A DNA stretch of 38,303 nucleotides, taken from assembly GCA_965369655.1 (NCBI GenBank), contig CBDUQR010000029.1, positions 1-38,303 on the forward strand. The letters run 5' to 3'. The notes beneath the pieces are model-generated. The model was not told the DNA's origin. It ran no database searches and was given only the letters and a program-made list of their open reading frames with translations. The first letter of the stretch is position 1. Every line of letters begins with the position of its first letter. Positions 1-38,303 of the stretch are shown here, one piece after another. The position numbers were made by a program, and so were the translations under genes. This stretch comes from an uncultured bacterium. GTDB lineage: Bacteria; Zixibacteria; MSB-5A5; JAABVY01; JAHJOQ01.

Positions 1-2
1 AT

Positions 3-788
3 AAGATTGCGAAGTTCACGATGTATTTGGAATTCATTGGTTTCTTCGGCACTAGCGGCTACGGTGTGAATCAGTTCAACGAACCCTGGAGCATTTCGAA
101 CGCGGGGGGATTCCTCGGAAGTGGCGATATGGCGATAACAGAGGATTGGACCGACAGTTCGGGTATTCAGCGTTACTTCATAGGTACGGACATCACGGAC
201 CTGTGTGTTTCGATGTACCAGGGATCAGAACAGTGCATTTGTGCGTTTCAGTTCATGCACGTCGACTATGGAAAAGTGACCATCAGAGTGTACGACGAAT
301 CTTCGAATCTGATCAGGACCATTTGCTCCAGCGAGCCAATGGTCTCCGGCACTCAGGTGGAGTATTGGGATGGCAACGATCTCCAGGGTGATCCTGTTCC
401 CAACGGCAACTACAGGGTGGAAGTTGTTGATACGGCAGCCTATTTTTCGGCCGAAACAGGCGAGCCGGTGAACACAGTTACACGCAACATCTGGTTCTAT
501 TTCTGTGACCTTGATTTCTGTGATTCCGGCGAGGGCGCCGACTATGGTCCCGGCGAGTGCAACAGGTCTGGAGCAATCGACATCGACGATGTGGTTTGCG
601 TTATAAACGTGATCTTCGGCGGTGGTCCCACATGGTGCTTCCCATACAGCGGTGACGCCGATGGCAATGGGTTCGTTGACGTAGACGATGTGGTCTACCT
701 GATCAACTACATCTATGGTGGTGGCCCGCCCCCTCCGACATGTCAGGAATGGGTCAACAGCAACGGAGTACCTGCCTGCGCAAAGTAA
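3..788 (+). CDS. C-terminal part (5'-truncated by the window) of a secreted/surface protein: NHL-like repeat, FlgD Ig-like domain, type I dockerin-like domain
   Basis: Frame is open from the window edge (KIAKFTMYLEF...). NHL-like 'FGTSGYGVNQFNEPWSIS'; FlgD-type 'VTIRVYD...LIRTI...WDGNDLQGDPVPNGNY'; duplicated Ca-binding dockerin motifs 'GECNRSGAIDIDDVVCVINVIFGGGP' and 'GDADGNGFVDVDDVVYLINYIYGGGPPP'. Confidence 0.8.
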   Translation, partial: KIAKFTMYLEFIGFFGTSGYGVNQFNEPWSISNAGGFLGSGDMAITEDWTDSSGIQRYFIGTDITDLCVSMYQGSEQCICAFQFMHVDYGKVTIRVYDESSNLIRTICSSEPMVSGTQVEYWDGNDLQGDPVPNGNYRVEVVDTAAYFSAETGEPVNTVTRNIWFYFCDLDFCDSGEGADYGPGECNRSGAIDIDDVVCVINVIFGGGPTWCFPYSGDADGNGFVDVDDVVYLINYIYGGGPPPPTCQEWVNSNGVPACAK

Positions 789-812
789 GTTCGGGCTGTC
801 TGCTTAGATATG

Positions 813-841
813 AAAAAACGGCTGCCTTGTGGCAGCCGTTT
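813..841. terminator. Intrinsic terminator, probably bidirectional, between convergent genes
   Basis: Perfect stem AAACGGCTGCC-ttgt-GGCAGCCGTTT. The A6 run gives a U-tract on the minus strand, and TTT ends the stem on the plus strand. Confidence 0.85.
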
Positions 842-868
842 CGTATTCGCGAATATGCAGATGCGCTG

Positions 869-1390
869 CTATTTCACTTCGAGCAGTTCGACATCGAAGA
901 CCAGTGTCGAGTTCGGTGGAATGACCGGCGGAGAGCCGCGCAGGCCGTAACCAAGCTCAGCAGGGATGATCAGCAGACGCTGTCCGCCAACTTTCATCGA
1001 GGCAACGCCCTCGTCCCATCCTTTGATCACACGTCCCTGACCAATCGGGAATGGGAACGGTTTTCCGCGATCGCGCGATGAATCGAATTTCTTGCCGTCA
1101 GTCAGCCAGCCAGTGTAGTGCATCACACAGGTCTGACCAGTCGTTGGCGATGCGCCGTCGCCGACCTTCATGTCGATATACTTGAGTCCTGTTTCGGTTG
1201 TGATCGTGTCGCCATCTATCTGCGGCAACTCAGCCGACAATTTCTCCAGCTCTGGTTGTTGAGCAACGGTTTCCGTAGCAGCGGGCTTCTCGCTCGGCGT
1301 CTCCTCCACTGTACCTTCCTCAGTCGCGTCGTTGCAGCCGATGAACGCAATCAGCATCAGCGCAGTCAGGATTAAAACCAATGTCTTCAT
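869..1390 (-). CDS. FKBP-type peptidyl-prolyl cis-trans isomerase, lipoprotein
   Basis: FKBP motifs 'HYTGWLTDGKKFDSSRDRGKPF', 'VIKGWDEG', 'IPPNSTLVFDVELL'. Start reassigned to ATG 1390 (GGAGGAG RBS; signal peptide and lipobox FIGC). Confidence 0.95.
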   Translation of the reverse strand: MKTLVLILTALMLIAFIGCNDATEEGTVEETPSEKPAATETVAQQPELEKLSAELPQIDGDTITTETGLKYIDMKVGDGASPTTGQTCVMHYTGWLTDGKKFDSSRDRGKPFPFPIGQGRVIKGWDEGVASMKVGGQRLLIIPAELGYGLRGSPPVIPPNSTLVFDVELLEVK

Positions 1391-1535
1391 TGAACTCCTC
1401 CAATTCATCATCAGGTTCGATTTGAATAATGGTCGAAGATATGAATTCTCAGATCGAATGCAACAATAAATCTTCTGTTGAATCGATGTCGGATTGAACG
1501 TTCCGGCAGGATTCGAGTCTGAAGATTGTCGGTAC

Positions 1536-1574
1536 AAGAAAAGTCCCCATCCACCTGCCGCTGCGGATGGGGAC
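1536..1574 (-). terminator. Intrinsic terminator closing a short sigma54-driven transcript
   Basis: Minus strand reads GTCCCCATCCGC-agcggcag-GTGGATGGGGAC-TTTTCTT: a 12-bp stem (one G-U pair) plus U-tract. Confidence 0.85.
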
Positions 1575-1663
1575 CGCCCAAAACCATAGTACTGTTAAAG
1601 CAAGAGATGCTCAACTCTCCTGTTCGGAGCCAACCAAAGGCTTGCTTTGACGTATATGCCGAC
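1536..1663 (-). ncRNA. Candidate sigma54-dependent small RNA (~125 nt)
   Basis: Bounded by a consensus -24/-12 promoter and a strong terminator. Internal helix AAAGCAAG/CTTGCTTT (1641-1648 with 1597-1604) encloses hairpin CTCC-GAACA-GGAG. No credible ORF. The 5' end is estimated from promoter geometry. Confidence 0.6.
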
Positions 1664-1672
1664 AACAGACTA

Positions 1673-1690
1673 TTGCAACGATCATGCCAA
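1673..1690 (-). promoter_or_regulatory. Sigma54 (RpoN) -24/-12 promoter
   Basis: Minus strand TTGGCATGATCGTTGCAA has exact GG-N10-GC spacing and lies ~230 bp downstream of a sigma54 activator gene. An IHF-like core CAA-N4-TTG sits at 1726-1735. Confidence 0.8.
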
Positions 1691-1833
1691 CGCACGTTTC
1701 GCAGCCAATCTGTGATTGTCGCTCGCAAGTGATTGTATTGTGTGGGGTTACGTGATTCAGCCGATAATTCGGATTTCGTGGTCTTGGGCTGAAATATCAC
1801 TGAGAGCGCAGATCCTGCTTCCGGTCAACAGCA

Positions 1834-1862
1834 AGAGCCGGTTACGTTCTGTAACCGGCTCT
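1834..1862. terminator. Perfect inverted repeat: terminator of the activator gene or an upstream activator site
   Basis: AGAGCCGGTTAC-gttct-GTAACCGGCTCT with 12-bp arms and only a weak U-tract; ~60 bp after the activator stop and ~145-170 bp upstream of the sigma54 promoter. Confidence 0.55.
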
Positions 1863-1920
1863 GCCACTTGCGATTATCCGAGTGCGCAGGACTCGGGGGG
1901 AGATAATCATATTTCGCGCA

Positions 1921-4152
1921 TCAAATCTTCAACCGCTTGATCTTCGACCGAAGTGTTGCTTCGGGTATCTGAAGCAGTTTTGCTGCCTTTCGTATCACGC
2001 CACTGGTCGAACGAAGCGCCTGCTGAATCCTTTCTCTCTCAAAAGTCGCAACCTGTCCTGCCAGACCTGACGGATAATGGAGTTGCGTCTCTTGCGAAGG
2101 ATCGCCGAGTTTGGCGTCGAGAGTTTCGATTACTGCCGCATGATCGCCTTCGCATTCGAGCGCCATGAGTTGAACCTCGTTTCGGAGTTCCCGGACATTC
2201 CCGGGCCACCCGTAGCTGATAATGTTCCGGATTCTATTCTCATTGAACAAGCCCTTCTGACCCCGAATATCCATGCCATTCTCCGCCATGAAGAACTTCA
2301 TCAGAGCTACGAGGTCCTCTTGTCTCTGCCTGAGAGGCGGGAGATCGAGTGTCATCACAGCGATCCTGAAATAGAGATCGCGGCGGAACTGCCCTGTCTC
2401 AATGTTCTCCTCCAGGTCGCGATTGGTCGCGGTGATCAGCCTGAAGTTTACAGGCTGGGCAACGGTATCGCCGACCCTGACCACTTTCTTTTCCTCAAGA
2501 CATCCGAGCAACTTCGCCTGTAGTGCGATTGGCAGGTCACCGATTTCGTTGAGAAACAGGGTCCCGCCATCCGATGCCGTGATCAGACCTTCTTTATTCT
2601 CGAGGGCGTTTGTGAACGCTCCCTTGACATGACCGAAGAGTTCGCTTTCGGCAAGCTCCTTCGGTATTGCCGAGCAATTGACTGCCACAAAGCGCCCGCC
2701 TGAACGGTTGGACGAATTGTGAATGAATTTCGCAAGGAGGTCTTTTCCGGTTCCGGTCTCGCCCGTAATGAGTATCGGAATGTCCGAGTCTTTGCAGTGA
2801 TCGACAATTCGAAGAATCGACCGCATCTGCTTGTTCGCGGTGATGATTTGTACGGAATCGCCCGACGCGCCGGTCACGGCGTACACATGTCGGTTCGGTC
2901 GATCTGGAACGGTCGGCTTCGGTTCTCTGATCAGATCGGCTTCGAGTCCGATCGAGCCGAGGAGGTCGGTCGCCATGACACGATAGAAGACGCGAGTGCT
3001 ATTGTCGAGCCATGTCAACTGCGCAGCCTGCTCGTAGCAGTCGGCCAGTTCATACGTGGCTTTGAGTTGCTGGAGGAGAGCAATCGCATATTCTATCTGC
3101 TGTCTGCTGTCGGTCGATGCTCCTTTGCGGTCCGAGATCAGCGCGAGCAGTTTCGTGCTTTCGGCGATCTCCAGCTTTTCATCGATCCGTTCGGCGACGT
3201 GGAGAGCCTTGCTGGCGGCATCCTCAGCCTCATCGTATCTTCGCATCCGGTAGAGAATGCCCGCTTTGATTCTTTCCGACTGGCTGATCAGGTCGCCGTC
3301 CGAGGCGATATCGCGCCCCTGCTCGATGGCGGATTGAATCGATGCGAGAGCCTCATCGAGACTGCCGGTTGCTGCCTGAAGTTCGGCTCGGTACTCGAAA
3401 TAGATGGCCAGTTCGCGCTTGAGATCGTGTTCTCGTATTATGGAGAGTGCGTTTCTGAGATTTCGGCGGGCCGAATCATAGTTGGCAAGCCGTATTTCGA
3501 CCAGCGCGAGCGACAGGAAAGCTTTCGAGAGACTGACGTCATTCCCGAGTTTTCCGTGTTTCTCGATCGATATCGAGAGCTTGTCCACGGCATAATTGAA
3601 TCGGCCCTGGCGCAGTGCGATTCGTCCTATGTTGCCGCTGATCCTGGCGAGACGCAATTCATCGCCAAGTTCATCTGCGTAATGCCAGGCTTCGTCGAGA
3701 AGCCTGCGCGCCTCATCGTAGTCTGCTCTGAGATAGCGGATACCGGCAATCCTGTTGAGGGTGTCTATGACGCCCTCGACATCTCCCATGCGTCTGAAAC
3801 TGGCGGCCACATCGCGATACTCGCGGTCGCTCCTGTCTGTTTCGCCCAGATATTGATGAGCTCTCGCGAGTTCAGTCTGTATTCTGGCCAGCAATGCATG
3901 ATCAGACGTCTGGCGGACCAACTCGTACGCCTCGGCGGCAATCCTGAGCGCGTCCCGGTAGTCACCGGTCTGGTTCAGGAATGTCGCTTTGTGAAGCAGG
4001 AACTCCGGTGAGGTCGACACCTCCTCCCGGAACTCCGATTCGAGTTGCCAAAGCTTATCCGCCGCCTTCCTGAGGTCGCGGCGAGCGCAGTATCGCTCGA
4101 ATTCCGCAAGCTCACCGGCAAGTTTTGGGCTGTCTGTCTTTGGCACTTGCAT
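1921..4152 (-). CDS. TPR-repeat sigma54-dependent enhancer-binding protein (TPR-AAA+-Fis HTH), 743 aa
   Basis: N-terminal ~400 aa of TPR-like helical repeats; Walker A GETGTGKD; 'ESELFGHVKGAFTNA'; Walker B variant LFLNEI; 'WPGNVREL'; C-terminal HTH 'IRKAAKLLQIPEATLRSKI'. Start ATG 4152 overlaps the upstream stop (TGATG). Confidence 0.93.
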   Translation of the reverse strand: MQVPKTDSPKLAGELAEFERYCARRDLRKAADKLWQLESEFREEVSTSPEFLLHKATFLNQTGDYRDALRIAAEAYELVRQTSDHALLARIQTELARAHQYLGETDRSDREYRDVAASFRRMGDVEGVIDTLNRIAGIRYLRADYDEARRLLDEAWHYADELGDELRLARISGNIGRIALRQGRFNYAVDKLSISIEKHGKLGNDVSLSKAFLSLALVEIRLANYDSARRNLRNALSIIREHDLKRELAIYFEYRAELQAATGSLDEALASIQSAIEQGRDIASDGDLISQSERIKAGILYRMRRYDEAEDAASKALHVAERIDEKLEIAESTKLLALISDRKGASTDSRQQIEYAIALLQQLKATYELADCYEQAAQLTWLDNSTRVFYRVMATDLLGSIGLEADLIREPKPTVPDRPNRHVYAVTGASGDSVQIITANKQMRSILRIVDHCKDSDIPILITGETGTGKDLLAKFIHNSSNRSGGRFVAVNCSAIPKELAESELFGHVKGAFTNALENKEGLITASDGGTLFLNEIGDLPIALQAKLLGCLEEKKVVRVGDTVAQPVNFRLITATNRDLEENIETGQFRRDLYFRIAVMTLDLPPLRQRQEDLVALMKFFMAENGMDIRGQKGLFNENRIRNIISYGWPGNVRELRNEVQLMALECEGDHAAVIETLDAKLGDPSQETQLHYPSGLAGQVATFERERIQQALRSTSGVIRKAAKLLQIPEATLRSKIKRLKI

Positions 4153-4493
4153 CACTTGGTCAGCTTTCCTGGCACATTCCTGGTTCCCACCGTGCGTGGT
4201 TGTTCGATCTTGATCGTGTACGTCTTGATGGTGGTGAACCAGAACCTGAAGATTGACCACTGGATGAGCTTCCCGCCGGTCGGGATGTCTGGATAGATCA
4301 TGGTGTTTCCGGGATCGTCGTCGTTGTTGTCATCCCACGGATCACCCTCGATGACTCCTCCGCCCGGATCATCGCCCGGAGGCGGATCTGTAATTACATC
4401 CTGTCCAAGTTTGTTTCTGGCGCTCAGAGAGGATACGCTCCCGATCGCGAAGATCAGGATCACAGCTAAAATGAGAAGTTTTCTGAGTTTCAT
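4152..4493 (-). CDS. Small secreted protein / putative signalling pro-peptide (113 aa)
   Basis: AAGGAG RBS; Sec signal peptide (MKLRKLLILAVILIFAIGSVSSLSA); low-complexity Asp/Pro/Gly core (DPPPGDDPGGG, EGDPWDDNNDDDPG); Trp/Phe-rich segment and basic tail. Its stop overlaps the activator start. Confidence 0.8.
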   Translation of the reverse strand: MKLRKLLILAVILIFAIGSVSSLSARNKLGQDVITDPPPGDDPGGGVIEGDPWDDNNDDDPGNTMIYPDIPTGGKLIQWSIFRFWFTTIKTYTIKIEQPRTVGTRNVPGKLTK

Positions 4494-4626
4494 CGCGCTC
4501 TCCTTGATATGATAAATGACATTGCTACCTACTCATAGATTTAGACGGATAGCACATATAATTCGTTCAATGCCAGGATTTGGCGATGAAGCAAAAGAAG
4601 GGGATGGTACGTCAGTTACCATTAAT

Positions 4627-4655
4627 ATGGTAGCACCTAATACGCGGAAAGTCAA
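4627..4655 (-). promoter_or_regulatory. Sigma70-type promoter for the peptide-activator operon
   Basis: Minus strand TTGACT-17 nt-TACCAT with an extended -10 TG; the palindrome TCAAG-N6-CTTGA (4652-4667) overlaps the -35. Confidence 0.65.
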
Positions 4656-4658
4656 GTA

Positions 4659-4884
4659 ATATCTTGAGTTACGGCGGCAGTTCTGAGGCTGTTCCGTAAG
4701 GTGGTTTCGCCGGGTCTTGGCGACGATGGAGTCGTCGGTGTGACCTGGCGATCTCTTGAAAGCTGTTGCCAGACATCGTTTCCATTTTTCGGTCACCGAT
4801 CCCGATCCCCGAGGGACCGGCAGTTCACACGCCCGCCTTCGGCGGACGCAAGAACCGCCGGAACAGGTATATCTTGAGTTACGG
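4659..4884. repeat. 16-bp direct repeats flanking a hairpin-rich ~200-bp segment
   Basis: ATATCTTGAGTTACGG at 4659-4674 and 4869-4884. Interior stems include TCGCCGGGTC/GACCTGGCGA and CCGCC-TTC-GGCGG. Confidence 0.7.
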
Positions 4885-4911
4885 TGGGGGTTCTAATCAG
4901 TTCCTCGATAT

Positions 4912-5121
4912 TCAGTATCTAATGTAAAATGGCAATGCCATCAAGACAACGCCAATCAGAATGATCAGGAATATGTTGTGGACGAAGTATGGAAAAGCAC
5001 ACAAAACGACGCCGGCAAGGAGTGGTATTCCCTGATGTTGTCTCCTGCCATATACAAGATACCCCATACCGATCGCGCCGAATAACACGGCAGATATTAT
5101 TGATGTCGGACTGTCCATCAT
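4912..5121 (-). CDS. Small hydrophobic membrane protein (69 aa), function unknown
   Basis: Three hydrophobic segments; 'LFGAIGMGYLVYGRRQ...PYFV' pattern resembles a widespread small hypothetical family; GAAGGA upstream. Confidence 0.75.
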   Translation of the reverse strand: MMDSPTSIISAVLFGAIGMGYLVYGRRQHQGIPLLAGVVLCAFPYFVHNIFLIILIGVVLMALPFYIRY

Positions 5122-5333
5122 AACATTATTATCGGCTGTTCCTTCGTTCGATCCATCTTCGCGATCCCGTGAGTACGATGTAGAATGGAATCTCTGCGGA
5201 AACCAGGGCCATTTGTACTTGATTCGATGGGGATAACCCGTTTACTTGTCATATAGACACTCAACTTCAGGTTGAACAAAAAGTCGGGATGATCGTTAGA
5301 ACTGTTAGAAGAACGAATTCAGGCAGAGTGAAA

Positions 5334-6512
5334 ATGCAAATCCGAACATACATGTACACAATTGGCTTAGTGTCTTTATTGCTGTTTCTTACGAATAGCT
5401 GCGGTAGCAAATCTGAAGATCCGATCATCGAGCCGGATCGTTATGGAACCATCACAGGATTTGTCTATCTTGAAGGCACTAACAAGCGACTTTCGGATGT
5501 GACAATCACCATTGATGGTCGCGCAGATACGACATTGAGCGGTGGCAGCACTGGCAGATACACGATTGACAGCATCCTTGTCGGTAGACACACGCTGACT
5601 GCGACACGCGATGAATACCACATGCTCTCGGTCGAAATCGATGTCCCGGACTTTCTTGTCTACAACATTGATCTCCAGATCGCGATCGATGTCGGGAATC
5701 TCCGCGGATTCGTGTGGCACCCAAAGGAGCAGTATGTCGGAAGCGCGCTTATTTCCGTCGGTGGCGAGCCCGTTGGTGCCAAGTCGACCTATTCGATCCC
5801 GGATGGAAGCTACGAAATTCTGAATGTGCCGGTGGGCGAACAGGTCATTACCTGTGACATGTTCAGCTTTCATCCCTATGAAGACACCGTCGTGATCAGC
5901 GGGTCCAGCAACGTATTCGAGATTGTATTGAGCAAGACGTTTAATGACACGATACCCATATCCTTCGATGCTACCGTGGAATGGAGTGACCTGGATCCAG
6001 GTCTGGCAAACACAAACCGGGGATCGGAATCGAAGCTCTCCGTTCTTCACTCCGCAGAAGGCGGCGGAATCGTCGACAACCGGATATTCATCGGATTGCC
6101 ATCGCTGGATCCGTTCGTTGATGTCTCCGTGTTGGAGTTCGCCACTCTTGTGCTCGCCGAAGCGGTCAGCGAGGGTATCTCCGCCGATGCAATGAGAGAC
6201 CCTCCATCACTTGTTGTGCGACGAGTTCTCGAACCCTGGCTTGAGATGAGCATCACCTGGATTACGATGCCTGATGTCGATACGTCCGAGGAGTTTGCCG
6301 AAATCGTGTGGCAGACTGCACACTACTGGTATGCTCGCATTGACATAATGAAAGCGTATACGGACGAAATCGGTCCAACATACGGGATCAGAATCGCCGC
6401 GCTCTCCGATGAACAGAACCGGCTTGTATATGAATCCATCAGCTTCCATTCCAGCGAAACAAACTCCCCAAGAAGAGTGACGCCCTACGTAATCATGAAG
6501 TACACAATCTGA
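5334..6512 (+). CDS. Lipoprotein with two carboxypeptidase-regulatory-like (beta-sandwich) domains and a C-terminal DNRLRE/CBM96-like domain
   Basis: Lipobox-like TNSC; repeats 'GTITGFVY...GRYTIDSILVGRHTLTATR' and 'GNLRGFV...DGSYEILNVPVGEQVITC'; C-terminal 'DATV...ANTNRG...RRVLEPWLEMSITWITMP...FHSSE...PYVIMKY'. Start uncertain (5289/5334/5352). Confidence 0.75.
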   Translation: MQIRTYMYTIGLVSLLLFLTNSCGSKSEDPIIEPDRYGTITGFVYLEGTNKRLSDVTITIDGRADTTLSGGSTGRYTIDSILVGRHTLTATRDEYHMLSVEIDVPDFLVYNIDLQIAIDVGNLRGFVWHPKEQYVGSALISVGGEPVGAKSTYSIPDGSYEILNVPVGEQVITCDMFSFHPYEDTVVISGSSNVFEIVLSKTFNDTIPISFDATVEWSDLDPGLANTNRGSESKLSVLHSAEGGGIVDNRIFIGLPSLDPFVDVSVLEFATLVLAEAVSEGISADAMRDPPSLVVRRVLEPWLEMSITWITMPDVDTSEEFAEIVWQTAHYWYARIDIMKAYTDEIGPTYGIRIAALSDEQNRLVYESISFHSSETNSPRRVTPYVIMKYTI

Positions 6513-6542
6513 CCGCAACCGGCTGTGACGCCTCTTATCTGA

Positions 6543-7880
6543 CTATCTATGATCAAATAATAACTCCATGTACTGAGCCGAGATTGACTCAATCCCGAAT
6601 CGCTTGCCGAATTCATCGGCTGTTTTTTGACCCGTTAATGCTGGGCATCGGGAGATGAAATCTTTTAAGCGACTCGCATGCTTTTTCGGAGAAGTCTCGC
6701 CGTCGTCGAAGATATTCAGCAGTGCATGATAATCCCTAAGGAACTCTGTGGAGCTGTCGTTATGGATTCCGGCAATGTTGAGAATCGGTTTTCCGAGCGA
6801 TGCGTATTCGACTATTTTGCTCGGGAGTTGGTACGGGCTGTCATTGCCGATGTTTACAAGCAGCCCGGCCTTTTGCATTTCGCTGAACACTTTTTTCCTG
6901 CTGACCGGACCATGCAGTACCAACCTGCCCTGTTTCCGCAGGTCGGCGAAAGGCTCGAAGCACTGTTGGCAATCGTTGACGGCTCCATAGAAGTGCAGAT
7001 CGAGTTTGATATCGGGATGCTCATCGATAAACGTGCTGAACAGCTTCAGGAGAAACGCAGGGTTGCGAATTTTCCTGTACAGCGTGCCGACATACACGGC
7101 TCGAAATCTCCCATCATGTGTGTAATCTTCGGGTTGAAGCCCCGGGTCGGGCGGCGAGATCACCGGATGTATCACGCTGATTCTGCCCGATGACCGCTGG
7201 AACAGTTCGGCATACTTGTCCCTTGTCATCGCGTTGGTAACAGTGATATGCGCAGCCCTCTTGAAGACTTTTGATTCGAGCAGGTGATTCAGCCTCCTGT
7301 AAATCCTGTGATTGTTTGGCGGAGTTGACTCCTCGAAACTGAATGGATCGCCGATGTCGACAAGCCATCGCATGTTCGGATAACGGTGACTGAGCGCCAG
7401 CCCTGCCAGATGCGATGTATACGGATCCGACACTGTGACGTATAACAGTATCTTTTCTCGCATCACGAGCCGGGATGATTCCCGTATCGCCGAGTGAGTC
7501 CAGAGACATGAACTGTCGGGCCAGTAGACTTTCTTCCAGCTCATATCGTGGATGAATCTGATTATCCTGCCGACAGAACTTCTGATCCGGGAGGAAGTCG
7601 GTTTGTTGACGTGCTCAATCTGGCTCGATGCCGCGCGACTGCTCCTGCTGATGAGCCTAACTCTGAGGCGCTCGATTATACTCCCGCCGGTGCGAAACAC
7701 TCTCACACCGTTCACTGTCTCCCTTCGAGCGAGACCGGGAGACCAGGACGAGACTACGCAAACATTCACGCCGTCCTTTGCCCACTGTTCCGCAATAGCG
7801 GTCCATCTGATTGCTCTCGGATTCAGAAACGGTGCGTAGAAGTAACAAATAATTAGAATCGAACGCTTACTGTTCTGCAC
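6543..7880 (-). CDS. Glycosyltransferase, GT-B fold (GT4-like)
   Basis: 'ILIICYFYAP', 'VYVGTLY', 'LHGPVSR', 'PSKIVEYASLGKPIL'. Likely GTG start at 7880 after AGGAAGG. Confidence 0.85.
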   Translation of the reverse strand: MQNSKRSILIICYFYAPFLNPRAIRWTAIAEQWAKDGVNVCVVSSWSPGLARRETVNGVRVFRTGGSIIERLRVRLISRSSRAASSQIEHVNKPTSSRIRSSVGRIIRFIHDMSWKKVYWPDSSCLWTHSAIRESSRLVMREKILLYVTVSDPYTSHLAGLALSHRYPNMRWLVDIGDPFSFEESTPPNNHRIYRRLNHLLESKVFKRAAHITVTNAMTRDKYAELFQRSSGRISVIHPVISPPDPGLQPEDYTHDGRFRAVYVGTLYRKIRNPAFLLKLFSTFIDEHPDIKLDLHFYGAVNDCQQCFEPFADLRKQGRLVLHGPVSRKKVFSEMQKAGLLVNIGNDSPYQLPSKIVEYASLGKPILNIAGIHNDSSTEFLRDYHALLNIFDDGETSPKKHASRLKDFISRCPALTGQKTADEFGKRFGIESISAQYMELLFDHR

Positions 7881-8008
7881 CGATCCCTTCCTAATCCAAT
7901 ATGACATAAATCTCGACAGGAAGCTGACCGAAATACCAACAGATGTCAACAAACATCGAGCTAAGCATTGCAGAATGGCTGTTGGAGGAAAATTGCCGAG
8001 TGCCGTTA

Positions 8009-9118
8009 CTACACTTCGGATCGGTTCGACATAGAGAACGGCGTTTTCATTCGCCGAACCGCAGATCGGACATCCTGCCCCAGAACCTGATACGAACTCT
8101 GAAGCTCATGCCTTGTGTGATCCGAGAAATACCAGCTATACGATACTTTGAGCGTAATCAGTCCGACGGCGAACAGAATGCCGCAGATCGTCAGCATCAC
8201 GATCGACTGGATTCGCCTGGGACCGGATTTGATCGTCGGCGTCTCTGCACGCTCGATCACCGAGAGCCTTGGAAGCTCCTTCTCCCGCTCCATATCGCTC
8301 GACGCTTTGAGTTGCTTGAGCGTATTCAGAAGCTGTCGCTGGAAGAACACACTTTGCTCGAACCGCTCAATTTGCAGGGTCAGAGCAGGATCATCGCTTC
8401 TGAGATAATTCCTGTTCACTGCGTAGAATTCCATCTGCTCGGCTTCGGTACTGTCGACCAATTCCTGCTGTTCGGCCAATCGCTCGGCGAGGTATTGGCT
8501 TATTTCACCGGCGGCTTTCCTGTCGAGAGACTGTTTGAATAAGTCGAGTTGCTCAACATACACGTTCGTAATCTGAGCGCTGAGTGAGGATGATCGAGAT
8601 GTTACTGCGATGGTCACGATTCCGATCTTTTTGTCTTTCTGTACGGATGTCAGCGAGAGGAGTTTCTGCCTCGCTTTCGTCACATCGACGATTTCCCAAC
8701 GTGAGTAGAGGTTGGAGCTTTCGTTCCCGACGTCATACTTGTGAGAGAGCACCGAATCGAGTACAGGGCGGCTTTTCAGAAGCTGTACATAGACGCCCGA
8801 TTCCGAGGACATTTTCGATGATAAGAGACCGGAAAGCGCTGAAGCGTCGAGAACCGAACTGACGAACATGCCTGGGCCATCTGCCGGGCCGGATGATGAC
8901 GGCATAATCCTGGCCGATGCAGTGTATTCATTCGGAGTCAGGAAGAGGCAGACTGTCGACAATACGAAAACAGCAGCGGTGATCCAGTACACCATTCTCC
9001 GCTTCTCTCTGACCTGTGAGAGAAGAATATCCAGGAACTGCAGGTCCCGCTGTTCGCCATTTCGTACGATGTTGACACGTGAATGCATACGCTCTGTCTC
9101 CCGCAGATCACTCTGCAA
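8009..9118 (-). CDS. Polysaccharide chain-length determinant (Wzz/Wzc N-terminal-like co-polymerase)
   Basis: Two TM helices flanking a coiled-coil region; 'TPNEYTASARIMP', 'LLKSRPVLDSV', 'VIERAETPTIKSGPRR'. Start may be 9088. Confidence 0.85.
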   Translation of the reverse strand: MQSDLRETERMHSRVNIVRNGEQRDLQFLDILLSQVREKRRMVYWITAAVFVLSTVCLFLTPNEYTASARIMPSSSGPADGPGMFVSSVLDASALSGLLSSKMSSESGVYVQLLKSRPVLDSVLSHKYDVGNESSNLYSRWEIVDVTKARQKLLSLTSVQKDKKIGIVTIAVTSRSSSLSAQITNVYVEQLDLFKQSLDRKAAGEISQYLAERLAEQQELVDSTEAEQMEFYAVNRNYLRSDDPALTLQIERFEQSVFFQRQLLNTLKQLKASSDMEREKELPRLSVIERAETPTIKSGPRRIQSIVMLTICGILFAVGLITLKVSYSWYFSDHTRHELQSSYQVLGQDVRSAVRRMKTPFSMSNRSEV

Positions 9119-9249
9119 ACGGCGTGCCGCATATATCCTGGTGGAACCCTTAGCGGTGCAATATGTTAGTGAATAGAAGCTGACGGGATAATGGAAAGAT
9201 TTTCCTTGCTATCGGAACATGCTGCCGTTCTATTGAGAGTTGCAATTGA

Positions 9250-9468
9250 GATGGTAGCAGCACATTGAGAGTGAATGTGGACAAGCTGAAAATTTCGCTC
9301 GGCTATAGATCATACGAAGAGCGCGTGCGGCTCTACACACTGGAACGATTCGGCAGTCTGATCCGTGAAGCCGGGCTGACAACTCTCGGCATCCTCGGCG
9401 ATTACGACGGCAGCCCATTCACACCGAAAGTGCCGCGGCAAATATGGTATGGAGTGAATAAAGGATAG
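9250..9468 (+). pseudogene. C-terminal remnant of a class I SAM-dependent methyltransferase
   Basis: 'YEERVRLYTLERFGSLIREAGL...LGDYDGSPFTPKVPRQIW' matches the typical MTase C-terminus. In-frame TGA at 9247-9249, and no SAM-binding N-terminal half. Confidence 0.65.
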
Positions 9469-9507
9469 CGACTGATTAAAGATATTGACAATAATCGTAA
9501 ATATAAA

Positions 9508-10077
9508 ATGGAAAACAATGAGACCGATAAGCAGATCGCAGGTTTGCAGAAATTCTGTGATTTAGTTAAGGGAATCAAAAGCCACAAAATAAACAAAGGC
9601 TGGGGGTATTCCGTGGGTTGGAGTGTTGATGGCTCCGGAGATATAGTTCAGTTCGATGAACCTGACGAGGAAGAGTTAAGGTCTTATCTACTAGATGTAA
9701 GAAAACTTGTTCTCGGAAGAAGTCCTTACAAAATCGAGACCATCAGGAATATCGTTCGAAAAGTGCTCACTGATGACATCGTTATCAAGCAAGTTGATGC
9801 CATTGGTAGAAACTACAAAGAAATGTTCCGCGAACCCCTTAGATGGTTTAGAAACCGAACAGGACGCGTTGACTTGCAACCATCACAAATCGTAGATATT
9901 TATCTAAATGCTGAGTATTTTCATGATGACGTTGAAAAGAAGATGAAACTTGACAAATTGAGGTCTGAGCACCCAATTGAAATCCGAACATTGTTCCACT
10001 CAGGAATTCGCGCAATCGTTTACAATGCAGATCAGTTAGCTCAACTTATTAGGAAGCACATTCTGAAAGAGGTGTGA
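9508..10077 (+). CDS. Hypothetical protein (189 aa), AT-rich, probably horizontally acquired
   Basis: Uninterrupted ORF, visibly more AT-rich than its neighbours; predicted helical; motif 'YLNAEYFHDD'. Confidence 0.75.
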   Translation: MENNETDKQIAGLQKFCDLVKGIKSHKINKGWGYSVGWSVDGSGDIVQFDEPDEEELRSYLLDVRKLVLGRSPYKIETIRNIVRKVLTDDIVIKQVDAIGRNYKEMFREPLRWFRNRTGRVDLQPSQIVDIYLNAEYFHDDVEKKMKLDKLRSEHPIEIRTLFHSGIRAIVYNADQLAQLIRKHILKEV

Positions 10078-10121
10078 TTTCAAAGAGCGCAACTTTGTTT
10101 CTGAAGCATGAGGTATTATAA

Positions 10122-10697
10122 ATGAAAAAGCGATGTGATTGGCCTGCTAATGACCAGTTGATGGTCGAGTATCATGACAAAGAGTGGGGTGTGCCGTTGC
10201 ATGACGACCGGAAACTGTTCGAGTTCATGGTACTCGATGCATTTCAGGCAGGCTTGTCCTGGTCAATCGTTCTCAGGAAGCGCGAAAACTTCCGCAAGGC
10301 GTTTGATAATTTCGATTTCGAGAAGATCGCTCGCTACTCCGAGAAAAAGATCGCGAAACTGAGCAACGACGCAGGGATAATCAGGAACAAACTCAAGATC
10401 AGCGCCACTGTCACAAATGCTCAGGCATTCATCGAGGTGCGCCGGGAGTTCGGATCGTTCGATAAGTACATATGGAGTTTCACCGGCGGCAAGACCATCA
10501 AGAACAAGTGGAAGGCGATGTCTGAGCTGCCGGCAAAGTCCGAGGAATCGGATGCCATGAGCAAAGACCTGAAGAAACGTGGGTTCAAGTTTGTCGGTTC
10601 GACAATCTGCTATGCGTTCATGCAGGCGGCGGGCATGGTCAACGACCATGCCACGAGTTGTTTCAGGTACAAAGAAATCAACAGGATGGGTAAGTAG
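10122..10697 (+). CDS. tag: DNA-3-methyladenine glycosylase I
   Basis: 'RCDW...YHDKEWG', 'FQAGLSW', 'IIRNKLKI', 'GFKFVGSTICYAFMQAAGMVNDH...CF'. Confidence 0.97.
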   Translation: MKKRCDWPANDQLMVEYHDKEWGVPLHDDRKLFEFMVLDAFQAGLSWSIVLRKRENFRKAFDNFDFEKIARYSEKKIAKLSNDAGIIRNKLKISATVTNAQAFIEVRREFGSFDKYIWSFTGGKTIKNKWKAMSELPAKSEESDAMSKDLKKRGFKFVGSTICYAFMQAAGMVNDHATSCFRYKEINRMGK

Positions 10698-10736
10698 CTT
10701 CAAATATCGAATTATGCTACAGGGAGGATCAGCGAA

Positions 10737-11117
10737 ATGGCAAAAGGCAAATTCGGCACTGTGATTAACTGCATGGATGGGCGGACGCAGCTTCCGGTCA
10801 ATGAGTGGATGAGAAAAGAATACAGTCTTGACTATGTCGATACCATCACCGAGCTGGGACCGGACAGGATGCTGGCGGAGAATGACGAAACGACTATGCC
10901 ATCGATCAGGAAGCGTGTTGCGATTTCAGTTGAGAAGCATGATTCCGACATTGTTGTTGTGGTGGCTCATCACGATTGCGCCGGAAATCCGGTACCCAAG
11001 GACGAGCACATCAGACAGGTTCACAAAGCGATCGATCTGATCAATGGCTGGAATCTGCCGGTCAAAGTCATCGGCGTCTGGGTCGATGAGAACTGGCAGG
11101 TCGAAGCGATCGACTGA
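10737..11117 (+). CDS. Small beta-carbonic-anhydrase-like zinc protein
   Basis: CxDxR ('NCMDGR') and HxxC ('AHHDCAGN') zinc ligands; GGAGG RBS. Confidence 0.8.
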   Translation: MAKGKFGTVINCMDGRTQLPVNEWMRKEYSLDYVDTITELGPDRMLAENDETTMPSIRKRVAISVEKHDSDIVVVVAHHDCAGNPVPKDEHIRQVHKAIDLINGWNLPVKVIGVWVDENWQVEAID

Positions 11118-11255
11118 GATTTTCGTTGCTCTCCAATGTCGAAACGGTTATCCTTACAGAGGACAGGCAAAAACATCTTTGACATTTCATCGCTGAGTCC
11201 GTCTGAATATATGACATGACAAATGGTGCCATGTCTAAAGCGAGGAGGAATGGCC

Positions 11256-12494
11256 ATGAGAAAGACAATATCCATTGTAATTGCGATCGGGGTAGTTTTG
11301 CTGGCATTGAGTTGTTCTGAGACAATAACGCCACCCAATGATCCCCCCGACACTCCACCGCTTGGACTTTCACTCAATGACAAACAACTCGCCCAAAGCA
11401 GCAACGAGTTCGGGTTCAAGCTTTTCAAGAATATTGCCGGTGATGACGGTGGCTCGAATATTCTGATCTCACCGCTATCGATCTCGATGGCGCTTGGGAT
11501 GACGCTGAATGGCGCGGCAGGGGAAACGCTGGAGGCGATGCGGGAAACTCTCGAATTCTCAGGGATGACAGAAGATGAGATCAACAAGAGTTATCGCAAT
11601 TTGATTGATTTCCTCGGGTCGCTTGACCCGAAGGTGAAGCTCGAAATAGCGAACTCTATCTGGGCAAGACTCGAATTCGTTGTCGAGCAGGAATTTCTGG
11701 ACATCAATCAAAGCTTCTTTGATGCCGAGGTCCGTCAACTCGATTTCGGTGATCCGTCAACTGTTGATACGATCAACGCCTGGGTCAGCGAAAATACAAA
11801 TGGAAAAATCGAAAGCATCATAGAGTCCATCTCGCGCGATGTGGTGATGTATCTGATCAACGCCGTTTACTTCAATGCAGAGTGGAGTGATCCGTTTGAC
11901 ACAAACTCGACGATCAACGCCGCGTTTTACAAGATGGACGGCACGATTACCGACTGCAAACTGATGCGAGACTGGATGGATGTTCCTCACGTGTTCAATG
12001 ATGAATTGAAGGCTGTGGAGTTGACTTACGGTGATGGTACATTCGGAATGGTGTTGATTCTGCCGAATCACGGCGTCGAGCTCTCTGAGATCATTGAACA
12101 ACTCGACGACGAATGGTGGAGTTCACTTGTCGATTTGATGGTTGACCGGAACCTCGACATCTCTCTGCCACGATTTAAGTTCGAGTTCGAGGATCAGCTA
12201 AAAGACAATCTTTCATCATTGGGGATGGATATTGCATTCGATGCTGGGCGAGCCGATTTCACAAAGATCAATAGAAATGGTGGACTATTCATCAGTCGGG
12301 TGAAACACAAAACTTTTATCCGTGCAAATGAATTTGGCACCGAAGCAGCAGCGGTGACATTAGTCGAGATTAGCCGTTCTTCCCTGCCGGATCCTGATTT
12401 TCTGGCAAACAGACCATTCCTGTTTGCCATTCGCGAACGCCAGTCTGGATCGATACTGTTTATCGGGCAAGTGACAGATCCAGGGTTTGAGTAA
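11256..12494 (+). CDS. Serpin (serine protease inhibitor), lipoprotein
   Basis: 'NILISPLSISMALGM', 'LINAVYFNAEW', hinge 'EFGTEAAAVT', 'FLANRPFLFAIRE...ILFIGQV'; lipobox LALSC; GGAGG RBS. Confidence 0.95.
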   Translation: MRKTISIVIAIGVVLLALSCSETITPPNDPPDTPPLGLSLNDKQLAQSSNEFGFKLFKNIAGDDGGSNILISPLSISMALGMTLNGAAGETLEAMRETLEFSGMTEDEINKSYRNLIDFLGSLDPKVKLEIANSIWARLEFVVEQEFLDINQSFFDAEVRQLDFGDPSTVDTINAWVSENTNGKIESIIESISRDVVMYLINAVYFNAEWSDPFDTNSTINAAFYKMDGTITDCKLMRDWMDVPHVFNDELKAVELTYGDGTFGMVLILPNHGVELSEIIEQLDDEWWSSLVDLMVDRNLDISLPRFKFEFEDQLKDNLSSLGMDIAFDAGRADFTKINRNGGLFISRVKHKTFIRANEFGTEAAAVTLVEISRSSLPDPDFLANRPFLFAIRERQSGSILFIGQVTDPGFE

Positions 12495-12501
12495 GGAGGG
12501 A

Positions 12502-13335
12502 TTAGAAAAGCGACAACTGATCGTCAGACTTGCCATCCGAGCCGATCTTGAGCGCGGCGTTCGCGCTGATCCTACTCTCGACTATTCTCGCGAGTCGCTT
12601 GTGCATCACGAAGTATTGCTTGCCGTCTTCAGGGCGCTGAGACATTCGTTTGAGCGATCCATCGGAAAGTCCCAGAACACTCTCGACCATAATCTCGACG
12701 CTTACAGCCAGTGATTTCGCACGCAGTGATTCTATCGTATCGTCAGGTTCAACATCGATTTCTCTGAAAAGAAGAATGTCGCCGGTGTCGATGCCGGTAT
12801 CTATAAAATGAAGCGTCACTCTCGGTTTCATGCCGAGATACAGACTCCATTCGAGCGCGTTCATCCCACGCACTTCAGGCAGCGGTCCCATGTGAGCATT
12901 GAGAATACCCTCAATCGGCGCTTCGACAATTGCCTTTCTGAATATGCCTCCACCGGCATTTATCAGGATATCCAGCCTGTTTTCTTTCACATATCGAACT
13001 GTCTCCCATGTGTTCACACTCTTGAAACGCCTGAAATCGATTTGTCTCTCTTGACACAGACCAGCAAGATTCGCATTCAATGAGCTGACATCATGTGCGG
13101 CGGCCAGAAATCTGAATCTGTCGGGTGAATCGCCGCTTGATCCTCCCAATCTATGCGAGAGCCGGGTAACGACCGACCTGACGCCATTTTTACCGATCTC
13201 CCTCCTGAGCTTCACCGTTGCCGACTTCTCGGTCGACACCACAGATACAGGGGTCACGCCTGCATCCGAGAGTGCGCAGATGAGCGCTGAAGCATACGGA
13301 TTGCGGGATGAGTCTGTGGTGATTCCAACTCTCAT
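12502..13335 (-). CDS. Formyltransferase (N10-formyl-THF dependent; Fmt/ArnA N-terminal fold), probably glycan-related
   Basis: 'ILNAHMGPLPEVRGMNALEW', 'TLHFIDTGIDTGDI'; start overlaps the upstream stop (ATGA). Confidence 0.85.
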   Translation of the reverse strand: MRVGITTDSSRNPYASALICALSDAGVTPVSVVSTEKSATVKLRREIGKNGVRSVVTRLSHRLGGSSGDSPDRFRFLAAAHDVSSLNANLAGLCQERQIDFRRFKSVNTWETVRYVKENRLDILINAGGGIFRKAIVEAPIEGILNAHMGPLPEVRGMNALEWSLYLGMKPRVTLHFIDTGIDTGDILLFREIDVEPDDTIESLRAKSLAVSVEIMVESVLGLSDGSLKRMSQRPEDGKQYFVMHKRLARIVESRISANAALKIGSDGKSDDQLSLF

Positions 13336-14546
13336 GCGTTCACCGCCTTGAGTTGTCGCATGACCGATTCCTGAAGCATGATCGCATCGACGAAAAATTT
13401 CGCCGCCCAGTTGGGATATGTGTACGGCGCATATCCTCCCCAGATCGGATACGATCCGGCGATGCCTCCGCGCACACCAGGATTCGACGAGTCGAGCGAC
13501 TGCGTCGCCTTCGCCTGATCCAGAATCTTCAGCGCCGAGTTCAGATAGCGCGCATCACCAGTCATTTCGTAAATCTTGATCCAGATCAACGCGATCTGGC
13601 AATTTCCGGTCAGGCAGGAGTAATCGGCTTCCGGCCTGAAGCGATCGTTGAATCTCGCAGGCATATATTTCGGCATCGAGTATGGATCGATCTTGCGCAA
13701 TTCGTAGCGTTTCATCAGGTTCTCGGATGCTTTCAGCACGATCCCTTCGACACGTTCGCGAAGCTCTCCGGAGAGGTATTTCATCGATTCGAGAAGCCCG
13801 CGAATCGTGTAAGATATCGTGTGCGTGAGTGGTATTTCACCGTCCGAAAATGACATGCGATCAATCCAGCCATTTTCCGATGCATGGTCTGTCACCCACC
13901 TGATATGACGACACGCGGAATCGCGCAGCCGATCATCTGCGCAGAACTCGGCAGTCTCCAGCATCGGCCACGCCACCCGTGTATGATATGCGTGCGGCAG
14001 ATCGAGATATGTGTGTCTGCTCCACTTGCCGTCATCGTCCTGAATGTCAGCCAGCCAACTCCCGGCGCGGCGGGAGCATTCGAGATATTTCGACTCGCCT
14101 GTCTTACGATAGAGGGAATTCCATCCGATCATCACCTGCCCGGTGTTGAACACGATAGGATAGTCATTGACTCCGACGCCTCCGCCGACAGCGCCGCATT
14201 CGAGTTGTATCTCGGCCTCCCAGTCGCCCATCCGAATGGCTCTGTCGCGATATGATTCATCACCGGTTTCATCGGCGTAACCGAGAAATGTCGGGATAGC
14301 ATAGCCGGTGGTCTCCGGATACGGATCAGACCAGCCGTTGTCGAAGCTGTAGCCGCCGGATACTCCCCCGCACCCTGTAATGTCCTGTGCTCTGCAGAGC
14401 CATTCAATCGCAGCGTGAAGACTTGCAGAATCTACATGATCCTTTGACCGGATTCCTCGTCTGTCTCTGAGAATTATATCAAGATGCGATGGTCTGCGGT
14501 ATCTGCCAAGACACCTGCCTGCGACCAGGATAAGCTTTCCAATCAC
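13332..14546 (-). CDS. (alpha/alpha)6-barrel protein (prenyltransferase/squalene-cyclase-like repeats), function unknown
   Basis: QW-like repeats 'WLCRAQD', 'WEAEIQLECG', 'WLADIQDDDGKW'; 'YPETTGY', 'FNTGQV', 'YPNWAAKFFVDA'. Confidence 0.75.
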   Translation of the reverse strand: MIGKLILVAGRCLGRYRRPSHLDIILRDRRGIRSKDHVDSASLHAAIEWLCRAQDITGCGGVSGGYSFDNGWSDPYPETTGYAIPTFLGYADETGDESYRDRAIRMGDWEAEIQLECGAVGGGVGVNDYPIVFNTGQVMIGWNSLYRKTGESKYLECSRRAGSWLADIQDDDGKWSRHTYLDLPHAYHTRVAWPMLETAEFCADDRLRDSACRHIRWVTDHASENGWIDRMSFSDGEIPLTHTISYTIRGLLESMKYLSGELRERVEGIVLKASENLMKRYELRKIDPYSMPKYMPARFNDRFRPEADYSCLTGNCQIALIWIKIYEMTGDARYLNSALKILDQAKATQSLDSSNPGVRGGIAGSYPIWGGYAPYTYPNWAAKFFVDAIMLQESVMRQLKAVNA

Positions 14547-14616
14547 GCCCTACCTCAACACAGACCTTCTTCAATGCGGCCTGTCGATTGTATTCTACGA
14601 GAGAACTTCCTCGGAT

Positions 14617-15678
14617 TCAACAAGAAACGCGGTTACCTGTAGTATTGAAAAGATGGATCGACTCAGGATCAGGCAAGACGCGGATGACATCACCCGATAC
14701 AGGCATCGTCTGCGTCCTCAGGCGAACGATGATTTCGTTATCACCGTAGAGACCGTGGACATAGCTGCTTTCGCCGAGATACTCAGTCGAGACGACTTCG
14801 ACCGGAATCCCGTCGCTCTCGACTATTCGACAGTCATCCGGTCGAAATCCGAGCATCAGTTCTGTTTCGTCAGTCACATCGCGCAGGGTCGGGCACTCGA
14901 TGATAATGTCATCGGCTATTTTCAGGCTGGAGTTCCCGTCGTATCTGGCTCTCAGCACGTTCATCCTTGGAGTTCCGATGAACTGCGCGACGAACAGACA
15001 GGATGGCTTTTCAAATACCTGGCGGGGCGTTCCGACCTGTTGAAACAGACCCTGATAGAGAATTGCGATCCGATCTCCCATTGTCAGGGCTTCCTCCTGG
15101 TCGTGCGTGACATAGACGGCGGTAGCGCCGAGCGATTGCATCAGGCGCTTGATCTCCGACCTCATCGAGACACGAAGTTCGGCATCGAGATTCGACAGCG
15201 GTTCATCGAAAAGAAACAGCTTTGGATGCCGCACGATCGCCCTGCCGACAGCAACCCGCTGTCTCTCCCCTCCGGAGAGCGTTCGCGGTTTCCTTAAGAG
15301 CAACTCGGTCAGTCCGAGAAGTTCCGCCGTATGCCGGACACTGCGATCTATGTCGCTGCGGTCCTGCCGTTTCATTCTGAGTGGGAAAGCGATATTATTG
15401 TAGACTGTCATGTGGGGATAAAGCGCGTAGTTCTGGAAAACCATCGCGACATCCCTGTCTCTGGGCGGATGATTTGTGACATCGCAATCGCCTATGCGGA
15501 CCGTACCGCTGTCGGCGCTTTCCAGCCCTGCGATTATGCGCAGCAGAGTCGATTTGCCGCACCCGGACGGACCGAGGAGTACGAGGAATTCCCCGTCGGA
15601 GACCTCGACATCGCACTCTGTAATGACCGTCTGACCGTCGAACGCTTTGCTGAGACCTTCTATGACGAGTTTAGCCAT
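14617..15678 (-). CDS. MalK/UgpC-family sugar ABC transporter ATP-binding protein (no permease genes in the window)
   Basis: GPSGCGKST, 'VFQNYALYPHM', LSGGERQR, 'FDEPLSNLD', 'YVTHDQEEA', C-terminal TOBE-like region. Confidence 0.95.
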   Translation of the reverse strand: MAKLVIEGLSKAFDGQTVITECDVEVSDGEFLVLLGPSGCGKSTLLRIIAGLESADSGTVRIGDCDVTNHPPRDRDVAMVFQNYALYPHMTVYNNIAFPLRMKRQDRSDIDRSVRHTAELLGLTELLLRKPRTLSGGERQRVAVGRAIVRHPKLFLFDEPLSNLDAELRVSMRSEIKRLMQSLGATAVYVTHDQEEALTMGDRIAILYQGLFQQVGTPRQVFEKPSCLFVAQFIGTPRMNVLRARYDGNSSLKIADDIIIECPTLRDVTDETELMLGFRPDDCRIVESDGIPVEVVSTEYLGESSYVHGLYGDNEIIVRLRTQTMPVSGDVIRVLPDPESIHLFNTTGNRVSC

Positions 15679-15786
15679 ATCGGGTTCAAGTTATCATCAC
15701 CCGATTCCCGCCGCAAGCAATTAAACTTTGAACAGGATCGCTCTGAACATATATTGGAAAAAACTGGGAAATCGGAGCAGGATATA

Positions 15787-17130
15787 ATGACAGAGTTTTC
15801 AGATTCCATCTTCAAGGCATACGATGTCAGGGGGATATACGGGAAGGACCTCGACGACACAACAGCGTATCTTTTCGGACGCGGGCTGGTCAGGTACCTG
15901 AAATGCAGGAATGCCGTAGTTGGACGCGACATGAGGCTGTCGTCTCCACAGCTTGCGCGCAATATCGTGCGCGGCATCAGCGACGAAGGCTGCGACGTCA
16001 CCGACATCGGCATGACATCCACTGACGGTCTCTACTTCGCGGTGGGGAAATTCGGCCATGACTGCGGCGTGATGATAACCGCGTCCCACAATCCGTCTGA
16101 GTACAACGGATTCAAGGTATGCAGGACCGATGCCGTGCCTCTATCAGGAAGCGAAGGACTCAACGATATCAGGGACATCATCAAAGAGGACCTCGGTAAT
16201 CCGCCCGGCGGCGGCCGAGTGACCAGCAAGGACTACTCGAGCGCGTACACAGACCATGTACTATCGTTTATCGATACATCGAAAGTCAAGCCCTTCAAGA
16301 TCGTCATCGATGCAGGTAACGGCATGGCCGGACTGACCCTGCCGCCGGTATTTGAGAAGTTGCCGTGTGAGATCATTGAACTCTACTTCGAACTCGACGG
16401 CTCATTCCCCAATCATCCGGCTTCGCCGATCGAGCTGGAAAACATAGCTGATCTTCGTCAGAAAGTGCGTGAAACCGGCGCCGATCTCGGAGTCGCATTC
16501 GATGGTGACGCCGATCGGATGTTCCTCGTCGACGAAAACGCGAAACCGCTGGGCGGAGACATGGTCACGGCGATGGTAGCCAAGAGCATCCTCGGCAAAG
16601 AACCGGGCGCGACCATTCTTTATAATTTGATCTGCTCGAAAGCCGTTCCGGAGACTGTCGAAAGATACGGCGGCACCGCCGTGCGTACGAAGGTCGGGCA
16701 TGCGCTCATAAAGCCGCTGATGAAGCAGCACGACGCCGTATTCGGGGGCGAGCATTCCGGGCACTTCTACTTCAGGAAAAACTGGTTTGCCGATTCAGGA
16801 CTGATAGCGCTCCTGGTATGCCTTGAGCTACTGTCGGAGGAAAACCGCCCGCTCTCACATGTTGTCTCGGAACTCGATCAGTATGTCCGATCGGGTGAAG
16901 TCAACTCCACTGTCCGGGATATACCGGCGAAGCTCAATCAGATTAGAAACAAATATTCGGATGCTAAGATCGACGATCTTGACGGGATTACCGTCGATTG
17001 CGGCGACTGGTGGTTCAACGTTCGGCCTTCAAATACCGAACCTCTGCTCAGACTGAACATGGAAGCTGCGAATCGCGAGCTGCTGAATGCCAGGCTTCCC
17101 GAAATACTCAACCTCATACGCGCCGACTAA
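15787..17130 (+). CDS. manB: Phosphomannomutase/phosphoglucomutase
   Basis: 'FKAYDVRG', catalytic 'TASHNP', metal loop 'FDGDADR', 'GGEHSGH', 'RPSNTEP'. Start reassigned to ATG 15787. Confidence 0.93.
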   Translation: MTEFSDSIFKAYDVRGIYGKDLDDTTAYLFGRGLVRYLKCRNAVVGRDMRLSSPQLARNIVRGISDEGCDVTDIGMTSTDGLYFAVGKFGHDCGVMITASHNPSEYNGFKVCRTDAVPLSGSEGLNDIRDIIKEDLGNPPGGGRVTSKDYSSAYTDHVLSFIDTSKVKPFKIVIDAGNGMAGLTLPPVFEKLPCEIIELYFELDGSFPNHPASPIELENIADLRQKVRETGADLGVAFDGDADRMFLVDENAKPLGGDMVTAMVAKSILGKEPGATILYNLICSKAVPETVERYGGTAVRTKVGHALIKPLMKQHDAVFGGEHSGHFYFRKNWFADSGLIALLVCLELLSEENRPLSHVVSELDQYVRSGEVNSTVRDIPAKLNQIRNKYSDAKIDDLDGITVDCGDWWFNVRPSNTEPLLRLNMEAANRELLNARLPEILNLIRAD

Positions 17131-17183
17131 AGGTTTTCACGTTTCGTTCGAAACTATAATAAGAGGGTCAAACGGTATGGAAT

Positions 17184-17924
17184 ATGTTTGAGAAAACAAC
17201 TGTACTTGTAGTCGACGACGATCCAATGCTTCTGTCGCTCCTGACGGACACTCTGGATTCGATCGGGTATGATTCTGTTTCTGAGCCGGATGCTGAATCG
17301 GCTCTTGAACGTTTGAGTCACAACAGCATAGATATCGTCGTCGCCGACATCAATCTGCCCGGGATCGACGGTCTCGAACTGGCGCGTCGGGTCAAGAAAG
17401 ACCGTCCCGAGATCCCTGTGATACTGATCACGGGCGTGAGCATGAAAGATATCAAGTCGCGGGCTTTCAAGGCCGGCGCTGACGGATTTCTCGACAAACC
17501 ATTCAGAATTACAGTCATAGAACGCCTTATGGAGCAGCTTCTGATGAGACGCACCACGGGCGGTTCGACTGTCCTCGTGATCGACGACGACGAGATGAGT
17601 CGAACTGCACTCAAAGAGCAGTTACAGCAAATCGGCTACGATGCCAGCGCGGCATCGGGAGGCAGGGAAGCTCTCGATATGTTGCAAAACAAGCACTTCG
17701 ATATTCTCATGACCGATCTGATGATGCCGGAAATGGACGGCATCGAGTTGTCACGCAGGGTCAAAGAGGTGGCGCCATCCACCCATGTTGTTATTTTCAC
17801 AGGAAGTGTGCCGAACGACGAGGAGAAGTCGGTCATCTATACGGCTGCTGATGCCTTTCTCCCAAAACCGCTTCAACTCGAACAGGTATCACTGACTCTT
17901 TCGAGTTTCGAAAACATCAAATAG
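17184..17924 (+). CDS. Response regulator with two tandem receiver domains and no output domain
   Basis: Two REC sets: 'VVDDD...ADINLPGIDG...ITG...DKPF' and 'VIDDD...TDLMMPEMDG...FTG...PKPL'. Confidence 0.92.
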   Translation: MFEKTTVLVVDDDPMLLSLLTDTLDSIGYDSVSEPDAESALERLSHNSIDIVVADINLPGIDGLELARRVKKDRPEIPVILITGVSMKDIKSRAFKAGADGFLDKPFRITVIERLMEQLLMRRTTGGSTVLVIDDDEMSRTALKEQLQQIGYDASAASGGREALDMLQNKHFDILMTDLMMPEMDGIELSRRVKEVAPSTHVVIFTGSVPNDEEKSVIYTAADAFLPKPLQLEQVSLTLSSFENIK

Positions 17925-17940
17925 GAATTACTGAACTCGT

Positions 17941-19743
17941 TCATGCTCTTCTCTCAGCCGGAGCTTCAATGCTGTGGAGTTGATACTGCAACTGATACAG
18001 CTTCCAGTAAATACCGCGCTGCTTCAGTAGTTCATCATGTGTGCCCGATTCGCGCAGACAGCCTTTGTGCAGGACCAGAATCCGATCGACCTTCTTGATC
18101 GTAGATAGACGATGCGCGATGATTATCGACGTCCTGTTTTTCATCAGTCTTTCCACAGCTTCCTGGATCAACATTTCTGTCTCGGTATCGACCGACGACG
18201 TCGCTTCGTCTAAGATCAGGATTCCCGGATCATACGCGAGCGCCCTTGCAAACGAAAGGAGTTGTTTCTGCCCAACCGAGAGCGAAACGCCTCTCTCTCC
18301 GATTTTGAATCCGTACCCGTTCGGCAGCCTGTCGACAAACCTGTCGAGATTTGCATCCCGTGCAGCCGCCCGCAGCTTCTCGTCGGTGATGGATGAATCG
18401 CCCAACCTGATGTTCTTGTCAATGGCTCCTGAGAAAAGAAAAACATCCTGCAGCACCAGCCCGATATTCTCGCGGACGTCATGCGTCGGAATATCCTTGA
18501 TATCGATCCCATCGAGACGGATAGAACCTTTCTGATGATCGTAGAATCTCATGAGCAACCCGGATGTCGTGGTCTTGCCGGACCCTGTTGCTCCTACAAT
18601 CGCCACTTTCTCTCCCGGTTCGATGTTGAACGACAGATCCTTGATGACCCATTTGTCTTCGTCGTACGCAAACCAGACCCGGTCGAATTCGACCCTGCCC
18701 TGGCACTGTTTCCACTCTTTCGGACCTGGCTGGTCGCCGAAGCTCGGCTTCGTATCGAGCAAGCCGAATACTCTTTCTGCAGACGCCATTGCAGACTGAA
18801 GTATGTTGTATTTCTCGGAGAGGTCCATGATAGGCCTGTAGAATCGTTCGACATACTGCGTGAAGGCCACGAGCGTTCCGAACGTCAGAGCGCCCTGAAT
18901 CACCTCGCCGCCGCCATACCAGATAATCAGCGCGAGAGACACAGCCGAAAGCACCCTCACGATAGGGAAGAAGACAGCAAAGTACATCACCGACCTGTGA
19001 TGCCGCTTCATCAGTTCCAGGTTTATGCTCGCGAATTTCTGGTAGACTTTTGTCTCCTGACGGAAAAACTGCACTACGGGCATGCCCGAAACATGCTCCT
19101 GGATGAACGCGTTGAGCCTGGCGATGAATCGCCTGATGTCTCGGTATGCGTTTCGGACCTTCGCCCTGAACAGGAATGCCGCAAACGACAGCACCGGAAG
19201 CACGGTCAGCGTAACCAGCGCCAGCCTGAAATCAATCGCGAGCATGAATCCCACGATTCCGAACAGCATTACGATGTCGCCGATGATGGTTACGACGCCG
19301 GATGAAAGAAGTTCGTTGAGCGCGTTGATATCGGTCGTGACGCGCGTGATTATTCTACCGACAGGATTTCCATCGAAGAACTTCAGATCGAGACGCTGCA
19401 GATGCGAAAAGAGCTGCATCCTGAGTCTATAGATCGCCATCTGGCCGACCCACTGCATTGTATATATCTGTGCCCAGGTCACGGCAAAACTGAGAAGAAT
19501 CAGCGCAAGATACACAATGCAAATCATGCCAAGCCCCTGAACATCTTTCTGGATCACGTACTCGTCGATGGCATGCTTGATCACAACCGGACCGAGAAGC
19601 TGAAGGCCTGAACCGAGCAGGAGCAGTACTGCCGCGAGCAACACGTATTTCCTGAAAGGTTTCAGATAGACCAGCAGCCTTTTCATTAACCGGGAATCGT
19701 AAGCCTTCCCGGTCAACTCGTCTTCATGGAAATATCCGGTCAA
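17941..19743 (-). CDS. ABC exporter half-transporter (TMD+NBD), subunit B of a heterodimer
   Basis: Six TM helices; GATGSGKTT; degenerate signature LSVGQ; Walker B ILILDE. Likely TTG start at 19743 overlapping the upstream TGA. Confidence 0.93.
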   Translation of the reverse strand: MTGYFHEDELTGKAYDSRLMKRLLVYLKPFRKYVLLAAVLLLLGSGLQLLGPVVIKHAIDEYVIQKDVQGLGMICIVYLALILLSFAVTWAQIYTMQWVGQMAIYRLRMQLFSHLQRLDLKFFDGNPVGRIITRVTTDINALNELLSSGVVTIIGDIVMLFGIVGFMLAIDFRLALVTLTVLPVLSFAAFLFRAKVRNAYRDIRRFIARLNAFIQEHVSGMPVVQFFRQETKVYQKFASINLELMKRHHRSVMYFAVFFPIVRVLSAVSLALIIWYGGGEVIQGALTFGTLVAFTQYVERFYRPIMDLSEKYNILQSAMASAERVFGLLDTKPSFGDQPGPKEWKQCQGRVEFDRVWFAYDEDKWVIKDLSFNIEPGEKVAIVGATGSGKTTTSGLLMRFYDHQKGSIRLDGIDIKDIPTHDVRENIGLVLQDVFLFSGAIDKNIRLGDSSITDEKLRAAARDANLDRFVDRLPNGYGFKIGERGVSLSVGQKQLLSFARALAYDPGILILDEATSSVDTETEMLIQEAVERLMKNRTSIIIAHRLSTIKKVDRILVLHKGCLRESGTHDELLKQRGIYWKLYQLQYQLHSIEAPAERRA

Positions 19744-21506
19744 CGAAGCTTCTCCAGTTGCTCTTCGAGTTCCTGCCTTTCCACGATGTCGGCGTAGAGC
19801 GGACACGTCGCGATCAGCTCACCGTGGGTTCCCGAATCGATCAGGCAGCCATCGTCGAGCACATGAATGAGATCAGCCTTCCTGATTGTCGATATGCGGT
19901 GCGAAACGATTATCGTGGTGCGTGAAGCCATCACAGATTCGAGTCCGGCGAGTATCAATTCTTCCGTTGCGGTATCGACTGCCGAGAAAGCATCGTCGAG
20001 GATCAGAATATCCGGGTCTCTCGCAATGGCTCTGGCGAGAGCTGTCCGCTGTTTCTGACCTCCGGAAAGCGTGACCCCGCGTTCGCCGATGAACGTCTCA
20101 TATCCATCAGGGAAATCCCGGACATCGCCGTCGAGTTGCGCCAGCAAAGCTGCTTTTTCCGACGCCTCGCGATCAACCTCAGGCAAACCGAACGAGATAT
20201 TCTCGTAGAGCGTATCGGAGAAGAGGAACGACTCCTGCGGCACATACCCGACCATCTCGCGAAGCCTGTCGAGAGGTATCGCGTTGATTTCTATTCCGCC
20301 GATTTCGATCCCGTCGTCATCGATCCGGTATGCCCTGACAATCAGGTCGAGCAGCGTCGATTTGCCACAGCCTGTCCTGCCGACGATTGCGGTTGTCTTG
20401 CCCGCAGGTATATATAAACTGATATTCCTTAGGACATTCCTGTCCGTGTCCGGATACGCGAAAGAAAGATCATGGAATCTGATTTCGGGTTCTATCCTGC
20501 CGACATCCTTCATGTTTTCCGCATCTCTGACTTCCGGAATGATATCGAGGATACTCTCGATTCTTTCGAGCGACGCCATGCCGCGCTGATAGAGTGTGAT
20601 GGTCCAGCCGATGGCCATCACCGGCCAGACAAGCATCATCAGGTACAGCATGAATGCGACGAGAATGCCAAGAGTCATCGAGTCCTCGATGACGAAGCGG
20701 CCTCCGAAGAAGAGCACTATCACCAGGATCAGCCCGACCTCGAGGCCGACTATCGGCTGGAAAAGCGCCAGCAGCCTGGCGAACTTGAGATTCAATCGGA
20801 CATATTCGTCATTGAGATCGCCAAAGTCATCGATCTGACTTTCTTCCTGATTGTAGGCCTTGACCACCCTCACTCCGGAGATACTCTCCTGAACAAACGC
20901 GGTAAGCGTCGAAAAATGCTCCTGGATACTGTAAAACAGGGTGTAGACACGGGCTGCGACTTTCTTGAAGGTAAACGCCAGGATCGGGAAGGGGAGCATG
21001 GCAATCAGCGTCAGTTTGGGACTCAGTATTGTCATCAGTACGACCGCTAACGATCCCATTACCAACGTGTTGGAGAATTGCATGATCCCGGGTCCGACCA
21101 TCAGTCGTACCGCTTCGACATCGTTCGAGAGACGGGCAATGATATCGCCGGTGCGCGTCTTGTTGTAGTATGATCGCGGGAGCTTCAGAAGCTGATCGAC
21201 GAGTTCGTTCTTGATATCGCGCTCGATCATCCGTGAAGCCCAGATGATCGTCCTGCGCAGGAAGAACATGAAGAACCCGCCCAGAAGCGCCGCCACTACA
21301 ACAGCGAGACCATAGCCAAACATGCTCTCACTTGTGGCCGTGCCAGCCTCGAGGCTCTCGATCGCATCTTTGATCAACCACGGTACCGCCAGGCTGAACA
21401 GACTGGTCAGGACAATGGCGACCGCGCCGGCATAGAGATAGCGCCGGTACTTGCCGAGATACTCGAATACCTTCTTCAGACTTTTCTTTTTCGCGTTACC
21501 AGACAT
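19740..21506 (-). CDS. ABC exporter half-transporter (TMD+NBD), subunit A of a heterodimer
   Basis: GRTGCGKST; LSGGQ; Walker B ILILDD (catalytic Glu replaced by Asp), as in TM287/288- and BmrCD-type asymmetric exporters. Confidence 0.93.
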   Translation of the reverse strand: MSGNAKKKSLKKVFEYLGKYRRYLYAGAVAIVLTSLFSLAVPWLIKDAIESLEAGTATSESMFGYGLAVVVAALLGGFFMFFLRRTIIWASRMIERDIKNELVDQLLKLPRSYYNKTRTGDIIARLSNDVEAVRLMVGPGIMQFSNTLVMGSLAVVLMTILSPKLTLIAMLPFPILAFTFKKVAARVYTLFYSIQEHFSTLTAFVQESISGVRVVKAYNQEESQIDDFGDLNDEYVRLNLKFARLLALFQPIVGLEVGLILVIVLFFGGRFVIEDSMTLGILVAFMLYLMMLVWPVMAIGWTITLYQRGMASLERIESILDIIPEVRDAENMKDVGRIEPEIRFHDLSFAYPDTDRNVLRNISLYIPAGKTTAIVGRTGCGKSTLLDLIVRAYRIDDDGIEIGGIEINAIPLDRLREMVGYVPQESFLFSDTLYENISFGLPEVDREASEKAALLAQLDGDVRDFPDGYETFIGERGVTLSGGQKQRTALARAIARDPDILILDDAFSAVDTATEELILAGLESVMASRTTIIVSHRISTIRKADLIHVLDDGCLIDSGTHGELIATCPLYADIVERQELEEQLEKLR

Positions 21507-21592
21507 AAACAGGAATCACCGAATCGGATGCGTTGCCGCGCTGCCCTCAAATCAAATTGAGCTTTACATAAGGTTAAGCAGTATATATTAAC

Positions 21593-22084
21593 ATGGTAAA
21601 GATGTCAAACGCTTACGATACGCAAAGGTTCCTGTGCGATCCGACAGTCGGCAGGCTCGCCAATTACATGCGAATGATCGGTTATGACACTGCATCGATG
21701 GCGAGTCATGTCGCGAGTGATATTCTCGATATCGCACTTGATGAAAACAGGACCATTCTGACGAGAAACAGCAGTCTCGCAAATATGAAACTCGCGCGTG
21801 ATGTCATACTGCTGAACGACGACGATCCGTGGGAGCAGCTCAGGCAGGTTATCAGGGCTCGACATCTCACAATTGAGAGGACGAGAGTCCTGACAAGATG
21901 TCTGATCGACAACGAGATATTAGTTCCGATATCCCGGGAAGATGTGAAAGACAGAGTCTGGCCGTACGTCTACGCTACTCAGGAGAAATTCACCATCTGC
22001 CCTGCGTGCGGCCGTGTTTACTGGCCCGCCACGCACGTCGAAGCGATGCTGGCAAAATTGAAGCAGACAGGACTGATATCTTAG
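21593..22084 (+). CDS. Mut7-C RNase (PIN-like) domain protein with zinc ribbon
   Basis: 'RFLCDPTVGRLANYMRMIGYD', 'ENRTILTRN', 'TRCLIDN', 'CPACGRVYWPATH'. Confidence 0.9.
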   Translation: MVKMSNAYDTQRFLCDPTVGRLANYMRMIGYDTASMASHVASDILDIALDENRTILTRNSSLANMKLARDVILLNDDDPWEQLRQVIRARHLTIERTRVLTRCLIDNEILVPISREDVKDRVWPYVYATQEKFTICPACGRVYWPATHVEAMLAKLKQTGLIS

Positions 22085-22166
22085 TTGTCGTTGCGAACCG
22101 CACTGTGTCAAGACAACATTTGTCTTGGTTTTCCCGGCTGGTGAATTATATTCACGCCCATGAGAG

Positions 22167-22182
22167 TGTGATTTGTTTCACA
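22167..22182. promoter_or_regulatory. TGTGA-N6-TCACA palindrome (CRP/FNR- or Rex-type site)
   Basis: TGTGA-TTTGTT-TCACA about 30 bp upstream of the 4Fe-4S gene start; a second palindrome GTGAA-N5-TTCAC at 22141-22155. Confidence 0.55.
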
Positions 22183-22210
22183 TGAATAAGACGTGCATAG
22201 GGGAGAATCG

Positions 22211-22972
22211 ATGAGCATCAGGATTGTCAGGTACATTCTTCAGGCGTTCTTTCTCGCTTCAATCATATATCTCGCGCTTGGGTGGGGATCGAACGGCTTC
22301 GAGTCGTTCTGTCCGTTTGGAGGCGTCGAAGCGATCTATGGGCTCTTTACCCACGGCAATTTCACTTGCGCGCTGGCGCCGCTCAATCTCTCAATGTTCA
22401 TCGGAATACTCCTGCTCACTATTTTGACAAAGCGATCGTTCTGCGGCTGGGTCTGTCCACTCGGCACTATCTCGGAGTGGATCGGAAGATTCGGGGACAA
22501 GGTCTGGAAAAAAAGACCCCGGATACCTCGCGCTGTTGATCGGTACCTGCGGTATCTCCGTTATCCCGTTCTCGCCGTGATACTCTATTTCACATACACA
22601 ATCGGCGACCTCGTATTTCGCGGTTATGACCCGTTCTACCTGATATTCTCCGGCATGGGACACGGCAGTCTCGGCTGGATCAGCATCGGCGTGATGGTGA
22701 TCTTTGTCATCGGATCATTCTTCCAACCGATGTTCTTCTGCAGATATTTCTGTCCGTTAGCGGCGGTGCTTGACCCATTCTCGAAAATCGGTCTTGTCAG
22801 AATCACAAGAGACGCCGAAACATGCATAGACTGCACACTCTGCAACAAGAGATGCCATTTCGGAATCGATGTCATGTCGTTGCATAAAGTGACTCACCGC
22901 GATTGCGTGAACTGCCTCGAATGCGTCGAGGCCTGCCCAATCGAGGATTGCCTCGAAGTCAGGATATTGTAG
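22211..22972 (+). CDS. Membrane 4Fe-4S-binding protein (NapH/YccM-like polyferredoxin)
   Basis: 'FESFCPFGG', 'FCGWVCPLG', 'FCRYFCPL', and two CxxCxxCxxxC motifs (CIDCTLCNKRC, CVNCLECVEAC); several TM helices. Confidence 0.9.
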   Translation: MSIRIVRYILQAFFLASIIYLALGWGSNGFESFCPFGGVEAIYGLFTHGNFTCALAPLNLSMFIGILLLTILTKRSFCGWVCPLGTISEWIGRFGDKVWKKRPRIPRAVDRYLRYLRYPVLAVILYFTYTIGDLVFRGYDPFYLIFSGMGHGSLGWISIGVMVIFVIGSFFQPMFFCRYFCPLAAVLDPFSKIGLVRITRDAETCIDCTLCNKRCHFGIDVMSLHKVTHRDCVNCLECVEACPIEDCLEVRIL

Positions 22973-22983
22973 GAGTAATAGAG

Positions 22984-23352
22984 ATGAAAATCCCGAAGGC
23001 TGTGATACCGATTCTGGTTTTGGTTCTCGTGGCTGGCGGCTATGTTATTCAGCCGATGTTCTTTTTCCCGACCAACGAGATCGCGCTCGGTGCCACCGGT
23101 GATTCGACAGTCGAGTTCACTGTCGATGGCCTGAAATGTCGCGGCACTGCCGGATTCTTCACAAGCCAGTTCGAGAACACACCAGGAATAGAGAGCATCA
23201 CCACTTATGCGGCGAACCACAAAGCGATATTCGTGTACGACTCCAAACTGATCGACCCGGACAGGATAAAAGTGCTCTTCGAGAGGGAATTCAGGATGCG
23301 CGACGGTACGTTTAGGTCTGTGTTCAAAGAAGTGGATTGTTCAGAACAATAG
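22984..23352 (+). CDS. Membrane-anchored HMA-like (ferredoxin-fold) domain protein
   Basis: AGGAG RBS; N-terminal TM helix; 'VEFTVDGLKCRGTA...PGIESI...AIFVYDSKLIDPDRIK' resembles the HMA fold but with CxxT. Confidence 0.7.
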   Translation: MKIPKAVIPILVLVLVAGGYVIQPMFFFPTNEIALGATGDSTVEFTVDGLKCRGTAGFFTSQFENTPGIESITTYAANHKAIFVYDSKLIDPDRIKVLFEREFRMRDGTFRSVFKEVDCSEQ

Positions 23353-24264
23353 TCAGGCCGCAACTATGTTGCACCAGTCTTCATAGTCGGCGTTCTTCGC
23401 GTGAATAACCGACCAGTAGAGATCAGATAGCTCTCGCGTTATCGGCCCGCACTTCCCGGAACCGATCTTTCGTCCTTCGATCATCGTGACCGCATTGATG
23501 CCTGCGCCGGTACCGCACAGGAAAACCTCGTCGGCGTTGTACATGAATCTCGGCGTGAACAGCCGTTCCTCAGCCTTCAGCCCGAGGCCCCTCCTGCAGA
23601 ATTCAAAGATCGATCGACGCGTGATCCCATCGAGTGGACCGGCTGAGAGCGAAGGCGTATAGCACTTGTTCTTTCTGACCACGAACAGATTCATGCCGAA
23701 CGCCTCGGCGACATGACCATCGATGCTCTTCATCAGCGCAATCGTTCCGCCTCGCTCCGAGACCTCACGCTGTGCGATGAACGAACCGACATACGTTCCC
23801 GTGATCTTACCGATTGACGGAACAACCGATGGCGGGATGCGGACATTCTTCGAGAACAACGTATCGAACTCCCGGAGATGAATCTTGTTCACCGGCTGGC
23901 AGAAGATCGCAAGGTCAGTAGTCACCGGCCTGCCAAGTCCGAGACCGTGCGGATTGCAGTAGATCATCGGTCTCACATACGTGTCTTTCGGCAGACTGTT
24001 CTTCAGGACCAGTTTTGTTATCAGCGTCGAAATCTCATCGTGTGTCGCTGGCGATGCGATGTGCAGGGCGTCACATGTTCTGAGAAGGCGGTCTATATGA
24101 TCGTCGAGTCTGAAGAGATTCCAGCGCTTGCGGCCAAGATAGAACGCCTTCATCCCCTCGAACGCGCAGGTGCCGTAGTTGAAGGCATGAGTCTTGATCG
24201 AGACGGTCGCCTTCTCTTCCGGGACAATCTTCCCGTTGATATATGCGTACAATTTCGCGCTCAA
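23353..24264 (-). CDS. ilvE: Class IV PLP aminotransferase (branched-chain amino acid aminotransferase-like)
   Basis: 'HAFNYGTCAFEGMKA', 'LFRLDDHIDRL', PLP Lys 'GKITGTY', 'LDGITR', 'ADEVFLCGT'. Confidence 0.85.
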   Translation of the reverse strand: MSAKLYAYINGKIVPEEKATVSIKTHAFNYGTCAFEGMKAFYLGRKRWNLFRLDDHIDRLLRTCDALHIASPATHDEISTLITKLVLKNSLPKDTYVRPMIYCNPHGLGLGRPVTTDLAIFCQPVNKIHLREFDTLFSKNVRIPPSVVPSIGKITGTYVGSFIAQREVSERGGTIALMKSIDGHVAEAFGMNLFVVRKNKCYTPSLSAGPLDGITRRSIFEFCRRGLGLKAEERLFTPRFMYNADEVFLCGTGAGINAVTMIEGRKIGSGKCGPITRELSDLYWSVIHAKNADYEDWCNIVAA

Positions 24265-24695
24265 TCGAGTATTTCCTTCAGAGCCTGCAACGCCAGCACG
24301 TAGCCGTGTTTACCGAATCCGGATATCAGCCCGTGTGCACCGCGCGCCGTGACCGATGTCTGCCTGAAATCCTCGCGGGCATTGATGTTCGACAGATGCA
24401 CTTCGACGACTGGCACGGATATGGACTTGACAGCGTCGAGAATGGCCACCGATGTATGCGAGTATCCTCCAGGATTGAGAATCACACCGTCGGCCTCGCG
24501 ACCTGCCTGTTGGAGCCGGTCGATGATTTCACCCTCGATATTGGACTGAAAGAATGTCGCCTCGATGCCGAGTCCGGCGGCCTCATGCCCGACATATTCA
24601 TTGATATCATCGAGAGTATCAGCGCCGTATATGTCAGGTTCCCGCGTTCCTGTCAGATTCAGGTTCGGGCCATTGATCACAACTATTTTCTTCAT
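24261..24695 (-). CDS. aroQ: Type II 3-dehydroquinate dehydratase
   Basis: 'INGPNLNLTGTREPDIYG', 'QSNIEG', 'NPGGYSHTS', 'EVHLSN'. Confidence 0.97.
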   Translation of the reverse strand: MKKIVVINGPNLNLTGTREPDIYGADTLDDINEYVGHEAAGLGIEATFFQSNIEGEIIDRLQQAGREADGVILNPGGYSHTSVAILDAVKSISVPVVEVHLSNINAREDFRQTSVTARGAHGLISGFGKHGYVLALQALKEILD

Positions 24696-25789
24696 CGCAC
24701 ACTACTCCATCTCTTAGTCACGGCGGTATATGCAGACTTGAAATCTCTCTTGCTTATCGGGCGTACAATTGGTTGAAACATCGATTTGAGCAGCACGAAA
24801 TTGACTCCGGCTCCGGTTCTTTTTTTGTCACGCCCGATTATATCCCAGAGGCTACCAGTCGCGGCGGTCTCCATCGGGAAATTCCTGTAGAGTTGTGCGA
24901 TCTGATCGTGTCCCCACTGAAAAGTTTTCTCGTCGAGTGAACAGAGTTTGCGCGAAAGCTCCAGAGCGACGAGCATCCCTGCAGCGACCGCTCTGCCATG
25001 AGGCATGCTCCGTTTGTACCTTGCGAAGACTTCGAGCGCATGCGCGGTGGTGTGTCCGAAATTGAGAACCATGCGCAGCCCCGATTCATACTGATCTTTT
25101 CTGACGACATCGAGTTTCGACCTGATCCCCTCTGTTATCATTTGCAGTAGTATCGTCTGATCACTCGATTTCTGATAACGCGAGAACAGGCTGCGGAGTT
25201 TGCGCGACTTGATAAGTGCCATTTTCAGGAGTTCGGAGAGACCTTCGGTAAAATGCGCCCTGCTCAGAGTCGTCAGGAATTCGGGATCGACAAGAATCGA
25301 CATCGGCTGCTTCACCGTGCCGATCATGTTCTTGGCGTCAGCCAGATTGATCCCATTCTTTCCACCAATTGCGGCGTCGACCTGTGCGAGAAGCGTGGTC
25401 GGAACCAGAATGTGATCGATTCCCCGCATGAATGTCGCGGCTGCGAATCCGACAATATCGCAGATCACGCCGCCCCCCACTCCGATCAGGATCGAACCAC
25501 GATCGGCTCCGTTGTCGAGCAGCCACCTGTGAATCCTCATCTGGGTTCGATAGCTCTTGGTCGATTCACCCGGCGGAAGTACGAGCATCTTTGCCGAGCC
25601 GCGATGACGCTTGATGACTCGGTCGAAATACGACCCTTGATAATGCACCAGGTTCTTGTCAGTGATAACAAACGCGGATGAGCAGCCGGAGTCTTTTACG
25701 ATTGAAGGGACCAAGCCGGCGACGCCGTGATCGACCTCGACCCTGCAGGATACCGCCTTGCAGCTGAATTTGATCGTGAGACTACTCAT
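24692..25789 (-). CDS. aroB: 3-dehydroquinate synthase
   Basis: 'GESTKS', 'GGGVICDIVGFAAATFMRG', 'PTTLLAQVDAAIGGKNG', 'LNFGHT'. Confidence 0.96.
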   Translation of the reverse strand: MSSLTIKFSCKAVSCRVEVDHGVAGLVPSIVKDSGCSSAFVITDKNLVHYQGSYFDRVIKRHRGSAKMLVLPPGESTKSYRTQMRIHRWLLDNGADRGSILIGVGGGVICDIVGFAAATFMRGIDHILVPTTLLAQVDAAIGGKNGINLADAKNMIGTVKQPMSILVDPEFLTTLSRAHFTEGLSELLKMALIKSRKLRSLFSRYQKSSDQTILLQMITEGIRSKLDVVRKDQYESGLRMVLNFGHTTAHALEVFARYKRSMPHGRAVAAGMLVALELSRKLCSLDEKTFQWGHDQIAQLYRNFPMETAATGSLWDIIGRDKKRTGAGVNFVLLKSMFQPIVRPISKRDFKSAYTAVTKRWSSVR

Positions 25790-25837
25790 TCTCAGTCATC
25801 CGATTTTCAGTGCGTGCAGGGGCTATGCCCCTGCGTC

Positions 25838-26368
25838 TTACGTCGGGGCACAGCCCCGACGAGCACAGATTTCTATTACACAATCCGCAACTTCATGGAG
25901 AGAAAGATCGTCGGTGATTATTTTCTGGTCAAGGCTATCGTAAATCGCTTTTCTCTCGTTCATAATTTCTTCGATCCTGCTCTTCATGTCCTCTCCCTTC
26001 AGAAGCGGGCGGCCTGACTGATCAGCGAGTCGTTTCATCAGGGTGTCGCAGGTTGCGCAGAGACAGATGATAATACCGTTTGCCGCCAGGTTGTCCCTGT
26101 TTTCTTCGGGGATCATAGTCCCGCCGCCGACTGCCACGACGAGATTGTTCTGTTGACGGATTTGAGCCACGACCTCCTTTTCGAGAGTTCTAAAATACTG
26201 CTCGCTGCGCTCAGAAAAGATCCTCGCGATTGTGAGGCCAGTGATCTCTTCGATCATTCTGTCGGTATCTTTGAATTCCCAGCCGAGCCTCTCCGCAACG
26301 ATCTTGCCCACGGAAGTCTTCCCGGAGCCCATCGCGCCCGCGAGGATTATGTTTAATTCCGGGTCCAT
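25838..26368 (-). CDS. aroK: Shikimate kinase
   Basis: 'GAMGSGKTSVG', 'DTD', 'FRTLE', 'VGGG', 'RPLL'. Start reassigned to ATG 26368. Confidence 0.95.
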   Translation of the reverse strand: MDPELNIILAGAMGSGKTSVGKIVAERLGWEFKDTDRMIEEITGLTIARIFSERSEQYFRTLEKEVVAQIRQQNNLVVAVGGGTMIPEENRDNLAANGIIICLCATCDTLMKRLADQSGRPLLKGEDMKSRIEEIMNERKAIYDSLDQKIITDDLSLHEVADCVIEICARRGCAPT

Positions 26369-26394
26369 GCTGATATCCGTGTCGGAGCGCGTTG

Positions 26395-27237
26395 TCAGGC
26401 GAGGAGACGCCGCAGTCTCCGCTTCAGCGCTGATTTCTCCTTCTTGTAGTCTCCGATTTTGCAGCCAGTCATAATCTCGAATCCCTTGAGAGCCTGATAC
26501 AGAAGCATGTCGATTCCGCCGATGACAGGGCGGGAGCGTTCGACTGCCACGCCCCGGTCTGCATATGCCGCCTCGAATACAAGCGGCCTGTGCTGCATAA
26601 TGCTTTTCGGCAGCAGCTTCGATGTCGCCACGGGCGTTGCGTTGAACACCAGATTCCACTCCACGCCCTTGAGTTTCGTATTCAGCCTTGTCTTCTGATA
26701 TGCCCTGATCCACCCGCCATCAGCGGGCAGCGAAAACTCTGAGAGCATAATGCGCAGACGCTTGCGGCCTCGATTGATTATGGTAATGTCTTTGGCGCGT
26801 TTGGACAGGAAAAACCTCAGAGCGGTTCGTGCAGTCCCTCCGGCGCCGACAATCAATATATTCAGATCGCTGAAACTGACCACGCCAGCATCGGCAAACA
26901 CTTTCTGGATGCCGACAATATCCGTGTTGTGACCCGTCAGCCGCCCGTTTCGATTGACCACCAGATTGACTGAACGACAACCAACAGCCGATCGATGAAG
27001 GCTGTCGAGGTGCTGCATTATATCGCACTTGTGTGGCACGGTAACGCTGAATGCCGAAACGCCCAGCGTGCGGACCGACTCGATAAATCCGGGCAGGTCC
27101 CTGCTTGCATGGTCAAATGTGAAATAACCATGAGAAAGATTGTATTTGTCGAACAGGATTCTGAATATCTGCGGAGAAAGAGAATACGAGATGTTCGATC
27201 CGAGAATGCCGAATATCTTTGGCGTAATTGGTCTCAT
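26395..27237 (-). CDS. aroE: Shikimate dehydrogenase
   Basis: 'SYSLSP', 'VTVPHK', 'GHNTD', 'GAGGTAR', 'NATP', 'GIDMLLYQA'. Confidence 0.93.
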   Translation of the reverse strand: MRPITPKIFGILGSNISYSLSPQIFRILFDKYNLSHGYFTFDHASRDLPGFIESVRTLGVSAFSVTVPHKCDIMQHLDSLHRSAVGCRSVNLVVNRNGRLTGHNTDIVGIQKVFADAGVVSFSDLNILIVGAGGTARTALRFFLSKRAKDITIINRGRKRLRIMLSEFSLPADGGWIRAYQKTRLNTKLKGVEWNLVFNATPVATSKLLPKSIMQHRPLVFEAAYADRGVAVERSRPVIGGIDMLLYQALKGFEIMTGCKIGDYKKEKSALKRRLRRLLA

Positions 27238-28502
27238 CTGTGCAGCAGACTCTTCATCACGTCGTAGTATTCAGGAAATGATATTCCTATCTCGTCGGCG
27301 TATTTCTCGGTTAGCACGCCCTCGAAAACGAGATTGATGGTCTCGACTAACATCGAGAGACGATGATCCATCCTGGTGTCGACATCGGGAGCATAGAGCC
27401 TGGTTGGACCACAGACGACAAGATCATCGCCGTCGATTTCAATCTTAGCTCCGGCAGCATCAAGGATAGAGAGAATGCCGGAGAGCCTGTCCGATTCCTT
27501 GACCCTGAGTTCGCCCAGGTTGGGGAATCGTGTCACACCCTCGGCCTGTGATGCCGCAAGCGCGAGCACGGGGACCTCGTCTATGAAAGTCGCTACCGGG
27601 ACGTCATCGCAGCGGGATGATTGGAGTTCCGACGATCTCACGAATAGATCTCCGATCGGCTCGCCGCGCTTGATGACTATGTTGTCGGTCTGAATATCGG
27701 CGCCCATCCTCCTGAGAATCTGGAGATAACCGCATCTGGTCGGATTCAGGCATACATTCTGGAGGAGAACCTCTGATCCGGGCAACAGGAGCACGGCTAT
27801 GATGATAAACGCTGCAGAGGATATATCGCCGGGGGTGTCTATCTCGAATGCCGGGATTCGATCTGCCGGACCGGTAGAGACCTTGCAGTCGGATGTCATA
27901 AGTGGCACACCGAGTGAGATCAGCATTCGTTCCGTATGATCGCGCGTTGGCGTTGGCTCGATGATCTCTGTCTGTCCCTCGGCGGAAATCGCCGCGAGCA
28001 GGATTGCCGACTTTACCTGAGCGGACGCTACCGGGAGAGCGTAACCGATTCCTGTCAGGCTCCTGCCCTCAACCTTGACCGGACAGGTGCCCCGGTCGGT
28101 TGTCCGGACTGATGCGCCCATATGCCTGAGCGGTATTGCGACGCGATTCACAGGACGCCTGCGCAGAGAACTGTCGCCGTCAAGCGTCGCCGAAACATTC
28201 GAACCGGCCAGCAGTCCGAGGAGCAGCCTGAGCGAGGTACCGGCATTGCCGCAGTCAAGCGGCTTCTCCGGCTGCTTGAAATTGCCTAACCCGATTCCAT
28301 GAACCTCGATCCGGCTCGGTCCGGTCTCCCTGACATCGACTCCGAGAGCCTTTACAGCTTCGACTGTCGATACGAGGTCTTTGCCGGTCGCCAGATTGCT
28401 GATCTCACACAGACCATCCGAGACCGATGAGAGCAGAACCGCGCGGTGCGATATCGACTTATCTCCCGGCAGGCTGACCTGCCCACGTAGTGACTCAGCC
28501 AT
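27234..28502 (-). CDS. aroA: EPSP synthase (class II type)
   Basis: 'PGDKSISHR', 'DCGNAGT', 'SAQVKSA', 'RDHTERML', 'ELRVKESDR', 'DHR'. Confidence 0.97.
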   Translation of the reverse strand: MAESLRGQVSLPGDKSISHRAVLLSSVSDGLCEISNLATGKDLVSTVEAVKALGVDVRETGPSRIEVHGIGLGNFKQPEKPLDCGNAGTSLRLLLGLLAGSNVSATLDGDSSLRRRPVNRVAIPLRHMGASVRTTDRGTCPVKVEGRSLTGIGYALPVASAQVKSAILLAAISAEGQTEIIEPTPTRDHTERMLISLGVPLMTSDCKVSTGPADRIPAFEIDTPGDISSAAFIIIAVLLLPGSEVLLQNVCLNPTRCGYLQILRRMGADIQTDNIVIKRGEPIGDLFVRSSELQSSRCDDVPVATFIDEVPVLALAASQAEGVTRFPNLGELRVKESDRLSGILSILDAAGAKIEIDGDDLVVCGPTRLYAPDVDTRMDHRLSMLVETINLVFEGVLTEKYADEIGISFPEYYDVMKSLLHR

Positions 28503-29361
28503 CTATCCGCTCCAGGTTTACTTTCTTGTTCCTCAGACGCTTAATCCGACCAAGAAACCGATCAATGCTGTCATCCGCAAGGCGTTCAGACAGCGTACCG
28601 AGCTTATCTATGAATATATCAATTTCACGTTTCAGAGCTTTCCTGTTTTGCCAGAGAAACTGCGCCACTGTGTCGGGCTGCGATCCGGCGACTCTCGTCG
28701 ATGATTTGAAGCTGTGAGCGAGAAAATCCCTGTCGATGCGCGCCCGACGTCGACTGTCGGACATGGAATCGACTATAGCGTATGCTATCATGTGCGGGAG
28801 TCCCGATGCGAACGCGAACATCCTGTCGTGATCGGATGCATTGATGTGTTCCGGGAACGAACCGATCGCTCCGGCAAAGTCATTAGCCTCGCGCATGCTC
28901 GACGCCCGGCATCCCCGCGTCTCGATAACGAAGTAGTGCTGGTCAATAAAGAGCCTGCCGTTCCAGCCGTCTGGCGCAGATTTCTCCGTACCGGTATACG
29001 GGTGCCCGCCGATGAAATTGGTCATCCCGAGTCGCTCGGCAGTCCTGATAACATCTCGCTTTGTGCTTCCGGTATCCATCACAAGAGTCTTGTCCCTGAG
29101 AAGATCGCAATTCTTCTCGAGGAAATCATGAATTGCGAACATCGGCAACGCAACAACAATTATATCAACATTACGGATTAAATCAACATCAGATTGGCAT
29201 AGTTCAGAGATGATCCTTCGTTTTTTCGCAATATCGAGGAGCGTTCGGTTTGAATCAAATCCGGAGATCGTGTAGCGGTCATCATTTTTCAATGCCGCCG
29301 CAATCGAGCCGCCGATCTGCCCGAGTCCGACTATTCCGAGTCGCCGAACAGACACTGGCAT
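28495..29361 (-). CDS. tyrA: Prephenate/arogenate dehydrogenase
   Basis: 'GLGQIGGS', 'DTGSTK', 'FIGGHPYTGTEKS', 'HD...SGLPH'. Confidence 0.92.
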   Translation of the reverse strand: MPVSVRRLGIVGLGQIGGSIAAALKNDDRYTISGFDSNRTLLDIAKKRRIISELCQSDVDLIRNVDIIVVALPMFAIHDFLEKNCDLLRDKTLVMDTGSTKRDVIRTAERLGMTNFIGGHPYTGTEKSAPDGWNGRLFIDQHYFVIETRGCRASSMREANDFAGAIGSFPEHINASDHDRMFAFASGLPHMIAYAIVDSMSDSRRRARIDRDFLAHSFKSSTRVAGSQPDTVAQFLWQNRKALKREIDIFIDKLGTLSERLADDSIDRFLGRIKRLRNKKVNLERIDG

Positions 29362-30377
29362 CAGATGCTCCTCCCGACAGCCTCCGCGACACTCTTTAGC
29401 TTCACCATCATCGCCTCGAAATCGGGAAGGGGAAGGCTCTGATAGCCGTCACACAGGGCAGAGTCAGGATCAGGGTGAATCTCGATCATCAGCCCGTCCG
29501 CGCCCGAGGCGACCGCTCCGAGCGATACTGGCGAGATAAGATACCTTTCGCCTGTCGCGTGCGATGGATCGACAATGATCGGCAGATGCGACATGTGCTG
29601 AATGACAGGCACCGACGACAGGTCAAGAGTATTACGAGTATATTTCTCGAATGTCCTTATTCCGCGCTCACAGAGGATGACGTTTCTGTTTCCGCTCGCC
29701 ATGATATACTCCGCCGACATCAGTAATTCCTCCACTGTCGACATCATCCCGCGCTTGAGGAGCACCGGCTTGGACATCCCGCCCATTTTTTCGAGGAGCG
29801 AGAAATTCTGTATGTTGCGGGCTCCAACCTGCAGGATGTCGGCGTAGTCAGCCACGAGATCGGCAAGTTCTGGCGTCATCACCTCAGTAATCACTGACAA
29901 CCCGACTTTTTCCCCGACAGACTTGAGAATTTTGAGTCCTTCTTCTCCGAGCCCCTGGAAACTGTATGGCGATGTTCTCGGTTTGAACGCTCCACCGCGA
30001 AGGATACTCGCTCCGGCTCTCTTGGCCGATTCCGCAGCCTGAAGAACCTGGTCGTAGGTCTCGACAGCGCATGGCCCTGCGATAACGGCTATCTTCTCTC
30101 CGCCGATTTCCGTGCCGTTCAATCGCACGATTGTCTTTTCCGGTTTGAATTCGCGCGATGCGAGTTTGAACGGCTTAAGTATGCGTACAGTACTCTCCAC
30201 ACCCGGCAGAATCGCGAATGTCTCTTTCGATATCCTTCTCTTGTCTCCGACTACTCCGATGATAGTCTTCTCGGCGCCCTCGGACATGTGAGGTTTGAGG
30301 CCGAGTTCCTCGATTTTCTTGATGACTCCCCCGATCTGTTTCAGGGTGGCATCTTTCTTCATTACAACAATCATCAT
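29361..30377 (-). CDS. aroF: DAHP synthase, type I-beta, with N-terminal ACT/ferredoxin-like regulatory domain
   Basis: 'IAGPCAVE', 'RGGAFKPRTSPYSFQG', 'QVGARN', 'LCERGIRTFE', 'DPSH'. Confidence 0.97.
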   Translation of the reverse strand: MMIVVMKKDATLKQIGGVIKKIEELGLKPHMSEGAEKTIIGVVGDKRRISKETFAILPGVESTVRILKPFKLASREFKPEKTIVRLNGTEIGGEKIAVIAGPCAVETYDQVLQAAESAKRAGASILRGGAFKPRTSPYSFQGLGEEGLKILKSVGEKVGLSVITEVMTPELADLVADYADILQVGARNIQNFSLLEKMGGMSKPVLLKRGMMSTVEELLMSAEYIMASGNRNVILCERGIRTFEKYTRNTLDLSSVPVIQHMSHLPIIVDPSHATGERYLISPVSLGAVASGADGLMIEIHPDPDSALCDGYQSLPLPDFEAMMVKLKSVAEAVGRSI

Positions 30378-30381
30378 CCCA

Positions 30382-30747
30382 TCACTCTCCGAACAGATCA
30401 GGTCTCAGCTTAGCGGTACCACCGAGATACACATGCCTGACTTCATCCTGATCGAGATCTGTATTGACATGTATCAGTAAACGGATCAGCGATTTCATCG
30501 CGCCCGGCACATCCATTTCCGAGGCGCACAGCAGTGGGACCAAACTAAATCCGAGCTCCCTTACGGCATACGCCGGGAAATCGGCATTCAAATCAGGCGT
30601 GGCGGTCAGGAAAATCGACGCGATGTCTTTCGAATCGACGTCATTCTCCTTCATGATCGCCTTTATCAACTCCCGCGTCGCCTCATGGATCGCCTCGCGA
30701 GTGTTCTCACTAACGCTGTTTGCGCCTCTGATTCCACGTACTTTCAT
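30382..30747 (-). CDS. aroH: Chorismate mutase, AroH class
   Basis: 'VRGIRGA', 'TPDLNADFPA', 'VPLLCASEMDV', 'HVYLGGTAKLRPD'. Confidence 0.96.
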   Translation of the reverse strand: MKVRGIRGANSVSENTREAIHEATRELIKAIMKENDVDSKDIASIFLTATPDLNADFPAYAVRELGFSLVPLLCASEMDVPGAMKSLIRLLIHVNTDLDQDEVRHVYLGGTAKLRPDLFGE

Positions 30748-31544
30748 CCGTCGAGTCCCCTTCGCAGTTCTCTGATAAACGATGACACCGCTCGGTCCGC
30801 GGAGCCGTTGTCCTTAGCATTCCTGATCCGGTCAAGTAGCGCGCTCCCGACTATCACTCCGTCGGCTACGCGTCCCATTTTTCGCGCAATTTCGGCGTTG
30901 GATATTCCAAAGCCTACGCAGACCGGCATACCTGCGATCGATCTTGCCTTCCGTACAAATTCGGCGGTCTGCCGGGGGAGATTCCTGCGTGCGCCGGTTA
31001 TCCCGGTCACCGACACCAGATAGAGGAAACCGCTGCATATAGCCGCAATATCTCTTATCCGCGATGGTGGCGTGGTCGGTGCGGCGAGGAAAATCGATTC
31101 TATCCCGGAATGCGACATCAACTCAGAGACTTTCAGCCCTTCCTCAAGCGGAAGATCGGGTATGATCAACCCGCTGACGCCCGATTCGCTGCACCATCTC
31201 GCGAAGGTCTCGAGTCCGGGACGCAATATCGTGTTGAAATAACACATGACGATCAACGGCATGGTTGTTTTCGCAGCCAGTTTTTCTATCATCCGAAACG
31301 AATCCGCCACAGTCAATCCGTTCGACAGCGTAAGATGCGACGTATACCTGATTGTCGGGCCGTCGGCCAGCGGATCGGAATGAGGAATCCCGATCTCGAG
31401 CATATCAGCGCCCGCGTCCTCGATTCGCGCAGCGAGGCGCACGAATGACGAATGAGTCGGATACCCGGCGGTCAGATAGGGCACCAACGCCTTTCGCCCC
31501 CGCTCTTTCAGCTCACAGAATTTATTCGCTATGGTTCTGTTCAT
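30744..31544 (-). CDS. trpA: Tryptophan synthase alpha chain
   Basis: 'PYLTAGYP', '[16 protein letters not shown]', 'IIPDLP', 'VSVTGITG', 'GFGIS'. Confidence 0.97.
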
Positions 31545-32712
31545 ACCAGCTCACATTTTCGAGATCCTTGTCACCGCGACCAGAAAGGTTCACCACGACT
31601 ATGCTTTCTGCTCCCAGTTTCCGGCACAGTTTCCTGGCTCCGGCGAGTGCGAAACTCGATTCAAGCGCCGGGATAATCCCTTCGATCCTGCAGAGTTCGT
31701 TGAATGCTGCGACAGCCTGCCGATCTGTTATAGTTGTGTATGTAACACGTCCCGATTCTTTCAGGTGACTGTGCACAGGACCGACGCCCGGATAGTCGAG
31801 ACCCGCCGAGATCGTCTCGGTCAGGAGAATCTGGCCGTCGCTGTCCTGAAGCAGGTAACTTAGAGCGCCATGCAAAACGCCTGGACTCCCTTTAGCCAGT
31901 GTTGCGGCATGCTTCTTTGTTGACAGTCCTTTACCAGCCGATTCGATGCCGATCAGTTTCACATTGTCGCATGCAAGAAACGCATCGTAAATTCCGATCG
32001 CATTCGATCCACCGCCGATGCATGCGACGATATAGTCCGGCAAACCGCTTGTCGCCTTACGGACCTGCCTTTTCGTCTCCGCCCCGATCACAGACTGGAA
32101 TTTTCTGACCATCTCCGGGAATGGATGCGGCCCCACGGTCGAACCGATGATATAGTGCGTCGTTCGCACATTCGTCACCCAATCCTGTATGGCGGCAGTT
32201 GTCGCGTCTTTGAGAGTGGCGGTACCATCGTCGATTACCACGACTTCCGCTCCGAGCATTCTCATCCTGAGCAGATTTGGTCGTTGCCGCTCAGCGTCGA
32301 CTTTGCCCATATAGACGGTGCACTTCAGTCCAAGCAGCGCGCACGCGGCGGCTGTTGCGGTGCCGTGCTGTCCTGCGCCGGTCTCAGCGATTATTCTTTT
32401 CTTGCCGATTCTTTTCGCAAGCAATGCCTGGCCAATCGTGTTGTTGATCTTGTGCGCTCCGGTATGATTGAGGTCCTCGCGCTTCAGGTATATGCTGGCG
32501 CCCCACTTGCGCGACAGGTTCGACGCATAGAATAGCGGCGTAGGCCTGCCGGAATAATCCCGAAGCAGTCTCCTGAATTCATCTCGGAATGCCCGATCCT
32601 TCCAGCATGAGACGAACGCATCATCGAGTTCCATCAGCGCAGGCATCAGCGTCTCCGGCACGAATCTCCCGCCAAAACTGCCGTAATATCCTCGACTATT
32701 TGCCTTCAGCAT
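31522..32712 (-). CDS. trpB: Tryptophan synthase beta chain
   Basis: '[15 protein letters not shown]', 'AETGAGQHG', 'GGGSNA', '[11 protein letters not shown]', 'NLSGRGDKD'. Confidence 0.98.
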
Positions 32713-33299
32713 GCTTTCGCTTTCTGAATCAGTTTTTCGACCTTGTCGCGGTCCTTAACTCCCGGACCTGACTCGGTCCCACGCGCAGTGTCGACGCCGT
32801 AAGGATTGTAGAACTCAACAATCCCGGCGACATTGTCCGAGTCTATCCCTCCGGCGAGAAAGACGCTGAAGCGGTTGTTCACGGACTCCCACATTTCCTC
32901 AGACAGGCCGTCTATGCTCCCGAGCTTCTTGAAATCGAGCAGCAGGTACTGACACGGATATGGCGGCAGCTTAATACTCTCGCCGTCCATCCAAACCGAC
33001 GAGAAAAGAGGCAGAGACGGCGCAAGAATCTGTCCATTGTTCGGGTGATAGTAAACCTGAAGATAGTCCAGTTTGACTTTGCTCAGGACATTAGCGACAT
33101 TTTCACGCACGTATCTGTCGAACACTCCGACGACCGGCACCTTACCACTTAGTCGTCTGGCGATGCGAGCGGCGACATCGAGTTCCACCCTGCGCGGAGA
33201 TTCCGCGAAAATCAATCCGATGAAGTCTGCGCCGAGTTCACGGCACATCTCGGCGTCATCAAGATTCGTGATGCCGCATATTTTCACTTTCGCAGGCAT
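32706..33299 (-). CDS. trpF: Phosphoribosylanthranilate isomerase
   Basis: 'VKICGIT', 'GLIFAESPR', 'FLAGG', '[14 protein letters not shown]'. Confidence 0.93.
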
Positions 33300-34063
33300 T
33301 CCGTGAGTTCCTTCAGCCTCGTTTCTACAGATTCGGCTGTCGACAACGCAGTCCCGATCAGCACGGCGTCGACTCCGAGCACTCGCATCATGTCGATGTC
33401 TTTGCGTGAGGTCATCCCGGATTCAGCGACGACAAGACATCCGGTCGGGACTTTCGGCAACAGCTTTTCAGTAGTGTTCAAGTCTACTTCGAGCGTATCG
33501 AGATTGCGGTTGTTTATTCCGATGATCTTCGCACCGGAGTGTATCGCTGTTTCGAGTTCATTCTCCGTATGCACTTCGACGATGGCCTCAAGTCCGAGAT
33601 CGCCGCACTTCGCGAGGTATAGCTCTGTGTCTGCTCCCAGAAGTGACACGATGAGCAGTACGGCATCGGCTCCATGCGCGCGAGCCTCGGTCAATTGGAT
33701 TTCATCCACGATAAAATCTTTCCGTATCACCGGTATCCCGACAGCTTCAGACACGAGGGAGAGATCAGCGAGCGATCCGCCGAAGTACCGATCCTCGGTT
33801 AGCACAGAGATTCCTGCTGCACCGTACTTTTCATAGAGCCGCGCACGTTCAACCGGATCAAGATCCGGAGCCATCACTCCTCTCGATGGCGACTTGCGCT
33901 TGATCTCGAACAGAAACGAGATGGTTGCGCTCGCACTGATCGAGCTTGTCAACGAGCGCGGATCGGGAGCATTTTCCAGCATCCTGTTGTATTGATCCAG
34001 CAGGCGGGTTCGGTCTGCTGACTCCCACTTGCTTCTGACATGTGCTGCGATTTCTTCTATCAT
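33284..34063 (-). CDS. trpC: Indole-3-glycerol phosphate synthase
   Basis: 'EIKRKSPSRG', 'ISVLTE', 'RKDFI', 'EVH', 'GINNRNL', 'AESG'. ATG 34063 overlaps the trpD stop. Confidence 0.96.
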   Translation of the reverse strand: MIEEIAAHVRSKWESADRTRLLDQYNRMLENAPDPRSLTSSISASATISFLFEIKRKSPSRGVMAPDLDPVERARLYEKYGAAGISVLTEDRYFGGSLADLSLVSEAVGIPVIRKDFIVDEIQLTEARAHGADAVLLIVSLLGADTELYLAKCGDLGLEAIVEVHTENELETAIHSGAKIIGINNRNLDTLEVDLNTTEKLLPKVPTGCLVVAESGMTSRKDIDMMRVLGVDAVLIGTALSTAESVETRLKELTECLRK

Positions 34064-35076
34064 CAATCCAACTTGTTCGTGATCTCTATCACCTGTTCGA
34101 GTTTTGTAAGGACAGCGCCTGACTCGAGAACCTGCCCGCAGGCCATTCTTGCCGCATCGAGATTGTCGTACCGACCCATTTCCGCGAGTCCTAGTGCCGC
34201 ATTCAGCGCAACCACGCTGCTTCGGATCGATTTCTCGCCACCGAATATGTTCCTGAGTATCCGGGCATTTTCTGCGGCATCACCGCCTGCAAGGTCCTCG
34301 ATATCCATTTGATCCAGATCATCGAGCCGCATGGTTTTCTCAGATGTACCGCTGTGATTCGTGTGGAATAGATGGCATTCGGACCCGAATATAAGTTCGT
34401 CGATCCCGAGGCTGGTGGTGAGGACTGTGACGTTGTTCAATCCGAGGCGGCCCGCGACCTGTGAGATTGTCTTAGCTTTCGCCTTGTCTGGCGTGCCAAT
34501 AATCTGATGAGTGCATCCGGCCGGATTCAGCAGCGGTCCAAGCATATTGAAAACGGTCGGAATTCCAAGTTCTTTCCTGACCGGTGCGACATGCTTCATC
34601 GCCGGATGGTAATTGGGTGCGAAGAGGAAACAGAAATCAGTCTCTTCGAGACATCGAGCCGCCCCGTCTGGCGACAGATCGATTCTCACACCGAGCGCTT
34701 CGAGCACATCGGCGCTGCCCGATTTGGATGATACGGCGCGATTGCCATGTTTGGCCGTGGCGACTCCGAGAGTCGCGGTCACGAATGCTGCCGCGGTCGA
34801 TATGTTGAATGTCCCCGCGCCATCGCCGCCTGTGCCGCAGCAGTCGAATACTTCGCGTGTGATATTGTGGGGCACGCCGACAGCGAGTTCTCTGAACGCA
34901 GCGGCGCATCCCGCGATTTCATCAACCGTCTCGCCCTTCACTTTCAGCGCAGTCAGGATCGATGACACCTCAACTGGTGAGTATTCGCCGCTGCCGACAA
35001 GCCGCATCATCTCATGCGATTCATCGTACGTCAGGTTCTCGCTGCTGGTGATCTTCGTCAGGTAAACGTCTGCCAT
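34063..35076 (-). CDS. trpD: Anthranilate phosphoribosyltransferase
   Basis: 'DCCGTGGDG', 'FNISTAAAF', 'KHGNRAVSSKSGSAD', 'FNMLGPLLNP'. Confidence 0.97.
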   Translation of the reverse strand: MADVYLTKITSSENLTYDESHEMMRLVGSGEYSPVEVSSILTALKVKGETVDEIAGCAAAFRELAVGVPHNITREVFDCCGTGGDGAGTFNISTAAAFVTATLGVATAKHGNRAVSSKSGSADVLEALGVRIDLSPDGAARCLEETDFCFLFAPNYHPAMKHVAPVRKELGIPTVFNMLGPLLNPAGCTHQIIGTPDKAKAKTISQVAGRLGLNNVTVLTTSLGIDELIFGSECHLFHTNHSGTSEKTMRLDDLDQMDIEDLAGGDAAENARILRNIFGGEKSIRSSVVALNAALGLAEMGRYDNLDAARMACGQVLESGAVLTKLEQVIEITNKLD

Positions 35077-35079
35077 GTT

Positions 35080-35646
35080 CTATTTCCAGTTGACGAAACT
35101 CTCGATAATTTGCTTGCCCTGGTCTGTGAGGATCGACTCGGGGTGAAATTGAAGCCCGAATAGTGGGCGCTCGGCATGGCAGATCCCCATCACCTCGCCG
35201 TCGGATGTGTATGCAACCGAGAGTAATTCGTCCGGGAGTGTCTCCTCGACAACAGCGAGAGAATGGTATCTCGTCGCCACAAACGGATTGGGAAGTCCGC
35301 GCAGGATGCCCCTTTCCCTGTGATATATGCTGGATGTCTTGCCGTGCAGGAGTCGTTCGGCAGGACTTACAGTCGCGCCATACGCGCATGCGATTGCCTG
35401 ATGACCGAGGCATACGCCGAGGATCGGCACGCTGTCGCTCAGGCCTTTGATCAGATCGACGGAGATTCCGGCTTCGCTCGGATGACCCGGCCCGGGAGAG
35501 ATGACAACTCTCTCAGGCGCAAGCCTCACGGCTTCATCGACCGTGATCTTGTCGTTTCTGAACACCCTGATGTCGGGGTTAAGTTCACCGATATACTGCA
35601 CGAGATTATACACGAACGAATCGTAGTTATCAATGAATAGAATCAT
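35080..35646 (-). CDS. trpG: Anthranilate synthase component II (glutamine amidotransferase)
   Basis: 'IDNYDSFVYNL', 'SPGPG', 'GVCLGHQ', 'RYHSL', 'QFHPES'. Confidence 0.96.
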   Translation of the reverse strand: MILFIDNYDSFVYNLVQYIGELNPDIRVFRNDKITVDEAVRLAPERVVISPGPGHPSEAGISVDLIKGLSDSVPILGVCLGHQAIACAYGATVSPAERLLHGKTSSIYHRERGILRGLPNPFVATRYHSLAVVEETLPDELLSVAYTSDGEVMGICHAERPLFGLQFHPESILTDQGKQIIESFVNWK

Positions 35647-37109
35647 CCAAGACCCTCCTCGGCAAGTCTTATCGCCTCTTTGATCGCAGCGATTTTGCTC
35701 AGGGTCTCCTGATACTCGCGCTCCGGAATCGAGTCAGCCACGATCCCCGCTCCAGCCTGCAGGTAGACATTATTACCTCGCTTCACGATCGTGCGGATAG
35801 CTATGCACATATCCATATTGCCCGAGAGCGAGAAATAGCCGACGCTTCCCGCGTATGGTCCTCGCCGGGTCGGTTCGAGTTCATTTATCAGTTCCATCGC
35901 CCGGACTTTGGGAGCACCGGTAACGGTGCCCGCCGGAAATGCCGCGCGAAACAGATCGAACTGGTCGGTGCCGTCTTTGATCATACCGCTCACCGTCGAT
36001 GTAAGATGTATGACATGCGAGTAATGCTCCAGCCGCATGAAATCAGAGACAGAAACAGTGCCGTACTTGCAGACTCTGCCGAGATCATTGCGACCAAGAT
36101 CGACCAGCATCACATGCTCGGCGCGTTCCTTCTCGTCCTGAAACAGATCTTCGGCGAGACGCGCATCCTCGGCTTCCGTTTTTCCGCGACGGCGTGTTCC
36201 GGCGATCGGCCTGACGATAGCCCTGCCGTCGTCAAGCTTCACCAGAGCTTCGGGGGACGATCCGATCAGTTCGAGATCATCGAACTTCAAATAGAACATG
36301 TACGGGGATGGATTCAGCATCCGCAGCGCCCGGTAAATCTGGAAACTCTCGGCGCTGGTCCTGCCCGAGAGAACCTGCGATGGGACAATTTGAAACACGT
36401 TCCCTGACCTGATGTTTTTCAGCGACTCTTCCACAGCCTGCTCGAATTCCGCCTTCGTCATGTTGGAGACATAGTCGACTGCAGAAGCTTTCGCGATTGG
36501 TTTCGGGATGCGGACCGGCCCCCTGAGAGCATTCCGGATCATGTCGAGCAGGTCTGCCGATCGTTGTACCGACTCGCTGTTGCTGCGGTCGCTCAGATTG
36601 ATGACTCTGATCTTTCTCTGGAAATGGTCGAACACGAGCAGCGTGTCGACGAGGTAGAAAGACCCGAGGATTTCATCGCTGTCTGGAAAGGGAATCCTCG
36701 GTTCAAAGAAGCTGACCATGTCGAATCCGACGAAGCCGACCAGACCGCCCAGCAACCCCATCTCGGGAACATCGGACGACAGCGACACGCGTTTCATGAT
36801 CCTGGCGCACGCTGTGAAGGGTGCGCTGTCGCTCTCGTGAGGGATTTCGATGCTGCCATCAACTCCTTCCACGCGGCTGAACTCTCGAAATATGTCAACC
36901 CTGTGAGTTGGAGAAACCCCGATGAACGTGTATTGCCCGACAGATTTTGGATTTTCTGCGCTTTCGAGGAGAAACCTCGCCCCCACAGTTTCGAGCTTCA
37001 GATATGCCGATACTGGCGTCTCGAGGTCGCCCGGAAGTTCAAGTACAGTCGGTTCGAGAACGATAGGATCGGTCGCTTCACTCTCTCTGAGAATCTCAAT
37101 CAAGTTCAT
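35643..37109 (-). CDS. trpE: Anthranilate synthase component I
   Basis: Trp-feedback motifs 'LLES' and 'NPSPYM'; 'PIAGTRRRG', 'EHVMLVDLGRND', 'PAGTVTGAPK', 'QAGAGIVADS'. Confidence 0.97.
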   Translation of the reverse strand: MNLIEILRESEATDPIVLEPTVLELPGDLETPVSAYLKLETVGARFLLESAENPKSVGQYTFIGVSPTHRVDIFREFSRVEGVDGSIEIPHESDSAPFTACARIMKRVSLSSDVPEMGLLGGLVGFVGFDMVSFFEPRIPFPDSDEILGSFYLVDTLLVFDHFQRKIRVINLSDRSNSESVQRSADLLDMIRNALRGPVRIPKPIAKASAVDYVSNMTKAEFEQAVEESLKNIRSGNVFQIVPSQVLSGRTSAESFQIYRALRMLNPSPYMFYLKFDDLELIGSSPEALVKLDDGRAIVRPIAGTRRRGKTEAEDARLAEDLFQDEKERAEHVMLVDLGRNDLGRVCKYGTVSVSDFMRLEHYSHVIHLTSTVSGMIKDGTDQFDLFRAAFPAGTVTGAPKVRAMELINELEPTRRGPYAGSVGYFSLSGNMDMCIAIRTIVKRGNNVYLQAGAGIVADSIPEREYQETLSKIAAIKEAIRLAEEGLG

Positions 37110-37123
37110 AGATTAACCCAATG

Positions 37124-37158
37124 AAAAAGGCTCACTATCTTTGTCGGATAGTGAGCCT
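37124..37158 (-). terminator. Attenuator terminator upstream of trpE
   Basis: Minus strand AGGCTCACTATC-cgacaaa-GATAGTGAGCCT-TTTT, ending ~15 nt before the trpE ATG. Confidence 0.9.
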
Positions 37159-37206
37159 AAAACTTTATCTTGTCTTAACTTACGGCAGCTCTAACCACTA
37201 TCCGAC
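37143..37206 (-). promoter_or_regulatory. Antiterminator helix of the attenuator
   Basis: GTCGGATAGTG (37206-37196, last codons of the leader) is perfectly complementary over 11 bp to CACTATCCGAC (37153-37143, terminator 5' arm and loop). Confidence 0.85.
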
Positions 37207-37298
37207 TGTCCGGATGCATTTTGCCACCACCTAAAAAAGTCGTGGCGTGCGCAAATGCCGGAGTAGAAAGTCGTAAAATGGTTCAAGCAGCTACACAT
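37191..37298 (-). CDS. trpL: trp/aro operon leader peptide, 35 aa: MCSCLNHFTTFYSGICARHDFFRWWQNASGQSDSG
   Basis: Translated by hand from the minus strand (below the ORF-track cutoff). Tandem TGG TGG is preceded by TTT TTT AGG; the TAG stop follows the antiterminator arm. Confidence 0.8.
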   Translation of the reverse strand: MCSCLNHFTTFYSGICARHDFFRWWQNASGQSDSG

Positions 37299-37307
37299 AA
37301 CTCTCAC

Positions 37308-37335
37308 AGTATAATACATGAACTGATGTTGTCAA
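37308..37335 (-). promoter_or_regulatory. Sigma70 promoter of the trp-aro superoperon
   Basis: TTGACA-16 nt-TATACT on the minus strand, ending 9 nt before the leader ATG. Confidence 0.75.
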
Positions 37336-37474
37336 GATTTTTCTGCGATTCAATGACTTTATCGACTGGCGGATTCGACAGCCTGGGCCGAATTCGGTAG
37401 ACATCAAATCCGGAAACCATTTATTGCCATGTAGGTAAGACTCTTGAGAGAAACTGATAGCGAAAGGAGCTTCC

Positions 37475-38242
37475 GTGAAAAGGCAGATTTCCGTACTGAC
37501 AGTGATTCTTCTGGTCATATCCTCCGCGAGCTTGTGGGCGATCACTGCCGACGAAGTCATAGACCGGCACATCGAGGCCAAGGGGGGACTCGACAAACTC
37601 AAGCAACTCAAGACAGTGGCAATGAAGGGCAAGATGATAATGGGCAGTCTTAGTGGTACTATGGAGACTTATCAGAAGGCGCCCAACCTGCGATTCTTGC
37701 GAGTCAGTCTGCAGAACGGCATGACTTACCAGGAAGGATGCGATGGTAAGAATATATGGTCATTGGGTCCCATGGGCTTTAAGACATTTCAGGGGAAGCA
37801 GCTTGAGGAACGACTTGAGCAATCGCAGATCGATCCATTGCTCGGCTTCACCGAGAGAGGCGGTAAGTACGAGTATATCGGCGTCGATTCTATGAACGGT
37901 ATCAAATGTCACAAGATTCGATTCATCCAGGGATCAAGCGATACCACATTCTCATTCTTCGATACGAAGAACTATCATATGATCAAAGCTGAGGTCGAAA
38001 CTCCCAGGGGTGTGTCCGAACAACTGTTCGATGAATTCAGGATGGTTGACGGCATTCTGTTTCCTTTTCAGATCAGATCCCTGACAGGGACTGCAAGGAC
38101 GAAGGTCACGTTCAGCGAGATCATTGTGAATCAGCCAATACCCGACTCGTTCTTTGTGATGCCCGATTCCACGCTGATTCCTCCGAGGATGATTCCTCTG
38201 CCTGACTCTTTGCGTGGGAAGCCGGTCAAACGAAGCAAATAA
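37475..38242 (+). CDS. Secreted protein, LolA-like / outer-membrane lipoprotein-sorting-type fold, function unknown
   Basis: GAAAGGAG RBS with GTG start; signal peptide; 'TADEVIDRHIEAKGGLDKLKQLKT', 'YQKAPN', 'FRMVDGILFPF', 'VNQPIPDSFF'. Confidence 0.8.
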   Translation: MKRQISVLTVILLVISSASLWAITADEVIDRHIEAKGGLDKLKQLKTVAMKGKMIMGSLSGTMETYQKAPNLRFLRVSLQNGMTYQEGCDGKNIWSLGPMGFKTFQGKQLEERLEQSQIDPLLGFTERGGKYEYIGVDSMNGIKCHKIRFIQGSSDTTFSFFDTKNYHMIKAEVETPRGVSEQLFDEFRMVDGILFPFQIRSLTGTARTKVTFSEIIVNQPIPDSFFVMPDSTLIPPRMIPLPDSLRGKPVKRSK

Positions 38243-38303
38243 TCTATTGGGTCTTCTCCCAAACGAGTGGGTAGGAATCAGCAGATAGAGGCTGAGAAAG
38301 CCA

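Follow-up and report, generated by a model that had tools for sequence, protein, structure and literature searches.

The locus lies on the minus strand of a 38,303-nt stretch of DNA, here called the window, from an uncultivated marine-sediment bacterium of the Zixibacteria. The genome of this host is 2.99 Mb in size and 99.5% complete. Its assignment to a candidate phylum, proposed from the letters of the DNA, is supported by a relative at 85% identity, titled Candidatus Zixiibacteriota. Within about 3.1 kb, the cassette comprises a pair of genes, a box, a promoter and a single RNA. Eight of the nine elements that a preliminary description had placed here were found at their coordinates, all on the minus strand; the IHF-like core was not. 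The predicted genes, motif, promoter, box and RNA are each supported by sequence and conservation.

The bicistronic operon is preceded by a sigma-70-type promoter at 4627..4655 (minus strand), in which a -35 TTGACT is followed after 17 nt by TG-TACCAT, as first described. A sigma-70 match alone is uninformative, because 3.2 such sites are expected in 800-5300 and four occur. Alignment of the orthologous loci showed CTTGAC and TAnnAT, together with an invariant TAACTGAC, in 12/12. Directly past the -10 element, the invariant GTAACTGAC at 4611..4619 (minus strand) is a candidate start-site region or operator, with TAACTGAC identical in all 12 loci.

The first gene (4152..4493, minus strand) encodes a 113-aa protein that is predicted to be exported. 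The signal-peptide ORF reported earlier was recovered at 4493-4155, with an AAGGAG Shine-Dalgarno sequence at 4505-4500 and a hydrophobic N-terminus, and its TGA (4154-4152) and the ATG (4152) of the 743-aa ORF indeed have one base in common. The export features read by eye were a basic N-terminus, an uncharged run (13-24 residues) and AxA-like sites. The putative signal peptide is followed by an acidic stretch with the Trp-acidic motif EGDPWDDNN (W53), an aromatic/hydrophobic patch and a basic tail. No Pfam or NCBIfam family was found for this protein. A small-protein profile was searched against 1.84 billion representative proteins with a cut-off of E <= 1e-3, and only 63 matches were obtained, all of 83-153 aa. 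[DH]PW was present in 63/63 of these family representatives. The sole invariant feature of the small protein is the Trp-acidic motif (D/H)-P-W-(D/Q)-D; the remainder is mostly low-complexity.

The second gene (1921..4152, minus strand, start ATG 4152) encodes a receiver-less sigma-54 activator (bEBP) of 743 aa. The TPR-AAA+-Fis architecture ascribed to it was reproduced, with TPR_12 x4, Sigma54_activat, AAA_lid_14 and HTH_8 in the one protein. On the minus strand, the TPR sensor region covers residues 53-382 by Pfam (3007..3996; TPR_12 E 3.8e-20), and the repeats probably span about residues 45-400. The AAA+ sigma-54 interaction domain covers residues 436-602 (2347..2847; PF00158, E 8.9e-64) and the Fis-type HTH_8 DNA-binding domain residues 701-741 (1930..2052; E 2.3e-10). 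Besides PF00158 and the Fis-type HTH, the bEBP features present here include a genomic sigma-54, with rpoN at C1:66124-66600, and a -24/-12 promoter with an upstream site. The Walker A sequence is GETGTGKD. The L1 loop, GAFTNA, is a variant of the bEBP loop GAFTGA in which F and T are kept, and across the order it reads GAFTNA, GSFTNA, GAYTNA or GSYTNA. The Walker B sequence, LFLNE, departs from the canonical hhhhDE by an Asn for the usual Asp. LFLNE was found in this activator and in 16/19 proteins of its paralogue class (class A). DE was kept in 19/20 class B proteins by motif reading (the 20th, L100, lay outside the scan), and also in the other activators of this genome that were caught by the motif scan (8 loci of L002-L020). 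In other AAA+ proteins, replacement of the Walker B Asp by Asn weakens ATP handling.

The TPR domain carries a ladder of conserved polar residues, N133, N174, S214, Y254, R294 and K/R334. Their spacing of 40-41 residues implies that they occupy one position of successive TPR repeats. Over all 58 TPR domains, conservation among polar residues was highest at N133 (86%), N174 (98%), Y254 (95%), R294 (100%) and K/R334. The TPR profile matched LGN/Pins with an E of 1e-24 and kinesin light chain (KLC1) with 2e-15; matches to NprR and Rap were weaker (1e-7 to 6e-6). Such likeness to LGN and kinesin light chain is a general property of TPR_12-type repeats, whose consensus includes conserved Asn residues.

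Downstream of the activator gene, a GCA-N5-TGCG box is followed by a -24/-12 promoter and then by a terminated non-coding RNA of about 128 nt. Just past the activator stop codon, the inverted repeat described previously is present at 1835..1861 (minus strand) as a hairpin with 11-bp arms (GAGCCGGTTAC / GTAACCGGCTC). A hairpin with altered arm sequences was seen by eye at the same place in the six loci of family f1, and the hairpin at 1835..1861 is probably the operon terminator. The proposed IHF-like core could not be sustained, since none of 12 orthologous spacers had the consensus WATCAR-N4-TTR and only one had a relaxed version of it. A candidate enhancer (UAS) box, GCAGGATCTGCG, lies at 1807..1818 (minus strand), with the -24 element about 125 nt downstream. 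Its GCA-N5-TGCG pattern was found 95-103 nt past the activator stop codon in 12/12 loci. The pattern is not rare by itself, with four occurrences in the window against 6.5 expected; of 65 relaxed matches genome-wide, only this one precedes a strong -24/-12 match. It was also found upstream of class B operons (14/18). As the pattern is common and also precedes these operons, the box could belong to another regulator.

The sigma-54 promoter, TGGCATgatcgTTGCA at 1674..1689 (minus strand), is the sole TGGCAY-N5-TTGCW match in the window, in agreement with the original reading. In the window 0.06 matches were expected, and at least one was present in 6/100 shuffles; the whole 2.99-Mb genome has 12. 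The GGCA-N6-TTGC core was invariant in 12/12 loci.

The predicted sRNA extends over 1537..1665 (minus strand); its 5' end was placed about 10 nt past the -12 element and its 3' end at the terminator U run. The structured non-coding stretch noted earlier was borne out by a fold of -50.5 kcal/mol (z -3.7) over about 128 nt, and 0/200 shuffles were as good. The terminator at 1542..1575 (minus strand) proved as strong as had been described, with 13 pairs, a conserved GGCRG loop and a U run. Its stem covaries: 8/9 pairs were altered on both sides, 94.9% of cells were paired and 0/500 shuffles equalled this. The invariant single-stranded motif GGUUUUGGGC (1576..1585, minus strand) is conserved across the order as GGYUUUGGGC. 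With a covariance model, each of the 12 same-order genomes (12/12) gave a single copy of the sRNA, located at this locus. No Rfam 15 match was obtained at E <= 1, including the known sigma-54-dependent families Qrr, CrcZ and GlmY. An Hfq gene was not found in the 99.5%-complete genome.

The gene 3' of the sRNA encodes an FKBP lipoprotein on the same strand in 6/6 f1 genomes, an arrangement that would suit a sigma-54 transcript serving as the leader of the FKBP isomerase gene, with the hairpin as an attenuator and no free sRNA. We consider this highly improbable. In f2 the RNA is kept even though the downstream gene is another, a small membrane protein. The terminator is strong and covarying, and, on a reading of the six f1 spacers, a conserved promoter belonging to the FKBP gene, TTGCAT...TATCTTCG, lies between the terminator and the start codon. 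Because the downstream gene differs between families and the FKBP gene has its own promoter, the sRNA is a unit of its own.

Orthologous activators of 740-745 aa were found, with E values from 1e-76 to 1e-236, in 11/11 same-order genomes, which belong to the two nearest families. A small signal-peptide ORF, homologous to the 113-aa protein, was directly upstream of the TPR-AAA+-HTH activator in all 11, with gaps of -4 to +20 nt between the two genes. The conserved cassette has no third gene, and the up- and downstream neighbours vary between families. We also examined whether homologous activators share the upstream secreted ORF and the downstream GG-N10-GC promoter with terminator. A small ORF with a hydrophobic N-terminus was upstream in 53/58 parsed TPR + sigma-54 activator loci; the strict Trp-acidic motif was present at 42/58 loci, the upstream ORF lacked it at 11/58, and 5/58 loci had no such ORF by the filter used. 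The promoter and terminator were present in 12/12 orthologues; of the three paralogue classes, two had them at most of their loci. The Trp-acidic small protein, predicted to be exported, the TPR sigma-54 activator and one sRNA form a conserved cassette that looks like an undescribed signalling circuit, and no published account of it was found in the literature.

Each genome has three paralogous pairs of small protein and activator. Sequence comparison indicates that the small-protein and activator genes duplicated as pairs, giving three classes, and then stayed adjacent over class-level divergence. The motif is mid-protein in class A. In class B it lies 4-18 residues past the hydrophobic N-terminal segment, where signal peptidase is predicted to cut; the class C motif is 4-5 residues from the C-terminus. 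In these two classes a single cut would free a short peptide. Two of the three pair types have their own sigma-54 sRNA 3' of the pair. The core motifs of one genome's three pairs were nearly alike (GDPWDD, EHPWDD and EDPWDE), and the core is also nearly uniform within a whole class. This near-identity poses a cross-talk problem for models with a specific ligand and fits private quorum-sensing channels poorly.

As the best explanation, held with about even confidence, we propose a conserved chromosomal signalling cassette of Zixibacteria in which the TPR activator reads its Trp-acidic partner and drives the sRNA. A housekeeping-type promoter would transcribe the two coupled genes, for a Sec-exported protein of about 110 aa and then for a cytoplasmic sigma-54 activator, with a long TPR solenoid standing where the receiver domain of an activator would be. 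The activator would bind the GCA-N5-TGCG box just 3' of its own gene and, with sigma-54 RNA polymerase, produce the terminated sRNA. The sRNA is the activator's only recognisable direct target, and judged from sequence the activator very probably drives it. The concave groove of the TPR domain would read the Trp-acidic motif of the partner. By prediction the TPR domain is cytoplasmic and the motif extracytoplasmic, so that contact requires an additional step: the motif may reach the TPR domain as a fragment re-imported after export or as a precursor prior to export. Once bound, the ligand would switch ATPase-ring assembly, and the sRNA level would report the amount or fate of the exported protein. 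To direct contact between the TPR domain and the motif, as predicted from these features, we give slightly less than an even chance. It is a tentative generalisation, and one we doubt, that exported Trp-acidic proteins or peptides are the cognate ligands of cytoplasmic TPR sigma-54 activators in three channels set by motif place (internal, mature N-terminus or C-terminus), two of them with a dedicated sRNA as the only direct output.

The preliminary description had interpreted the locus as a peptide receptor of the RRNPP type joined to a sigma-54 sRNA. The three-part architecture is real and conserved; the protein lengths, the weak similarity to NprR and Rap and the nearly shared paralogue motifs weigh against strict RRNPP membership. 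In quorum sensing of this kind, the pro-peptide would be exported, cut to a Trp-acidic peptide, accumulate with cell density, be imported and bind the TPR domain to switch the sRNA, which we regard as unlikely here. Judged by the published signature, four of its five features are roughly present, as the partner is small and predicted to be exported and the receptor is a TPR protein encoded by an adjacent gene (PMC10075063). The signature gives receptors of 250-500 aa and pro-peptides of 10-100 aa, validated ones being 21-50 aa (PMC10075063); the 743-aa receptor and the 113-aa small protein (83-153 aa in its family) lie beyond these ranges, whereas the TPR domain (TPR_12) and the neighbouring gene, overlapping by one base, agree with the signature. 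The motif lies near the predicted signal-peptidase site in class B or the C-terminus in class C, places that would suit release of a peptide, and an OPT-family oligopeptide transporter was found in 14/15 genomes searched. Against this, two crossings of a diderm envelope would be needed, the sole SBP_bac_5 protein is in a kinase/regulator operon with no Opp-type operon around its gene, and the importer search found no PTR2 transporter. The core motif is nearly constant across one genome's three pairs and across a whole class, whereas known pherotype systems diversify their peptide.

A reading that works without import is that the cytoplasmic TPR domain binds the motif of unexported precursor, so that slowed Sec export would build up precursor, switch the activator and let the sRNA adjust envelope-protein synthesis. 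Tight translational coupling would have both partners made together in place and time, and a core motif common to the paralogues would be harmless if all read one condition. Sigma-54 regulons are also frequently linked to the cell exterior, according to one report (PMC3162934). That the motif is placed by class at either the mature N-terminus or the C-terminus suggests instead that a processed end matters. The idea is purely inferential, no TPR activator is known to us to act as an export monitor, and we consider this reading quite unlikely. It is also possible, with a chance well below even, that the two proteins do not touch: the small protein would act in the envelope, its motif would be structural or read by another component, the TPR domain would sense another ligand or protein, and the link would be co-expression or an indirect pathway. 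The different predicted compartments of the two proteins, the many kinds of partner that TPR domains bind, and the 11/58 loci that keep an exported ORF without the strict motif point in this direction. Yet the pairs were co-duplicated three times and are still adjacent over class-level divergence in a cassette whose neighbours vary, and the conserved polar TPR ladder suits an acidic aromatic peptide.

If direct reading of the motif is true, a TPR sensor with its own exported, ligand-like protein would be a new input class for sigma-54 activators, whose known switches are phosphorylation, small molecules and cytoplasmic partner proteins. It would also make this the first family of sigma-54 activators to be gated by a short linear motif. 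The cassette would be a diderm peptide- or protein-sensing circuit combining the logic of RRNPP receptors with that of LuxO-Qrr, and a candidate diderm case of gene-encoded peptide signalling; to our knowledge, such signalling has been described almost exclusively in Bacillota. The locus defines two new sRNA families and one new small-protein family in a phylum for which we know of no genetics. As the cassette is compact, it could be rebuilt in E. coli, which makes the hypothesis testable despite the uncultivated host.

Like the RRNPP systems of Bacillota and their phages (Rap-Phr, NprR-NprX, PlcR-PapR and AimR-AimP), the cassette has a gene for a small protein with predicted Sec-type export adjoining, and often overlapping, the gene of a cytoplasmic TPR regulator, with several paralogous pairs per genome. 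It differs in that the 743-aa receptor has an AAA+ sigma-54 output and is not an HTH or phosphatase protein of 250-500 aa, the small gene lies upstream and has a product of 113 aa, the core motif shows conservation in place of diversification, and the host belongs to a diderm candidate phylum. The TPR similarity is weak and generic, and peptide processing and uptake are putative here.

The positively charged groove of kinesin light chain uses Asn, Arg and Lys to bind Tyr-acidic peptides and Trp-acidic ones such as TNLEWDDSAI of SKIP (PMC6214655). Our activator likewise has a TPR_12-type solenoid (profile E 2e-15 to KLC1), and the partner has a disordered stretch in which Asp/Glu flank a Trp (EGDPWDDNN). 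The groove residues may be compared with N133, N174, Y254, R294 and K/R334, the best-conserved polar residues here, the Asn residues being partly a repeat-family signature. Kinesin light chain is a eukaryotic motor adaptor, and no evolutionary link is claimed.

As in LuxO-Qrr of Vibrio, CbrB-CrcZ of Pseudomonas and GlrR-GlmY of enterobacteria, which are activator-adjacent sigma-54 sRNAs, the activator gene lies beside a -24/-12 promoter for a non-coding RNA, and the sRNA would be the main output. LuxO, CbrB and GlrR are kinase-fed response regulators, whereas this activator has a TPR sensor and no receiver. Unlike Qrr, CrcZ and GlmY, its RNA has no Rfam family, and the genome yielded no Hfq gene. 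In PspA-PspF, NifL-NifA and HrpV-HrpS, sigma-54 activators are controlled by a partner protein encoded by a neighbouring gene. Our activator resembles PspF, NifA and HrpS in having no receiver domain, and its switch would be a partner protein or peptide from the adjoining gene. PspA, NifL and HrpV are cytoplasmic or on the inner-membrane face and act on the AAA+ or GAF domain, whereas the partner here is predicted to be exported and the putative sensor is a TPR array.

On the minus strand between positions 1536 and 4655, the preliminary description had listed a series of elements, and all of them were seen except the IHF-like core, whose consensus occurred in 0 of 12 orthologous spacers. A sigma-70-like promoter (TTGACT-17-TG-TACCAT, 4655-4627) lies upstream of a 113-aa small ORF (4493-4155), which has AAGGAG as its ribosome site. 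The TGA of this ORF has one base in common with the ATG (4152) of a 743-aa activator ORF. Pfam assigned to the activator four TPR_12 stretches (E 3.8e-20), Sigma54_activat at residues 436-602 (E 8.9e-64), AAA_lid_14, and HTH_8 at 701-741, and matched no domain in the small protein. NCBIfam returned only generic activator models, each under its cut-off, and nothing for the small protein. The activator stop codon is followed by a hairpin with 11-bp arms (1861-1835), the box GCAGGATCTGCG (1818-1807), the -24/-12 sigma-54 promoter TGGCATgatcgTTGCA (1689-1674), about 128 nt with no credible ORF, and a 13-pair terminator (1575-1542) that ends the unit. No other -24/-12 match occurred in the window, where 0.06 were expected; the whole 2.99-Mb genome has 12. 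The RNA had a folding energy of -50.5 kcal/mol (z -3.7) and matched no Rfam family. We regard it as nearly certain that the cassette is real.

Conservation was investigated by searching relatives (n = 40) with the TPR region. Each of the 5 + 6 genomes in the two nearest families had an activator orthologue of 740-745 aa, and in 11/11 a homologue of the small ORF lay directly 5' of the activator, with a gap of -4 to +20 nt. When the window locus was included, an operon promoter (CTTGAC + TAnnAT) and the invariant TAACTGAC aligned in 12/12 loci, and a GCA-N5-TGCG box stood 95-103 nt 3' of the stop codon in every one. In isolation this box is common; the genome contains 65, and the single one with a strong -24/-12 site after it is the cassette box. 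The weight of the evidence is in the fixed position, not in the box as such. A GGCA-N6-TTGC promoter core followed by a terminated RNA was also kept in all 12 loci. The 5' halves of the RNAs were unlike between the two families, and GGYUUUGGGC was common to all 12. Across the same RNAs, 8/9 pairs of the terminator stem were altered on both sides with the loop GGCRG retained, and 94.9% of the stem cells were paired, a value equalled by 0/500 shuffles. With a covariance model of the RNA 3' domain, each of the 12 genomes of the order showed a single copy, located at the activator locus and with E of 1.5e-9 or lower. Among 139 further genomes of the class, the model hit just 4, with 5 weak matches in total (E 0.004-0.01). 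The protein gene 3' of the RNA encodes an FKBP lipoprotein in family f1, whereas in family f2 its product is a small membrane protein. As read by eye from six f1 spacers, the FKBP gene is served by a conserved promoter of its own. These results indicate that the sigma-54 transcript is an independent sRNA. Its control by the neighboring activator is likely. The FKBP promoter-like element, TTGCAT...TATCTTCG, lies within 1394-1540 of the window in the same by-eye reading, and GTATCTTCG, which is similar to it, also occurs 5' of other genes.

The closest named relative is a Candidatus Zixiibacteriota MAG at 85% identity. The assembly is 99.5% complete and holds one rpoN and 19 strong sigma-54 activator genes; no Hfq was detected in it. 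A search of genome contigs for related loci returned 2, of which one was a true relative. Six of the 12 strict sigma-54 promoter matches lie on the same strand as an activator gene, 550-1400 nt 3' of its AAA+ domain, and one of these six precedes a type IV pilin-like gene. The window also carries, amid housekeeping genes, a full-length bacterial serpin (PF00079, E 6.6e-106; 11223-12494, plus strand). As for targets of the sRNA, the complement of the invariant motif occurred close to just 3 candidate start sites, and none of these was compelling. We considered and rejected a feedback in which the sRNA pairs with the leader of its own operon: the seed beat 95% of random windows in only 1/12 genomes, and long-duplex energies were uninformative.

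Alignment of the small protein showed an N-terminus resembling a signal peptide, then an acidic stretch, a short patch of aromatic and hydrophobic residues, and a basic tail, with M1, P52, and W53 as the only invariant residues. Among 1.84 billion representatives, a profile search picked out 63 proteins at E <= 1e-3, all of 83-153 aa, and [DH]PW was present in 63/63 (HPWQD 31, HPWGG 16, DPWQD 7, DPWDD 5). Named members are called "hypothetical protein", and the organism, where given, is Zixibacteria.

We then compared TPR activator loci more widely. From 41 genomes, 62 loci were retrieved and 58 parsed, 4 being dropped because the filter found no activator ORF. A same-strand small ORF with a hydrophobic N-terminus lay upstream in 53/58. 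In 42 of these 53 ORFs a Trp has two or more Asp/Glu no further than three positions away, and 4 others encode HPW or YPW with one acidic neighbor. The parsed loci fell into three classes, all held by this genome, and its class B and class C paralogues have TPR, AAA+, and HTH domains by Pfam. In class A (activator of about 745 aa, the window locus), the motif lies about 25-37 residues past the signal peptide. In class B (about 980 aa, contig C37), it is 4-18 residues past the hydrophobic segment, as in APG-FEHPWDDD, and in class C (about 720 aa, contig C17) it comes 4-5 residues before the C-terminus, as in DEDPWDELR.

Class C loci have their own repeated CTGCGTAA-type boxes together with a -24/-12 promoter; they also carry a second conserved RNA with a terminator, which matched nothing in Rfam. 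The class C cassette of this genome (C17:7300-10800, minus strand) encodes a 125-aa protein predicted to be exported and ending in DEDPWDELR, and a 719-aa TPR activator. It also carries CTGCGTAA-type boxes in clusters, the sequence TGGCATtaagaTTGCA at 7808, and a terminated RNA of about 150 nt that is kept at other class C loci. Downstream of class B activators there was no convincing sigma-54 promoter, with one doubtful match in 20 loci. The GCA-N5-TGCG box was present 5' of the operon's own CTTGAC promoter in 14/18 class B loci and in 6/6 class A operons of family f2. The genome's class B cassette (C37:16500-20400; 118-aa protein predicted to be exported, 983-aa TPR activator) has no sigma-54 promoter nearby; it has the palindrome CGCAGAAACTGCG 250 nt upstream and a TCTGCG half-site within its CTTGAC promoter. 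Its FEHPWDDD lies 4 residues past the hydrophobic segment, where cleavage was predicted by eye. The boxes in 14/18 class B loci, together with this palindrome and half-site, suggest auto- or cross-regulation among the cassettes. Elsewhere in the genome, at C8:7870-8045 (minus strand), a third strict -24/-12 match is followed by about 170 ORF-free nt and a terminator, with no adjoining activator gene and no Rfam match.

The Walker B motif also differed among classes. It reads LFLNE or FYLNE, with Asn for the usual Asp, in 16/19 class A proteins and in the class C paralogues, including the window activator (2548-2562) and the C17 paralogue. By motif scan, DE was kept in 19/20 class B proteins, the 20th (locus L100) falling outside the scan, and in the other activators of the genome that the scan caught (8 loci of L002-L020). 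The Asn-bearing classes are the same two that have an sRNA downstream.

Of the solved structures, LGN/Pins (E 1e-24) matched the TPR profile best, followed by kinesin light chains (2e-15); the matches to NprR (9e-8) and Rap phosphatases (6e-7) were weaker. Judged by these profiles, the sensor is a TPR_12-type solenoid and not a specific RRNPP relative. The best-kept polar residues in all 58 sensors were N133, N174, Y254, R294, and K/R334, with S214 fitting between them in class A; their spacing of 40-41 residues corresponds to one position of successive repeats. According to PMC6214655, the positively charged groove of kinesin light chain takes up Trp-acidic and Tyr-acidic peptides in an extended form, with contacts made by pairs of Asn residues and by salt bridges to Arg/Lys. 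The partner proteins of the TPR activators conserve a Trp-acidic motif and nothing else. The parallel is suggestive.

The model we prefer, at somewhat under even odds, is that the TPR groove would read the Trp-acidic motif directly. The motif might arrive on a re-imported fragment of the small protein, and an OPT oligopeptide transporter is present in 14/15 genomes. However, the sole SBP_bac_5 gene sits in a kinase/regulator operon, PTR2 was not found, and the core motif is near-identical in three pairs of one cell; we consider this route improbable. Contact with a precursor not yet exported seems slightly more doubtful again, and what is left of the direct-contact model falls to other routes of direct contact. 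That the TPR region and the small protein do not touch at all is unlikely, if less so than either named route. A link to peptide uptake through the box was rejected, since a box 5' of the OPT gene is not conserved: of 15 genomes, this one has it and a single other has an imperfect form. The SBP_bac_5 protein is encoded at C20:18266-23044 with a HAMP histidine kinase and an NtrC-type activator, with no ABC importer genes alongside, and looks like a solute-binding sensor.

A full-text literature search returned neither a description of a TPR sigma-54 activator paired with an exported protein nor any paper linking Zixibacteria and sigma-54. PMC6299228 reports TPR only as a separate gene beside an activator, PMC12316311 has no sRNA or Zixibacteria content, and the candidate tables of PMC10075063 cover, by a figure legend of that paper, Firmicutes and viruses. 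New here are the three classes, each with its own motif placement, the second sRNA family of class C, the candidate enhancer box with further copies near operon promoters, the ladder of conserved groove residues with its Trp-acidic parallel, and the Walker B Asn. On its input side the circuit resembles an RRNPP pair, and on its output side LuxO-Qrr and CbrB-CrcZ; it is a member of neither group.
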